Assembly: GCA_965249725.1 (NCBI GenBank)
Contig: CBDFMQ010000002.1
Span: 2,624,001 to 2,688,000, forward strand
Reading direction: 5' to 3'
Length of the DNA stretch: 64,000 nucleotides
Source of the DNA: Longimicrobiales bacterium
Lineage (GTDB): Bacteria > Gemmatimonadota > Gemmatimonadetes > Longimicrobiales > Gaopeijiaceae
The position numbers and the translations under genes were made by a program. Shown here piece by piece: positions 1 through 64,000 of this stretch. The first letter of the stretch is position 1. Every line of letters starts with the position of its first letter. The notes under the pieces were generated by a model. That model was not told the origin of the DNA. It saw only the letters and a program-made list of their open reading frames with translations, and did no database searches.

Positions 1-184
1 GGAGCTCCGATCGCGCGACGGAGATCTGGACATCTCACTCGCCAGCGCCGGCATGGACCTACGCGCGGTGCCTGGAGAGGGACCGCTCCTTCCTGTGGAA
101 GGGCTGTATCAGGTCTCCGGAACCGTAGTCTTGGGTGGGGATTCCTTGGACGTGCGCGGGCTCGTGCGCCACGTGCAGAGGTGA
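1..184 (+). CDS. 3' end of hypothetical protein (partial)
   Basis: Frame open from window edge (ELRSRDGDLD...VRHVQR*) ending TGA 4 nt before the next start. Confidence 0.5.
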   Translation, partial: ELRSRDGDLDISLASAGMDLRAVPGEGPLLPVEGLYQVSGTVVLGGDSLDVRGLVRHVQR

Positions 185-188
185 CGGC

Positions 189-1757
189 GTGCCCGAAGAA
201 CTGATACGCGCTCTCGTCGCCATCGGCTTCGGGTCCCTCGCGGGAGGGCTCACGAACACGGTGGCGATCTGGATGCTCTTCCATCCGTATGAGCCCCCGC
301 GTATAGGGAAGCGGGGCATCAAGATGCTCCAGGGGGCCATTCCCAAGAACCAGGCTCGGTTGGCGGCCGCCGTAGGGCGCACCGTGGGGACGCGGCTGCT
401 CACCGAGGAGGATCTGGGAGAGATCTTCTGCGACGAGGATTTCCGGACGGCTTTCGACGGTCATCTGTCGGGCTTTCTGGATGCTCTTCTCCACCGTGAG
501 CGGGGCTCGGTTCGAGACCTCTTCCCCGAGGCCATGCATGAGCAGGTGGAAGGGATAGTGGACGATGTGGCCGTGTTCGGCCTCGAGCGCCTGGACGAGT
601 ACCTGCTGTCGGATCGCTTCGCCGAAACGGTAACGGCACGAGCCGGAGACATCGTCCACTCGATCGCCGACGAGCCGGTGGCGGGCATCCTGACGCCGGC
701 TCGAGAAGGAGCCATCTCGGAGGCCGTCGACGACTGGATAACCGGAGCGGTCGAGAGCGAGGACTTCAGCCAGGCCATCGACGACTACCTCGATCGGGCG
801 GCCCGGAGACTCCTCGAGCCCGATCGCACCTTCGAAGAGGTTCTCCCACTCGGACTGGTCGGAGCGGTCGAGAAGGGGATCGCCGCGTACCTTCCGCTCG
901 CAATCCAACGACTGGGATCACTGCTGGAGGATGAGGAAGCGCGTGCCAAGTTCGAAACGTTTGTGCACGACCTTCTCCATCGCTTCCTCGGTGATCTCAA
1001 GTTCCATCAGAGGGTGGTCGCCAAGCTCATCATCACCGAGTCCACCGTCGACATGGTCCTGGACACCATCGAGGCCGACGGAGCCGAGCGCCTCACCGAG
1101 ATGCTCCAGGAAGAGGCCATGCAGGACGCGATGGCGCGCGGGATCAACGACGCGATCGTCGATTTCCTGAGACGACCCGTGACATCGGTACTGGGAGATC
1201 CGGACGATCCCAGCGTCCTGGACGCCAGGGAGACCGTCGTTGGATGGTTCGTAGGCCTGGCACAGGACCCGACGTCACGCAGCTTCGTGGTCGAGAAGCT
1301 TGAGGTGGCCCTAGACAAGATGGGCGCGCGTACCTGGGGCGAGGTCTTCGAGAAGCTGCCTCCCGATCGCGTGGCCGAATGGCTGGTGGCAGGGGCTCGG
1401 AGCGAAGCCGCTACGACGCTCTATCGCGAGGCCGCCGGCCGGCTCTCGAAGAAGATCTTGGAACGCCCCATCGGCACGCCGTCCGACTGGCTACCCGACG
1501 GTGCTGCCCGAACCGCCGAAGAGACCCTGGGTGACCCGATCTGGGAATGGCTGCAAACCCAGGTGCCCGACGTGGTACAGCAGATCGACGTGGCGGGGCG
1601 TGTGGAGGAGAAAGTCCTGGCCTTCCCTCCCTCGAGGATGGAAGAGCTCGTGAAGAAGGTCACGCACAAAGAGCTCAAGATCATCGTGCGGTTGGGCTAT
1701 CTGCTCGGGGGGATCATCGGGATCGCGTTGGTGATCATCGACAGCATCTGGGGATGA
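189..1757 (+). CDS. DUF445 family membrane protein
   Basis: N-terminal TM with GGLTNTVAIWMLFHP..GAIPK, C-terminal ELKIIVRLGYLLGGIIG; GTG start at 189. Confidence 0.85.
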   Translation: MPEELIRALVAIGFGSLAGGLTNTVAIWMLFHPYEPPRIGKRGIKMLQGAIPKNQARLAAAVGRTVGTRLLTEEDLGEIFCDEDFRTAFDGHLSGFLDALLHRERGSVRDLFPEAMHEQVEGIVDDVAVFGLERLDEYLLSDRFAETVTARAGDIVHSIADEPVAGILTPAREGAISEAVDDWITGAVESEDFSQAIDDYLDRAARRLLEPDRTFEEVLPLGLVGAVEKGIAAYLPLAIQRLGSLLEDEEARAKFETFVHDLLHRFLGDLKFHQRVVAKLIITESTVDMVLDTIEADGAERLTEMLQEEAMQDAMARGINDAIVDFLRRPVTSVLGDPDDPSVLDARETVVGWFVGLAQDPTSRSFVVEKLEVALDKMGARTWGEVFEKLPPDRVAEWLVAGARSEAATTLYREAAGRLSKKILERPIGTPSDWLPDGAARTAEETLGDPIWEWLQTQVPDVVQQIDVAGRVEEKVLAFPPSRMEELVKKVTHKELKIIVRLGYLLGGIIGIALVIIDSIWG

Positions 1758-1819
1758 CGCTGACCTGGCTGGCCTATAGTCGGGTGGAGACCCGGTGGAG
1801 AGCCGTTGGTGTGTGGCCT

Positions 1820-2077
1820 CTAGTCCTTGGAGCGCTCTTCCGGCTGATCCCGAGCCACGGCCGTCTTGAAGTGCTGGCGTCCACGCCGCCGCTCGGAACC
1901 TCTCGGGTTGGCCTTCAGGTAGTTGAGCCACATGAAGTGCCGCTTGGCCTTACGGGGTTGTCCCTTGCCTAGACGCGCGGCGACTTCGTCCTGTGACTGG
2001 TTGAAGTTTCCCGCCCCCAGGTAGACACCGAAAGCGAGAGCGAGCACGCCACCCAGGATCTTGAGGAAGAGGACCAC
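1820..2077 (-). CDS. Small membrane-anchored basic hypothetical protein
   Basis: 85 aa, N-terminal TM helix, GGAG upstream of GTG. Confidence 0.6.
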   Translation of the reverse strand: MVLFLKILGGVLALAFGVYLGAGNFNQSQDEVAARLGKGQPRKAKRHFMWLNYLKANPRGSERRRGRQHFKTAVARDQPEERSKD

Positions 2078-2110
2078 GCCTGGCTCCGGTTCGGATGGTC
2101 GGGACCGGCC

Positions 2111-2257
2111 TCAGGCCCGTCCCACCGACTCCAGGAAAAGGAGGGCCAGGCCCGTCGCCAGAATGATGGCAACCGCGTTGGTACCCACCGCCACCAAGCC
2201 GACCACACCCCAGAACACTATGTGGATGAAGTTGTAGCCACCTGGAAGAAGATTCAT
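2111..2257 (-). CDS. 48-aa hydrophobic small protein (not in ORF track)
   Basis: MNLLPGGYNFIHIVFWGVVGLVAVGTNAVAIILATGLALLFLESVGRA*; fills gap between same-strand genes. Confidence 0.45.
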   Translation of the reverse strand: MNLLPGGYNFIHIVFWGVVGLVAVGTNAVAIILATGLALLFLESVGRA

Positions 2258-2338
2258 CGCTCTGCGTGTTGAGGTGTCAATCGTCCCGAAGACGCCCGGA
2301 ATATGTGGAAGGCGTCATCGGTCTTCAATGGTCGGCCG

Positions 2339-2839
2339 TCAGTCCGGCTTGTGGAGGTGGGGATGGTCCTCGTGATCGGCCGAGTCCCGTCCAACCTCCA
2401 CACGCTTCTTAACGTCTGCCAGGTAGCCCGGAGACACGTCGAGAAGATTGCAGACCTTTCTCAAAAGGGCCTCTTCGTGGTTCGACAGATCTCCGTCCGC
2501 GTAGACGAGCCCCCACATCACCTCCATCAAGACCATTTTCTGTCCCAGCGAGTAGCTGGCCTTGATGAGCTTCGTGAATTGATAGAGATCGACCGCCTCT
2601 CGCCGAGCCGCTTCGGCCAAGCTGATCAGCTCTGCCGCATGCTCTTCCTCGAGACCGTACTGGCGCCGGACCGCGGAGGTCAGGTGACGACGCTCGTCGT
2701 CCGAGAACTCGTCATCTGCATAGGCTAATTCGATGAGGAGGGCGCAGGCGGCAAGACGTACGTCTTCGTCGCCTAACTCCTCTTCCCCGGCCGTCGGGGC
2801 CATGGAGGCACTGAAAAACGACTTGATGGCATCGAGCAT
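2339..2839 (-). CDS. TerB family protein
   Basis: LAACALLIELAYADDEFSDDE..LVYADGDLSNHE; AGGAG RBS before ATG 2839. Confidence 0.85.
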   Translation of the reverse strand: MLDAIKSFFSASMAPTAGEEELGDEDVRLAACALLIELAYADDEFSDDERRHLTSAVRRQYGLEEEHAAELISLAEAARREAVDLYQFTKLIKASYSLGQKMVLMEVMWGLVYADGDLSNHEEALLRKVCNLLDVSPGYLADVKKRVEVGRDSADHEDHPHLHKPD

Positions 2840-2993
2840 CGACCACTCCTTGACCCGACCGCTGACGCGGCGGTCAAAGTTCCGATCCGAGTGAGAGGAG
2901 ATGCTAACGCGGCGTCCGGGTCTATGCCAGATCTCACGCGGGAGCCCTGGCAACCGCTGCCCAGATGACCCGAGGGACCCCGTCGACGGGCCC

Positions 2994-4694
2994 CTAGAGC
3001 TCCAGCTGTCGCACCTTCTGCACCCCCGTTCGCAGCGGAAGAACGATGCAGACCACCGTCAGGGCGAGTGCCCCCGCAGCGCCCAGCACCAGGGGTAGGA
3101 TGCCCACCGATGCGCCTGGCGCCTCCAAGGGGGCCTGCAGGAAACGGTATACAGGCCAAGCCAGAAGTATGACGACACCGCCCAAGTAGCTGACGGCCGC
3201 CATCATGAAGACCAGTCCTCCGAAAGAGGTCGGAATCTCCGCCATGTTGTCGGTATCGTAGTTCGGGTAGATAGCCCCGAAGCCGAGGGCCAGGGCCGTC
3301 ATGGCCAGCGTGATGCTGATCATGGCCACCGTCGTGAGCACGAGAATGAGGGTGGTCGCCTCGAGAATGATGTTCGTGAGGACGATGAGAGGCAGAGCGA
3401 CGGCCAAGAGCGGGACGGTGCCCACCCAGTACTTCGTCAGGAATAGGGTACGCACGTCCAGAGGGGACGACCTCAAGAGCCAGGTCATCCTTCCTTCCAG
3501 CGACATTCCGGGGAAAACGAATCGGGCCGCGATGGCCGCGACCACGAAACCGGCGAGCCCGAGGTTCAGAAAGGAGACGGCATTGATCAGGAAGAAGGAG
3601 ACCTGCTCGCCGGTATAGAGGGGGAGCACCTTGATGTTGTAGACGTAGACCACGACGAGGACCGCCAAGAGGATCAGCTGAGACCACTGGGTCGTGTCCC
3701 GAAAGAAGACCCGGATCTCCTTGGCCACGAGTTGACGCGTGGCTGGAGCGGTCCAAGCCAATCGCTTTTCCAGACTGGTCGTCCTGATCCGGCCCTCTCG
3801 CCGCTCGGAGCCTTCCTGGGCTCGAGTGAACCCGGAACGGAAGAACCGGTGGTGCAGCCAGGCACCCCCCACGAAGGCGGCCGCCGCGGTGCTCCACAGA
3901 AGCCCGAACGGAAAAGGATCGACGGCTCCGTTTAGGTGGGACATGAGAGTGCCAGCCGCCCACTCATTCGGGAACCAGGGAGAGGTCGGGGTCCTCAACA
4001 CCGCCATGAAGTCCACCAGATCGCGGAATTCCTCGGGCCGCACCAAGCGCTCCGGCCGGAGAAAGCGAAAGAGGACGACCACGCCCGCCGCCGAGAACAG
4101 TCCTATGAGCGCCAGGAGATCTCGTGTGCGCCGGGCAGGAAACACGTTTACGAGGATGAGTGTGAAGGCGGTTCCGACGACGGCGGGCAGCACGAGGTAG
4201 GGGATCAGGGTGGCGACGGCGAGACCGTAGAACGACCACCCGGCACCGTACACCACTCCGTACGCTGCCAGGAGCGGAATGGCCAGGAGCGCCACCATCC
4301 ACGAGGAGTCCACGATGGTCTCGACGAGCCGTGCTCCGTACAGCTTCACGGAGTCCACGGGCGACGCCACCAACAGCTCCATGTCCTTCGAGAGGAAGTA
4401 CGTGGAGAGCGCGGTGATGACGTTGGAGAGGAGCAGAATCATCAAGAACGTCAGGAGCGCCAAGCCCAGGAGCTTTCCGGCCAGCAGGTCGCCAATGCCC
4501 TGCGTTCCCCGGAAGTAGAGCAGCATCCTGAAGATGATCCCGAAAATGAACGACCAGAAGAAGATGCCCACGAAGCCCAGTACGCCCCACTTGAACAGGC
4601 GTCCCTCTTCCTTCTTGTTGCGATTGAGCTTCGAACGGACCTTCGGCCGGAGCAGCCACAGGATTCCGGCACCGCGAAACGTGGTGCCGTTCAC
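2994..4694 (-). CDS. ABC exporter permease (multi-TM)
   Basis: Many TM helices, KEIRVFFRD and SLEGRMTWLLRSSP motifs, overlaps ABC ATPase gene. Confidence 0.85.
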   Translation of the reverse strand: MNGTTFRGAGILWLLRPKVRSKLNRNKKEEGRLFKWGVLGFVGIFFWSFIFGIIFRMLLYFRGTQGIGDLLAGKLLGLALLTFLMILLLSNVITALSTYFLSKDMELLVASPVDSVKLYGARLVETIVDSSWMVALLAIPLLAAYGVVYGAGWSFYGLAVATLIPYLVLPAVVGTAFTLILVNVFPARRTRDLLALIGLFSAAGVVVLFRFLRPERLVRPEEFRDLVDFMAVLRTPTSPWFPNEWAAGTLMSHLNGAVDPFPFGLLWSTAAAAFVGGAWLHHRFFRSGFTRAQEGSERREGRIRTTSLEKRLAWTAPATRQLVAKEIRVFFRDTTQWSQLILLAVLVVVYVYNIKVLPLYTGEQVSFFLINAVSFLNLGLAGFVVAAIAARFVFPGMSLEGRMTWLLRSSPLDVRTLFLTKYWVGTVPLLAVALPLIVLTNIILEATTLILVLTTVAMISITLAMTALALGFGAIYPNYDTDNMAEIPTSFGGLVFMMAAVSYLGGVVILLAWPVYRFLQAPLEAPGASVGILPLVLGAAGALALTVVCIVLPLRTGVQKVRQLEL

Positions 4695-5539
4695 TGCGTC
4701 TCCTGAAGGCCGGCCACCACCTCGGCCATGTCCTCGTTGCCCGTCATCTTGAGGAAGATCTCCTCGAGATGGGCCTCGCCGGAGTCGACCTGCAATCGCA
4801 GGTCGTCCATCGTGCCCTTGGCGATGATGTCTCCGTTCCGGATGATGGCGATGCGGTCACACACGGCCTCGACGACCTCGAGGGTATGGCTGGACAGGAA
4901 GACGGTGCCGCCCCGGTTCGCGAACGCCCTGAACAGGTCCTTGAGGATCCGGGCCGATCGAGGATCGAGCCCCACCATGGGCTCATCCACCACGATGAGC
5001 TCGGGTTGATGGATCAGCGCCGAGGTGATGAGCAGCTTCTGGCGCATCCCGTGGGAGTAGCTCTCGATGAGCTCGTCCTTCCAATAGGTGAGGCTGAAGA
5101 CCTCGAGCAGTCCGTCCGCACGCGCCTCGGACGAGTGCTCGTCCTTGCCCCAGAGGCCCGCAACAAAGCGCAGAAACTCCCCTCCGGAGAGCTTCTCATA
5201 GAGATAGGGTCGGTCGGGGATGTACCCGATGCGGGACTTGGCCTGCATCGGGTGGGCCCCGAGGTCGTTCCCGCCGATGACGATCTTACCGGCGGTAGGT
5301 TCGAGCACGCCCGCGACCATTCGAATCGTCGTGGTCTTCCCTGCGCCGTTGGGACCGAGAAACCCGAAGATCTCCCCCCTGGGTACCGTGAGATCGATGC
5401 CGTTTACGGCCGTGAAGCCACCATAGCGCTTCACGATGCCCTCCAGTTGGAGCATCTCCGGCGTCGCGTCTTCACCGGTCCCTACTCCGTCCATGAGTTC
5501 GGCAAGACGGGCCTCGAGGCCGGAGCTCGTACGGTGCAT
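4691..5539 (-). CDS. ABC transporter ATP-binding protein
   Basis: Walker A GPNGAGKTT, signature YSHGM, Walker B IVVDEP; ATG overlaps upstream stop. Confidence 0.95.
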   Translation of the reverse strand: MHRTSSGLEARLAELMDGVGTGEDATPEMLQLEGIVKRYGGFTAVNGIDLTVPRGEIFGFLGPNGAGKTTTIRMVAGVLEPTAGKIVIGGNDLGAHPMQAKSRIGYIPDRPYLYEKLSGGEFLRFVAGLWGKDEHSSEARADGLLEVFSLTYWKDELIESYSHGMRQKLLITSALIHQPELIVVDEPMVGLDPRSARILKDLFRAFANRGGTVFLSSHTLEVVEAVCDRIAIIRNGDIIAKGTMDDLRLQVDSGEAHLEEIFLKMTGNEDMAEVVAGLQETQ

Positions 5540-7065
5540 CAAATGACCTCGATGTTGAGGCGGCCGATGAGTCGGATGATCTCGACCTGCTGCGCGAGTC
5601 CCCCGATCACGAACCGGATGTGAGAGGCGTCGGCCGGGTATTGACCGAAGGTCGGGTCCACCGCGACCCACTCCCCAAGCCACACTTCGGGCCAAGCATG
5701 ATAGAAAAACGAGTCGTTCAGGTAGACGAGCCCGACGGCCGTGCGGGCCGGCAGGCCCAGAGCCCGGGCCATGGCCACATAGAGCACCGTGTGCTCGTTA
5801 CAGTCACCCTGCCTCGACTCGAGTACCTGTAGGGCGCTGGGGACGGAGAAGGTCACGCTCTTGGAGAGCATGCGATCCACGCGAGTGGTGAGCCGTTGGG
5901 CCGCCGCTTTCGGATCCCGCAGCCATCGCCCCACGGCCTGGCGGGCTTCGCGCTGGATTCGAGGATCGTCGCTCTGGATCAGCGGCTCCGCCTCGAGCTC
6001 ACTACGCATGTCCATCAGCTTGTACGGGAGCGAGAAGTCGGGCTCGATGGCCGCCCAGTTCTCGCGACGCACGATGAGCGTGTCGCCTCTCAGCGTCTGC
6101 CGTCCCCCGTCCAGCTGGAACCCCTCGAGCTCCACACCCGTGAGGCGGAACCGGAGCACGTCATGCTCCTCCACGACCCCCAGGTCGGCGTTGCTCTGGA
6201 TGGCGGTCGACAGGATCACGTCCTCGTCGACGACCAACGTGGCGAGGCCCTCGGCCTCTTCCTGAGCCTGCCTGGCCAGCTCGTACTCCGTCTTCTCCAT
6301 CGTGAAGCCGAGGGCGCTCGAAGCGCTGATGACGCGGCCGTCGTGGTCTACCCAACTCTCGACCTGCACGCCGCCGTGCACCTCGGCAATCTTCCAAGCG
6401 GGAATGGAGTCGAACCGGGCCGGCTCCCAGCGGTTGGTGCTCGGGTTCAGATAGGCACTGTCCGGCACCATGATCGTGTCGTGCTCGAGGACCCGGACCT
6501 CGACCGCCCTGGTGGCCAGCGTGGAGGGGTCGAAGACCGGAAGACGCAGCGTGTTGCCGACCACCAACTCGCCGGCCATGGCGACACGAATGGGCAAGGC
6601 GGCCGAGAAGATGGGCGGCTCCGCCATTCGGTACGAGACTTCCTGTGCGGACCCGCCGGCCTCGATAGTGACGTTCAAGGTCGAGTCCGCACCCAGTGTA
6701 CCATCGGCCCGGAATGTCCCGACCTCGGAGTCCAGGGAGAACGAGAAGGACTCCATGACCAGGGCCGGGCTGAGGCGAACCAGGGTCCGCGCGACCGCCG
6801 AGCCCGTCTGCCCCAGCGCCGGAAGGTCCAGGATCATGACGTCCTCGAGCTCGAACCCTTCGGGAATCGTGTCGAGGCGCGATGTGGCCTGGCCCACCGC
6901 GCGCTCACCCATGCGCAGCGTGTAGAAGCTCACGCCCGGAGCCAGCGACAACGCCGCCTCGGTCAGTCGAGTCAGCTCCGGCTGGAAGTACTCCCGCCTG
7001 ACCTGCCATCCCACCATAGCGAGCCAGATCGCGACGATCGTCAGGGCCAACGCCTTCCGCCTCAT
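5539..7065 (-). CDS. Membrane-anchored transglutaminase-like domain protein
   Basis: GDCNEH, HAWPEV, WVAVDPT catalytic triad motifs; N-terminal TM/signal. Confidence 0.9.
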   Translation of the reverse strand: MRRKALALTIVAIWLAMVGWQVRREYFQPELTRLTEAALSLAPGVSFYTLRMGERAVGQATSRLDTIPEGFELEDVMILDLPALGQTGSAVARTLVRLSPALVMESFSFSLDSEVGTFRADGTLGADSTLNVTIEAGGSAQEVSYRMAEPPIFSAALPIRVAMAGELVVGNTLRLPVFDPSTLATRAVEVRVLEHDTIMVPDSAYLNPSTNRWEPARFDSIPAWKIAEVHGGVQVESWVDHDGRVISASSALGFTMEKTEYELARQAQEEAEGLATLVVDEDVILSTAIQSNADLGVVEEHDVLRFRLTGVELEGFQLDGGRQTLRGDTLIVRRENWAAIEPDFSLPYKLMDMRSELEAEPLIQSDDPRIQREARQAVGRWLRDPKAAAQRLTTRVDRMLSKSVTFSVPSALQVLESRQGDCNEHTVLYVAMARALGLPARTAVGLVYLNDSFFYHAWPEVWLGEWVAVDPTFGQYPADASHIRFVIGGLAQQVEIIRLIGRLNIEVI

Positions 7066-7068
7066 GGG

Positions 7069-7659
7069 CTACGCTCCGTCACCATTCGAAATCCCCTCGT
7101 CACCGGCACTACCGACCTCGCTCGAGGCTCCGTTACCGGCCGGTTCAATCTCCGGATCGCCTCGCTCCCTGAGTTTGGCGGTGAACGTGTCGAGCTCGTA
7201 CGACGTGGTCACCATGACGATCACCTGCTTCGGGAAGTCCTCGCGCTCGAGGTGCTCTCGCAGCACCGGCACCATGACGTCGGCGGCGGCCTCGGCATCC
7301 AGATTGCCTGCTCCCGTCCCTAGAGGCGGGAGTGCCAGGGTCTCGACGCCGAGACGACACGCATGCCTCAACCCGTTCACGAGCGCCTTTCGTACACCCG
7401 ATCGGGTTACGGGCTCCTCGCCGGACTGAACGACCACGTGGACCATGAAATCAGCGTGCAGCCCGCCGCCCGGAGTGATCACGGCACCTCCGACCGGGAG
7501 CTCACCCATCCGCTCGACTCGCTCCTCGAGGTCTGCACCAGCAGCCGCGCCCACCGCCCGACCCAGGCTCGTCACCGGTTCCAGGTTCGAGCTGACGGCC
7601 CGAACCACGCAATCGACTTCAGCCACCACCAGATCGGCGTTCCTGACCTCGATCATCAA
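7069..7659 (-). CDS. Macro domain protein (atypical)
   Basis: GGAVITPGGGL, VHVV, LALPPLGTGAG macrodomain motifs. Confidence 0.85.
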   Translation of the reverse strand: MMIEVRNADLVVAEVDCVVRAVSSNLEPVTSLGRAVGAAAGADLEERVERMGELPVGGAVITPGGGLHADFMVHVVVQSGEEPVTRSGVRKALVNGLRHACRLGVETLALPPLGTGAGNLDAEAAADVMVPVLREHLEREDFPKQVIVMVTTSYELDTFTAKLRERGDPEIEPAGNGASSEVGSAGDEGISNGDGA

Positions 7660-8627
7660 ACGTTCAGCTCTCTGGCACGTCGGTGCATCTCGGCCGCTCT
7701 CTCGGGCTCGTGCATTCTGTCGAAGAGCATTCCCAGGGTGTGGTAGGCACGCCAGTTGTGTGGCTCGAGCTCGATGACCCGCTCCATCACGGGGACCGCC
7801 TCATCCACACGACCCAGCCTGTTGAGAGCCTCGCCCCGGTAGAAGTGGGCCGCGCTGTGATCGGGATCGCGCCTACATACACCGCGAAGGCCCGCCTCGG
7901 CGTCGGCGTAGAGCCCTTTACGAAACGCCAAGAGCCCTTCTTTGACGCGCACCTCGACACTCGCCGGCTCGAGGCTGAGCGCCACCTGCAGCTCGGCATC
8001 GGCATCCTCGAATCGACCCACGGCTCCGTAGGCCGCGCCGAGGCTCGCGCGCACTCGGGCGTTGTTCGGGTCCAGCTCGCTGGCCGCGAGGAAGCGTTCG
8101 ATGGCCAGCTCGGGACGTCCCAAGTCATCGTACAGGGTGCCGAGACCGAACTGAGCCTCGGAGTGGAACGGAGTCTCGGTCAGAATCTGGATATAGAGCC
8201 GGACGGCGTCCTGCAGACGGCCTTCGGCGGCGGTGCGAACGGCCGTCGCCAAGCGCTCGTCCTCTACCGGAAGATCCTCTGCTGGGAGCTCGTCCGCGGG
8301 GAGTTCGTCCGCCGGGAGCTCGTCCGCCGGGAGCTCGTCCGCCGCGAGATCGTCGAGACCGACCCCGTGATCGTGATCAGTGGACTCGACCTCCGGGGAC
8401 TCCTCGGACTCCTGATCGACTGCTTCATCGACGACTTCGGCCAGGTCGCTCACGAACACCACGGGGATCACCTCGTTCCCCCCATCGACGTCCCCATCGA
8501 CGTCCCCGGCGACGTCCCCGTCCTTGTCGATCTCTTCGAGGAGGTCTCCCTGGACCGGCGGCTCGTCGGATTCCTCCGCGGCCTTCGCCCTTCTCCTTCG
8601 GCTCGGCTTACGGTTCTTTCTTGCCAT
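7656..8627 (-). CDS. TPR protein with acidic low-complexity N-terminus
   Basis: Multiple TPR motifs in C-terminal half; ATG 8627 within 3' end of cutA. Confidence 0.85.
   Translation of the reverse strand: MARKNRKPSRRRRAKAAEESDEPPVQGDLLEEIDKDGDVAGDVDGDVDGGNEVIPVVFVSDLAEVVDEAVDQESEESPEVESTDHDHGVGLDDLAADELPADELPADELPADELPAEDLPVEDERLATAVRTAAEGRLQDAVRLYIQILTETPFHSEAQFGLGTLYDDLGRPELAIERFLAASELDPNNARVRASLGAAYGAVGRFEDADAELQVALSLEPASVEVRVKEGLLAFRKGLYADAEAGLRGVCRRDPDHSAAHFYRGEALNRLGRVDEAVPVMERVIELEPHNWRAYHTLGMLFDRMHEPERAAEMHRRARELNV
8281..8340. repeat. 15-bp coding tandem repeat x4 (DELPA)
   Basis: gccgggagctcgtcc-like units; a second 12-bp x3 repeat (DVDG) at 8481-8516. Confidence 0.9.
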
Positions 8628-8964
8628 CGGAAGACTCCGCCCGTGTGTACTCACGCACCCAATCGAGGTAGGGCTCATGCCCACCCTCGACCACCAACGT
8701 CAGCACTTCGGGAACGTCGTACGCATGCAACTCCGCGACCCTCTCGGCGAGTTTCGCCGCTCGGCTCGCACTCGTTTTCAAGGTAAGCAGAACTTCGGTC
8801 TCCTCCCGCATACTCCCCTCCCACTCGAACACGGAGGTGACCTCAGGTAGCACGTTGCCGCAGGCGGCAAGTCCCTCTTCCACGACCTGCCGGACCAGGG
8901 CGAGACCGCTGGGTCGGTCGCCGGCAGTGACGAACACGACCCTGACGTCCGACGGATGCGTCAC
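8608..8964 (-). CDS. cutA: Divalent-cation tolerance protein CutA
   Basis: LAACGN, SVFEWEG, HAYDVPEV, YLDWV motifs. Confidence 0.92.
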   Translation of the reverse strand: MTHPSDVRVVFVTAGDRPSGLALVRQVVEEGLAACGNVLPEVTSVFEWEGSMREETEVLLTLKTSASRAAKLAERVAELHAYDVPEVLTLVVEGGHEPYLDWVREYTRAESSDGKKEP

Positions 8965-10817
8965 GGCTCGAGGAAGACTGTCTGATCCAGATTCTCTTCC
9001 CGATAGAAGGCCTCGATGAGCTCCCGATAGCGCGCCTCGACGGCTCTCCGCTTCACCTTCTGCGTCGGGGTCAGCGTGCCGTCCTCAATGGTGAAGGGGG
9101 ATTCCACCAAACCGATCTTCTTAGGCGTCTCGTAGCGCGCCAGTCCCCGCAGGGCGCCGAAGACCTGCTCCTCCATGAGTTCGTGCACTTCCGTCCGGGC
9201 CAGCAAGGCCGCGGGGTCGGAGACCTCGAGACCGATCTTCCGGGCCCAGGACTCCAGGTTCGGAAAGCTCGGGACGATGAGGATCACACAGAAGCTCTGG
9301 CGATCGCCGATCATCACCGCCTGCTCTACGAAGTCGTTCGTCTTCAGGAGGTTCTCGATCGGCTGGGGGGCGATGTTCTTCCCTCCAGCGGTGACGATGA
9401 TGTCCTTGATCCTGTCCGTGATCCGGAGAAAGCCGTCCTCGTCGATCTCGCCGACATCCCCCGAGTGGAACCACCCCTCCGCGTCGATGGCCTCGGCGGT
9501 CGCCTCCGGCAGATTGTAGTAGCCCTTCATCACCTGTGGGCCACGAATGAGGATCTCACCGCTCTCTGCAATACGAATCTCGGTGCCGGGCACGGGCTTG
9601 CCGACCGTGCCGATCCGGAAATCGTCGAACGTGTTCACGTTGGTTACCGGACTCGTCTCCGTCAGGCCATAGCCCTCGTGGATCCGGATCCCACAGGCGA
9701 AGAAGAAGCGATTGATGTCAGGGGCCAAGGGCGCTCCACCGCTGATGAAGTAACGGACCCGACCACCCATGGCCGCACGGATCTTCTTGAAGACCAGGGC
9801 ATCGGCGATGCGGTACACCGCCTTCAGAACGCCGCTCGGCTCGCGACCGGCCAGAGTCTCGTCGGCCCAGGCATCCCCGACCTCCCTCGCCCACTGGACG
9901 AGTCTCTTCTTCAGCCCCTCGGCCTCCATCACGGCGTTGTAGACCTTCTCATACAGGCGGGGGACGGATGGTATGATGGAAGGCCGCACCACCTTCATGT
10001 CGGTGGCCACACTCAGCATCGAGTGAGCGTACGTGGCCGTGACACCCTGCGAGAACAACAGATAGCTGACCATGCGCTGGAGCACATGCGAGAGCGGGAG
10101 GAAGACCAGCGCCGTGTCACCATCCCTGGGTGGCAGTACCTGGGACGCCGCCCAGACGTTGGTCCACAGGTTGTTGTGGGTGAGCATCACCCCTTTGGGA
10201 TTTCCAGTCGTTCCCGACGTGTAGAGCAGGGTGGCCAGGTCGTCGGGCTTGGTCTCCAGGGCCGCGGCTCGGAAGGCTACATCGTCCATCTCCGCAACGA
10301 CCTCGCGACCCTTCGCGAGAAAGTCCTCCCAAACCACGACGCCGTCCGGTAGCGAGTCCGAAGCATCGAACACCACAATCTGGAGGTCCCGGCCGACTTG
10401 CCGGGCCGCAGCACTCGCCTTCTGCGCCTGGTCCCGCGTCGACGCGAAGATGAGCGATACCCCTGCGTTCTCGACGATGTACGCTACCTGGGGGACGGTC
10501 AGAGTGCTGTAGATCGGTACGTCCAAAACACCGTTGCAGATGCAGGCATAATCGCAGACGGACCACTCGAATCGGGTCTCAGAAAGGATCGCCGCCCGGT
10601 CGCCCGCCTCGAGTCCCAACGCCTTGAGCCCACCTGCAACGACCCGCACGAGGTCGTATACCGCCCCGTAGGTCAGATCCTCGAGATGGTCGTCGTCTCC
10701 GGGGAAGTACCGGAACCCGAGTTGATCGCGCCGTTCGTCCACAGCCGAGAGGAAGAGCTGGCTCAGCGTCCCCGGCGGGAGATCAGCGGGATTGGACACG
10801 TAGTCTAGAGAGCCCAT
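8961..10817 (-). CDS. Long-chain fatty acid-CoA ligase (AMP-dependent)
   Basis: YTSGTTGNPKG, GYGLTE, GWFHSGD, TPTQKVKR; AGGAG RBS before ATG 10817. Confidence 0.93.
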   Translation of the reverse strand: MGSLDYVSNPADLPPGTLSQLFLSAVDERRDQLGFRYFPGDDDHLEDLTYGAVYDLVRVVAGGLKALGLEAGDRAAILSETRFEWSVCDYACICNGVLDVPIYSTLTVPQVAYIVENAGVSLIFASTRDQAQKASAAARQVGRDLQIVVFDASDSLPDGVVVWEDFLAKGREVVAEMDDVAFRAAALETKPDDLATLLYTSGTTGNPKGVMLTHNNLWTNVWAASQVLPPRDGDTALVFLPLSHVLQRMVSYLLFSQGVTATYAHSMLSVATDMKVVRPSIIPSVPRLYEKVYNAVMEAEGLKKRLVQWAREVGDAWADETLAGREPSGVLKAVYRIADALVFKKIRAAMGGRVRYFISGGAPLAPDINRFFFACGIRIHEGYGLTETSPVTNVNTFDDFRIGTVGKPVPGTEIRIAESGEILIRGPQVMKGYYNLPEATAEAIDAEGWFHSGDVGEIDEDGFLRITDRIKDIIVTAGGKNIAPQPIENLLKTNDFVEQAVMIGDRQSFCVILIVPSFPNLESWARKIGLEVSDPAALLARTEVHELMEEQVFGALRGLARYETPKKIGLVESPFTIEDGTLTPTQKVKRRAVEARYRELIEAFYREENLDQTVFLEP

Positions 10818-10866
10818 CCGATTCTCCTGTAGCTCTATGGGATCGCTGGAACGGGACCCACGGTCC

Positions 10867-11280
10867 TCAGACGCCCTCGACGACGGTCTCGAACTCGAGA
10901 TCCGGACGGAGGGTGTGGAGGACGCTGCAGTACGTGTCGGACGACAGCTGAATCGCGCGATCCACCTTGGGCCGCTCCTCTGCCGCCACACCTCCCAACA
11001 CGAAAGTCATACAGATCCGCCTGAAGTACCTGGGCTGATCGGGGTTCCGGTCGCCGTCGGCGCGAACCTCGAGGGAGCTCAACTCGACACGACCCTTCTG
11101 CAGAATCATCACCACGTCGATGGCCATGCAGCCCATCAGCCCCAAGAGCAGCGACTCCATCGGAGAGGGTCCGGCCTGGCTGGATCCGTCGATGGTCACC
11201 TCGGGTCCGGAACCGGAGCGACCCTCAAAGACGTCGCCCTGCCCGGTCCACCGCAGGGTGGCCTGCTTAGAAAAGGTCAT
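10867..11280 (-). CDS. OsmC family protein (YhfA-like, Cys/Cys)
   Basis: GPSPMESLLLGLMGCMAIDV and TYCSV. Confidence 0.9.
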   Translation of the reverse strand: MTFSKQATLRWTGQGDVFEGRSGSGPEVTIDGSSQAGPSPMESLLLGLMGCMAIDVVMILQKGRVELSSLEVRADGDRNPDQPRYFRRICMTFVLGGVAAEERPKVDRAIQLSSDTYCSVLHTLRPDLEFETVVEGV

Positions 11281-11734
11281 CCTGGGTGTGTTGGGGACCC
11301 TCTGCAGCAGGCGCGGATCCACCCTCTCCAGTGAGTCTAGCGAGGGTTTCCCGGGCGTGGGACACGTGCTCGCCGGCGTCCTGGCCAACAGGCGCGTGCT
11401 CCAGGAAGGCCCGCAGGTGTGGGATGGCTTCCGGCTCCTGCCCTGCCCTCACGAGGAGGAACGCGAGACCGTAATGAGCCCCTGGCGCGTTGGGGTTCTT
11501 CTGAAGCACGTGCCGATATGTCTTGGCGGCCTCTTCCGTCATGCCGATCCGAGTGTACGAGATCGCGATCTGCTGGAGCACCACCGAGTCGCCGGGCGAT
11601 TCCTTGAGTGCGAGCCGAAAGGACGTGAGGGCTTCGTGAAACTTGCCCTCCGCCATCAAAGCGAGGCCCTCGTCATAGTAGGCGACGCGTCCGGTGTCCC
11701 CGGATGTGCCGAAAACCTTTTTCCACCATGCCAT
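11267..11734 (-). CDS. TPR protein
   Basis: Three TPR-like units (YYDEGLALMAEGKFHEA...AHYGLA). Confidence 0.85.
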   Translation of the reverse strand: MAWWKKVFGTSGDTGRVAYYDEGLALMAEGKFHEALTSFRLALKESPGDSVVLQQIAISYTRIGMTEEAAKTYRHVLQKNPNAPGAHYGLAFLLVRAGQEPEAIPHLRAFLEHAPVGQDAGEHVSHARETLARLTGEGGSAPAAEGPQHTQDDLF

Positions 11735-11851
11735 GGAGGAAGCTCGGCCGCGAGAAATGGTGTAGCGAGACGGGTGAACGGATCACCGCGAAACGCCGAA
11801 TTGGGTTGGGAACGAAAGTAGAGAAGCCCGAAATGCCACGCAACGACAGGC

Positions 11852-12472
11852 TTACTGTCGAGCCGCCACCACAGCAGTCTCCTCCGAGACCAGAAGCTCG
11901 AGTCCGGCTTGCTCCAACGCGGAATCCCAGCCTTCGACACCACCCCACACGACCACACGGCCCAGGCGCGACACTACGCGCGCGGCCTCGGCGGCGAGGT
12001 TCCCCTCGTCTCCGAACATGGCCAGGCCCCGAAGGCTCTGATCCCGGAACGGTAACCGGGAGCCGGCCGTCAGTCGGCTGACTCCGTCGGCTTCGCTCCA
12101 ACCGCGAAGATCCGGCGAAATGCCTACGACCTCGACGGATGGCAGCTTCTCAGCGAGCGCACCGGCATGGCCGGCCATGCGCCCAAGGAGGACAAGGTGA
12201 CCGGCACCCTCGGTGATGCCGAGCAAGCCGGCTACCTCTATGAGCGTCGGAGATTCCGGCTCCTGGAGCGTCTCGCCGTCCGCGACCCCGCTCCTGGGCG
12301 GAGGCCGGAGGTCACCGAATCCGGCCCGGACGGGGTAGCGATCCCTGCAGTTTGGACAGCCGAGTTCACCCTCCAGGACACGCCGGTCCTCGAGGCGGTC
12401 GGCGAGAAGGATCAACCCGAACTCGGGCCCACAGCGGGGGCACGTGAGGCGGTCGGTGAGCAGCAGATCCAT
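11852..12472 (-). CDS. Trm112-like zinc ribbon fused to degenerate methyltransferase-like domain
   Basis: LTCPRC..EGELGCPNCRDRYPVRAG; LPFRDQS and EAARVV SAM-MTase remnants. Confidence 0.7.
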   Translation of the reverse strand: MDLLLTDRLTCPRCGPEFGLILLADRLEDRRVLEGELGCPNCRDRYPVRAGFGDLRPPPRSGVADGETLQEPESPTLIEVAGLLGITEGAGHLVLLGRMAGHAGALAEKLPSVEVVGISPDLRGWSEADGVSRLTAGSRLPFRDQSLRGLAMFGDEGNLAAEAARVVSRLGRVVVWGGVEGWDSALEQAGLELLVSEETAVVAARQ

Positions 12473-12509
12473 GGGGCCCGAGCGGACCTTGGTTAGGGAC
12501 CGGTGAGCA

Positions 12510-13097
12510 CTAGGACAACGGGCTGTGGTCGGCCATGCAGAGGCGGAGGAACTCGTCACGCGTCTTCTGATCACCGAGGAACGTGCCGCGCATGGCCGAC
12601 GTGATCGTCTTCGAGTTCTGCTTCTGAACCCCCCGCATCATCATGCACAGGTGGTAGGCCTCGACGACCACCCCCGCGCCCTCGGGTTCGACCAAGTCCC
12701 AGAGCGCCTGCACGATCTGCTCGGTCAAACGCTCCTGCACCTGAAGGCGACGAGCGAACACCTCGACCAGGCGAGCGGTCTTGGACAAGCCGACGATCTT
12801 GCCGTTCGGGATGTAGGCCACATGGACCTTGCCGAAGAACGGCAGCAGGTGGTGCTCGCAGAGCGAGTACATCTCGATGTCCTTCACCATCACCATGTTG
12901 CGATGGGACTCCTCGAAGAGAGCGTCGTTGATGACCTCCCCCGGAGACATGTCATAGCCCCGCGTCAAGAAAGACATCGACTTCGACACCCTTTCGGGGG
13001 TCTGCCTCAGCCCTTCACGATCCGGGTCGTCACCGAGCCGGCGGATCATCTCGGCCACCAAGTCCTCGAAGGAGGCTCCTGAAAGCTCACTACTCAC
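12510..13097 (-). CDS. folE: GTP cyclohydrolase I
   Basis: [32 protein letters not shown]. Confidence 0.97.
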
Positions 13098-13506
13098 CGG
13101 TGTACTCCACGTAGCTGCGAGGGGTCTCCCAGAGCGTGAGCTTGCTCAGCTCCACTCCTTCCGGCAGGCCGTCGGCGAGCCGGTTCCAGATTGCAACCAC
13201 CAGGTTTTCGGCCGAGGAGATGAGCCCCGTCATCCAAGGCACGTCGAGGTCGAGATTCTTGTGATCGAGATCCTGGATCACACGCGAGTCCACGAGGGAC
13301 TTCAACTCTCTGAAGTCGATAACGAATCCGGTTGCCGGATCGACCGGACCCTCGACCGTCACCTGAAGACCGTAATTGTGTCCGTGCCAGTTGGGATTGG
13401 CACAACCGCCGTATACCTCCTGGTTGCGCTCCTCCGTCCAGTCGGGATTGAACAACCGGTGTGCGGCGCTGAACTCTAGCTCCGTCGTGACTTTCACCCG
13501 GGGCAT
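13090..13506 (-). CDS. 6-pyruvoyl-tetrahydropterin synthase family (PTPS/QueD), CX5HGH type
   Basis: [28 protein letters not shown]. Confidence 0.92.
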
Positions 13507-13623
13507 GGGCTCCTCGTTGACGATTCAGGGCATGATCGATTCAAGTCGTACTCGGCACGCAACTTAGCGGAACAGCTACCGCGTCGCATGGCCGAGACAC
13601 TTCAGATGCCCCAGACTTAGGGC

Positions 13624-14370
13624 ATGCAGAATACGGAATCGAAAGTGGCGCTCGTGACGGGCGGTGCCCAACGCATAGGCGCCGAGTTGTGCCGGACCCT
13701 CCACGCGGCCGGGTACCACCTTGCGGTGCACTACCGTAGCTCCGGCGAGGCGGCCGAGGCCCTCGCCGAGGAGCTGAACGGTGTCAGGAGCGGATCGGCG
13801 GCGTCTTTCGTGGGCACGCTGGGTCCACGCGGTGCCGCAGAGGATCTGGCGAGCGAGGTCATAAGCCATTTCGGCCGCTTGGATCTGCTTGTGAACAACG
13901 CTTCGAGCTTCTATCCGACACCCATCGGTGGCGTCAGCGAAGAGGATTGGGACACGCTGATGGACAGCAACCTCAAGGGGCCCCTCTTCCTGTGCCAGGC
14001 GCTGTCACCCGCTCTGGGGCAGACCGGAGGGAGCATCGTCAACATGATCGACATACACGGCGAGCGACCCCTGGCCGATCATGCCGTCTACAGCACGGCA
14101 AAGGCAGGGTTGGCCATGCTGACGCGGTCCCTGGCCCGGGAGCTGGCTCCGACGGTCCGGGTGAACGGCATCGCCCCCGGGGCGATCCTCTGGCCTCAGA
14201 GTGACGACGAGGAGGACGCCGAGCGGCGGGAGCGCCAGCTGCTGAGGGTGCCGCTCGGGCGGAAGGGAGAGCCGCAGGACATCGCGGAGGCCGTACTGTT
14301 CCTCGCCGACCGCGCTCCATTCATCACCGGTCAGATTATCGCGGTGGATGGCGGGCGAAGCCTGACCTGA
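13624..14370 (+). CDS. folM: Pteridine reductase (FolM/PTR1-like SDR)
   Basis: TGGAQRIG, NNASSFYPT, YSTAK, VNGIAPG. Confidence 0.88.
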   Translation: MQNTESKVALVTGGAQRIGAELCRTLHAAGYHLAVHYRSSGEAAEALAEELNGVRSGSAASFVGTLGPRGAAEDLASEVISHFGRLDLLVNNASSFYPTPIGGVSEEDWDTLMDSNLKGPLFLCQALSPALGQTGGSIVNMIDIHGERPLADHAVYSTAKAGLAMLTRSLARELAPTVRVNGIAPGAILWPQSDDEEDAERRERQLLRVPLGRKGEPQDIAEAVLFLADRAPFITGQIIAVDGGRSLT

Positions 14371-14391
14371 GGTTGCCCCGCTCGCTCGGGA

Positions 14392-14544
14392 GGCTAGGGA
14401 ATGACCTGCGGACTCGATAGCCGCTTGAGGCCAGACGGTACAGTGGAGTGGCGGCACTCCCATGTACGGGTTCACGAGTAGCAGCCTCGGCCGGTCCTTC
14501 GAGAAGATTCTGTTCGTCGAAGGGATCTCGGTTCTACCCTAGCC
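14392..14544. ncRNA. Candidate structured RNA or palindromic element
   Basis: Terminal ggctaggg/ccctagcc pairing enclosing several internal stems; between convergent genes. Confidence 0.4.
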
Positions 14545-14568
14545 GTTACGTCAGGCGATATCCCGCTG

Positions 14569-15087
14569 TCAGGTCTCGGCCCTGGAGATCTGCACCCCGT
14601 TCCAGACGAAATCCACGCGCCACAACGCCTGGTCGCCCAAGTCGAAATCCTCCCACAACTCGGCGTAGCTGCGACCTATCGAGGGGTGTCTCTCCCCTCC
14701 GGCGATCTCGGCCAGCGGCCGTAGAACGAACGCGTTCTCGGTGATCTCCTGCCGGGGGAGCGAGACACCGTCGATCACGCCGGCGTGGTCGGCATACGTG
14801 AGAAGGTCCAGATCGAGCGTGCGGGCACTGAAGCGCGGAGTGTCTCTACGCCGTCCACCTCGATCCTCGATCGCCCGCAGCATCTGTGCCAGGGCTTCAA
14901 CACTCAGGGTGGTGTCGATACCCACGACGAGGTTGTAGAAGGGGTCTCCCTCGAATCCCACGGACTCGCTCTCGAAGACGGAAGACAACACGAGCTCCCC
15001 GCAGACCTCAGAGAGAGCATCCAAGGCGGCCTGTACGTGTCGTTCCCGCTCGATGTTGGTACCGACGCTGATATAGGCCCGAGCCAC
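14569..15087 (-). CDS. folK: 2-amino-4-hydroxy-6-hydroxymethyldihydropteridine diphosphokinase
   Basis: YISVGTN, FYNLVV, RTLDLDLL, NAFVLRPLAEI. Confidence 0.95.
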   Translation of the reverse strand: MARAYISVGTNIERERHVQAALDALSEVCGELVLSSVFESESVGFEGDPFYNLVVGIDTTLSVEALAQMLRAIEDRGGRRRDTPRFSARTLDLDLLTYADHAGVIDGVSLPRQEITENAFVLRPLAEIAGGERHPSIGRSYAELWEDFDLGDQALWRVDFVWNGVQISRAET

Positions 15088-15088
15088 C

Positions 15089-15184
15089 TACCGGCCCACG
15101 TACCGGCCCACGTACCGGCCCACGTACCGGCCCACGTACCGGCCCACGTACCGGCCCACGTACCGGCTCACGTACCGGCCCACG
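15089..15184. repeat. 12-bp tandem repeat x8 (taccggcccacg)
   Basis: Seven identical units and one variant; adjacent to folK start codon. Confidence 0.97.
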
Positions 15185-15207
15185 GCCGAAGCGTGATCAC
15201 CCGGCAT

Positions 15208-15564
15208 CTACGACCGCTCTCCCCGCTCGATGATGACGCCCACATCCGCGGCCCCAGTCACGGCGCCAGGTTTTCCAACTCGCAACCGCAGCCACTTCAC
15301 GCCGAATTCCTCCTGCACGATGTCCGAAACCGCCTCCGCCATCCTCTCCACCAACAGGAACTCGGTTCCTTCGACGAATCCGCTGACGCGCTTGGCGACG
15401 GCCTTATAGTCGAGCGTATCGTCGATGTCATCGCTGCCGGCCGCCCCCCGGATGTCGGTGGCCATCTCCAGATCGAGGCTCACCGTCTGGCGCACCTCAC
15501 GTTCCCAGTCGTTGATCCCGATGATGGTGTCGATCTTCAGATCACGGATGTATACAACGTCCAT
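15208..15564 (-). CDS. folB: Dihydroneopterin aldolase
   Basis: IIGINDWER, LDYKAV, FLLVERMAE, KPGA. Confidence 0.95.
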   Translation of the reverse strand: MDVVYIRDLKIDTIIGINDWEREVRQTVSLDLEMATDIRGAAGSDDIDDTLDYKAVAKRVSGFVEGTEFLLVERMAEAVSDIVQEEFGVKWLRLRVGKPGAVTGAADVGVIIERGERS

Positions 15565-15621
15565 TACGCCTCCTGAAACGGGCCGAAGGATAGCAGAATC
15601 AGGCCTTGAGGTAGAGGGGCT

Positions 15622-16997
15622 TCAGACCACCTGCAGCTTCCACTTCCCCTTCCGGAACAGCCACGCCGCAACGACCGCCTCCATCGAGAAGGCGAGCATG
15701 ACGGAGAGGTGGACCCCCCAGGGGCCCAGCCCGACCACCGTGGCCAGCCACCACGCAAGAGGTATCTCCCAGAGCCAGAAGCAGAACAGGTTCACCCAGG
15801 TGGGCGTCCACGTGTCTCCGGCCCCGTTGAACGACTGAATCAGGACCATACCGTAGGCATAGAAGAAGAACCCGGCGGACACGGTTCTCAACGCGAGGAC
15901 CCCGTTTCGTACCGTATCGGGATCCTGCGTGAATGCCCGGATGATGGGGTCGGTGAAGACCATGAAGACGATCCCGACCGCACCCAGGACCAGGAAATTG
16001 ATGAAGCCCGCGATCCACACGGACTGCTCCGCCCGGTCCGGCTTCCCGGCCCCCAGGCCCTGCCCCACCATGGTGGCCGCCGCATTGCTCATACCCCAGG
16101 CGGGCAGGAGCGCGAACAAGACTACCCGGATCGCGATGGTGTAGCCGGCTAAGGCGGCGCTTCCGAAAATCGCGATGATCCTCATGAGCCCGATCCATGA
16201 AGCCGTTCCGATGAACGTCTGGAACGTCGCCGAGCCGGACAGCCGCACGAGCCTCCACATGATGTGGAAGTCCGGCCGTAGGTGGGCCCATGTGACGCTC
16301 ACTCGTCCGATGCCGCTGAACAGCGTGGCCAACTGGATGCACACTGCGGTGCCCCGCCCGATTACGGTCGACACCGCCGCCCCCGCCACCCCCAACTCCG
16401 GAAACGGGCCGACGCCGAAGATGAGCAGCGGGTCGAGGATCAGGTTGATGGTGTTGGCGATCCAGAGCACCCGCATGGCGATGGTCGCGTCGCCCGCCCC
16501 CCTGAACCCGGCGTTGATCAGGAAGAGCAGCAGAATCACCCCGTTGGCGCCAAGCATGATCGTGGCGTAATCCGTGCCGGCCGCGATCACCTCGTCACTG
16601 CCACCCATCCACCCCAGGAAGCGCTCGGCGTTGAGCACTCCGATCACACCGAGCACTGCGGCCACGCCGATCCCCAGGAGAATAGACTGCGCGGTAGTGC
16701 GGGACGCGGCCTCGGGATCTCGCTCGCCCGTGCGTCGCGCCACCATGGCCGTGACCCGATGCTCAGTCCCACCGCCACCGTATAGACCAGCGTGAGGAGG
16801 GACTCGGTGAGGCCCACGGCGGCAATGGCTTCGGCGCCTAGCCTGGATACCCAAAAGATGTCGACGACCGCGAAGACGGACTCCATCACCATCTCGAGGA
16901 CCATGGGTACGGCCAGCAGCAGAATGGCGCGGCCTATCGGCCCTTCGGTGAAGTCCTGATTGGTCCCGCGCAGTGACTCTTTGAGGTCAGCCCACAA
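15622..16997 (-). pseudogene. MATE family efflux transporter with -1 frameshift (possible sequencing error)
   Basis: ORFs 16644..16997 and 15622..16854 join into one 458-aa MATE if one base is added to the C3 run at 16755-16757. Confidence 0.88.
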
Positions 16998-17026
16998 TCC
17001 CGCTCTCGGGGCTTCGGACGGAGGGG

Positions 17027-18244
17027 TCAGCTATCATCCTCCTGATCGGAGATCGGCCGTCCGTCCAACTCCTCGATGGTCTTCACCGAGGGTCCGCGGA
17101 CCCTCTGAATGCGCCTCGCGGCGGACTCCGCCTCCCTCCACGCCTTGAGGACGTTGCCGCCGGCGAGCTTGGCGAGGTCCTCCTCGCTCCATCCCCGGCG
17201 TGACAGCTCCGCGAACAGAGTGGGGAACGTCGATACGTCCTCCAATCCGACCGGAGTCGAGGAGATCCCATCGAAGTCCGACCCGATGCCAACATGGTCG
17301 ATTCCGGCTACGTCACGAATGTGCTCGATGTGATCGGCTACGTCGGCCAGGGTCGCCCTCGGCGCGTCTCCTGGACCCTCGTGCGTGCGGTTGGCCTCCG
17401 AAACGAATTCAGGCACGAATGTGACCATGACGACCCCGCCGTTCTCGGGAAGACGTCGCAATACTTGGTCGGGCACGTTGCGCAGGTGATTGGTCAGCGC
17501 CTGTGCGGACGAGTGAGAGTAGATGACCGGTGCCTCAGCCACGTCCAGGACGTCATTCATCGTCGCCGGAGAGGTGTGAGAAAGGTCTACGAGCATTCCC
17601 ATCCGGTTCATCTCACGGATGACCTCTGTCCCGAACTCCGTGAGGCCATCATGCTCCGGATCGTCCGTCGCGGAATCCGCCCAGTCGTTGTTTCCGGAAT
17701 GAGTGAGCGTCATGTACCGGGCGCCGAGATCGAAGTACGCGCGGAGCGCTCCCAGGGAGTTCTCGATGGCATGCCCACCTTCCATCCCCAATACCGACGC
17801 GACCTTTCCCTCTCCGTAGATCCGCTCCACGTCCGAGACCGTGTATCCCTGCTCGAACACATCGGGGTATGCCCGGATGAACTGCCGCGCGATGTCGATC
17901 TGCTCGAGCTGGAAGCGAGCGGCGCCCTCCTCGACCGACTCCATGGGGATGTACACGGACCAGAACTGCGCGCCCACCATACCGGCGCGGAGCCGTGCGA
18001 TATCCGTGTGTCCCGAGGTCGTCCGACGAAGGTCGTAGGCGCCCACGTCGTGAGGTGCATCGGCATCCTCTCGAATCGCCCAAGGAAGGTCGTTGTGACC
18101 GTCGAAAAGGGGCATGGCGTCCAGGACCCGACGGGCTTTCTCCATGTGCTGGTCCTGAGCCTGCGCGGCACTCGCCAGCAGCAGTCCAACCGCAACGAAC
18201 AAGCACGGACACTTCCAGGTACGTTTCCAGGTACGCTTCATCAT
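17027..18244 (-). CDS. Membrane dipeptidase (peptidase M19), secreted
   Basis: DGHNDLPW, GAQFWSVY, MEGGH, DLSH, YSHSS, IGSDFDG; signal peptide. Confidence 0.93.
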   Translation of the reverse strand: MMKRTWKRTWKCPCLFVAVGLLLASAAQAQDQHMEKARRVLDAMPLFDGHNDLPWAIREDADAPHDVGAYDLRRTTSGHTDIARLRAGMVGAQFWSVYIPMESVEEGAARFQLEQIDIARQFIRAYPDVFEQGYTVSDVERIYGEGKVASVLGMEGGHAIENSLGALRAYFDLGARYMTLTHSGNNDWADSATDDPEHDGLTEFGTEVIREMNRMGMLVDLSHTSPATMNDVLDVAEAPVIYSHSSAQALTNHLRNVPDQVLRRLPENGGVVMVTFVPEFVSEANRTHEGPGDAPRATLADVADHIEHIRDVAGIDHVGIGSDFDGISSTPVGLEDVSTFPTLFAELSRRGWSEEDLAKLAGGNVLKAWREAESAARRIQRVRGPSVKTIEELDGRPISDQEDDS

Positions 18245-18379
18245 CAATCGACACCTCATGAAGGGATTAGTTCTCACCGGGGCGACGGCTCCACGCCTCG
18301 TCGGCGTCGGCCCCATGCCTCGTCGGGATCCACAGGATATCTTTCGCGCACTAATCTCACCACAGTAAGGGAATTCGTC

Positions 18380-21300
18380 ATGCGCCTATATCCGACGCGG
18401 CTCCTCACGGCCGGTCTACTCGCCGGTCTTCTCTCGCTCGCATCAGTAGTCTCAGTAGCTCCGTCCTCCGCGCAGATCAGGGGATTCTCGGCCGCGCACG
18501 CCGAGACGGAGGCGTTCTGTGAGGCCCGACTCCAGGAGCTCCCGAGCCCCGAAGCGTTCAGGGAGCACCTGCGGACCGTGACCCAAGAGCCCCATCCCAC
18601 GGGATCCGAGGCCCAGGACCGCGTAGCGGACTACCTGTTCTCGGCCATGTCGGAGGCCGGGTTCGAGGTGGAGCGTCACAGCTACGACGTGTACCTGCCC
18701 GAGCTGGGAGGTGAGGTCTTCGCCGAGATCGAGTCGCCCATCCGCATGCGGCTGAACAACCGCGAGCCCCCGGTGCCGGGAGATCCGTTCTCCTCGCACC
18801 CCGAGCTTCTACCGGGTTGGAACGCATACTCCGGCAGTGGAGACGTACGTGCGCAGATCGTCTACGCGAACTTCGGCCGCAAAGAGGACTTCGAGCGCCT
18901 TCAGGAGATGGGCGTCTCCGTAGCCGACAAGATCGTCGTGGCCCGCTACGGGGGGAATTTCCGCGGGTTCAAGGCGAAGTTCGCCGAAGCGGCCGGTGCC
19001 TTGGGACTCATCATGTTCAATGACCCCGGGAGCGGTGGCGGTGCGGAGTATCCGGACGGGCCCATGATGAACGAGAACACGATCCAGCGAGGGTCCGTGC
19101 TCACCTTGGACTGGACCGGAGACCCACTCACGCCCTTCGAGCCCGCCTACCCGGTGGATTCGGGCAAGAGCGTGAGCCGTCTCGACCCGGAAGAGCTGCC
19201 GTTCCACACGATTCCGGTGATGCCCTTGGGGTACGGAGCCGCATCCGAGATCCTGCGGCTCATGGAGGGCCAGGAGGCTCCCGACGACTGGCGCGGCGGC
19301 ATCGATGCCACCTACCGAATCGAGGGCGGTGAGGCACTGACCCTCCGCATCCATGTCGACCAGCCCAAGAAGCTCGTGCGGGCAACCAACGTCGTCGGTA
19401 CGCTGGTGGGTTCGGACCTGCCGGACGAATGGGTGATCCTGGGATCCCACTACGACGCCTGGGGCTTTGGGGCCCTGGATCCGAACGGCGGAACCGCGAT
19501 GCTGCTCACCCTCGGAGACGCGCTGGGACAGCTCGACGCCGAGGGCTGCGGGCCGAGGCGGACGATCAAGATCGCCCACTGGGACGCCGAAGAGTACGGC
19601 ATCATCGGATCGGTCGAGTGGGTAGAGGAGTTTCGGGACCAGCTGCGGGACAAGGCAGTGGCGTACATCAACGCAGACGGCGCCGTTACGGGAGGCAACG
19701 TCCGCGTCTCGGCCTCGCCGTCCCTCAAGAGGACCATCGTCGAGGCCACGCAGGACGTCGCGTATCCCGACGGCCGTAGCATGTACCTGGCCTGGAACAG
19801 CACCGACCAGGACGAGCCGCCCATTGGAGATCTCGGCGGCGGATCCGACCACGTGGGATTCTACACTCACGCGGGCGTTCCTTCGGGGGGCGTATCCATG
19901 GGCGGCGCGTCGGGCGTGTACCACTCCAACTACGACGACTTCGCGTTCTTCGAGAGGTTCTCCGATCCGGACTTCGTGTACGGGCCGGCGTTGGCCCGGC
20001 TCGACGGGATCATCACGCTCCGGCTCGCCAACGCGGATGTCCTCCCGTACGACCTGGCCCGTTATCCGACCGATATCGATCGTCACATCGAGGCCATGGA
20101 GGCGAGGGCCGGCGAGTTGGGCGTGAACCTGACCCTCGATCGCCTGAAGTCGGCGACGGACGAGCTGGCCGGGGTGGCCGAGGAACTCGAGACTTCGCTC
20201 TTCACCCCCGGCGGTCGCATCTACGACCCGGCGGCGGATCGGGAGGCAGCGAACCGCGGCCTTCTCGACATGGAGAAATCGTTCATCCGCTCGGAGGGCC
20301 TGCAAGGGAGACCGTGGAGCCAGTCACTCTTCGCCTCGCCCGACCCCTTCAGCGGCTACGCGTCGTGGATGCTCCCGGGCCTCCGGTTCGAGGTGGAGTC
20401 CCGTTCCGCGGTGGGCATCGCGGAATGGGAGGGCACATACGTCGCGGCCGTGCAGGATCTGACGAGGCGCATGCGGGCGCTCACCAACCAAGTCACCGAG
20501 CGGCGAATCGAGGGAGCGAACCTGGTCGACCCGGACGGCAACGTGGAGTGGAATCGTTATCACAGATGGCAGGACGTCCATGCCGTCATGGAAGTATGGA
20601 GTGAGATGTACCCGGGGCTCACGGAGCTTTACTCCATCGGGAACAGCTACGAAGGCGTGGACCTCATGCTTATGGAAGTCACGAACGAGGCCACGGGACC
20701 GGCCTCTGAGAAGCCCGCGATCTACTTGGACGGTGGGATTCATGCAGGTGAGCTGACGGGTTCGGAGGTGGCTCTGTACACGCTGGGCCGACTCCTCAAC
20801 AGCTATGGATCGGATGCCGCGGTGACGGAGCTTCTCGATACGCGGGCGTTCTACATCAGACCCAAGTTCAACCCCGACGGCTCGAACCTCGTGCTCGACA
20901 CCGATCAGTCCCTGCGTAGTTCGGTGCACCCCGTCGATCAGGACTCCGACGGGATGGCCGACGAGGACCCGGGCGACGATCTAGACGGTGACGGTCGCAT
21001 TCTCCAGATGCGGATACCGGACCCGGACGGCAACCAGGCGATCAGTCCAGATGATCCACGCATCATGGTCTCCAGAGAGGACGGGGCTCAGGGGCCGTTC
21101 TATCGCGTCGTGTCCGAGGGCATCGACAACGACGGCGACGGGCGGTTGAACGAGGACGGGTATGGGGGCCTCGACATGAACCGGAACTTCCCGCGCAATT
21201 GGGAGCGGCAGCACGTTCAGTCCGGTGCGGGAGACTTCCCGCTGTCCGAGCCTGAGACCTACGCCACCGTGAAGTTCTTGAACGAGCACCGGAACGTCGC

Positions 21301-22207
21301 GTTCATCATCCACGGCCATACGTCGGGAGGCTTCGTGTACCGCCTTCCCTCGGCGTCGGCGCCGTCCCGGTTCGACCAGACCGATCTGGCCCTCATCGAA
21401 GACCTGAGCGAGTTCTATACCGAATCGACCGGCCGTCCAGTCATTCCGAGCTCGACCCACCCCACCGACCACCGCTACGGGACCCTGATCAGCTTCGGCT
21501 ACTGGGACCACGGCGTCGTGGGATGGGTGCCCGAGTTCTCCCCGGGTCCGGACAAGTGGGTTCCCGACGCCGACGGCAACGGGGAGATCGACGAGGCCGA
21601 CTGGCACGCGTACAACGACGGGGAGTTCGGCGGGAGGTACTTCGCAGATTGGACTCGGTACGACCACCCGGAGTACGGCCCCGTGGAGATCGGGGGATGG
21701 CACCGGAAGTTCTGGGGACAGAACCCGCCGGACGAGCTGCTGGAGCGCGAGTTGGAGCAGCAGGTGCCCTGGTTCCTGCACGTTGCCGGTCGAACTCCGC
21801 TGCTGGAGTTGTCCGAACCAGCCATCACGCCTTTGGGTGGCGGCCGCTATCGGGTCGGGGTGACGGTCAGCAACGTCGGGGATTTGGCCACCCACCTGAC
21901 GCAGCGAGGGTTCGAGGGCCGTGAGAGTTCAGACGGCGGCTTGACGCAGCAGGTCGTGGCGCCGCCGACCGTCACGCTGGAGGTGGAGGGTGGCCGCATC
22001 GTGGAGGGTGGGGACTCTCCGAAGGCCACCGGCCGGATCACCATTCCGCACCTGGCGGGGATCAGCACGATCACCGACAAGGTCTCCGATCGTTCGCATC
22101 AGGTGGAGTGGGTGGTGGAAACCAGCTCGACGGACGCTACGGTCCGGATCACCGCCGACGCTCAGAAGGGAGGGAGGACGCGTACCGGAAGCGTGACCCT
22201 GCGCTAG
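18380..22207 (+). CDS. Secreted fusion: M28 glutamate carboxypeptidase II-like (PA + TfR dimerisation) + M14 carboxypeptidase
   Basis: Signal peptide from ATG 18380; M28 motifs SHYDAW, DAEEYG, YINAD, SDH, YHSNYD; M14 motifs IHAGE, DMNRNF. Confidence 0.88.
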   Translation: MRLYPTRLLTAGLLAGLLSLASVVSVAPSSAQIRGFSAAHAETEAFCEARLQELPSPEAFREHLRTVTQEPHPTGSEAQDRVADYLFSAMSEAGFEVERHSYDVYLPELGGEVFAEIESPIRMRLNNREPPVPGDPFSSHPELLPGWNAYSGSGDVRAQIVYANFGRKEDFERLQEMGVSVADKIVVARYGGNFRGFKAKFAEAAGALGLIMFNDPGSGGGAEYPDGPMMNENTIQRGSVLTLDWTGDPLTPFEPAYPVDSGKSVSRLDPEELPFHTIPVMPLGYGAASEILRLMEGQEAPDDWRGGIDATYRIEGGEALTLRIHVDQPKKLVRATNVVGTLVGSDLPDEWVILGSHYDAWGFGALDPNGGTAMLLTLGDALGQLDAEGCGPRRTIKIAHWDAEEYGIIGSVEWVEEFRDQLRDKAVAYINADGAVTGGNVRVSASPSLKRTIVEATQDVAYPDGRSMYLAWNSTDQDEPPIGDLGGGSDHVGFYTHAGVPSGGVSMGGASGVYHSNYDDFAFFERFSDPDFVYGPALARLDGIITLRLANADVLPYDLARYPTDIDRHIEAMEARAGELGVNLTLDRLKSATDELAGVAEELETSLFTPGGRIYDPAADREAANRGLLDMEKSFIRSEGLQGRPWSQSLFASPDPFSGYASWMLPGLRFEVESRSAVGIAEWEGTYVAAVQDLTRRMRALTNQVTERRIEGANLVDPDGNVEWNRYHRWQDVHAVMEVWSEMYPGLTELYSIGNSYEGVDLMLMEVTNEATGPASEKPAIYLDGGIHAGELTGSEVALYTLGRLLNSYGSDAAVTELLDTRAFYIRPKFNPDGSNLVLDTDQSLRSSVHPVDQDSDGMADEDPGDDLDGDGRILQMRIPDPDGNQAISPDDPRIMVSREDGAQGPFYRVVSEGIDNDGDGRLNEDGYGGLDMNRNFPRNWERQHVQSGAGDFPLSEPETYATVKFLNEHRNVAFIIHGHTSGGFVYRLPSASAPSRFDQTDLALIEDLSEFYTESTGRPVIPSSTHPTDHRYGTLISFGYWDHGVVGWVPEFSPGPDKWVPDADGNGEIDEADWHAYNDGEFGGRYFADWTRYDHPEYGPVEIGGWHRKFWGQNPPDELLERELEQQVPWFLHVAGRTPLLELSEPAITPLGGGRYRVGVTVSNVGDLATHLTQRGFEGRESSDGGLTQQVVAPPTVTLEVEGGRIVEGGDSPKATGRITIPHLAGISTITDKVSDRSHQVEWVVETSSTDATVRITADAQKGGRTRTGSVTLR

Positions 22208-22231
22208 GCCCCGATCCCCGTTACCGACTCT

Positions 22232-25200
22232 CTACCAGCCAGGGGAGAGCACGAAGCCGAAGTGCGCCCCTCGATTGCGCTGGAACGGGTAGGCCAAATA
22301 CGACTCGAGGACGAGGAAGCCCAGGAAATTCGATCGAATGCCGGCTCCCACGGAAACGATGGGCTCCTCGTCCCCCACCGACTCCCGAAAATCGAGGTTC
22401 TCTAGGTCGTTCCACGCGATGCCCGCGTCCGCGAAGGCGAAGAATTCGGTGGGCAGGAAGGGGAAGCTGATCAGCCCGTGCTCGGGGGTGCCCAAGAGAG
22501 TCGTCCGGATCTCGAGGTTGGCCACCGCGATACGGTGTCCGAAGGGACGCGCGAAGCCGTCGCAGGCACTGGCACGGGCGCCTTCTTCAACATCCAGGTC
22601 ACACTCGAAGACATCGTAGCTCTCGAACGAGTATCCACGCATGAGCGGCTCATAGCCGAGAAAGAGCGGCTGTATCTGCGCGTCGTTTTGGGTCGGGTCG
22701 AGCGCGCCCCCGTATCGACCGAAGTGCAGCCCACGCGCTGCGATGGTGACGCTACGATTGGGGCTGTAGTAGCCGCGCAGGTCCGCTACCAGAGACGTGA
22801 AGTCGATCGACCCGAACGTTTGGCCGACCTCGAGCCTGAGGCGGCTGCCGCCCGACGGCGAGGTATAACCCTCCGACGCATTGTCCCTCACGAAGGCCAA
22901 GGTGACCGCTCCTAGCGTCACCGGTTCGAGCCAGTCGATCGGCTCGGTCCGATTCTGATGCAGAGTCGTCCCCGCCTTACCCACGATCCAAACATCCTCT
23001 TCGAGCGAGTAGGAGTAGTTTTGGATCCCGAAATTCGTCTCCACTCGGGTGGTGTTTGAGAGAGGGTAGGCCAGCATCCCGCCGCCGTGCCTGAGGGCAT
23101 AGGCCTGACGGCTGATGGCAAGGCGAAGATGATCCGTCGGGTCGTGCCATCCCTGAGTCACATACCCCTGCTTGTGGGGCGTCCAGCCCGCTACGACGCC
23201 CCAGTTGAACCGTCTCGCCTCGTTCAGATAGTGGACCTGCCCTCCGACGTCCTTGATATGTCCGAGGAGCTGCGCGGTCATGCCGACCTTATGGTTTCCC
23301 AGCATATCGCTGTAGTAGGCCGTGGCACCCCCGGCTGCATACGCTGTGAAGCGGTCGGTGCCGACGCCCATGTCCGGCTGGCCCGTGAAGTCCATGGAAA
23401 AAACGGGCTTGTAGTTCTCGATTCCCTCGGCGAGGTACGTGCCGGTGGGCACGAGTGCCGACTCCGGGTCCAGGAGGTACTCCGCGACCCGGCTCATCAC
23501 CACTGGAGTCCCGGGAGAGAGAGCGCGTCCAGGCTGCGCGTCGGAGGACGCCGTGACGACTCGACCTCCCGCGTCGGCCTCGTTGGACTGCAGGCTGTAC
23601 ACGTGGAACTCGAAGTCGTCGAAGACGGAGTAGACGATGGTGCCCGCCTCGCGGGCGACCGATATCGCGGGCGACATCGAGCTGACGCCGCTCACTCCCG
23701 TCTGGAGCCGTGTGATACGGCGGATTTCCTCATCGTCGAACGTGTATTGGTAGATGTCGCTGAAGCCGTCTTGATCCGAGAGGAAGTAGAGGCTTCGGCC
23801 ATCGGGGGCGTACCGAGGATTGATGTGTTTGGTCGCACCGAAGAGGTTCAGCGCGGAGACTTCACCGGAGGCCACATCCAGGAAGGCGATATTGGGTTGG
23901 CCGAACACGAGCCGGCTTAGATCGGTGCTAGACCCGCGATCAGACACGAACGCCACCGTCGACCCGTCGGGCGACCACGTGGGTTGGAGCGCCGCGTACT
24001 TGTCGTCGGTCAGTTTGGCCAACGCCCCGGTCTGCAGGTCCCAGCTGTATAGATTGCTCGAGCCTCCCTCCAGCCCGGAGAACACCACCGTCCGACCGTC
24101 CGGCGACCACGCGGAACTCGTAATCGCGATCTCTCCGAAGTCCCCTTCACGCTCTACCTCGCCGCTCCCGACGTCGACGATCGCGAGACGGGTATCACCC
24201 TCCGACGACACCGTAAACACGAACTTCGACCCGTCCGGTGACCAGTCGCCCGTGGCGTCTACGAAGCGGAGTGCATCGAAGTGTGGCGAGACCTCCGTGC
24301 TGACGAGCCTTCTCTGAACTTCCCCGGTTCGTGCATCCGCGACGAAAAGGTCGATCCCCAGATCCCGCTCGGACAGGAAGGCGATAAGCCGGCCATCGGG
24401 GCTCACCGAGGGAGAGACGTTCCGCTCTCCAGCTCCCGTTGATGGAGCCAGCAACAGCGCACCCGACTCGCCGGGGACCTGCTTGTCGGCCATCAGGGGT
24501 AGGTACTCCGACTCGACGGACTCTCGCCAGATCTCGGTAACCCGCGCAGGGCCTCTCTGGAGGGCGTCCCTGAGTGCGGTTTCCAGGCCTGCCCTCTGAG
24601 CCCTTCGGTAGACGTCTACGACTACCTCATCGCCGTAAACGCCACCCAGGAACGCCCAGAGGGCGTGACCGAAGTGGTGCGTGTAGAGTCGATCGTCCGT
24701 CGCCACGCGTCCGAGGCTGGGGAACACGTCACGCCGGACCGCCTCTCTCAGCCACATGGCGGTGTGCGGGTCCTCACGACCCATCGACAGATAGTCGGCG
24801 AGCCCTTCACTGAGCCACACCGGAACGTTCGCCAGACCACGAGACCCTGGGCCCGACCGGCTCTGGGCGATGTCGCTCTGGAACTCATGGACGAGCTCAT
24901 GACCGATCAGGTGGTCGGTTTCCCCGTAGGTATCGGTCAGGGAGATGACGATCCGGTCCTTGAAGGACTCGATCACGCTGCCCGTTCCCTCTCCCAACTT
25001 GCCCGACACCGCGTTCGTCTGCTGGAAGTCGGCGTGACCCGCGTAGAGAATGAGAGGCCTGGGCCCTCTGAACTCATGCCGGAACAGACGGGCGTACCGC
25101 TCATACCAGCGCTCCGCCATCCGAGCCGCGTCTTCGATTACGTCCTCATCGTCGAGATAGAAGAGGACGTCGAAGTGGGGCGTGGTGAGGACTTTGAAGT

Positions 25201-25339
25201 CGAAGGTCTCGTACTGGACCTTGTTGCGTCCGAAGTACTGAGCGGACGCTGCGCGCGGTACGGTGAGCGCCGACGCGGCCAGCGTCAGAGACACGGCGAG
25301 TCCGCGCGAGGACCGAGCGGTCAGGATCCTGAATCCCAT
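22232..25339 (-). CDS. Omp85/BamA-TamA family protein with N-terminal metallopeptidase and TolB-like beta-propeller
   Basis: QYFGRNKVQY, HELVH..WLSEG, repeated WSPDG, C-terminal barrel with MRGY and FADAG. Confidence 0.85.
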   Translation of the reverse strand: MGFRILTARSSRGLAVSLTLAASALTVPRAASAQYFGRNKVQYETFDFKVLTTPHFDVLFYLDDEDVIEDAARMAERWYERYARLFRHEFRGPRPLILYAGHADFQQTNAVSGKLGEGTGSVIESFKDRIVISLTDTYGETDHLIGHELVHEFQSDIAQSRSGPGSRGLANVPVWLSEGLADYLSMGREDPHTAMWLREAVRRDVFPSLGRVATDDRLYTHHFGHALWAFLGGVYGDEVVVDVYRRAQRAGLETALRDALQRGPARVTEIWRESVESEYLPLMADKQVPGESGALLLAPSTGAGERNVSPSVSPDGRLIAFLSERDLGIDLFVADARTGEVQRRLVSTEVSPHFDALRFVDATGDWSPDGSKFVFTVSSEGDTRLAIVDVGSGEVEREGDFGEIAITSSAWSPDGRTVVFSGLEGGSSNLYSWDLQTGALAKLTDDKYAALQPTWSPDGSTVAFVSDRGSSTDLSRLVFGQPNIAFLDVASGEVSALNLFGATKHINPRYAPDGRSLYFLSDQDGFSDIYQYTFDDEEIRRITRLQTGVSGVSSMSPAISVAREAGTIVYSVFDDFEFHVYSLQSNEADAGGRVVTASSDAQPGRALSPGTPVVMSRVAEYLLDPESALVPTGTYLAEGIENYKPVFSMDFTGQPDMGVGTDRFTAYAAGGATAYYSDMLGNHKVGMTAQLLGHIKDVGGQVHYLNEARRFNWGVVAGWTPHKQGYVTQGWHDPTDHLRLAISRQAYALRHGGGMLAYPLSNTTRVETNFGIQNYSYSLEEDVWIVGKAGTTLHQNRTEPIDWLEPVTLGAVTLAFVRDNASEGYTSPSGGSRLRLEVGQTFGSIDFTSLVADLRGYYSPNRSVTIAARGLHFGRYGGALDPTQNDAQIQPLFLGYEPLMRGYSFESYDVFECDLDVEEGARASACDGFARPFGHRIAVANLEIRTTLLGTPEHGLISFPFLPTEFFAFADAGIAWNDLENLDFRESVGDEEPIVSVGAGIRSNFLGFLVLESYLAYPFQRNRGAHFGFVLSPGW

Positions 25340-25503
25340 CAACGATCTCTCTCTCCGGGAGGCATCAGGTCCCCGCGTCCCGGAGGGCGGGCGAAATAGT
25401 AGGAGTGCATCGACCCAGTATACGGATCATCCGGGCTCATGTGTCAATCGAGGCGGTCGTCGCAGCCCCCGTCCGACCAGGGCGGCTCAACGGTTGGTCG
25501 ACA

Positions 25504-26043
25504 CTAACCCTCGGTGCGGGGCGCGCCCTTGAGCAAAGCCAACCCCAACCCGCCCGCGAATCCGACAATGAGGCCGATAACACCCCACCCTGCTCCGCTC
25601 GTGGAACGCGCGATGACCATTTCTTCGGCCGTGGCCGCCATCATCTCCGCATCATCGTGCCCGCCGGCATCATCATGATCGGCCGCCTCCGAACCGCCGG
25701 TAGCCGCAAGAACAGTGACATCCAGAGCTGCGGCCCGATCGCCACTCGGCTCATACGCCACAACCTGGTATTCACCGGGGCGTACGCTGGCAGGAATGAG
25801 GATCTCCTTGGTGAAGCCACCCTCGTCGCTGGCTGTCGCCTCACCAACCGGGTGCTCGTCGAAGACGCCGACGAGAGATAGCGTCACCGTCATACCTGCA
25901 TGAAAGTCCGCACCCACGATCGGTAGGACCTGCCCGGCCTCGACGGACTCCATCGTGCTCTTCAAAACGGCACCGTGTACCGCGGCCATCAGCAATGTGA
26001 CCAACGCCAACATCGCCGTCCTACTGTAGACGTGTGCGGACAT
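25504..26043 (-). CDS. Exported protein with Ig-like region, His/Met/Asp linker and C-terminal TM anchor
   Basis: Signal peptide followed by HGAVLKS; PGEYQV; DHDDAGGHDDAEMM; C-terminal hydrophobic helix; GGAGGGAG RBS. Confidence 0.7.
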   Translation of the reverse strand: MSAHVYSRTAMLALVTLLMAAVHGAVLKSTMESVEAGQVLPIVGADFHAGMTVTLSLVGVFDEHPVGEATASDEGGFTKEILIPASVRPGEYQVVAYEPSGDRAAALDVTVLAATGGSEAADHDDAGGHDDAEMMAATAEEMVIARSTSGAGWGVIGLIVGFAGGLGLALLKGAPRTEG

Positions 26044-26061
26044 GTCTGCTCCCTCCCTCGA

Positions 26062-27072
26062 TTACATGATGTGTTCTCGGACCTCGCCGAACACACCGTA
26101 GAGCCAGAGGCACACAATAATGACACCCATGGCCACACCCATCCACCCGACCCAACCGGCTCGCCCAGGCGTGTCGTCGTTGCCACGATCTAGCAACGGT
26201 ACCGCCATCAAGAAGAGAAAGACGCCCGCCGGCCCCAGGATCATCCCCCAGGCCCCCAACAGGTTCTCGAGGCCGTACACCCAGAGGACAGGCCAGAACG
26301 GTTTCGTTATCTCCACGCCCGGCACCGGAGGATAGCCGATCCCCTCCGGAATCAAGAGGGCCAATACACCCAGCCCTGCGAAAAGCAGCAGGCTGAACCC
26401 GGTCAAACGGGTGGCATGATCACGGAAGACTCCTGTCTCCGAGGAGTCGGCGTGGATCCCCAGATGGCGAATGAGCCAGAAGTGCATCGCGATGAGGAGC
26501 CCCAGTAACACCGGCAGGAGACTCGTATGAAGGCTGAAGATCCTAGACAGCAGTGACGTGCTCGGGGTGAAGTCGTCCGTGAAGAACGCACCGAAGGCCC
26601 CTGTGAGATTGCCTCCCGTGACGAAGTGCAGCAGAGCCTCGAATCCCTCCTGATCGTATCGCAGGGTCGTACCGGTTATCACCAGAAGGAAGACTAGGGC
26701 GGCCATGATCACACCGGCCCACCATGTCAACTCACGTGGCCGCTTGTACGACCTTCTCCAGAAGACGTAGGCCAGGTGAGCGGTCACCGTCACGACCAGA
26801 GCACCCGACGCGTAGAAGTGCAGGCTGCGAATCCAGTCACCCAGCGGGGCCCGAGTGATGATGAATAGAACGCTGTCGTGGGCCCCCTGGGTCGTCGGAT
26901 TGTAGAACTGCGCCAAGTACAGTCCCGTGACGACGATCACGCCGATCAGGAAGGCCGTCACGCCACCGAGCATGTACCTCCAGCCCTCCGTCGACTTCGG
27001 CACCTCATAGTCGAGGGCGCCGAGGGCAAGACGTTCCTCGATTGCCCTACGCCACGTTCCGCTCACCGGCAC
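26062..27072 (-). CDS. Cytochrome b/b6-family protein (start uncertain, 27066-27120)
   Basis: TGLYLAQFY, GDWIRSLH, HLAYV, YKRPRELTWWAG, SLHTSLLP, MHFWLI: four heme His. Confidence 0.9.
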   Translation of the reverse strand: MPVSGTWRRAIEERLALGALDYEVPKSTEGWRYMLGGVTAFLIGVIVVTGLYLAQFYNPTTQGAHDSVLFIITRAPLGDWIRSLHFYASGALVVTVTAHLAYVFWRRSYKRPRELTWWAGVIMAALVFLLVITGTTLRYDQEGFEALLHFVTGGNLTGAFGAFFTDDFTPSTSLLSRIFSLHTSLLPVLLGLLIAMHFWLIRHLGIHADSSETGVFRDHATRLTGFSLLLFAGLGVLALLIPEGIGYPPVPGVEITKPFWPVLWVYGLENLLGAWGMILGPAGVFLFLMAVPLLDRGNDDTPGRAGWVGWMGVAMGVIIVCLWLYGVFGEVREHIM

Positions 27073-27251
27073 TGGTCTCTTTCGTGAGGGTGGAGCCCAA
27101 GCCTCGTCCCAGCATTTCACTCTTTTCAGACTACGTTCGCCGGCGCAGCATCGGCAAGGTGGAGGACACGCAGCGGCACGCAGAATTCGATGAGCGCCGC
27201 TTGAAGGATGCCCCTCGAGGAATTCGAAGGATGCCCCTGGAGGAAATGAAA

Positions 27252-27284
27252 GAGACCGAGACCCCCAAAAAGGATCTCGGTCTC
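27252..27284 (-). terminator. Intrinsic terminator-like hairpin
   Basis: GAGACCGAGA/TCTCGGTCTC 10-bp perfect stem followed on the minus strand by TTTCATTT. Confidence 0.7.
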
Positions 27285-27446
27285 CAGAAGCGCACCAGAG
27301 GGGAATTATTGAAGCCCAGGGACACTGTTGGGTGACCTCCCTCCGAGTTTCGCCTTCCCCTCTCAGGGCATGACGTCATCCGAAGAAGTCAGTCCCGGCT
27401 TCACGGGAGTTGGCTCAATAAACGAGCCCCCCAGTACGCCGAGATC
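27273..27446 (-). ncRNA. Candidate structured leader or sRNA
   Basis: Nested long stems with G-U pairs favouring the minus strand, apical CCCT-GAGA-GGG. Confidence 0.5.
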
Positions 27447-27762
27447 GAATATAGGCTGGGCTCCTTGCGTCTGTCCACAAGCGACAGCGGAAGCAGGAGT
27501 CGCGCAGTGCATCGTTTCCGCCCTGCTTCGAGCCGGTCCTAGGGTAGGCACTTTTTGCCGTTCTTGACTAGAAACTTCCTGCCGGTCCCCACCCGACACC
27601 ACTGCCCTCTCGCGACTGTCCGGTACCTGTAACGATGTGTTTTATAACCACTTACGCTGTTTTCCACGACCCGGTGGACCTGATCCGAACGGGACGGCAC
27701 GGCTCTTTCATTAGTGATCTCTAGAACGCGCACGACGATCGCTCTGATTGAGGCATAGAAAA

Positions 27763-28224
27763 ATGAGAACGCGCATACATGCAGATGGCTGGCTAGACGT
27801 ATCGGACCGGCGCCGAGTAAGGATGCCGGGCGATCATGAAGTGTCCGTTGATCCGGCGCCCGAGGCAGAAGCCCTCGCGTTTCTTCTCTCGCACAGCTTT
27901 CCTGGCCACCGCAGGGTGGTCCGGTCCATGAGCGAGGCAGACCGCAAGCTGCTCCAACTGGCCATGTGGGCCGATTCGGTGAGTGAGCGCATGGGACTGG
28001 TCGATCGGGTCTGGCGTCGAATCACAGAGGCTGTATCCCCCCCCAACAATCCGGATCGGCCAGAGCTGATCCAAGTGGTACGGTTCGGAAGCGCTTGGGC
28101 GTATCCGCTCTACCTGGACGGATCGGTTACTCGCGTGCTTCCTAACGGCGGAGTACCGGTGCCGATGAAGAACAAGGAATTCCGGCGCCGGGAGCTACAA
28201 CTCAATCTGGACAATAACGCGTAG
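27763..28224 (+). CDS. Hypothetical protein
   Basis: 153-aa ORF, GAGG before ATG; no family recognised. Confidence 0.65.
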   Translation: MRTRIHADGWLDVSDRRRVRMPGDHEVSVDPAPEAEALAFLLSHSFPGHRRVVRSMSEADRKLLQLAMWADSVSERMGLVDRVWRRITEAVSPPNNPDRPELIQVVRFGSAWAYPLYLDGSVTRVLPNGGVPVPMKNKEFRRRELQLNLDNNA

Positions 28225-28340
28225 TCAGTTAGCGGGCTGAGCCCGGCGTGTCGACTACGTTGCTGTGCTGCTGACTCCCTCGAGGCAAGGGCTGATGTGG
28301 CCGGTGCGGAGTAGGCACGTCGGGTGACCTGGGCCCGGGC

Positions 28341-29738
28341 CTACCCTTCGGGGAGCCCGGGCTCTGTCATTTTCCGCACGTCGAGGGCCTCGTCCACTTT
28401 GTCGGGACTGATCAGGTCGAGTTTCTCTACGACCTCGCGCACGGACACGCCGTCTCGCGCAGCCTCCTTAGCGACCTCGGCGGCCTTGTCGTATCCGATG
28501 TAAGGATTGAGCGCCGTAGCGATCGAAGGGTTCCTCTCGAGCAGCTCCCGCGTTCTCTCCTCGTTCACTTCGATGCCTGCGACGCACCGGTCCGTGAAGG
28601 TCGTTGCCATGTTTGCCAGAAGCGTTACGGACTCCAGCAGCGCGTGGGCCATCACCGGCATCATGACGTTGAGCTCGAAGTTGCCGCGCTGGCCTGCCAC
28701 AGTCACGGTCGTGTGGTTCCCCATCACCCGAGCGGCCACCATCATCATCGCCTCGGACATGACCGGGTTCACCTTGCCGGGCATGATCGAGCTCCCGGGC
28801 TGTATCGCGGGAATTCGGATCTCCGAGATTCCCGAGGTCGGGCCACTGGCCAGCCACCTGAGATCATCGGAGATCTTGAAGAAGCTGACCGCGATCGTGT
28901 TGAGCGTTCCGGCTGCATCGACCACGGCGTCCTTGGCGGCCTGAGCCTCGAAGTGATTCTCCGCTTCACGGAACTCGAGCTCCAACTCTGCGACAATCCT
29001 GGCGATCGTCTTCGAGGCGAACTCCGGATGCGTGTTAATCCCGGTACCCACGGCGGTTCCGCCCAGAGCCAGCTCGGCGAGGCCCGCCGACGCGCCACGT
29101 ACTCGCTCGATACCCTTGGTCAGCTGGTGGGCATAGCCACCGAACTGCTGACCTAGTCGAATGGGGGTGGCATCCATCAGGTGCGTACGGCCCGACTTGA
29201 GCACGTGATCAAAGGCCTCGGCCTTGGCCGCTAGAGCGTCCCGGAGGTGAGTGAGCGCAGGGATCAGATCTCGCTCCATCGCAACGCGGGCGGAGATATG
29301 GATTGCCGAGGGGATGGTGTCGTTGGAGGACTGGCCGAAATTCACGTGGTCGTTCGGGTGTACCCGACCCGCTTCCCCACCGAGGATCTGATCGGCCCGA
29401 TGCGCCACGACTTCGTTGGCGTTCATGTTGGTCGAGGTGCCGGATCCGGTCTGGTAAATGTCCAGCACGAACTCGCCATCCCACTTGCCGCCCGCCACCT
29501 CGTCGGCGGCTGACGCGATCGCCTCGGCGATCTCGGCATCCAGGTGGCCGAGCTCCAGATTCGTCAGCGCCGCGCCCTTCTTGATGAGCCCCATCGCCTG
29601 GATGAAGCCTCGTCCGAAGCGCTGCCCGCTGATCGGGAAATTCTCGAACGCTCTCTGGGTCTGCGCCCCGTACAACGCAGCGCTGGGCACCTGCACCTCG
29701 CCCAGGGAGTCTCTTTCAGTGCGATAACCGTCGGACAT
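28341..29738 (-). CDS. fumC: Class II fumarate hydratase
   Basis: QTGSGTSTNMN, GRTHLMDA, GSSIMPGKVNP, GNFELNV. Confidence 0.93.
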   Translation of the reverse strand: MSDGYRTERDSLGEVQVPSAALYGAQTQRAFENFPISGQRFGRGFIQAMGLIKKGAALTNLELGHLDAEIAEAIASAADEVAGGKWDGEFVLDIYQTGSGTSTNMNANEVVAHRADQILGGEAGRVHPNDHVNFGQSSNDTIPSAIHISARVAMERDLIPALTHLRDALAAKAEAFDHVLKSGRTHLMDATPIRLGQQFGGYAHQLTKGIERVRGASAGLAELALGGTAVGTGINTHPEFASKTIARIVAELELEFREAENHFEAQAAKDAVVDAAGTLNTIAVSFFKISDDLRWLASGPTSGISEIRIPAIQPGSSIMPGKVNPVMSEAMMMVAARVMGNHTTVTVAGQRGNFELNVMMPVMAHALLESVTLLANMATTFTDRCVAGIEVNEERTRELLERNPSIATALNPYIGYDKAAEVAKEAARDGVSVREVVEKLDLISPDKVDEALDVRKMTEPGLPEG

Positions 29739-29814
29739 GCCTTGCCTCGTGGTTGTGGCGTGATCATCTCACGGTCTGACATACCCCGAAGCTACGGCAT
29801 CGCACCGCGATCCG

Positions 29815-30534
29815 TCAGCGCTTGGGCGGACGGCTGGGCCGCATCTCGACTCGGCTGACGTGAGAGTTCGCGGGATACGACAGGAGGTGTAGGGCCGCAG
29901 CGGCCACATCGTCCGCACCCAGGGCCCACTCCCGCTCCGGACCAACCTCGTGATCGGAAAACGTCGTGTTCACGCTCCCAGGCATGATGATGCTCACCCG
30001 AATCCCCGAATGGCGCAGATCCAACATCATGGCCTCGGTCATGCCCAACAGACCGAACTTGCTGGCGTTGTAGCCAGTGCCGCCGGCAAACGCATTGCGC
30101 GAGGCGAGTGAGCCGATGTTGATAATCCACCCCTCCGTGGCCTTCAGGTGTGGCACCGCCGCCTTCGAGCAGCAGAACACGCCTCGGAGGTTGGTATCGA
30201 TCTGGCTTTGCCAGTCGTCCAGCGAGAGATCCTCGATGGAGCCGAACAACCCCACGCCCGCGTTGTTGACCAGCACGTCGAGGCGCCCCAGCTCCTGCAC
30301 GGCGGCTTCGATGAGTCGGTCACACTCGTCGGCCCGACTGACGTCCGCGGCGATCCCCACCACCCGCCCGGAGCTGGCGCCGTCCACCTCGGCGGCAACC
30401 TGCGAGACGTCCTCAGCCGTGCGAGCACTCACCGCCACGTCGGCACCCGCGCCTGCGAGGGCTTCGGCGACGGAGCGGCCGATGCCCTTCGTACCTCCGG
30501 TTACGACGCAGGCCTTACCTATGAGATCCACCAC
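29815..30534 (-). CDS. SDR family oxidoreductase
   Basis: TGGTKGIG, NNAG, YNASK. Confidence 0.92.
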   Translation of the reverse strand: MVDLIGKACVVTGGTKGIGRSVAEALAGAGADVAVSARTAEDVSQVAAEVDGASSGRVVGIAADVSRADECDRLIEAAVQELGRLDVLVNNAGVGLFGSIEDLSLDDWQSQIDTNLRGVFCCSKAAVPHLKATEGWIINIGSLASRNAFAGGTGYNASKFGLLGMTEAMMLDLRHSGIRVSIIMPGSVNTTFSDHEVGPEREWALGADDVAAAALHLLSYPANSHVSRVEMRPSRPPKR

Positions 30535-30537
30535 CGC

Positions 30538-31539
30538 CTAGTCCCCGGCCACGGCACCTGAGGTGACGCTCTCGACCCCTCCGTGCGCCAACCAGCGCTC
30601 CGCATCGAGCGCCGCCATGCATCCGGTTCCGGCAGCGCTGATCGCCTGCTTGTAGTAGTCGTCCATCACGTCACCGGCAGCGAAGACGCCCGGCACAGAT
30701 GTCTCGGTGCGCCACGCAACGGGCGTCTCGACCCATCCGTTGGGCGTGAGCTCGACTTGGCCGTCCAGGAACTCGGTGTTGGGCGTATGACCGATCGCCA
30801 CGAACAGCCCGCCCACCTCGAGACGACGCGCCTCACCCGTCTGCGTGCCCTCGAGCATGACCGCGGTGATCACATCGTCACCCTCGACATCCGTCACGAC
30901 CTGATTCCACTCGAAGCGGATCCTCTCTTCGGCGAACGCCCGGTCCTGCATGATCTTCGAGGCCCGGAGCTCGTCGCGGCGATGCACGACCACGACGTCC
31001 TTGGCGAACTTGGCCATATAGAGGGCATCCTCCATAGCGCTGTCTCCACCCCCGACGATGGCGATCACCTGATCACGGAAGTGGGGGAGCGCACCGTCGC
31101 ATACGGCACAGGCCGAAACCCCTCCGCCACTCTGGGCCAAACGCTCCTCGTTAGGGAGTCCGATCCACTGAGCGTTGGCGCCCGTAGCAATGATGACCGT
31201 GTCACTCTCGATCTCGGTTCCACCACTGGTCGTGAGCAACAGCGGACGCACCGAGAAGTCGACCTTCACCACATCCTCGGTGACCACCCGCGTATCGAAG
31301 CGGACCGCTTGGGCCTTGAATTGGTCCATCATCTCGATTCCCGTGATCCCCTCGGGAAAACCCGGATAGTTCTCTACCTCGGTGGTATACATCAACTGTC
31401 CACCGGGAATCATGGTCCTGCTTCCGGCGCCCTCGACCACGAAGGGGTGCAGGCTCGCGCGGGCGGCGTAGATGGCGGCGGTCCAGGCCGCGGGGCCCGA
31501 CCCAATGATGACGACTTGTTCGCTTTGACGTTCAGGCAT
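30538..31539 (-). CDS. trxB: Thioredoxin-disulfide reductase
   Basis: GSGPA, VSACAVCDG, GGGDSA, FAAGDV. Confidence 0.95.
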   Translation of the reverse strand: MPERQSEQVVIIGSGPAAWTAAIYAARASLHPFVVEGAGSRTMIPGGQLMYTTEVENYPGFPEGITGIEMMDQFKAQAVRFDTRVVTEDVVKVDFSVRPLLLTTSGGTEIESDTVIIATGANAQWIGLPNEERLAQSGGGVSACAVCDGALPHFRDQVIAIVGGGDSAMEDALYMAKFAKDVVVVHRRDELRASKIMQDRAFAEERIRFEWNQVVTDVEGDDVITAVMLEGTQTGEARRLEVGGLFVAIGHTPNTEFLDGQVELTPNGWVETPVAWRTETSVPGVFAAGDVMDDYYKQAISAAGTGCMAALDAERWLAHGGVESVTSGAVAGD

Positions 31540-31560
31540 GGTTCTCGTCCATTCAGCCCT

Positions 31561-32568
31561 CTACTTGTCTTTGAAGATGGCCAGGTTCGTGGAGTGGCCG
31601 GGATTCACGCGAGCCTCGGGATCCAAATAGTGCGCAGCGTTGTTCACGGCGATGGCGGCTTCGGCGTATCCGGTGGCGATGAGATCGATCTTGCCGGGAT
31701 ACGACACGACGTCCCCGGCCCCGTAAACGCCGGGGATCGACGTCTGCATGAGTTGACTCACCACGATCCTGTTCTTGTCGAGCTCCAGACCCCACGACTT
31801 GATGGGACCGAGATCGGGCTTGAACCCAAGGAAGCACAGCACCGCGTCGACATCTAGGTGCAGGTCCTCATCTGTGCGGTTGTCGTAGATGGTCGCGGAC
31901 TCGACGGCTTCGCCTCCACGGATCTCTCGGACCTCGTAGAAGGTCCTCAAATCGATCTCCCCTGACGCATGGGCTGCATGCAGCTGCGCGATCGACGCCT
32001 CGTGGGCCCGAAAGCCGTCCCGGCGATGCACCATAGTGAGCTGCTCTGCCCGGTCCTTGAGACTGAGCGCCCAGTCCAGCGCCGAGTCTCCGCCGCCGAC
32101 GAGGAGCACCTTCTTGCCTACATATTCGTCCGGGTCCTTCACCGCGTAGTAGATCCCGCTGCCGAGCAGCTCCTCGTACCCGGGGCAGGCGAGGTGCCGA
32201 GGCTCGAAGGCTCCCTTGCCGCCAGCGATGAGAACGGCCCGGCTGGCGTACTCTCCGCCCCTGCACCGGAAGACGAAATGGTCTCCGTCCTTCTCGAGGT
32301 CGCGGACCTCTTCGTCCAGAACCACGTCCGGATCGAACTGGGTCCCTTGGGTGATCATGTCCCGGGCCAGGTCCTTGGCCAGAATCTTGGGGATTCCACC
32401 GACGTCGAAGACGTTTTTTTCGGGATAGAGAGCCATGAGTTGGCCCCCTAGCTCGGGCAGGGAGTCGATGATGCGCGTCGAGACACCCCTGAGCCCTGCA
32501 TAGAATGCACCGAAGAGGCCCGTGGGTCCGCCTCCGATGATCGTGATGTCCCGTACGTCGTCTTGCAT
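31561..32568 (-). CDS. Ferredoxin-NADP(+) reductase (TrxR-like, YumC type)
   Basis: GGQLMALYPEK, GGGDSALDW, no CxxC, C-terminal PGHST. Confidence 0.9.
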   Translation of the reverse strand: MQDDVRDITIIGGGPTGLFGAFYAGLRGVSTRIIDSLPELGGQLMALYPEKNVFDVGGIPKILAKDLARDMITQGTQFDPDVVLDEEVRDLEKDGDHFVFRCRGGEYASRAVLIAGGKGAFEPRHLACPGYEELLGSGIYYAVKDPDEYVGKKVLLVGGGDSALDWALSLKDRAEQLTMVHRRDGFRAHEASIAQLHAAHASGEIDLRTFYEVREIRGGEAVESATIYDNRTDEDLHLDVDAVLCFLGFKPDLGPIKSWGLELDKNRIVVSQLMQTSIPGVYGAGDVVSYPGKIDLIATGYAEAAIAVNNAAHYLDPEARVNPGHSTNLAIFKDK

Positions 32569-32704
32569 GCTCTATCTGGATGGGCCAGGCGCAGCCGACT
32601 GGCGGTCGGTCTTCGATGAATCAGCAGCCTGAAGTCTAACTTCGGACGGGAGGAGGTCCAACCGGATCAGGGGCGGTGGAGAAGAGGTCACTCGAAGTGA
32701 GTGA

Positions 32705-33967
32705 CTAGGGGCCCTCGACGGACCCCTCCTGCCCTCCGACGAAGAGCTCGGACCCGCGGTAACGCTCGAATCCGCGCACCACGAGCAGCTTGACTCCAAC
32801 CGCGGCCGGCACGCCCACCAGAAGGCCCACGAACCCGAAGAAGAAGCCGCCCACCGACAAGGCGAGCACGATCCACACCGGGTGAAGTCCCACGGACTCG
32901 CCAACAATACGGGGGCTGATGAAGCTGCCCTCCAGGATCTGCGTGAAGCCGTACACGCCGGCCACCTTTATCAGCGACGTCACCACGTTGCCACTCACCA
33001 AGGCGACAATGATCGCCGGAATGATGCTGAGAACGAGCCCGAGGAACGGGATCAGTCCCAGTACGCCTACCAATCCCCCCAAGAGGAATGGATAGGGAAA
33101 GCGAACGACGAACAGGAGCACACCGGTTAGGACACCGAGGATGACGGCCACGGTGACCTGTCCCCGGAGGTAGTTGGCCAACAGGGCATCGTACTCCGTT
33201 GCGAAGTCCACGATGGCAGCTTCGCGAGAGCGTGGCAGCAGGGGCCTGACCTGCCCGAGGATCTTGTCATAGTCCCGGAGCAGGTAAAAGGTGAGCACCG
33301 GTGTGAGGACCACGTATCCGACCAGGGTCGCCACCGATCCCAGTCCCCTTCCCAGGCCCAGAACGCTGGCCCACGCCCCGCTCGCCAGGCTCGTGCGACG
33401 CTCATGCAGGAACGTCACGACCTGAGCGGGATCGAGTGTCCGCAGATCCGGCAGTGACTCCTGATCCAGGCCGGGGATGTTCGCCAGGAGAACACGCTCG
33501 CGAAGTCCGTTGACCCAACCACCCACCCGGTCCAACAGAGTCGGTGCCGCCTCGATGAGCTGATCGATCTGAACGATCAAGGCCGGAATCCCGAAGAGCA
33601 CGAGCACTACACAGAGCGCCACCACCGGCAACCCGAGAAGGACGATGGCCAGGGTGCGGCCCACGCCGCGACGCTCGAGAGCGTCGACCGCCGGATCCAG
33701 CATGTACGCCAGTACGAAGCCCAGGACGAACGGGGCGAGCAGGAAGCCCGTCGTGGCAAGCAGCCAATACAGGGTGAGAATCGCCGCGACAAAGACGATT
33801 AGCCCATGTCCCTGCACCTCGCGGAAGGGCAGCAGCAGCACTACCAGGATCCAGAAGAGGAGGAAGGGGTTCAGCAGGCCCTGGATGCTGAACAAGAAGA
33901 GGCCCAGCACGAGGAGGGCCGCGAGAGCCTGCAATGCCCTCCACGCCGACTGCGCGTTGGTCATCAT
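32705..33967 (-). CDS. AI-2E family transporter
   Basis: LAYMLDP, YLRGQ, LIPFLG, PRIVGESVGLHP. Confidence 0.92.
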   Translation of the reverse strand: MMTNAQSAWRALQALAALLVLGLFLFSIQGLLNPFLLFWILVVLLLPFREVQGHGLIVFVAAILTLYWLLATTGFLLAPFVLGFVLAYMLDPAVDALERRGVGRTLAIVLLGLPVVALCVVLVLFGIPALIVQIDQLIEAAPTLLDRVGGWVNGLRERVLLANIPGLDQESLPDLRTLDPAQVVTFLHERRTSLASGAWASVLGLGRGLGSVATLVGYVVLTPVLTFYLLRDYDKILGQVRPLLPRSREAAIVDFATEYDALLANYLRGQVTVAVILGVLTGVLLFVVRFPYPFLLGGLVGVLGLIPFLGLVLSIIPAIIVALVSGNVVTSLIKVAGVYGFTQILEGSFISPRIVGESVGLHPVWIVLALSVGGFFFGFVGLLVGVPAAVGVKLLVVRGFERYRGSELFVGGQEGSVEGP

Positions 33968-34416
33968 ACGATGTCCTTCACTTCATTCGACTCCAAAGCT
34001 GCAGCGGCCCGCTCGACGACTTCCCTGGCATTGTCATAGGCGACCGTGGTGATGGCGTCCGGCACCGGCAACCACTGGCACTCGGTGATTCCCTCCTCGA
34101 CCTCGGGTCGGGCGTCACCGTCTCGCGAAGCCATCAGGAAGTACTCGCAGAACTTGTGGACCAGATCGCCCTTCAGGCGAAAGTACCAATCGATGGTCCC
34201 GAGCGACGGGCCCACCCTCAACTCGTCGAGCCCCGTTTCCTCTCCGACCTCACGGACCGCCGCTTCATCCGAACTCTCCTTGCCCTCGAGATGGCCCTTG
34301 GGCAATCCCCACTTCCCGTAGGGATCCTTGATCAGCAGGAAGTGCACCGAGCCCTCGATCCTGCGTGCCACCACGCCGCCGGAGCTCCTCTCGATCCTCG
34401 CCCGGGGCTTCGCCAT
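33964..34416 (-). CDS. NUDIX hydrolase
   Basis: Nudix box GHLEGKESSDEAAVREVGEETG. Confidence 0.93.
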   Translation of the reverse strand: MAKPRARIERSSGGVVARRIEGSVHFLLIKDPYGKWGLPKGHLEGKESSDEAAVREVGEETGLDELRVGPSLGTIDWYFRLKGDLVHKFCEYFLMASRDGDARPEVEEGITECQWLPVPDAITTVAYDNAREVVERAAAALESNEVKDIV

Positions 34417-34427
34417 CAGTCGCTGCG

Positions 34428-35438
34428 CTAGAAAATGGAGAGCCGCACGTACTTGCGCGGATTCGCCCGGATGTCCTGCATGAGAAGGTTGAGCTCCTCC
34501 AACAGGCCCTCTGCGCGAGCCGCGAACGCAGTATCGGAAATGAGCCGACCAAGGGATCCTTCTCCCTGCTCCACTCGATCCGTGATCCGGCTCAAGGCCA
34601 GCATGGTCGAGTCGGCCAGAGCCAGTGTCTTGGTGAGTCTCTCGGATGCGGAGGATATTTCGCTGGGTACGTCCCTCAAGCCCTCCGTGATGACCCGAGT
34701 GTTTACCAGAATGGAGTCCACGTCACCGGAAGAGAGCACGGCGTCGATACTCTCCAATGACCCCCGAGCCGCAGTGATTGCCGTGGCGATCTCGTCCGCA
34801 GACGTCCTGACGTCCTCCGCGATGTCCGTGATCTGGGTGGACTGCTCTTCGACAACCCTCCCCAGGGTGGCCGTGAGTTGCTCCATGTTGTCGATGGCTT
34901 GGGCGAGTTGATCGGCGGTTTCGTCGCTGAAGGCACGATCGAAGCGGTCGGTTAGGGAGGCGAGGTTCTGGGCCACTTCGTCGGCAACGGCCGTGAGGCG
35001 CGACAGGTCCGGGAGGGTGAACCCTCCCAGCACCCGTATCCCGTCCTCGAACCGGGCATCCGCCGGAACCTCATAGAAGTCGAAGCTCGGAAAGCGTGCG
35101 CTGGTCACGATCTCGGCCTGCCAGTCCCCAAACATCGACTCCGGCGCGATGACGACCGCCGCGTCTTGTTCCAGAATCCAGTCGCCTTCGAGGAGTAACT
35201 CGATCCGTACCGCGGCACCGCCCGCGACGACCGAGATATTCCCCACCTGCCCGATGCTCACTCCCCTGAACTTCACACCGTTTCCGCTGGCGAGTTGACC
35301 GGCGTCGCGGAGAAGCACGTGGATCTCCGTCTCGGTGCTGCCAAACCGCTTGCCCTGCAGCCAGAGCGAGCCGAAGACGCCCACGACCAGGCCGGCGAGA
35401 ACGACCGAACCGACGAGCAGTTCACGGCGGCGCGTCAC
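34428..35438 (-). CDS. mlaD: MCE/MlaD family protein
   Basis: N-terminal TM, MCE motif VKFRGVSIGQV, helical region, GEGSLGRL and NPRKY tail. Confidence 0.88.
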   Translation of the reverse strand: MTRRRELLVGSVVLAGLVVGVFGSLWLQGKRFGSTETEIHVLLRDAGQLASGNGVKFRGVSIGQVGNISVVAGGAAVRIELLLEGDWILEQDAAVVIAPESMFGDWQAEIVTSARFPSFDFYEVPADARFEDGIRVLGGFTLPDLSRLTAVADEVAQNLASLTDRFDRAFSDETADQLAQAIDNMEQLTATLGRVVEEQSTQITDIAEDVRTSADEIATAITAARGSLESIDAVLSSGDVDSILVNTRVITEGLRDVPSEISSASERLTKTLALADSTMLALSRITDRVEQGEGSLGRLISDTAFAARAEGLLEELNLLMQDIRANPRKYVRLSIF

Positions 35439-36184
35439 TGCAGGGACTCCATCAGCTCCGGCCGGCCCTCGATGAAGGCCCTGAGCAGCGGGTCGGTCGA
35501 CTCCTGGGTCTCTTCGACCGTGCCGACGGTCCGGAGGCGGCCCTCATAGAGCATGGCGATCCGGTCGGAGATGCGGTACGCGCTCTCCATGTCGTGTGTG
35601 ATGACGATACCGGTCACACCCAGCTCCTCACTCATCCGGATAATCAGGCGGTCGATGATGGTAACGGTGATCGGATCGAGTCCGGTGGTCGGCTCATCAT
35701 ACAACAAGTACTTGGGTCTTGTTGCGATGGCCCGCGCCAGGCCCGCCCTCTTCACCATACCCCCAGAGAGCTCGGATGGGTAGCGGCTCTCGACCCCCTC
35801 GAGGTCGACCAGCGAGAGACACTCGCGCACGCGGGCGCGGATCTCCTCCTCGTACATATCGGGGATGCGGCGGAGGCCCATCGCTACGTTTTCGGCGATG
35901 GTCATGGAGTCGAAGAGCGCAGCGAACTGGAAGACGTATCCGACGTTGCGGCGCAGCTCGGAAAGATCGTCCCCCTCGAGCTCGGCGATATTCTGCCCGT
36001 CCACCCACACTCCCCCGCTGTCCGGTTGGATGAGGCCCACGAGGTGCTTGAGCGTGACCGACTTCCCGGCCCCGGAGGCTCCGATAATGCTCAACGTCTC
36101 TCCCTCGTGAACTTCGAGGGAGAATCCCCGGAGGATCTGCTTCATCCCGAACGCCTTATGGACGTCGTCGAGGCGAATACTCAC
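35435..36184 (-). CDS. mlaF: MlaF-type ABC ATPase
   Basis: GASGAGKS, FQFAALFDS, LSGGM, DEPTTGLDP; GTG overlaps mlaE stop. Confidence 0.9.
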   Translation of the reverse strand: MSIRLDDVHKAFGMKQILRGFSLEVHEGETLSIIGASGAGKSVTLKHLVGLIQPDSGGVWVDGQNIAELEGDDLSELRRNVGYVFQFAALFDSMTIAENVAMGLRRIPDMYEEEIRARVRECLSLVDLEGVESRYPSELSGGMVKRAGLARAIATRPKYLLYDEPTTGLDPITVTIIDRLIIRMSEELGVTGIVITHDMESAYRISDRIAMLYEGRLRTVGTVEETQESTDPLLRAFIEGRPELMESLQ

Positions 36185-36963
36185 AGCAGGACCAGTGCCC
36201 AGAAGGCGTCTAGGACGAGAATCAGCATGCTCGCCAACACGACCGACCGCGTGGCGGAGATGCCGACACCCGCTGCCCCGCCCTTGGTGTGGAAGCCGTA
36301 AAACGACCCCACTCCGGTCACGATCAGGCCGAAGCTCGTGCTCTTGATGGCAGCGAACTGCACGTCCCACGGCTCGAAGAAGAGCTTGAGTCCCTTGAGG
36401 AATTCGGCGCTCGACATGTCGAGCAGGGCCATCGACGCCGCCCAGCCGGCCACGACTCCCATCGCGCTTGCGAGGACCACGACGATCGGGAACATGAGGA
36501 CTCCGGCCAGCACACGGGGCACGACCAGGTACGCCAGAGGATCGTAGGCCAACGTCTCGAGAGCGTCGATCTGCTCCGTTACCCGCATGGTGCCGATCTC
36601 CGCCGAGATGCTCGCCCCGACTCTCCCGGAAAGCGACAGGCCGGTGAGTACTGGGCCCAGCTCCAGGATCATGGTCTTACCGACCAGAGTCCCTACGAAG
36701 TACATGGGGATGGCGCCCGTGAACGTATACGACGCCTGGAGCGCCAGTACGATGCCGGTGAAGGTCGCGATGAAGAGGGCGATGGGAACGGAGGCGACAC
36801 CTACGGCCACCAACTGGGGCATCAGGTTGGGGCCCCAGATCTCTACGTTCTTCAGGGCCCGCGTCGCACCCGCCGCGAGATAGCTCGCCCTTCCGAGCGA
36901 TCGCAAGGCGCCCAACGTCCAACGGCCGACATACCGTACGGGAGCCACAATGGTGCCGTTCAT
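36181..36963 (-). CDS. mlaE: MlaE-type ABC permease
   Basis: ELGPVLT, AEIGTMRVTEQIDAL, YLVVPR, GGAAGVG. Confidence 0.93.
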   Translation of the reverse strand: MNGTIVAPVRYVGRWTLGALRSLGRASYLAAGATRALKNVEIWGPNLMPQLVAVGVASVPIALFIATFTGIVLALQASYTFTGAIPMYFVGTLVGKTMILELGPVLTGLSLSGRVGASISAEIGTMRVTEQIDALETLAYDPLAYLVVPRVLAGVLMFPIVVVLASAMGVVAGWAASMALLDMSSAEFLKGLKLFFEPWDVQFAAIKSTSFGLIVTGVGSFYGFHTKGGAAGVGISATRSVVLASMLILVLDAFWALVLL

Positions 36964-37064
36964 GGACGGAACATAGCCGAGCCGCGATTGCAGTGGCTAG
37001 TGCACTCTGGTCGTGTCTGGGGGGACCGCGGGGAGGGGCGGAGGATGGCTGGCTGCGACCCGGT

Positions 37065-37424
37065 TCAGCCTCGCGACGCCATCGGCATGTCGTCTTCCAG
37101 CGTGTACACGATCTCTTCGACCCCGCCGTCCGCCGTCGGGATCATGCAAGTAACCTGCACTCTGGACACCAGCTGGTACGGATCCGACACCGCAACTTCC
37201 ATATCGACGCCCTGACCCGGTGACATGATGCGGGTACGCACCCGCTCGCCGGGACTCAGCTCACGTCTCTTCGCTGGATTGCGAAAGAGGGTCTTCGTGG
37301 ACTGCCGACCGCTATCGAGCGTCCGGGTGACCTTGACCAACCGGAGCCAGTCCGGCTGATAGTTGATCTGGTACTCGAACCCCTGCTGGTCCGCGCCCTT
37401 GCCCTCCCGGTTGTGCCTCCCCAT
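37065..37424 (-). CDS. Hypothetical protein
   Basis: 119-aa ORF with GGAGG RBS. Confidence 0.7.
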   Translation of the reverse strand: MGRHNREGKGADQQGFEYQINYQPDWLRLVKVTRTLDSGRQSTKTLFRNPAKRRELSPGERVRTRIMSPGQGVDMEVAVSDPYQLVSRVQVTCMIPTADGGVEEIVYTLEDDMPMASRG

Positions 37425-37574
37425 GTACCCTCCGGTAAAAAATAGCAAAAAAGCGAGAGGTAAACGAATGTTTCTCCGGCGCCGGAAATTGTCAAGTTTC
37501 TCTTCCTGAAAAACCGGAAAGCGCTTTTGCTATTTGGTGTTTCCCGGGATGGCGAGAAACGAATTCACGCCAAC

Positions 37575-38732
37575 TCAGAATCGTACAGGGAGGGGTACAA
37601 AGGTCAGAAAAAAGATCAAGATGGCCGAGAACGCGATCGCGATTCGCACCGGATCCAGTTTCACTTGGGGCTGAAACACCTTCGGGTGGGCCAGGCGACC
37701 CCGGCTCAAGAACACCGCGATGCCGGCCCACAGCCACCAGCCCCACCACAGTCGCCCAAGGGGGAGCAAGACCAGCAGCAGGACCACCGCTGCCCACTTC
37801 TGTGCCCTATCCGAGAGGGCATGGAGGATGTGGCCACCATCCAGCTGGCCGAAAGGAAGCAGGTTGAGGAAGGTGACGAACAGGCCGATCCAAGCCGCGA
37901 ACGCGACGGGATGCAGGAGGACGGCGTCTACTCCCAGGTCGGCGGCAAAGAAGAGCTGAAGGATCGCCTCGACCACCAGGCCCGAGCCCAACCAGATCGG
38001 TTGGCCTGCGAATTCGACCAACATGGGCATGCCGGCTTCGGTCGCGGGGACCGTCTCTGAAAGCGCGAGTCCCACGACGAGGAGCAGGACGGAGAGAACG
38101 AAGCTCGCGATAGGACCTCCCACTCCGATGTCGAGGAGGACCGAACGTCTCACGAGGGGGCCACGTATCCGGATGAAGGCACCCAGAGTCCCGATGGCGG
38201 AGTAGTAGGCGGGAAAGGGAATGAAGTACGGAAGGCTGGCGGGAACCCGGTGGCGTCGTGCCATGAGAAAGTGGCCCATTTCATGGACCATCAGGATGGT
38301 CATCAGCGCAAGAGCGAACGGCGCGCCCGCTGCCATGCTCCCCCAATGCACAGTGGTGGGAACGGGCACCCAGGCACCCCAAAACTCGACGAATTCCGTC
38401 GCCAGGGGGTCGATCCCGAGTAAGAGGGCACCCGCCATGAACGTGGTGAACAACGTGAGCAAGAGAAGGAGTCCATGGATCAACCAGGGCCGAGGCCTGG
38501 CCCTCGGGCTCGCTCGCAGGAGGGCCACCTCAACGCCCTGATCCGTGTCGGCCAGATAGGTCGGGCCATCCCAATCCCGAAGGGCGGCCGAGACCAACGG
38601 ATCCTCAGGCTCCAGGTCCGATCGCAGTTCCCCGACGACGAGTTCCGTGTCTCCCATCAGGCCGATGCGGTACGTGGCCAAAATGGTCATCCAACTGCCT
38701 GACGGACTCTTGACCACTTCACCGTCGGACAT
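37575..38732 (-). CDS. Site-2 protease (M50 family)
   Basis: HEMGH and NLLPFGQLDGGH; several TMs. Confidence 0.92.
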   Translation of the reverse strand: MSDGEVVKSPSGSWMTILATYRIGLMGDTELVVGELRSDLEPEDPLVSAALRDWDGPTYLADTDQGVEVALLRASPRARPRPWLIHGLLLLLTLFTTFMAGALLLGIDPLATEFVEFWGAWVPVPTTVHWGSMAAGAPFALALMTILMVHEMGHFLMARRHRVPASLPYFIPFPAYYSAIGTLGAFIRIRGPLVRRSVLLDIGVGGPIASFVLSVLLLVVGLALSETVPATEAGMPMLVEFAGQPIWLGSGLVVEAILQLFFAADLGVDAVLLHPVAFAAWIGLFVTFLNLLPFGQLDGGHILHALSDRAQKWAAVVLLLVLLPLGRLWWGWWLWAGIAVFLSRGRLAHPKVFQPQVKLDPVRIAIAFSAILIFFLTFVPLPVRF

Positions 38733-38909
38733 TAAGATCGACTCGGTTCCTTCAGAACACCCCCACGCTTGGCCCCCGCCACCTGGGCGAGGAACTCTCC
38801 ATACCCTTCGTAGGTTTTGTCTTCGTGTTCCCCTCCAGCCTGACGCACTAGCCCCCGACCTGCCCTCTCGGCCGTCTTGCCGTAGGTGGCGTGCAAACCC
38901 GGAGTAGAA

Positions 38910-40163
38910 GTGGACATCGCGCAGTTGAAGAGCAAGAGCGTTGGAGACCTCCATGATATGGCGGAGGAACTCAACATCTCCAACTACTCTGGGCTCCGCA
39001 AGCAAGACCTGATCTTCCGAATCGAGCAGAATCTGCTCGACAACGAAGTGGTCCTCCGTGGGGAGGGTGTGCTCGAGATCTTGACCGAGGGATACGGGTT
39101 CCTGCGCTCGCAGGACTGGAGCTATCTATACGGACCGGACGACATCTACGTCAGTCCTTCGCAGATCAAACGCTTCGATCTCCGGACCGGAGACACCGTC
39201 CTCGGCCAGGTGCGGCCCCCCAAGGAAGGAGAGCGCTACCTCGCACTCCTGAAAGTCGAGAGCGTCAACGGCGACAACCCGGACAACGCCAAACAGCGCA
39301 TCGCATTCGACAACCTGCGGCCGCGGTACCCCGAGGACCGGCTCACGCTCGAAGTCGCCGATGAAGACCTGTCGATGCGAATCATGGACCTGGTGGCGCC
39401 GGTGGGAATGGGCCAGAGAGGACTGATCGTCTCCCCGCCCAAGGCGGGTAAGACGATGCTGTTGCAGAAGATCGCCAACGCCATCACCGCCAACCATCCG
39501 GATGTGCACCTCATCGTCCTGCTCATCGACGAGCGCCCCGAAGAGGTGACGGACATGGAGGAGCACGTCGATGGCGAGGTCATCTCGTCCACCTTCGACG
39601 AGCCGGCGGACCGCCACGCACAGGTCGCCGAGATGGTGCTGGAGAAGGCGAAGCGGCTGGTGGAGCACGGAAAGGACGTGGTCGTCCTGTTGGACTCCAT
39701 CACGCGCCTGGCCCGGGCCTACAACAGCACCATGCCCCACTCGGGTAAGATCCTGTCGGGAGGGGTCGATGCGAACGCTCTGCAGAAACCCAAGCGATTC
39801 TTCGGGGCCGCGCGAAACATCGACGAGGGAGGGTCGCTGACCATAATCGCGACAGCGCTGGTGGAGACCGGGAGCCGTATGGACGAGGTCATCTTCGAGG
39901 AGTTCAAGGGGACCGGAAACATGGAGTTGATCCTCGACCGTCACATTTCCGACAAGAGGATCTTCCCGGCCATCGACATCAACCGCTCCGGGACCCGCAA
40001 GGAAGAGTTGCTGTTCACCGCCAACGAGTTGAACAGGGTGTACCTCCTCCGCAACTTCCTCTCCGACATGCCGCCCACCGAGGCTATCGAGTTCCTCATG
40101 GAACGCATGAGCCGGACAGAGACGAATCAGGAGTTCATGGACTCCATGGCCGGCGGCGAATAG
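38910..40163 (+). CDS. rho: Transcription termination factor Rho
   Basis: [43 protein letters not shown] before GTG. Confidence 0.98.
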
Positions 40164-40174
40164 ACCTAAGAGCT

Positions 40175-40265
40175 CGACGCTACAGCCCGACGCTACAGCC
40201 CGACGCTACAGCCCGACGCTACAGCCCGACGCTACAGCCCGACGCTACAGCCCGATGCTACAGCC
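40175..40265. repeat. 13-bp tandem repeat x7 (cgacgctacagcc)
   Basis: Six identical units and one variant, 11 nt after rho stop. Confidence 0.97.
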
Positions 40266-40362
40266 CGGCGCATGTGCAAGCCCGCCCCTCCCGTTCGTCA
40301 CTTGAGGTAGGCGGGCCCGGTTCCTTCGGTCCCGCGACGGGACAACTGAGAGGGGAACCACC

Positions 40363-42357
40363 ATGCGCACAGTGACACTTCTCCTGGCACTTCTCGCCGG
40401 ACTCATCACCGACGGACCCCAGAAGACAGGTTCACAGGGCACGGTCGTCGGCACCGTAACGGACGCGGCCACGGGCGCACCGCTATCGGGCGTTCAGATT
40501 TACGCGGACGGTCTGATGACAAGCTCCCTCACTGCGAGGGACGGGGGCTACATGCTCAGACTGGCCGCCATCGCCACAGGTGAGGTGACGATCCGAGCGG
40601 ATCTCATCGGATACAGAACCATGACCCGGCAGGTGACGCTGGGGGCCGACTCCGTTCGAGTGGACTTCGCCCTCGAGTCGACGAGGCGACAAGAGCCCGA
40701 GGCACAGCTGATGGACGAGACGGCCGTCGCGGCAGCGGCAGCGATTGGCTTGGACGGGCCCGGGAGCCGACGAGACGTTGCGGTATTGGTCCCCTCGCGG
40801 GCAAATGAGGATGCTCGGAAGGCTGGGGCCCTCTCCGTGAACGCAGCAGTGGCCCAGCCAAGGTTGCGGTCGCCCGGCGACCTATACCGGAGAGAGGGGA
40901 GCCTGCCCGAACGATACAACCCCGACTTCGAGCGCGAGGGCTACGAGCGGATCTTCGAGAACGACTTCCTGGCGGTCGGACCGAACCCACTCTCTACGTT
41001 CGGCATCGACGTCGATCGGGCATCGTACGCCAACGTGCGCCGCTTCATCCGCGGGGGGCAGCTGCCGCCGGCCGACGCCGTTCGGATCGAGGAGCTGATC
41101 AACTACTTCACCTACGAGTTGGACACGCCCGACGGACCGGACCCGTTCGCCGTCCATACCGAGATGGCACCCGCCCCGTGGAACCCCCTTCATCACCTGG
41201 TGCGTATCGGCATTCAGGGGCGGAAGATCGATACCGAGAACCTGCCCGCCAGCAACCTCGTCTTCCTGCTCGATGTGTCGGGCTCCATGAGGCCTGCCAA
41301 CAAGCTGCCCCTGCTCAAGTCCGCGCTGCGGCTCCTGGTCATGCAGATACGGCCGGAGGACCGAGTGGCCATCGTCGTGTACGCGGGCGCCGCGGGCCTG
41401 GTGCTGGAACCGACTGCGGGCAGTGAAAAAGAGCTCATTCTAGACGCGATCGATCGGCTGGAGGCCGGGGGCTCCACGGCGGGTGGAGCCGGAATCCAAC
41501 TCGCGTACGACGTCGCACAGCGGTACAACGTGGAGGGCGGCAACAACCGGATCATCCTGGCCACGGACGGCGACTTCAACGTCGGCGCATCGAGCGATGC
41601 GGAGATGGTGCGACTCATCGAAGAACGACGCGAAGAAGGGACCTTCCTGACCGTCCTGGGCTTCGGCACGGGCAACCTGCAGGACGCGAAGATGGAGAAG
41701 CTGGCCGACCACGGGAACGGCAACTTCGCGTATATCGATACCGAGCTCGAAGCCCAGAAGGTGTTGGTCAGCGAGTTCGGAGGCACGCTGCACACCATCG
41801 CGAAGGACTTGAAGGTCCAGGTGGAGTTCAATCCCACTCGCGTCCGCGGGTACCGCCTGATCGGGTACGAAAACCGCATGCTGGCCGCAGAGGACTTCAA
41901 CGACGATACGAAGGACGCGGGCGACCTGGGCGCCGGGCACACCGTAACGGCCCTCTACGAGGTAATCCCGACCGGGGTAGCGAGCGCCACGCCGGTCCGT
42001 GGCCTGGACGACCTGCGCTATCAGTCCACGGAGGTCCGAAACGAGGCATCCAGCCCGGAACTCATGTTCGTGAAGCTGCGCTACAAGGATCCCGACGGGA
42101 AGAAGAGCAGGCTCCTCACCCACACGGTGATCGACGGTACGACCATGCCGTCGGCCGACTTCATGTTCGCCGCGTCGGTCGCCGCCTTCGGGATGGTCCT
42201 ACGGGACTCCAAGTACTGTGGGGCGACCGATATGGAAGAGATCCTGCGCTGGGCGCGTGATTCGGTAGGAACCGACACGCAGGGCTACCGCAGCGAGTTC
42301 GTGGATCTGGTCCGCGAGGCGCATATACTAGCTCAATCCTCTACGGCGCCCTCGTAA
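40363..42357 (+). CDS. Secreted VWA domain protein (YfbK/DUF3520-like) with N-terminal carboxypeptidase-regulatory-like domain
   Basis: GTVTDAATGAPL, STFGIDVD, MIDAS DVSGSM, TDGDFNVG, RLIGYENR. Confidence 0.9.
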   Translation: MRTVTLLLALLAGLITDGPQKTGSQGTVVGTVTDAATGAPLSGVQIYADGLMTSSLTARDGGYMLRLAAIATGEVTIRADLIGYRTMTRQVTLGADSVRVDFALESTRRQEPEAQLMDETAVAAAAAIGLDGPGSRRDVAVLVPSRANEDARKAGALSVNAAVAQPRLRSPGDLYRREGSLPERYNPDFEREGYERIFENDFLAVGPNPLSTFGIDVDRASYANVRRFIRGGQLPPADAVRIEELINYFTYELDTPDGPDPFAVHTEMAPAPWNPLHHLVRIGIQGRKIDTENLPASNLVFLLDVSGSMRPANKLPLLKSALRLLVMQIRPEDRVAIVVYAGAAGLVLEPTAGSEKELILDAIDRLEAGGSTAGGAGIQLAYDVAQRYNVEGGNNRIILATDGDFNVGASSDAEMVRLIEERREEGTFLTVLGFGTGNLQDAKMEKLADHGNGNFAYIDTELEAQKVLVSEFGGTLHTIAKDLKVQVEFNPTRVRGYRLIGYENRMLAAEDFNDDTKDAGDLGAGHTVTALYEVIPTGVASATPVRGLDDLRYQSTEVRNEASSPELMFVKLRYKDPDGKKSRLLTHTVIDGTTMPSADFMFAASVAAFGMVLRDSKYCGATDMEEILRWARDSVGTDTQGYRSEFVDLVREAHILAQSSTAPS

Positions 42358-42875
42358 CGAGGATTCACGACGAGGTGCTCGCCCTCGAATACCTTGCGAT
42401 CCCACGGAAAGATGATCGTCGCATCGGTCTCGAGCGCGAAGTAGTCCGTCTTGTATCCGTGCGTCCGCGCAAAGCTCGTCGCCGTGCGCACCTCGGTCGG
42501 GTCGATGTCCCGGATGGCGGCGAGGCCGAGGCGGAGCGTGTCGCCCGACGTCGCGATCTCGTCCACGAGCAGCACCTTCTTACCTCTCGCCTGAACCGGA
42601 GCCGCTGACAGAACCGCCGGCCGATCCAGAATCTGGTTGTCTCCCTGCTTGCGCGAGATCTTCATGGAGTAGAAGTCCACGCGCAGGATCGAAGCCACGA
42701 TGGCGGCTGGAATCGCCCCAGCGCGGGCGATCCCGACAACCAGGTCCGGGTGGTAGTCCCGGGCCACGCGGAAAGCGAGCGCACGGCACAGTTCGCCGAA
42801 CATCTCCCAGGACACGTCGAGGAACTCGTCGGTGCCGCGGTAGTTGGGAGCCGGTGTAGGCTGCATATCATGCAT
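42333..42875 (-). CDS. Phosphoribosyltransferase family protein
   Basis: PRPP loop VLLVDEIATSGDTL, IIFPWD. Confidence 0.9.
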   Translation of the reverse strand: MHDMQPTPAPNYRGTDEFLDVSWEMFGELCRALAFRVARDYHPDLVVGIARAGAIPAAIVASILRVDFYSMKISRKQGDNQILDRPAVLSAAPVQARGKKVLLVDEIATSGDTLRLGLAAIRDIDPTEVRTATSFARTHGYKTDYFALETDATIIFPWDRKVFEGEHLVVNPRYEGAVED

Positions 42876-42984
42876 GGCAAAGCTCCTGTGCGCGACCGCT
42901 CTACTTCCTCAGCAGCCTTCTGAAAGGGGGATGATTAAGTTAGAGGCGCGGGAATGGAAAACAAACCACTCATGACAGTGTGAC

Positions 42985-43431
42985 ATGGACGAAGCGCTGC
43001 AGAGCCGAGCCGACGATCTCTTCGAAGAGGCGCTGGCGCGGACCAACGCCAAGGACCCCCGAGAGTTCTATCGAGAGCGCCTGCGAGAGATGAAGGGTTC
43101 GGACCCCGACGCCTATCGAACAGCGGTCGAGTACTACCAAGAGGAGTTGATTCCCTCCATCGCCGAAAAGGGAGTGGATCCGCTGACGTCATGGCAGGCA
43201 TACGGCTGCCGCCTCGCGGAGTTGAGCGTGCCCGGCAAGCCTGTCGAGGTTGACGTGACCGGAAAGACCCATCAGTACCAGCCGCCGACTCCGGAGGACC
43301 GCATGATCCTCCACATTCCCCAAGGGACTAAGGGTCGAGCGCTGGTCGTAGGACTGCCAAAGGAGTTGTCTCCCGCCCAGCGGGCCACGTACGATCTATT
43401 GGTCGCGGGACGCCTGCGACTCCAGGAATAG
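42985..43431 (+). CDS. Hypothetical protein
   Basis: 148-aa ORF; no family recognised. Confidence 0.75.
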   Translation: MDEALQSRADDLFEEALARTNAKDPREFYRERLREMKGSDPDAYRTAVEYYQEELIPSIAEKGVDPLTSWQAYGCRLAELSVPGKPVEVDVTGKTHQYQPPTPEDRMILHIPQGTKGRALVVGLPKELSPAQRATYDLLVAGRLRLQE

Positions 43432-43441
43432 GGGAGATCCG

Positions 43442-43726
43442 ATGCCGTACGACAAAAGAATGCGGACAGCCACCAACATGGTCTGGGCGCCGCGTCCGGG
43501 TTGGGCCACGGTTCGCTTGGTGGGCACGTGTGCCGATCGGACGCTGCGCCGAGGACAGATCGTGATGCACACCCCCAGTGACGAATACGACATCCCGGGA
43601 CAGGACGAGGGTCTGGCACCAAGCACGTTGGTCATCATCCTGCACGAAGCCGCACGGCTCGTGGAGGACGACCTACACCTGGTGCCCGAGCATGCGGTGG
43701 TGGCGATCGGAGAAGAGCTGCCCTAG
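43442..43726 (+). CDS. Hypothetical protein (possibly GroES/SH3-like small beta fold)
   Basis: 94-aa ORF with GGGGAG RBS. Confidence 0.65.
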   Translation: MPYDKRMRTATNMVWAPRPGWATVRLVGTCADRTLRRGQIVMHTPSDEYDIPGQDEGLAPSTLVIILHEAARLVEDDLHLVPEHAVVAIGEELP

Positions 43727-43774
43727 CCGCCCCTCAGGCAGCACCTAAGCGCCCCGGGCGGGGGGCACATCCGA

Positions 43775-45598
43775 CTACGTGGCCAGATCCTCCACCAGAT
43801 AGGCGACACCCCACGCTCCGGTGCCCAGGTGTGTGGAGATGACCGGAGTCGCGGGCGCGCTCAGGATCTCCACGTCCCCGTAACGTGCAACGAGCAACTC
43901 CCGCACCTCAGGGACGATATCGGGGGCTCCAACATGTACGATTCCGAAGCGGATCTTCGCGGGCCGCTCCCCCACCTCCTCCGCTATGGCATCCAGAAGC
44001 GCCGTCATGACACGGGCGCGCCCCATGGCCTTCCCCTTCGGGACCACCTTGCCTGATGCGTCCAATCCGAGAATGGGCTTCACATTCAGGAGCGTCCCTA
44101 GCAGCGCCTTGCCCCTTCCCACGCGGCCGGAAGCCAAGAGCCGGTCGAAGGTCTCCACCGTGAAGAGGAGTCCGGACTGTGCACGGACGCGATCGAGCTC
44201 GGAGACGATCTCGTCCGGCTCCAGGCCCATCTCGGCCATCTCGGTCGCCTTCAGTACCAGGAGGCCCTGAAGCAGCGACGCGCCGAGGGAATCCATGATC
44301 CGAACCGACAGACCCTCCGCCCTCGAAATCGCCGCTTCGGCCGAGGCAAAGGTCCCGGAGAGCCCGGATCCGAGGAGGACACCCACAACCTGTTCGGCGT
44401 CCTCGGCCGCACGCTTGAACCCCTCGAGAAAAGCACCCGGTGGCGGTTGTGAAGTGGTCGGAAGGGCGTCCTGCCCGGCGAGCATCTCGTGGAACCGGTC
44501 GGCGGTCACATCGACCCCGTCCCGGTAGACCGTATCACCCTCGACCAGCATGAGCGGAACCACCTGGATGCCATGGGCACGGATGATCTCCTCGGGAAGA
44601 TCCGCGGCACTGTCGGTCACGATGCCTACCGGACGGCGAGCCAACGACAGATGCGACGTGCCTGCGCGACCCACGGCGGCGTGCTGGGCCTTCATGTCTT
44701 CGGCCTTGTGGGTCACGAGGTTGCCGAGACCCTTCAGATACTCGAAGACGTCATCGGGTTCGTCCGTGTGGATGTGCAGTTTGAGCACATCTCCCGAGCG
44801 GATGACGATCATCGAGTCGCCTCGCTCGCGGAGATAGTCCCGCACCTCTCCTTGCGTAGGTAGATCGTCCCCGCGGACCAGGGCCTCGGTACAGAAGCGA
44901 TACCGCTCCTCACGATCCGGGTACTCGACCATGGCCACGGCGGGGGGGCTGGCCTCGAAGTCGCCATTGGCCTTGCTCGTCAGCGGATCCCCGTGAAGGA
45001 AGAGCACCACTCCTTCCAAGAGGCTGACGAATCCCTTGGCCCCCGCGTCCACCACACCCGCCGCCTTGAGCACGGGGAGCAGGTCTGGGGTCCGAGACAG
45101 GGAGTGCTGGGCATTCTCCAGCATGTGCTCGACCAATGCCGCGATATCAGAGGTCTCGGCTACTGAGACGGACTCGGCCGTCTCTCGCATGACGGTGAGG
45201 ATCGTACCCTCGACCGGCTGATCGATGGCCGCATACAGGTTTTCGACCCCGGCGGTGAGAGCGACCCCGAACTCCTCGGCGCCGATGCGATCCCGATGCT
45301 CCAGGACGCCGGCGAACCCGAGCAGGAAGTGAGACAGCATCATGCCGCAATTGCCGCGAGCCCCCAGCACGGCGGCATCCGCCGCCTCCTGGGCGACCAC
45401 GCCCACCGCACGGTGCGTACTCCCGTCCAGGTGGTCCACAATGGCCTGGACGGTGAGCGCCAGGTTGGTTCCGGTGTCACCGTCGGGGACGGGAAAGACG
45501 TTGATCCGGTTGAGTTCGCCACGCTGTTGTGTCGCCCACTGACAGGCGGCGGAGAGCGCCCTGCGGAGGCGAGGGCCGTCGATGTAGCCAATCTGCAT
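43775..45598 (-). CDS. DAK2 (FakA-like) - DegV (FakB-like) fusion
   Basis: INVFPVPDGDTGTN, VVDAGAKG, HIHT, then IVTDSAADL, TTSQP, SGLSGT, SGRV. Confidence 0.92.
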   Translation of the reverse strand: MQIGYIDGPRLRRALSAACQWATQQRGELNRINVFPVPDGDTGTNLALTVQAIVDHLDGSTHRAVGVVAQEAADAAVLGARGNCGMMLSHFLLGFAGVLEHRDRIGAEEFGVALTAGVENLYAAIDQPVEGTILTVMRETAESVSVAETSDIAALVEHMLENAQHSLSRTPDLLPVLKAAGVVDAGAKGFVSLLEGVVLFLHGDPLTSKANGDFEASPPAVAMVEYPDREERYRFCTEALVRGDDLPTQGEVRDYLRERGDSMIVIRSGDVLKLHIHTDEPDDVFEYLKGLGNLVTHKAEDMKAQHAAVGRAGTSHLSLARRPVGIVTDSAADLPEEIIRAHGIQVVPLMLVEGDTVYRDGVDVTADRFHEMLAGQDALPTTSQPPPGAFLEGFKRAAEDAEQVVGVLLGSGLSGTFASAEAAISRAEGLSVRIMDSLGASLLQGLLVLKATEMAEMGLEPDEIVSELDRVRAQSGLLFTVETFDRLLASGRVGRGKALLGTLLNVKPILGLDASGKVVPKGKAMGRARVMTALLDAIAEEVGERPAKIRFGIVHVGAPDIVPEVRELLVARYGDVEILSAPATPVISTHLGTGAWGVAYLVEDLAT

Positions 45599-45751
45599 GT
45601 GGCCAAGATCGAGGACACTCCCGACACGCGCAACGCGGCTCGCCGCGCAACGCGTCCTTGTCACGAATCGGTGCGCGTCTCGTTCGGAGTCACCATATTG
45701 CTGTCATCTCACATGAAATTATGACTCTGTGAACGAAAGGTGGGAGGACCC

Positions 45752-47035
45752 TTGGCCGAAGCCTCAACTCACTGGCTCGCGACGATCGCGTTGCGGGCGG
45801 GCCTGGGAGACGCCATGAACTCGGGCGTATCTGATACGACCCCGGTTGAGAAGGCCTGGCCCTGGGTAGCGGACTTTCTAGGAATCGCTCAGACAGAGCT
45901 CGCCGAAGGCATCGGCCAGGCTCTTCGTCTACCCGTGGCGGATTTTGCCGCGGCCGACCCATCGGCCCTCTCTTTCCTGCCGAAGGATCAGGCCGAGCGA
46001 CTGAACGTCTTCCCCCTCAGAGTCACGGACCGCGAATTGGTGGTAGCCACCGCCGATCCGCTGGACTTCGAGGCGGAGCGAGAGGTGGGCTTCCTTTCGA
46101 GCCGTCGGACCGTGTTCGAGGTGTCCCCACCCGAAGCGCTCGCCGAGGCTCGGGACCAAGGGTACTCCGAAGCGCAAACCAGTTCTCGGGAGACGATCGG
46201 CGGCGACCAGCTCGACGCGGCCTATAGCCAGGTAGAGCTCGACCCCGACTTCGAAGGTACGATCCCGTATCACGCCGAGTCGGTCATCAAGGTAGAGCGG
46301 CTGATATTGTACGAGGCCTCCAAGCAGGGCGCGACGGAAATCCACGTGGCACCCAGAGGCAGCGTCGGGCGCGTACAGTTCGAGTTGGGCGGCGAACTCA
46401 AGACCTTCGTTCGCGTGCCTCTCAAGATCATCGCGGAGGTGGTGGATCGCTTGCGCACCCTCGCGGACCTGCCTTTCAGCACAACCGAACGACAAACCGG
46501 GACGATTCCCCTCCTCATCTCCGGCGCCAAGTACGAACTGTCCGTGCACACGGTCCCGTCGGCCGCCGGGCATCTGGTGCTATCACTCGAGGGAGAGGGT
46601 GCACCGGCTCCCGCGGCTCCGAAGAAACGCGACTGGCAGCCGGCGACGACGACCGACGAGGGGCACATCCTCATCGTCGACGACGATGCCGGGGGACGTA
46701 TGCTTATTCGCACCGTGCTCGAGAAGAACGGGTTCGCCGTAACGGAGACGGATGACGGTAGCACGGCCATCCCGTTCCTTCAGCAGGCCGAGGACATCGA
46801 CGGCATCCTCCTCGACCTGATGATGAAGAACATGGATGGCCTCGAGACGCTCAAGCGCATTCGGAAGTCCATGAAGACGTCTGCGCTACCGGTAGTGATC
46901 CTTACGGGGTCACAGGATCCCGAAGACGAGAAGCGCCTCATGAAGGCAGGGGCAGATGATTACCTGCGAAAGCCCGTCGATCCGCTACAGCTCGTGACGC
47001 GTATCCGATCGGTGCTCAAGAGAGCTCGTTCCTGA
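45752..47035 (+). CDS. PilB/GspE N-terminal domains fused to response-regulator receiver
   Basis: VFPL..LVVATADPLD, ATEIHVAP, REC motifs IVDDD, LLDLMM, LTG, RKP; GGAGG before TTG. Confidence 0.8.
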   Translation: MAEASTHWLATIALRAGLGDAMNSGVSDTTPVEKAWPWVADFLGIAQTELAEGIGQALRLPVADFAAADPSALSFLPKDQAERLNVFPLRVTDRELVVATADPLDFEAEREVGFLSSRRTVFEVSPPEALAEARDQGYSEAQTSSRETIGGDQLDAAYSQVELDPDFEGTIPYHAESVIKVERLILYEASKQGATEIHVAPRGSVGRVQFELGGELKTFVRVPLKIIAEVVDRLRTLADLPFSTTERQTGTIPLLISGAKYELSVHTVPSAAGHLVLSLEGEGAPAPAAPKKRDWQPATTTDEGHILIVDDDAGGRMLIRTVLEKNGFAVTETDDGSTAIPFLQQAEDIDGILLDLMMKNMDGLETLKRIRKSMKTSALPVVILTGSQDPEDEKRLMKAGADDYLRKPVDPLQLVTRIRSVLKRARS

Positions 47036-47043
47036 TACCTCGG

Positions 47044-47907
47044 TTACCCCGCGAGTAGCGACGTGGCGGCACCGATCGCCGTCGCCAAGAACGAGCGACA
47101 AGCCTCTTCCTGATCCGCCGCGCCGCCTGCCGAGATGAGGGCCTCGGCCGTCATGACGGCGCCGACCCATCCGTCACGATGCCAGTGCGCCCCACCCGGG
47201 AGCTCCGGTAGATCAACGGCCGCCGGATAGGGATGGGGTGTGACATAGAAGTACGGTGCGGAGTACGCTCCGTCGCCGGGAGATAGGCCCACACCCACGG
47301 TGGGACCGTCCTCGGCCCCGAGCGCAGCATCGAGCACCAGGAGCGTGGCGATGTCGCAGTGGTGCGGCCAGCCCCGTACGGGCGTGGCCTCCGTGTGGGT
47401 CGGCCGAACTCCGTCGAGAATGGCCGCAGCGTTCGAGAACCACGCCTCCAACTGGAGCAGGTGACCCTCCTCTCCGCCAGAGAACGGTCCCCCGTCGGCC
47501 ACCTGGCCGGGAGGAATCACGTTTTCGGGACGGCCGAGCTCGACTCGTGGTTCTCGTTGGATCACCTCCAACTGGTCCTCGAGCCAACGGTAGGCCTCCT
47601 CCAGGGTGCCGCCCACCAAGGAGCGCTTTGCCGCGACCACATCCCCGGCTCGAATCGAGAGGGTGAGATCTCGGGGCCGCAGCGCGACTCTCAGGCGCGG
47701 CTCGGCACGGGCGGGCTCCGAGAAGAAGCCGCACTCCCCGGCATTCCACATCATGCTGCGGTGGCTGTAGTCCGGGCGGGGTTCCACGTGGGCCTGTCCG
47801 AACGCTCCGAGCAGCTGGACGGAGCCATGAAGCTCGATCCGCCCCCCCTCCAGCTCATCGGGCGGAACCCTCCCGAGCTCGGTCCAGGGAACGGCTTCGA
47901 GATTCAA
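47044..47907 (-). CDS. Hypothetical protein (DUF5996-like)
   Basis: WPHHCDIA, GLSPGD, PYFYVTP, AHWH. Confidence 0.65.
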   Translation of the reverse strand: MNLEAVPWTELGRVPPDELEGGRIELHGSVQLLGAFGQAHVEPRPDYSHRSMMWNAGECGFFSEPARAEPRLRVALRPRDLTLSIRAGDVVAAKRSLVGGTLEEAYRWLEDQLEVIQREPRVELGRPENVIPPGQVADGGPFSGGEEGHLLQLEAWFSNAAAILDGVRPTHTEATPVRGWPHHCDIATLLVLDAALGAEDGPTVGVGLSPGDGAYSAPYFYVTPHPYPAAVDLPELPGGAHWHRDGWVGAVMTAEALISAGGAADQEEACRSFLATAIGAATSLLAG

Positions 47908-49541
47908 CTTCGAACTCCGGCAAAGGCAATCCCGGTGAGCTCAGCCACGTTCTTCTGCCATGTGGTGAGATCACCGAGGCTCATCTCGGATAGGTGGCTC
48001 TTCCCGCACGCGCGTGCCAAAACCTTCATGAGCTCGGTCGTAGCCGTGAGGTAGTTGTTGAGCTGTTGCGCCGACTCTTCGACGATGAGACGTAATCTGA
48101 GGTCCTTCTTCTGGGTGGCGATACCAACCGGGCAGTTGTTGGTGTGGCAGGCACGCATCCCAAGGCAGCCGATCGCCTGGAGCGCCGAGTTGGCGATCGC
48201 CACGGCGTCCGCACCGAGGGCCAGCGCCTTGATGAAGTCCGACTCCGTGCGCAGGCCCCCGGTGATGATGAGCGTCACGTCGTCGGCCCCGACAGAATCG
48301 AGATGCCGTCGAGCACGGGCCAGCGCCACCATCGTGGGTACCGAGATGTTGTTCTTGAAGATCTCCGGAGCCGCGCCCGTGGCGCCGCCCCGGCCGTCGA
48401 GAATGACGTAGTCCATTCCGGCCTCGAGCCCGAAGTCCAGGTCGGCTTCGATATGCTGGGCGGACATCTTGAAGCCGATCGGGATTCCCCCGGTGCGCTC
48501 TCGAATCTGATCCGACAACTCCCGGAAGTCCTCCGGTGTCACAAGATCTGGAAACCGCGACGGAGAGATGGCCGCTACACCCTCCTCGAGACCTCGCACC
48601 TCAGCGATCTTGCCCATCACCTTGCGACCAGGAAGGTGGCCGCCCGTTCCGGTCTTGGCGCCCTGCCCTCCCTTGAAGTGGAAGGCCTGCGACAAACACG
48701 CCTTGTCGAGACTCCATCCGAATCGGGCCGAGGCCAGCTCGTAGAAGTACCGGGAGTTCGCCGCCTGCTCCTCTGGGAGCATCCCGCCCTCTCCAGAGCA
48801 GATGCCCGTTCCCGCCATCTCGGCTCCGGTGGCGAGGGCGACCTTGGCCTCCTCTGAAAGGGATCCGAAGCTCATGTCACTGACGAACAAGGGAATGGCT
48901 AGGTGCAGAGGCTTCCCCGCCTTCGGGCCGATGACGACGTCCGTGCCCACTGGATCCTCGTCTACCAGCGGCCGGGTGGCCAACTGAGCGGTCAGGATCT
49001 GTACGTCGTCCCAGCGCGGCAACTCGGTGAGGGGCACGCCCATGGCCGATACGACCCCGTGGTGCCCTACGCCCTCGATCCCACCCTTTGCCAGTCGTTG
49101 GATGTAGCTGTTGTGAGGCTCGGCAGGCGTGCCGTGGACATCGGCGTACAACCCCAGGTATTGGTCCCGGTCATAAGGTTGGGCGTTCTTCTCCTCCCAT
49201 CCGCGGACCTCCTCGGCGTCAACGAATACCGCGTCCTCCGCCACGTCGATCCATGACCCGAACTTGTAGAGCACTTCCTCGTTGTTGTATTCGCTCACAC
49301 CCGTGTCGTACCGGTAGTCCCAGTTGTGCACCCCGCAGATGAGGCTCTCTCCACGGACGTGCCCATCGGACAGGAGTGCGCCTCGGTGCAGGCAGCGGCC
49401 GTAGAGCACTGAGACGTCGTCGTCGTAGCGAATGACTACGAGATCGACGTTCTCGACGAGGGCGTACGTGGGCTGACGGTCCTCGAGGTCACTCCAGGTC
49501 GCGACCTGAACTCTCGTTGGACTGACGGTGGGAAGATCCAT
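47904..49541 (-). CDS. Rieske domain - FMN-binding glutamate synthase-like protein
   Basis: Rieske CLH..CGVH; MSFGSLS, SGEGG, GQGAK..GGHLP, CLGMRACHTNNC. Confidence 0.9.
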   Translation of the reverse strand: MDLPTVSPTRVQVATWSDLEDRQPTYALVENVDLVVIRYDDDVSVLYGRCLHRGALLSDGHVRGESLICGVHNWDYRYDTGVSEYNNEEVLYKFGSWIDVAEDAVFVDAEEVRGWEEKNAQPYDRDQYLGLYADVHGTPAEPHNSYIQRLAKGGIEGVGHHGVVSAMGVPLTELPRWDDVQILTAQLATRPLVDEDPVGTDVVIGPKAGKPLHLAIPLFVSDMSFGSLSEEAKVALATGAEMAGTGICSGEGGMLPEEQAANSRYFYELASARFGWSLDKACLSQAFHFKGGQGAKTGTGGHLPGRKVMGKIAEVRGLEEGVAAISPSRFPDLVTPEDFRELSDQIRERTGGIPIGFKMSAQHIEADLDFGLEAGMDYVILDGRGGATGAAPEIFKNNISVPTMVALARARRHLDSVGADDVTLIITGGLRTESDFIKALALGADAVAIANSALQAIGCLGMRACHTNNCPVGIATQKKDLRLRLIVEESAQQLNNYLTATTELMKVLARACGKSHLSEMSLGDLTTWQKNVAELTGIAFAGVRS

Positions 49542-49543
49542 GT

Positions 49544-49576
49544 CGGGCTGACTCCGGGCTGACGCCGGGCTGACGC
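49544..49576. repeat. 11-bp tandem repeat x3 (cgggctgacgc)
   Basis: Lies 2 nt upstream of the ATG at 49541. Confidence 0.85.
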
Positions 49577-49644
49577 CGGTCGTTATTGGGGAGCGATTGG
49601 GACATCACAAGGAAAGTGAAGATACGCTTCCAAACGTCCCTGCA

Positions 49645-49724
49645 CCCTCGCCGGTTCTCTCGCCGGTTCTCTCGCCGGTGTCCCTCGCCGGTTCCCTCGC
49701 CGGTGTCCCTCGCTGGTTCCCTCG
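49645..49724. repeat. 12/13-bp degenerate tandem repeat x~6.5 (ccctcgccggtt)
   Basis: Direct reading; downstream of ada stop. Confidence 0.9.
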
Positions 49725-49765
49725 TGTCGACCGGCCCGAGAAGGTGGTGGTTCTGCCCGACCCCG

Positions 49766-50839
49766 CTAGTCGCCGCTCACGTCCTCGGCCGAAGCGATCC
49801 CCTCCACCTCGAGCAGCCTCTGTTTCCGCCAAAGTCCGCCGCCGTACCCGGTGAGCTTACCGTCCGCCCCGATCACACGATGGCACGGTATGAGGATGGC
49901 GATCCGGTTGTCCCCGTTGGCGCGGGCGACGGCCCTTACGGCCGTGGGACGTCCGATCTCCTTCGCGATCTCACCGTAGCTCTTGGTAGTTCCAGCCGGG
50001 ATGGCCCGTAACCGAGTCCACACGTCCCGTTGGAACGAAGTGCCCGGCGTGACCAGAGGAATCCGAAACTCCGTCGCCTCGCCCCGGAAGTAGGCCTCCA
50101 GTTCACGGGCCAGGCGGTCGAACACTTGGCTCGTTCCCGGCACGAACACACAGTCGAGGTGCTTTTGGAGCCGCACGAGTTGGGTCTCAAGCATGCGTCG
50201 GTCGGCGAATTCCAGGAGGCATACGGCGTCGTCGACCGCCCCCGCCACCATGGGGCCCAATGGCGTGGGAATGCGATTCACCGTAACCACCGTGGAGTTC
50301 TTCACATCCCGTGGTGTCTGTCCGACGAAGCGCTTGAAGGCCTCGTTGAATCCACTCAGCGATTCATAACCGGTACTGAACGCCGCTCGGCTGACACGGG
50401 ACCCCTGTTGGATTTGGCCGAGAGCCAGGCCCAGTCGTCGGACCCGTGAATAGGCGTGAAAGGTCATCCCGTGGTTCGTCTGGAACCAGCGGCGAACTCT
50501 CTCCGGACTGAGCCCACGGCTGCGGAGGTCTTGATCGGTCCAGCGCCGCTCGGGCTCGTCCTCGAAGTCCCTCATGAGACCGTCGAGCCAGTTTGGTAGG
50601 GCCCCTGATGGCTCCATGGGCCGACACCGCTTGCACGGCCGGAAGCCCGCCATCAGAGCTTCGCGGGTGGTGGTATAGAAATCGACGTTCTCCCTGCGCG
50701 GCTTCTTCGCAGAACAGGTCGGGCGGCAGAAGATGCCGGTGGTGCGCACGCCCGTGAAGAACACGCCGTCATAGGACCCGTCTCGGGACAGGAAGGCGGC
50801 GATCATCTCGCCGCGGTCTGGTAGCATGTGTGTATTCAT
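49766..50839 (-). CDS. ada: Bifunctional transcriptional activator / O6-methylguanine-DNA methyltransferase
   Basis: CRPTC..RPCKRC Zn site, AraC-type HTH, PCHRV. Confidence 0.95.
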   Translation of the reverse strand: MNTHMLPDRGEMIAAFLSRDGSYDGVFFTGVRTTGIFCRPTCSAKKPRRENVDFYTTTREALMAGFRPCKRCRPMEPSGALPNWLDGLMRDFEDEPERRWTDQDLRSRGLSPERVRRWFQTNHGMTFHAYSRVRRLGLALGQIQQGSRVSRAAFSTGYESLSGFNEAFKRFVGQTPRDVKNSTVVTVNRIPTPLGPMVAGAVDDAVCLLEFADRRMLETQLVRLQKHLDCVFVPGTSQVFDRLARELEAYFRGEATEFRIPLVTPGTSFQRDVWTRLRAIPAGTTKSYGEIAKEIGRPTAVRAVARANGDNRIAILIPCHRVIGADGKLTGYGGGLWRKQRLLEVEGIASAEDVSGD

Positions 50840-51140
50840 GAACGACAATCTGGGACATCGTCATCCGGCATTCCACCGGAAAACAGACGTTGAATTCTGG
50901 GACTTCAACGGCGGTCCTGAAACCCCATGCGCCACCCCCCGTCCTACTCGAGTTCGGGCCAACAGGCTCGACCGGTTCAGGCGCTCAGTAACGAAAAGAA
51001 CGGCTTCCCGTACAATTCCGGCGAGACTAGAGGGATGGCGAACGGGGCGCCCTAGCGTTCCAGAGTTCGTTTCGGCTACACTTGGGCTCAGTCCGCACTC
51101 GGGTTCACAACACCGACCCCACGATCAGGAGTACGTTTCC

Positions 51141-51530
51141 GTGAGAGCAGCCACGCTGGGAAGAATTCTGCTGCCGGCAGCATTGGTCATCCTGGTCGCC
51201 TGCGAGGGCCGGTCCAGCACCACTGTCGACGACCAGAGAGTCGTGGTGATTACGGTCTCGCCCCCGACCCCCACCGTGGAGGTTGGAAGCTCGATTCAAC
51301 TCTCGGCTCTCGCGAGGGACGTGAACAGCAACATCGTCAACGGCGCTTCATTCGTGTGGAGCAGCTTCAACGAATCCGTTGCGACCGTCGAGTCCGGCGG
51401 GCTCGTCACAGGCGTTGCGGTAGGCGCGGCCATTATCGACGCGCGCATCCCGGGCGTCTCGGTCACGGCAGGATCTGCTAGTTTGACGGTCGTCGCGGCG
51501 GCGGCGGCGGCCCCGGCCGGAGACCGTTAG
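51141..51530 (+). CDS. Ig-like (Big_2) lipoprotein
   Basis: Lipobox LVAC, WSSFNESVATV..GLVTGVAVG; AGGAG RBS. Confidence 0.8.
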   Translation: MRAATLGRILLPAALVILVACEGRSSTTVDDQRVVVITVSPPTPTVEVGSSIQLSALARDVNSNIVNGASFVWSSFNESVATVESGGLVTGVAVGAAIIDARIPGVSVTAGSASLTVVAAAAAAPAGDR

Positions 51531-52378
51531 ACCGGTTCGTCCCCCTCCGTCCAGAGGTGGCGCAGAAACCGCGCCGGCTGCGCCAGAAAATCCCTCATCA
51601 GGTTCACGTGCTCCAGCTCCTCGAAGGCTACGCTACCGACAGGTCGCTGATCGAAGCTGTAGATCTTGGCTCCGGGGATGGCCATCAGGATCGGCGAGTG
51701 GGTGGCGATGAGGAACTGAGAGCCATCGTCCACACTGTCCTTGATCATCGCCAGGAATGCCAGCTGGCTCTGCGGAGACAGCGCGGCCTCGGGCTCGTCC
51801 AAGAGGTAGAGGCCACCGGGCACCAAACGTGATTGGAAGAGCTTGAGAAAACTCTCCCCGTGGGAGTTCGCATCCAGGTTCTCACCGTACCTACCCTCCA
51901 TCTCACCCAGCGAGCGGTTGGCCGGGCCCTTTGCGAGCATCCGCGCGTACTCCGAGCGATCCTGATAGGCTTCGTCGATATTCCGGAGATCTTCCCTGAA
52001 CTCCGCCCGCATCTCCACCAGCCGGCGCGCAAAGCCGAAGAAGTCCTCCGCTCGAAGGAAGAACCCGAGACGGCTGCGGCGATTCCAGACCAGCTTCAGG
52101 CACTTGGCCAATCGGCCCTGAGCTTCGAGGCTCCGGTCCCGGGAGGCTGCAACGGAACCCACGGTCGGCAGCCCCGTAGCGATGGCCAGTGCCTCCATGA
52201 GCGTCGACTTTCCTGAGCCGTTCTCCCCGACGAAACAGCACACGGGACCGTCCAGATCGAGAGCCTCGAGCCCCTGGAGTGAAGTGACTGAAAAGGGAAA
52301 CGCCTTAGGGCTCCCGTCATCTTCCGGGAGCCTGAGCTCGATTCGCCTTAAAGGGGTGTCGTGCGACAGAAGGTCCAC
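51527..52378 (-). CDS. AAA/ABC-like predicted ATPase (start uncertain)
   Basis: GENGSGKST, FFLRAE, SHGESFL, LLDEPE, IATHSP. Confidence 0.88.
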   Translation of the reverse strand: MDLLSHDTPLRRIELRLPEDDGSPKAFPFSVTSLQGLEALDLDGPVCCFVGENGSGKSTLMEALAIATGLPTVGSVAASRDRSLEAQGRLAKCLKLVWNRRSRLGFFLRAEDFFGFARRLVEMRAEFREDLRNIDEAYQDRSEYARMLAKGPANRSLGEMEGRYGENLDANSHGESFLKLFQSRLVPGGLYLLDEPEAALSPQSQLAFLAMIKDSVDDGSQFLIATHSPILMAIPGAKIYSFDQRPVGSVAFEELEHVNLMRDFLAQPARFLRHLWTEGDEPV

Positions 52379-52481
52379 CTCGGCCGATGTGCTACGAAGG
52401 AGGGTGGCCCCTGGCCATCGAACCTCCGAACGCTCATCCTCAGTATTCCAGTGATCGGAATCAAGTCGGAGGCTCGAGAAC

Positions 52482-53849
52482 ATGACGATCAAGACGGTGA
52501 ATCCCGCCACCGAAAAGGTTCTTTCAGAGTATCCTGAGATGTCCGAGTCGGATGTCGAGACGGTCGTTCGTGAGGCGGATCGAGCGTTCCACGAGTGGCG
52601 TCGCGTTACACTCGCGGACCGCATCGAGCGGCTCCGCGCGCTGGCGGATCGGTTGCGCGAGGGTGAAGCGGACTACGCAGCCCTCATGAGCCGCGAGATG
52701 GGAAAGCCCCTTGCGGAGGGCGCCGCCGAAATCCAGAAGTGCGTGTGGGGCTGCGAGTATTACGCCGACCACGCCGTCGATTTCCTGGCCGACGAGGTGA
52801 TCGAGTCAGACGCGTCCCGTAGCTTCATCACCTACCAGCCTATCGGTGTGGTTCTGGCCGTCATGCCCTGGAACTTCCCGTTTTGGCAGGTCATCCGCTT
52901 CGCGGCTCCGACGCTGACCGCCGGCAACACGGCGATCCTCAAGCATGCGCCCAACGTCACCGGGTGCGCCTTGGCAATCGAGGCGTTGTTCCGGGCGGCG
53001 GGATACCCGGATCACGTCTTCAGCAGCCTCGTGGTGGACGTCCCCGCGGTGGAAGGGATCATCCGTGACGATCGCATCCAGGCAGTGACGCTCACCGGCA
53101 GTACTCGGGCGGGCAAGGCGGTCGCCGCCACGGCCGGGTCGGCCATCAAGAAGACCGTGCTGGAGCTCGGCGGCAGCGACCCGAGCGTCGTGCTGGCAGA
53201 CGCCGACGTGGCTGCGGCGGCCTCCGCATGTGTCACGAGCCGGCTCCTCAACGCCGGGCAAAGCTGCATCGCGGCGAAGCGGCTCATCGTGGTGGACGCC
53301 GTGCGGGACGAGTTCGAAGCGGCCGTCGTGGAGCGGATGTCCGAAGCCGTGGTGGGAAACCCCATGGATGCGGCCACGACCGTAGGCCCCATCGCCCGGG
53401 CCGATCTCAGGGACAACCTGCACCGCCAGGTCACCGAGAGCGTAGCCGGGGGTGCCCGAAGCCTGCTGGGTAGCGACCTACCTGAGACTCCGGGCTACTT
53501 CTACCCCTCGACCGTTCTTACCGATGTGGCTCCGGGAATGCCGGCCTATGACGAAGAGATCTTCGGGCCGGTCGCCGTGATCATCCCGGTGGCCGACGAA
53601 GAGGAGGCCTTGCGGGTAGCGAACGACACCGCGTATGGGCTCGGGGCTTCGATCTACACGCAAGACGTGGAGCGGGGACAACGCTTAGCGGCCGAGGCGC
53701 TGGACGCAGGGGCATGCTTCGTGAACTCGTTCCCGCGGTCCGATCCCCGACTCCCTTTCGGCGGCACCAAGCAGAGCGGATACGGACGGGAACTCTCGCC
53801 GTTCGGAATCCTGGAGTTCGTGAACATCAAGACGATCTGGGTCGCCTGA
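52482..53849 (+). CDS. NAD(P)-dependent succinate-semialdehyde dehydrogenase
   Basis: MPWNFPFWQ, LELGGSDP, GQSCIAAKR, EEIFGP. Confidence 0.9.
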   Translation: MTIKTVNPATEKVLSEYPEMSESDVETVVREADRAFHEWRRVTLADRIERLRALADRLREGEADYAALMSREMGKPLAEGAAEIQKCVWGCEYYADHAVDFLADEVIESDASRSFITYQPIGVVLAVMPWNFPFWQVIRFAAPTLTAGNTAILKHAPNVTGCALAIEALFRAAGYPDHVFSSLVVDVPAVEGIIRDDRIQAVTLTGSTRAGKAVAATAGSAIKKTVLELGGSDPSVVLADADVAAAASACVTSRLLNAGQSCIAAKRLIVVDAVRDEFEAAVVERMSEAVVGNPMDAATTVGPIARADLRDNLHRQVTESVAGGARSLLGSDLPETPGYFYPSTVLTDVAPGMPAYDEEIFGPVAVIIPVADEEEALRVANDTAYGLGASIYTQDVERGQRLAAEALDAGACFVNSFPRSDPRLPFGGTKQSGYGRELSPFGILEFVNIKTIWVA

Positions 53850-53940
53850 CGGGTTGGCATCTTTCCTGCATCTGAACCTCGGTAGGTGAGCGCACGAGCG
53901 TGCGCAGCGACGAGCACAATCAGATTCAGCAGGAGGCACG

Positions 53941-54648
53941 ATGATCAGCACGGGAACCAGGTCGTACACACTTACGGCCCTGACCCTTCTCCTCGCCGGC
54001 TCCACCGGAGCCTGTGCGCACGTGGGTCAGGATCAGTTCGACGCGGAGGTCCAGTCCCTGCGCCGTCAGATCGAGGAGGGCGACCGGGTCAACCAGCAGG
54101 GTCTGGATGATCTGGGAAGGCGGACCGACGACCAGATGGAGGAAATCTCGGCCCGTCTCGACGGGCTGGCGCGTGGTCTCTCGACACTCCAAGGCGAGTT
54201 CGACGTCACGGTGGAGCGTCTGGAGAGCGCCGTCCGCTTCGACATGCCGGTCTACTTCGCCTTCGACGAGGCGGTTTTGCGGTCGGAGGACCTTCCGGTC
54301 CTGGACCGATTCAGCAGCGTCGTCGCCGAGTTCTACCCCCAAGCGCTAATCACTGTGGAGGGGTTCACCGATCCCGCTGGTCCGGAAGCGTACAACCGAC
54401 AGCTAGGACTACGACGGGCAGACGCGGTCCGTGGCTACCTCGTGGAGTCAGGCGGACTCGCCGAGACCAGCTTCAAGACCGTGAGTTACGGGGAAGACAC
54501 GGCTCGCCTGGTGGCACCGGGTCAGGCCGGCCGGGAAAAGGGCTGGCAGAACAGGAGAGTCGCCCTCGTCATCGAGCACCTCGGTGAGTTGAGCGCCGGC
54601 GTGGGCGCCGGTGACGTGACCGACGGGGTCGATGGAGAGTCGCACTAG
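53941..54648 (+). CDS. OmpA-like peptidoglycan-binding lipoprotein with coiled coil
   Basis: Lipobox TGAC, VYFAFD, EGFTD, YNRQLGLRRA, NRRV. Confidence 0.9.
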   Translation: MISTGTRSYTLTALTLLLAGSTGACAHVGQDQFDAEVQSLRRQIEEGDRVNQQGLDDLGRRTDDQMEEISARLDGLARGLSTLQGEFDVTVERLESAVRFDMPVYFAFDEAVLRSEDLPVLDRFSSVVAEFYPQALITVEGFTDPAGPEAYNRQLGLRRADAVRGYLVESGGLAETSFKTVSYGEDTARLVAPGQAGREKGWQNRRVALVIEHLGELSAGVGAGDVTDGVDGESH

Positions 54649-55143
54649 GCCGGAGCTACGATCTCCAACTCGGTGGTGATGTCGACGCATCCCTCGATCG
54701 TTCTGTAGACCGGGCAGAATCCGTGATGCACTTCGTGTGAGCGCCGGGCGGTTTCCTCGTCCGCGGCGTCCGCAACCAGGTGGTAGAGAACATGGATCCG
54801 CTTGATCACGAGGACGCCGTCCTCCTTTTCGACTTCACCTCTCACGTCTGAAATGAGCCGTCCGTCGCTAGCCGATATCCCGCGCGCCTCCAGCGCGCCT
54901 CCGAGGGTCCCGGTCAGTCAGCCACCGGCGGCGGCCATGACGTGGTCGAGCGTCGTCGCGAACTCCTCCTCCGGCTCGACCCCATAGTGCTCGGCGATGG
55001 CGCCGTGCACGCCGAACATCGTCGGCTGGGGGGGTGGCGGGTAGGTAGGCTCGGCGTACCGGGCCCTTCATGCGTTCGATGCGGATGTCCGCCGTGTAGA
55101 CCACGTCACCCATCGGGGCTTCTCCCATCGGGGCTTCTCCCAT
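54645..55143 (-). CDS. OsmC/Ohr family protein, candidate selenoprotein (in-frame TGA 54918-54920; +1 frameshift at G7 55028-55034)
   Basis: Reconstructed ..ATTLDHVMAAAGG-U-LTGTLGGALEARG..HGFCPVYRTI; alternative starts 55113/55128/55143. Confidence 0.8.
54882..54898 (-). promoter_or_regulatory. Putative bacterial SECIS element
   Basis: GCGCGC-UGGAG-GCGCGC hairpin, loop 25 nt 3' of the UGA, G at loop position 2. Confidence 0.6.
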
Positions 55144-55156
55144 TGTGGCTTCTCCC
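55109..55156. repeat. 15-bp tandem repeat x3 duplicating RBS+ATG (MGEAP)
   Basis: Minus strand GGGAGAAGCCNCRATG units. Confidence 0.9.
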
Positions 55157-55297
55157 TTGATTGAGGTGCCCGATGGTATCGGCGGACCACGGGCGTGAGC
55201 AAGCGACGGGGGAACCTCCGCCCGACCTGGGATCGTATGTAAGGGTGCAGAGCCAGGGTCGTTGGCGAACCGGCAGTTGATCCGAGGGGGGTGCGGC

Positions 55298-56203
55298 ATG
55301 AGCGAGCGCGGTGGGGTCCCCATCATCTGGTCTTCCCGATACGAGGTGGACATCGGAAAGCACGTCTTTCCCGTGGAGAAGTACCGGCTGGTGAAGGATC
55401 GACTCAAAGAGACCGGCTGGCTCGAGAGGGCCCGGCTCGAATCACCGGAGCCGGCCTCGGAAGAGGCGATCCTCAGAGTCCATACGCCCGCCTATTGGGA
55501 GAAGATCACGACGGGGACCTTCACGTCCATGGAGGAACGTATCCTGGAGGTGCCGTTCTCTGATCGGCTGAGAGAAGCGTCCGTCCTGTGCGCCGGAGGA
55601 ACCACTCAGGCCGGACGATTGGCCGCCGAAGAGGGAGTAGCCGTTCACCTAGGCGGGGGATTCCATCATGCCTTCGCCGATCACGGCGAGGGCTTCTGTC
55701 TGCTCAACGACATCGCCATCGCGGCGGCCGGGCTGTTGGCGGAGGGTGTCGTCGAGCGCATCGCGGTCGTCGATCTCGATGTCCATCACGGGAATGGCAC
55801 CGCGTCCATCTTCGCGGACGAACCGCGGGTCTTCACGTTTTCCATGCATCACCAATGGAATTACCCGGCCCTGAAACCGGCTGGCGATCTGGACGTCGGC
55901 CTGGAAGATGGAGTGGGAGATGAAGAGTATCTCGGGCTTCTCGGGGAGCACCTGCCCCGCGTCCTCGATGAACATCAACCCCAGCTGATCCTCTATCTCG
56001 CCGGCGCCGACCCGTACGAGGCCGATCAGCTCGGAGGGCTGGCACTCACGAAGGAGGGCTTGAGAGCCAGGGATGAGCGGGTGCTGACGGTGGCCCGGGA
56101 TGCCGGCGTCGGCGTGGCGATCACCCTTGCCGGGGGATACGCCATTCGACCCGCGGATACCGTGGCGATTCATTGCGGAACGGTGGAAGCGGCTCTGTCC
56201 TGA
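55298..56203 (+). CDS. Histone deacetylase family protein
   Basis: GGGFHHA, GFCLLND, DLDVHHGNG, AGAD, GGY. Confidence 0.93.
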   Translation: MSERGGVPIIWSSRYEVDIGKHVFPVEKYRLVKDRLKETGWLERARLESPEPASEEAILRVHTPAYWEKITTGTFTSMEERILEVPFSDRLREASVLCAGGTTQAGRLAAEEGVAVHLGGGFHHAFADHGEGFCLLNDIAIAAAGLLAEGVVERIAVVDLDVHHGNGTASIFADEPRVFTFSMHHQWNYPALKPAGDLDVGLEDGVGDEEYLGLLGEHLPRVLDEHQPQLILYLAGADPYEADQLGGLALTKEGLRARDERVLTVARDAGVGVAITLAGGYAIRPADTVAIHCGTVEAALS

Positions 56204-56215
56204 TTCCGGCGGCGA

Positions 56216-56830
56216 TCAGCGGGGGAGGTCCATTACCTCCGTGACCTCCGTACCGATTCTCGTCTGAGCCGCGCGCAACGAACCCTCTTCGTCCACATTG
56301 TACTCCCCGCTCCAGAGGACGCCCCCCCCGTCGACGCGGAGGAGTTCGGCTACCAGTACTGTCGATGACCCACGCTCGACCTCACGCCCCACGAGCACCA
56401 TGTCCGCCGCGAGTAGACGCCCCACCGCCAGCGCGTCACCGCCGGGCGCCAAGAGGTCGGCGGTGCTTGCGGGGCCGAATACGCCTAGGTCTTTGGGATC
56501 CATCCGGCTGAAGTACGAGGCAAGACCTTCGCCGAAACCGGCGTAGCGGCTCGATCCAGGGGTCGTACCCTGGAAAGGGAGGATCGCAATCACCGGCCGC
56601 CCCTCCGGAATCCGACTCCTGCCCTCCAGGATCATGAAGGTCAACGATCCGACGACGAGGACCGAGACCGTGAGGACGATCGCCGCAAGGGTGCGACGGG
56701 CAGCGGCACGTCTGTCTTGGCGTGACGGTCCCCGTCCAGGTTCAGATCCCCGGCTCACTTCCGGGCCTGGTGCGGGTTCTGATCCCGGTCCTGCTCCTGT
56801 CCCTGGGGGTGTCTCGGAGGGTCGGCTCAT
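56216..56830 (-). CDS. Membrane protein with TolB-N-like domain
   Basis: Pro-rich N-terminus, TM, IAILPF..VGRLLAADMVLVG..LWSGEY. Confidence 0.65.
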   Translation of the reverse strand: MSRPSETPPGTGAGPGSEPAPGPEVSRGSEPGRGPSRQDRRAAARRTLAAIVLTVSVLVVGSLTFMILEGRSRIPEGRPVIAILPFQGTTPGSSRYAGFGEGLASYFSRMDPKDLGVFGPASTADLLAPGGDALAVGRLLAADMVLVGREVERGSSTVLVAELLRVDGGGVLWSGEYNVDEEGSLRAAQTRIGTEVTEVMDLPR

Positions 56831-57714
56831 GGGAGGAAGCTGATGCCCAGACCGAAGAAGCTCTCGTCCATTTCGTCCATTTGCATCATCGGTGACGAAC
56901 CGAAGTGACCCCGCGCCTCGAGGCGCAGGAGTCGTCCGTTGACCCTGGCCCCCATCCCGGCCACCAGCGTCGTCCCTGGATTTCGGGTGAAGGACGGGTA
57001 TTCGAGGTTAGCGGCGACGAAGGGCCAAACTCGGTCATCCGCTCCAGAGCCACTGGGGTCCCACTCCAACCCGGTCCGAAAGGCGCCTCTCGAAAGCCTC
57101 GGGTTGATATGGAAGTTGAGATCACCGCCGGCATAGATCCGTCCACCGCCGCCGAACGTCCTTGCCAGCAGGCCCTCGACTCCATCCTTCGTTCACTGAA
57201 GCAGCTCGCCATCCCGTTGTAGGGTGCTCTCCGGAAAGCGGGTCAGGTAGTCGTCCCCCACATGCGAACTCATATGGCGTACCGTGATTCTCACCTGCCA
57301 CTCGTCGTGGCGGACGGCGATGGGCAGACCGACCCGATAGTCGATGTTGATCAGGTCCTTCTGCGTGCTCTGCATATAGAACCGTGAGAAGATGCCCAAC
57401 TCGTAGCCCAGAGTCACCGCGCGGTCGATCGTAGAGCCACCGTCCATGCGAAGGATGTCCAAGCTATGACCGATCACTACCTCCGCCTCGATGTTGCGGC
57501 CCGGATAGTCCAGGGCATCCGGCCGGTCCGCGAGGATGAAGGATCCCCTGAACTGGGTTTCTCGCGGAGCTGCGAGGAGGGGATCGAAGGGACGCAGGCC
57601 AGGCAACCAGCGTGGCGTCTCCTGTCCCTCGAGCGGCGCGGGACGCACGGAGGGGCCGACGAGGGCCAGGAAGAGGAGTGCCGACACCACCCTCGCCGAT
57701 AGACGGAGTCTCAC
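56827..57714 (-). pseudogene. DUF1207-like outer-membrane protein interrupted by in-frame TGA at 57193-57195
   Basis: Signal peptide, PLLAAPRE, DLINIDY, HMSSHVGDDY; the same frame continues 122 codons to a barrel-type end FGLGISFLP. Confidence 0.7.
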
Positions 57715-57726
57715 TCGCGGACGCGT

Positions 57727-59856
57727 CTACTCGAACGACCCAGGAACCGCCTCCTCCAACTCGGTCGCCAACTCCTCCGCCGAACGCATCTTCGAGAGAT
57801 CCAACTCGTAGTCGGGCAACTCTTGGGGTTGGAGCTTCTCGACCAACTCACGAGTCTCCCGTCCGGAAAGACCCATGTCCTTGAGATTCTCAGGCGTGAG
57901 GGCCGACGCATCCGCCCTGGCCCGCACACCCCCTTCGTCACCCTCGAGTAGATGCCGCAGAGCAGTCATCTCGGCTCGGCTCATGGGCTCCGCGCCCACG
58001 TTGTAGTCGAGCCACGCCTCATAGCTGAGGGGGGCTACACGCTTCAGCATTCCCGCCATCACCCGGGCAAACTCCTGGATCTCCCACTGGGCGTGAGGAT
58101 CGGCCCGAAGCGTCAGGAAGTGGAAGAGGTTGTGAAGATCGATCTTCCAATACCACTGCGTATACGTGGAGAGAGGCAGATCGATGCGGGCGAGTTCGCG
58201 CGCGACCTCCTCCTCGACCATCCAGCGGTACCCCTGCGACGCCTCCCTCCTGACCCGCTCCCAGTGCGCCACCGTCTTCTCGTACAACTCCACCGGAGCC
58301 GGTTCGGACTGCCGCCCCTGACTGTTTTCGGCGCTCTGGAGCGAGAAGTGCTCCAGGTCCGGCTTGTAGAAGAGGAGCGGCATCAAGGAATAACGGCCGC
58401 TGTACTCGTTTACTGAGTTGTGGGTGACGATGCCGTTGGCGATGAAGTTGTGAAACGGACCCTCGACCTCAAGGTCATAGGTCTCGCACACACCGACATA
58501 CTCGAAACGCTCGACACGAACGAGCCGGGTGTTGCTGAGCTTGTTCCACGGCACCCGCGGCCGCCTCTGCCACTCTGTTCGGGTCGGGCCGCCGCCGAGG
58601 CGTTCGACGTACTCCAGCTCGTTCCCCGTGACTTCTCGATGGCATGGGGCACAGAGGGTCGTGAGGTTCGTTACTTCCCTGGCCTGCGATTCATCGGCCC
58701 AAACCGGGACGATGTGATGGCAGTGCAGCTCAGCGGCCCTCTGAGCGCAGAGCTGGCAAGTCCATCCATTCGCAGAGTGTACACGGGAGGCGACCTGAGT
58801 CGTCCATCGACCGATGGCGTCCCGCTCCGGAGAAATCCCGCCACGCCAGAAGTTGGAGGCGGACCCGCCCCGGGCCCGTCGGTTCGCTTCGATCCAATCA
58901 TCGGATAGTTGCCGAGGCCCGAGCTCATACGTCTGATCCTTGTTCCACGGTGCCTCACCTTCAGAGAAACGTCCGCGTTCCGGATCCGTGAGTTGATGGC
59001 GTGTCAGCCACTTCCTGATGGTGTGACATGAGACTCCGCAATCCTCCGCGATGTCGCCGATACTCCGTTTCTTCTCGGTGTACTGTCGGTCCAGCCACTC
59101 CCTGTCCTGATAGAGGGCGGGAGCCTCGGCAACTAGGCCGTTCACGTGAACGTAGTAGTCGCCCTCCCTCCACACGGCGCGGCCACCCTTCTCCTCGAGC
59201 CCGGCGGCTTGATGCAGGGTGCCCCAGCCATCAACGAATCTGAAACGGTGGTCCGCCGTGGCCGTGATCTCCTTGCCGTCCGCCAGGACCATCTTGAACA
59301 CGTGCTTGGGGCCGTTCTTAAAGACATCGACGACCCGCGTATGCTTGATGCGGCCCGTCTCCTCATCCATCTGACGGAGCCGCATCGCCATCACGCGGGC
59401 GCGACGACGATAGGGATTCCGTTGCTTGTCAGGTCGATGTCGATTGACGGTCGGTTGGAACCGCCGCCATACATCCTCGATAGGCAGCTTATATAGCTGG
59501 TTCCCCCTCCGGCGCACGCCACCCGGCAAGTCGAAGTAGATCTCGGTGCCCTCCGCCAAACAGGCCGTGCGATGTCGTATCCACTGGCGTGCCACGAACA
59601 TCGGCATGGCACAGTGAAATTTGAGCTCGACCATCTCGCTGGGCGTCGTATGGTGGTGGCGGCGCAGATACCGGATCAACCCACGCGTTTGGCTCACCTT
59701 GCGGGTGCCGTATCCGTAGCTGACGCGCGCGGCGCGCTCCACATCCTCGTCGGTACCCATGTAGTCGACCAGGGCCACGAATCCGTGGTCGAGGACCGGA
59801 AAGTACCCCCCCACGATCTCCTCGGTGGCGGGGTTGGTGGGTCTCTTCGTTTCCAT
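57727..59856 (-). CDS. thyX: FAD-dependent thymidylate synthase, intein-containing
   Basis: AARVSY, HTTPSE, RQWIRHRTA|..|SVNEYSGRY, ELARIDLP, HAQWEI. Confidence 0.95.
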   Translation of the reverse strand: METKRPTNPATEEIVGGYFPVLDHGFVALVDYMGTDEDVERAARVSYGYGTRKVSQTRGLIRYLRRHHHTTPSEMVELKFHCAMPMFVARQWIRHRTACLAEGTEIYFDLPGGVRRRGNQLYKLPIEDVWRRFQPTVNRHRPDKQRNPYRRRARVMAMRLRQMDEETGRIKHTRVVDVFKNGPKHVFKMVLADGKEITATADHRFRFVDGWGTLHQAAGLEEKGGRAVWREGDYYVHVNGLVAEAPALYQDREWLDRQYTEKKRSIGDIAEDCGVSCHTIRKWLTRHQLTDPERGRFSEGEAPWNKDQTYELGPRQLSDDWIEANRRARGGSASNFWRGGISPERDAIGRWTTQVASRVHSANGWTCQLCAQRAAELHCHHIVPVWADESQAREVTNLTTLCAPCHREVTGNELEYVERLGGGPTRTEWQRRPRVPWNKLSNTRLVRVERFEYVGVCETYDLEVEGPFHNFIANGIVTHNSVNEYSGRYSLMPLLFYKPDLEHFSLQSAENSQGRQSEPAPVELYEKTVAHWERVRREASQGYRWMVEEEVARELARIDLPLSTYTQWYWKIDLHNLFHFLTLRADPHAQWEIQEFARVMAGMLKRVAPLSYEAWLDYNVGAEPMSRAEMTALRHLLEGDEGGVRARADASALTPENLKDMGLSGRETRELVEKLQPQELPDYELDLSKMRSAEELATELEEAVPGSFE
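58417..59562 (-). mobile_element. Intein (382 aa) with HNH homing endonuclease
   Basis: Block A CLAEGT, block B TADHRF, blocks F/G TYDLEV..HNFIANGIVTHN followed by Ser; internal CQLC..HHIVP..NLTTLCAPCH. Confidence 0.93.
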
Positions 59857-60002
59857 ATTTCGGGGCTCCCGGCCGCGGCCGGTGAGGTGGGACGAACAGG
59901 TGTTCGAATAGATCCAAAGGGGGTGTCACCCGCAAGCGGGAGGGCGCACTTAAATATCCGACGCATCAGCCCGCGAATATCGGGCAGCCAACAGCCGGAA
60001 GC

Positions 60003-61301
60003 TCAGCGCAGGCGCTCACCGGCAATCCACACCGACTCGATGCTCCGCGCGTTAGTGATGTCCTCCAGAGGATTCTCGGTCAACACGACGAAGTCCGCCC
60101 AGCGACCCGCCGTCAACGTACCGATTTCATCCTCCACCCCCATGCAGCGAGCAGCGTCGACCGTAGCCGAACGCAGGATCTCGAGAGGACTCATGCCCGC
60201 CTCGGCCATGAGGTCCATCTCCATATGCTCGAAGTAGCCCTGAAAACGACCGACCGGCCCCGAGTCGGTTCCGAACGCGATGGGGAGCCCAGCCTCCGAA
60301 ACACGCTCGAGATTCCGCTGTGCGACGGGCAGCGCCTCCTTGTAGAGCCGGGCCGAGGTGCTCCCCCTGATGCGTTCCTGTCGAGCGGGGTCTTCGAGCT
60401 GCTCGAGTACCGCCGGGTCCGCATGCTCCTGGAAGAACGGGTCGTCGAAGAAGTCCGGCCGATCCTGGTACACATAAGTGGAGACCTCACGGGTCAGCGT
60501 CGGAGAGTAGCAGATCCCGCTCTCGCCCAAGAGCTCGAGGAATTCGTCGTCCACGTCGACGTCTCGCACGGAGTGCGCAATGAAGTCCGTGCCCGCCCGG
60601 AGCAGCGCTTTCGCGTCCTCCAGATAGAAGAGATGCGACGCTAACCGCAGACCGAGCGCGTGGCTTCGATCGATGACGGCCCCGAAGACCTCGGGGGTCA
60701 TCTTCCGGGTCGAGCCGAGGTTGTCGTCTACCCGGATCTTCATCCAATCCACGCCGGCCGCGGCATTGGCATCGACCACCTCCAACGCCCCCTCGGGCGT
60801 ATCGCCGGTCACAACGACACCAGCCACGTACAGACGCGCCCGGTCGAGCCCTGGGAAGCCCTCCCCATCACGCAACGCGAACCCCTCCGGCCCGTCTCCT
60901 CCCAGGCTGTTCACTGCGGTGATGCCGTACGCGGCGTACAGGCGCAGCTGCCGAAGCAGGTTGTCTCGATCATAGTGACCACCCTCCAGGCCGAGCGTGC
61001 CCCCCACGTGCCCGTGTGTGTTGATCAGCCCCGGGATGACGATCCGGCCGCCGAGATCGACTATCTCTGCCCCGGAGGGGATCTCGATGTCACCCTCCGC
61101 GACCACCCCCATGCTCTTCCCGTCTCGGACCAGCATCGCGCCTCGGGGCACCGCCTCGTCGCCCGTGCCGTCCCAGATCCGAGCCCCCACGAAGGCAGTG
61201 ACGCCGGAGCCCATGTCGGATGTGCCGCCCGTGCAGCCCAGTGCGATCAGGCCAAAGAGGCCGAATGGGAACGCGAGCCAACGAGAGTACGTCCGGGTCA
61301 T
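60003..61301 (-). CDS. Amidohydrolase family lipoprotein
   Basis: Lipobox ALGC, PGLINTHGH, FGTDSG, GTLTAGRWADFV. Confidence 0.9.
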   Translation of the reverse strand: MTRTYSRWLAFPFGLFGLIALGCTGGTSDMGSGVTAFVGARIWDGTGDEAVPRGAMLVRDGKSMGVVAEGDIEIPSGAEIVDLGGRIVIPGLINTHGHVGGTLGLEGGHYDRDNLLRQLRLYAAYGITAVNSLGGDGPEGFALRDGEGFPGLDRARLYVAGVVVTGDTPEGALEVVDANAAAGVDWMKIRVDDNLGSTRKMTPEVFGAVIDRSHALGLRLASHLFYLEDAKALLRAGTDFIAHSVRDVDVDDEFLELLGESGICYSPTLTREVSTYVYQDRPDFFDDPFFQEHADPAVLEQLEDPARQERIRGSTSARLYKEALPVAQRNLERVSEAGLPIAFGTDSGPVGRFQGYFEHMEMDLMAEAGMSPLEILRSATVDAARCMGVEDEIGTLTAGRWADFVVLTENPLEDITNARSIESVWIAGERLR

Positions 61302-61313
61302 GTCTCCTCCTCC

Positions 61314-61385
61314 GTGTCCCGCTGAGTGTCCCGCTGAGTGTCCCGCTGAGTGTCCCGCTGAGTGTCCCGCTCAGTGTCCCGCTCA
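61314..61385. repeat. 12-bp tandem repeat x6 (gtgtcccgctga)
   Basis: Four gtgtcccgctga and two gtgtcccgctca units adjacent to the GGAGGAGGAG RBS of the amidohydrolase. Confidence 0.97.
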
Positions 61386-61516
61386 ACCTTCACTTGCGCG
61401 GAGCAATTGCCACAGTGAATCGTACTAGGGGCCGAACGAAAAAGTACAACGGGCCCCACACGGCTGAACGCTTTCCCACGGGGACGGTGATGATGGGTGG
61501 AGATAGGGAGGGCATC

Positions 61517-62212
61517 ATGGACCTGGATCTCGGTACGCTGCGCCCGAAGAAGAAGCGGCTGTGGGTGAAGGCCCTGCGCCTCGGCGCACGCCTCGGGTGG
61601 TTTTCCCTCAAGGTCACGGTCGCTCTGGCCCTGCCCTTCCTGCTGTTGGTTCGGGGCTCCTTGTACGCGTATGAGGACCTCGGGTGGGGTACATGGTCTT
61701 CCCTGGCCACCGGGGTCTTCGCCACGGCCCTCCTGTTCCTCATCTACGCATCCATGCTGTGGAAGAGGATGACCGGCAAGCGAAGGGTCCCGCAGTTGGC
61801 GAGACGCCTTCTGCTCGTGGTGGTCGGTGGATACGCCGTCTACGGGCTGCTGTACCTCTCTTCGGCGAACGCCAAGACACCCGAACTCCGGGAATACTAC
61901 ACGTCGCTCCACCCCCTCTTACGGATCGGGGCCAGCACCTTCCTGTTGATCGATCGGGATGCGGTCGTCACCAACCTGGGGCGAACGGTGCAGGACTACC
62001 TGAAGATGGGCCTGCCCGTCAACGAGACCTCGCTGCACTTCAAGCTCGAGGATCGCTTCGTCCACGCCTTGGACCTCAGAACGATCGGGCGGACCGAGCG
62101 TAGGAACCGGCTCACATCAGGGTACTTCCAGTTGATGGGGTTCCGGACGCTCCGCCACGTGGGTTCGGCCGACCACCTGCATGTGTCGCTTCCGATGGCG
62201 GGATCCGACTAG
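61517..62212 (+). CDS. Membrane protein with possible C-terminal M15/LAS-like zinc site
   Basis: Three TMs then SLH..ALDLR..DHLHVS. Confidence 0.65.
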   Translation: MDLDLGTLRPKKKRLWVKALRLGARLGWFSLKVTVALALPFLLLVRGSLYAYEDLGWGTWSSLATGVFATALLFLIYASMLWKRMTGKRRVPQLARRLLLVVVGGYAVYGLLYLSSANAKTPELREYYTSLHPLLRIGASTFLLIDRDAVVTNLGRTVQDYLKMGLPVNETSLHFKLEDRFVHALDLRTIGRTERRNRLTSGYFQLMGFRTLRHVGSADHLHVSLPMAGSD

Positions 62213-63140
62213 GGAATCACCCTGACTTGGGCTGTGCCCACCACGTCCCCTACGGTCGCAACGACGTGAGCGACTCCCGGGGCCAACGCCGTCGTACGTC
62301 CGGTGGCGTCGCCCTCACCACCTCGGGCCTGGAACTGCTCCACTCGACCCTACGCATCAACTCGTTTCCGGACCGATCCAACACTGACGCGTGGAGTGTG
62401 CCCATCTCCCCCACGCTGACGGTGATGGACTCGGGAGTGATCCGCACGGTGGTCACCCTGGCTTCTACCCGGACCGGCACTGCCCGGCCGAAGGACCCGT
62501 GCGTCGCGGCCAATCGGGCCTCACCCTCGCTACGCGCGACCACCCAGAACCCCGACGTGATGGCCGCCACCTCGGCGTTGTCCGACAACCACGTGACGGG
62601 GAGTCCCGGAATGGTATCGCCTGTGGCGAACAGGACCGCCGCCGAGAGGCGTGCAGAGTCACCGATAGCCCTCAGCGTCGGGATCGAGTCGGGTACCGCC
62701 AGTCCCGCCGGAACGGCGGTCAGCGCGACCTCGACTCTTTGCGGAACGCCGACCTCGAGCGCGGCGACGGTCGCCCCCTCGAAGAGGGCCTGCTCGCGCA
62801 GGCGTACCTGGGTCGCGATCTGGATGGGGCCACGACCCTGATCGGCCGAGACCGCCAACTGCACCCTCGTGCTCGCTTGGGTTCGCGACAGCTGCACGAT
62901 GGTGTCGAATTGGTGGCCGGTCGCCACGCGCGTCAGGCGGATCCAGACCCGGTCCGCCTTCGAAAACGCCTCTAACGGGCCGGCCGAGCCGGAGCCCTCG
63001 CCAGTGGTGAGCGCGAGGGCCAAGGACATGGGAGGTGGCGCCGGAGCAGGATCGACGAAGAGGTCGTCACAGGCGGCGGACAACACGAGCGCCGCGAGGA
63101 TCGACGCCAACGTGGTCGAGCCTCGCCGATGGGCGATCAT
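62209..63140 (-). CDS. Ig-like (Big_2 x2) lipoprotein with apparent -1 frameshift near 62312
   Basis: Lipobox-like SAAC; the shifted frame completes the domain (DATGRTTALAPGVAHVVATVGDVVGTAQVRVIP*) with stop at 62209. Confidence 0.75.
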
Positions 63141-64000
63141 CGCAGACCTCCCTCGACCCGAACCGTCACCCCCGCCGTCCATCCAATGACACGTGAGTCG
63201 GAGGCCTCATCCACGGTGATGTTGCCCAGGTGGAAGCGCCCCGACGGACTCATGACGAACCGTGTGCCGCGCCGTCCGCCAGCCAGGGTGACGTCGAGTC
63301 CGAGGCCTCCGCTGGCGAGGTAGCCCTGACCGATCCCGTCCTCGGCCCGGAAGAGGCGGGCCTCGCCCTCGGGGAACAGCGTGAGGCTCCGACTCATCGG
63401 CAGCAGGAAAGTGAAACCGGCTCGATAGAGCTGCTGCCAAGGCGTATCCGTGGCACCGGCCAGGTCCGGATTCTCGACGAGCACGGAGCCGTTCTCCCGA
63501 TGGTTGAATCCGCCATAGAGAAGCCCGCTCCCACTGCGGCCTGCCGCGAACGCATACGAGACCATGCCCTCATAGCGAGCACCCGCTCGGAACAGGTTCT
63601 GCTCGTTCAGGGCGTCGTCTTGGAAACGCTGGTAGCCCAGAAGGAACGACACGGTCCCGGACGTGCCGACGTCACGGTCGAGGGCCAGTCGCGCCAGGAT
63701 CCGGTCGCCCGGCCGATAGGTGAACGTCTCTTCGGCCAAGGGCTCGTATTCGCTCGCCACCCGATAGCCCCCGCTGAAGCCGATTCCCCACTCGCCCGCC
63801 TGAAAGGCGAGGGCGAGGTCACCGCCCGCCGACCCTCCACTGCCCCAGGTCGAGATGGCGAAGGGCATGAGCTCGGCGGCAATGATCCCGGCGACCACGA
63901 CCTCTTCGAGGCTCTGGGTCGACTCGCCCGTGGGAAGCACGAAGCCGCCTGCCAGGACGGCGTTGTCGCCCCCCAGAGACAGTGCGACAGACACTTCGGT
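63137..64000 (-). CDS. Outer-membrane beta-barrel-like protein (5' partial)
   Basis: Alternating amphipathic strands, LPTG motif, frame open to window edge. Confidence 0.65.
   Translation of the reverse strand, partial: TEVSVALSLGGDNAVLAGGFVLPTGESTQSLEEVVVAGIIAAELMPFAISTWGSGGSAGGDLALAFQAGEWGIGFSGGYRVASEYEPLAEETFTYRPGDRILARLALDRDVGTSGTVSFLLGYQRFQDDALNEQNLFRAGARYEGMVSYAFAAGRSGSGLLYGGFNHRENGSVLVENPDLAGATDTPWQQLYRAGFTFLLPMSRSLTLFPEGEARLFRAEDGIGQGYLASGGLGLDVTLAGGRRGTRFVMSPSGRFHLGNITVDEASDSRVIGWTAGVTVRVEGGLR

Follow-up and report, generated by a model that had tools for sequence, protein, structure and literature searches.

How should a bacterial gene be read when it is broken twice, once by a change of frame at a short run of G and once by an in-frame TGA codon at the position of a redox-active cysteine? 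The question is raised by a minus-strand locus (54645–55113) in a 64,000-nucleotide stretch of a Longimicrobiales genome (positions 2,624,001 to 2,688,000 of contig CBDFMQ010000002.1, assembly GCA_965249725.1), referred to here as the window; unless a contig is named, coordinates are those of the window. The initial annotation of this DNA had found the open reading frames fragmented and had noted that dropping one base of the run and reading through the TGA gives a single protein of about 155 residues, a reconstruction which we reproduced. The explanation that best accounts for the observations jointly, and which we regard as likely, is that the gene encodes a stand-alone, 155-residue protein of the OsmC/Ohr fold in which the UGA is recoded as selenocysteine (Sec) and whose function is probably peroxide reduction. 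The parts of this explanation are of unequal strength and are considered separately below.

Organization of the locus and fold of the protein

With six G in the run the gene has 155 codons; as assembled it occupies two frames. The ATG start codon (55113–55111) opens a stretch of 26 codons that ends at the run of seven G (55028–55034, C7 on the coding strand), which has one base more than in other samples and shifts the frame after codon 26. This short upstream part includes the codon for Arg20 (55054–55056), a residue which is Arg in 168/168 loci and is a candidate counterpart, judged from sequence, of the catalytic Arg of Ohr. Downstream lie the in-frame TGA in the column of the peroxidatic Cys (54918–54920, putatively Sec65), the codon for the Cys at the resolving position in a CP motif (54714–54716; Cys in all 168 aligned non-redundant Sec loci) and the stop codon, itself a TGA (54647–54645). 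Upstream, three tandem 15-nt units (55110–55154, minus strand) each carry a Shine–Dalgarno-like GGAGA followed by an in-frame ATG, and the last of them provides the start common to relatives. The initial annotation had extended the locus to 55143; its gene body stands, while this end takes in two extra in-frame units. There is one such unit in the relatives inspected and there are two in the contig of sequencing run X11; on these sequences, unit copy number appears to vary within the species.

The body of the protein matches the PF02566 OsmC profile with 46.1 bits (cut-off 27.5). The AlphaFold model of a relative, P0033 (pLDDT 95.4), whose database sequence has Trp at the Sec site, retrieves OsmC/Ohr structures with Foldseek, the best being 2onf (E 1e-9, TM 0.73). 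The profile score and the fold of the model together place the protein in the OsmC/Ohr superfamily. Its closest named relatives are from metagenome-assembled genomes of Longimicrobiales and other Gemmatimonadota, with up to 89% identity; the identity to the ortholog of a genome of the same genus, G002, is 89%.

The gene is flanked by a convergent OmpA-domain gene and a divergent gene of the histone-deacetylase family. The former (53941–54648, plus strand) has a coiled-coil-like N-terminal region and its stop codon overlaps that of the OsmC-like gene by 4 nt. Among 169 loci there is no recurring gene neighbourhood within about 900 nt, many of the flanks being short, and the largest cluster of neighbours covers eight loci. 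No match to a sigma-70 promoter or to a terminator was found within 54400–55400, and the sequencing runs listed as containing the sequence include no RNA run, which is neutral as to expression. Elsewhere in the window, a 709-aa ORF (57727–59856, minus strand) resembles a ThyX that is split by an intein carrying an endonuclease of the HNH type, and the ORF at 49766–50848 (minus strand) resembles a fusion of Ada-type metal-binding, AraC and methyltransferase domains, both on motifs recognized by eye.

The genome, G000 (4.16 Mb in three contigs, 95.8% complete), contains two further genes of interest. An intact Sec paralog on another contig (C1:391872-392228, locus L095) has a TGA and the same downstream hairpin and is 34% identical to the present protein; it belongs to a distinct sub-clade, the LPVDY type, which is present in many relatives alongside the first gene. 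The conventional Cys/Cys OsmC paralog which had been pointed out at 10867–11280 is real. It lies on the minus strand, outside the selenoprotein clade, and is a distant YhfA-type gene closest to the NF008009 model (91 bits, below the cut-off of 138).

The in-frame TGA codon

The codon at this column was read from the DNA of 204 aligned loci, duplicates included. It is TGA in 194, a Cys codon in nine, GGC in one and TGG in none. The nine Cys-codon loci (L230–L238, verified at the DNA level) had been fetched because they have no internal stop. When made non-redundant at 90% nucleotide identity, the TGA loci number 169. Relatives and GTDB contigs supplied 80 loci, of which 78 have TGA and the two others are distant Cys OsmCs with TGC; a metagenome search in which a Trp-type protein headed the query alignment gave TGA in 80/80 loci (the best 80 of 588). 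The codon is also unchanged in the contigs of four sequencing runs, each from a different study. The in-frame UGA thus aligns to Cys in homologs, both at the DNA level (the nine loci) and in 33 of 120 database proteins.

These same 120 database proteins raise the main alternative, that the UGA is a true stop or a Trp codon and the gene two peptides, a pseudogene or a Trp variant. At the column, 69 have Trp, 33 Cys, three Gly, two Leu and one Ala, and 12 do not cover it; many full-length entries show Trp, and GenBank and JGI annotate pieces of 66 and about 90 residues. Against a Trp codon, TGA is a normal stop in this genome, since the gene itself ends in one, and TGG is absent from all 204 loci, which include the 80 nearest to the Trp-type query. 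The clusters of two Trp-type proteins moreover include 66-residue members that end at the UGA, and one of them contains the adjacent accessions MCH8873500.1 (66 aa) and MCH8873499.1 (90 aa). The rejection of Trp at this column rests on the codon counts and on these clusters. Against a true stop, both halves are in frame with each other and conserved across phyla, and Cys stands in for TGA where selA was not found. We consider a stop or Trp reading extremely improbable, and that the UGA is very likely read as selenocysteine. For the Trp entries, whose exact records are untraced to DNA, the best explanation is that gene callers had applied a TGA=Trp code to short contigs. Both Trp and Gly (3/120) at the Sec site are consistent with the choice of TGA-reassigning codes on such contigs, and Trp/Gly columns of this kind in database homologs could be mined for other hidden selenoproteins.

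A conserved hairpin downstream of the TGA

The hairpin that had been described after the UGA, GCGCGC-UGGAG-GCGCGC with its loop 25 nt downstream, is present as stated (54882–54898, minus strand). It spans +20 to +36 and is made up of six G-C pairs plus a closing U-G. A 2026 review (PMC13188914) describes the bacterial SECIS consensus as having a loop of 3–9 nt, a stem of 4–16 bp, a G in the first two loop positions, a spacing of 16–37 nt and a minimum free energy of at most -7.5 kcal/mol. The present hairpin, with a loop of 3–5 nt, a stem of 6–7 bp, a spacing of 25–26 nt and -12.8 kcal/mol, agrees with it on every count. Taken alone this is modest evidence for Sec, because 1,488 of the 107,540 TGA triplets of the genome, in any frame (1.4%), are followed by a comparable hairpin, defined as one with at least six Watson–Crick pairs and an early loop G.

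Its conservation is far beyond chance and the hairpin is under selection. Among 58 codons scored over the 169 loci, the five with the lowest synonymous entropy (+7, +8, +9, +11 and +12) all lie in the hairpin and are all of its scored codons, with 0.26–1.11 bits against 1.29–2.11 elsewhere. All six pairs are intact in 154/169 non-redundant Sec loci, compared with 3.8% expected for the same amino acids with background codon use, and the six-pair stem is complete in none of the nine Cys loci; these stem counts are inflated by relatedness, the nine Cys loci coming from six genomes of one clade. In nine loci an A-U pair replaces G-C at +24/+32, at the cost of an Ala-to-Val change. The stem is incomplete in this register in 15/169 Sec loci. 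Three deep-branching TGA members (L239, L240 and L091) do not form the family hairpin downstream in this register and may use a different SECIS.

Selenocysteine machinery

Selenocysteine at the UGA implies, as the initial annotation had pointed out, that the genome has the machinery for its insertion. It does: selA, selB, selC (tRNA-Sec, 68 bits) and selD are present, all above curated cut-offs, and selD has an in-frame TGA of its own followed by a hairpin. The TGA gene is present in 27 of 60 relatives, and selA accompanies it in 25. The two others are G010, which has selB and selC but no selA, and G009 (78% complete), in which searches for selA, selB and selC found nothing. One family, f2 (12 genomes), has neither the TGA gene nor selA. 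Genomes of other phyla with the TGA gene have selA in 5/5 cases.

In Actinomycetota, selA is present in 44/45 genomes with the TGA form, G999 being the one without a match, and in 0/6 genomes with the Cys form. This co-occurrence is weaker than it appears because the background of selA is high: 14/20 Actinomycetota genomes without the gene have it (13/19 leaving out the unpublished G766). The earlier reading of the UGA as Sec is supported by these results taken with those above. What had been named as fatal to it, homologs with a residue other than Cys such as Trp, a genome without selABCD or a TGA not borne out by reads, was examined and nothing refuted it: the homologous loci have TGA or Cys codons and no TGG, and the contigs of four studies keep the TGA.

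The frameshift at the run of seven G

The run had been singled out for a check in sequencing data, and contigs of other samples differ there. Those of runs X4, X8 and X11, from three studies, have one base fewer at 55028, hence six G, and are otherwise identical at the site. Run X1 has a single contig across the site, with seven G at a depth of 3.4, and none of its seven records is a six-G contig. Two more runs of the same sample as X1 (X2 and X3) hold 0.99 of the words, compared with 0.96 in the six-G run X4, a hint that seven G occur repeatedly in that sample. Wherever a relative gives an N-terminal hit, its N-terminal 26 residues share the frame of the body; they are out of frame only here. 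Four relatives were inspected at this site, among them both of the same genus, and none has the homopolymer.

Single-base indels occur elsewhere in the genome. A comparison with G002 gave eight frame switches, of which three hits to one repeated element, one stop-ridden match and the present locus were set aside. This leaves three other genes, at four sites, among about 175 ORFs compared, an approximate denominator that includes antisense shadow ORFs and repeats. The indels split genes that are intact in G002 (C3:2640755, at about 16755 in the window, and C3:1701932, 2793612 and 2794040) and are possibly residual assembly errors. Lesions are also seen in relatives: the ortholog in another genome of the genus, G001 (L015, G001:C2:29726-30100), has a premature TAA 30 codons past the Sec codon, so that the gene carries a lesion in two of the three genomes of this genus, and another locus, L213, has an extra TAG within its match.

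Two explanations of the extra G carry most of the weight. We put at about even the chance that it is a real slipped-strand allele, inactivating the copy in one strain and buffered by the Sec paralog on C1. The seven G of X1 and the high word shares of X2 and X3 argue for it, as do the absence of the run from relatives, which would make it a recent mutable tract, the premature TAA in G001 and the intact state of the C1 paralog. On the other side, coverage is shallow, the assembly itself may have been made from X1, contigs cannot tell a systematic homopolymer error from an allele, and the rest of the gene, 89% identical to that of G002, is free of decay. It is quite conceivable, at somewhat less than an even chance, that the strain's gene is intact and the extra G arose as an error in sequencing or assembly; this accords with the otherwise identical six-G contigs of three other studies, with the other single-base indels of the genome and with the homopolymeric nature of the site, and is opposed by the same observations on X1, X2 and X3. 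A programmed or phase-variable switch is very unlikely. Run length differs between samples and the copy number of the adjacent 15-nt repeat varies too, but the four relatives inspected have no run there, all relatives that give an N-terminal hit are in frame, and six or seven bases are short for a contingency tract. The programmed frameshift in particular is unsupported, the relatives being in frame and without a run at the site.

Were the extra base real, translation would give either an 81-residue peptide read out of frame or a product restarted at Met31, which would be without the invariant Tyr6 and Arg20. The working gene of this type would then be the paralog on C1, whose Sec frame is intact. 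Because the present copy is frameshifted, an ortholog is the better object of study.

Predicted active site and proposed activity

Residues other than Sec are invariant or nearly so (numbered from the Sec position): Arg at -45 (168/168), His at -29 (165/169), Asp at -9 (169/169) and Cys at +68. The residue at +3 is Gly in 169/169 loci and that at +4 Thr in 168/169. In Xylella Ohr the catalytic set consists of Cys61, Cys125, Arg19 and Glu51 (PMC5962072). Compared by sequence spacing alone, the invariant Arg at -45 is close to Arg19, which is at -42 from Cys61. Ohr loci were sought for a profile comparison of the catalytic Arg and found in 0/121 genomes. The Glu of Ohr is absent in register: position -10 has Leu in 145, Ile in 12 and Val in 12 of the 169 loci.

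We propose that SelB would read the conserved hairpin 20–36 nt downstream and that the UGA would thereby be recoded as Sec. The protein would then reduce peroxides by cycling between a selenolate and a selenenyl-sulfide with the C-terminal Cys. Sec65, Cys133, the invariant Arg20 and the invariant Asp56 may replace the Cys/Cys/Arg/Glu of Ohr; re-reduction may be carried out by a dithiol donor such as lipoylated proteins, and by analogy with OsmC/Ohr the protein would be a homodimer. The small OsmC-fold enzyme probably carries out antioxidant redox chemistry, and we lean slightly towards peroxide reduction as its main activity.

The initial annotation had placed the UGA at the peroxidatic Cys position, by comparison with OsmC/Ohr peroxidases. 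Both redox positions are indeed there; the term peroxidase itself is a prediction, and the Ohr Glu at -10 is not conserved. It is possible, if somewhat doubtful, that Sec is real and the protein not mainly a peroxidase but another selenol/thiol oxidoreductase, or one that handles metal or sulfur through its His, Asp, Sec and Cys. The missing Glu, the conserved His and Asp and a family-specific helix fit such a function, as do scores far below the cut-offs of the OsmC (TIGR03562, 25.3 versus 85.8 bits) and Ohr (TIGR03561, 13.6 versus 88.85 bits) models and the absence of a conserved neighbourhood pointing to oxidative stress (largest cluster 8/169 loci). Against it, the protein retains the two redox positions of the OsmC/Ohr fold, the invariant Arg is close in spacing to its putative Ohr counterpart, and metal or sulfur genes were not identified as recurring neighbours, the clusters having been counted and not annotated.

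Distribution and direction of change

Unselected samples of three phyla were searched for the gene; within them the TGA position was checked in DNA for the fetched loci, 30 from Acidobacteriota and seven from Chloroflexota/Actinomycetota. It was found in 46/301 Acidobacteriota genomes, where 50/50 matches have an internal TGA, and in 13/301 Chloroflexota genomes, where 13/13 do. In Actinomycetota, 52/401 genomes gave 56 matches, of which 46 have TGA and nine Cys and one is a fragment; the TGA forms occur in 46/401 genomes.

With NF041052 loci and one Cys OsmC as the root, the early branches of the tree are Sec without exception and the Cys forms are nested in a clade of mostly Sec rows with a support of 99/95. 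When the hairpin columns were dropped, monophyly of the Sec forms alone was rejected (p-AU 0.023) and a single Cys clade was not (p-AU 0.13). The tree has 37 hand-chosen rows with groups named after seeing an earlier tree, its root rests on distant outgroups, and six of its 13 Cys rows are without a DNA check. This phylogeny suggests at least one reversion from Sec to Cys in a family that appears to be Sec-dominant.

On balance we favour, with some reserve, the view that these genes form an uncatalogued second family of OsmC-fold selenoproteins, common in Gemmatimonadota, Acidobacteriota, Actinomycetota and Chloroflexota. It would be ancestrally Sec, with reversion to Cys accompanying loss of the machinery. 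Its active site would be of a non-Ohr kind, built from Arg, His, Asp, Sec and Cys, and the peptide GGALEAR would be dictated by its near-invariant SECIS. As a general rule, Cys homologs far outnumber Sec forms. Reversion from Sec to Cys is rare in bacteria according to the 2026 review (PMC13188914). If true, the proposed history would run counter to both, and would add to the few candidate bacterial reversions in proteins other than FdhA and SelD. With matched Sec and Cys forms that follow the presence or absence of selA, the family would also be a direct test case for why Sec is kept. In databases the gene takes the form of two fragments or of a Trp variant, and the clade is missed by the NCBIfam selenoprotein model. 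The selenoproteomes of abundant soil and sediment bacteria have therefore probably been undercounted.

Relationship to known OsmC-type families

OsmC-like selenoproteins have been known since 2005, when members with a UxxT motif were predicted by Zhang, Fomenko and Gladyshev (PMC1088965), and they were later counted in the GOS data (PMC2398784) and tabulated as a family (PMC1976440). The initial annotation was right that such proteins had been predicted before; the present gene belongs to a separate clade and not to the catalogued family. The 2022 and 2026 reviews (PMC9312934; PMC13188914) give one OsmC-like selenoprotein family, the latter treating proteins with the same domain and a different Sec motif as distinct subfamilies, as the present clade would be. 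In the deep-Sep supplement (PMC12013277) the family is represented by a protein with ULLTN, which on visual comparison is similar to the NF041052 loci fetched here. A description of the present clade was not found in the literature searched, whose scope stopped short of the BSepDB family table, Haft and Tolstoy 2025 and Deng et al. 2026; no mention of OsmC was found in the BSepDB main text (PMC13326102) or in the Haft and Gwadz preprint. The iterative tblastn of BSepDB might have picked up members of the clade and listed them under the existing family name.

The known family, NF041052 (OsmC_like_Se; representative MCS5647933.1), shares with the present proteins the PF02566 fold, the C-terminal Cys, a downstream hairpin and Sec at the homologous N-terminal redox Cys, the two Sec positions being directly aligned in BLAST. 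The differences are nevertheless considerable. The motif is U-x-x-G-T here and ULLTQ or UEMTQ in NF041052 loci, an HGxIAEHY helix is extra here, and the SECIS sequence differs. The intact ortholog of G002 scores 15 bits against the NF041052 model (cut-off 95) and the body encoded in the window gives no hit; a search of G000 with the model returned neither Sec gene at E up to 1, and five members used as tblastn queries missed both at E up to 5. The best BLAST matches are weak (E 6e-4 or worse among 156 proteins), mostly with 24–35% identity. Two of the eight NF041052 loci (L224 and L225) were left out of later comparisons. In trees the two groups are separate, with supports of 99/94 and 100/99 and of 100/98 and 100/100. 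The score of 15 versus 95 bits, the Gly at +3, the weak BLAST matches and the separate clade rule out membership in NF041052.

Ohr/OsmC peroxidases have the same fold (TM 0.6–0.73) and the two redox positions, with the invariant Arg of the N-terminal sheet region as a putative further match, at an identity of only 11–18%. Here Sec replaces the peroxidatic Cys and, compared with Ohr, a hydrophobic residue occupies the position of the Glu and an Asp lies one residue later. With YhfA/COG1765-type proteins (NF008009; 1ML8), which are without the Arg/Glu pair and biochemically uncharacterised (PMC8945050), the present protein has in common the two redox positions and, in the alignment with 1ml8, an acidic residue at -9 instead of -10. 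It differs from them in its invariant Arg and His and its Sec, and has no match to NF008009 at E 0.1. UGA recoding and this kind of OsmC-like protein were already known; the clade described here appears to be uncatalogued, widespread and systematically mis-annotated.
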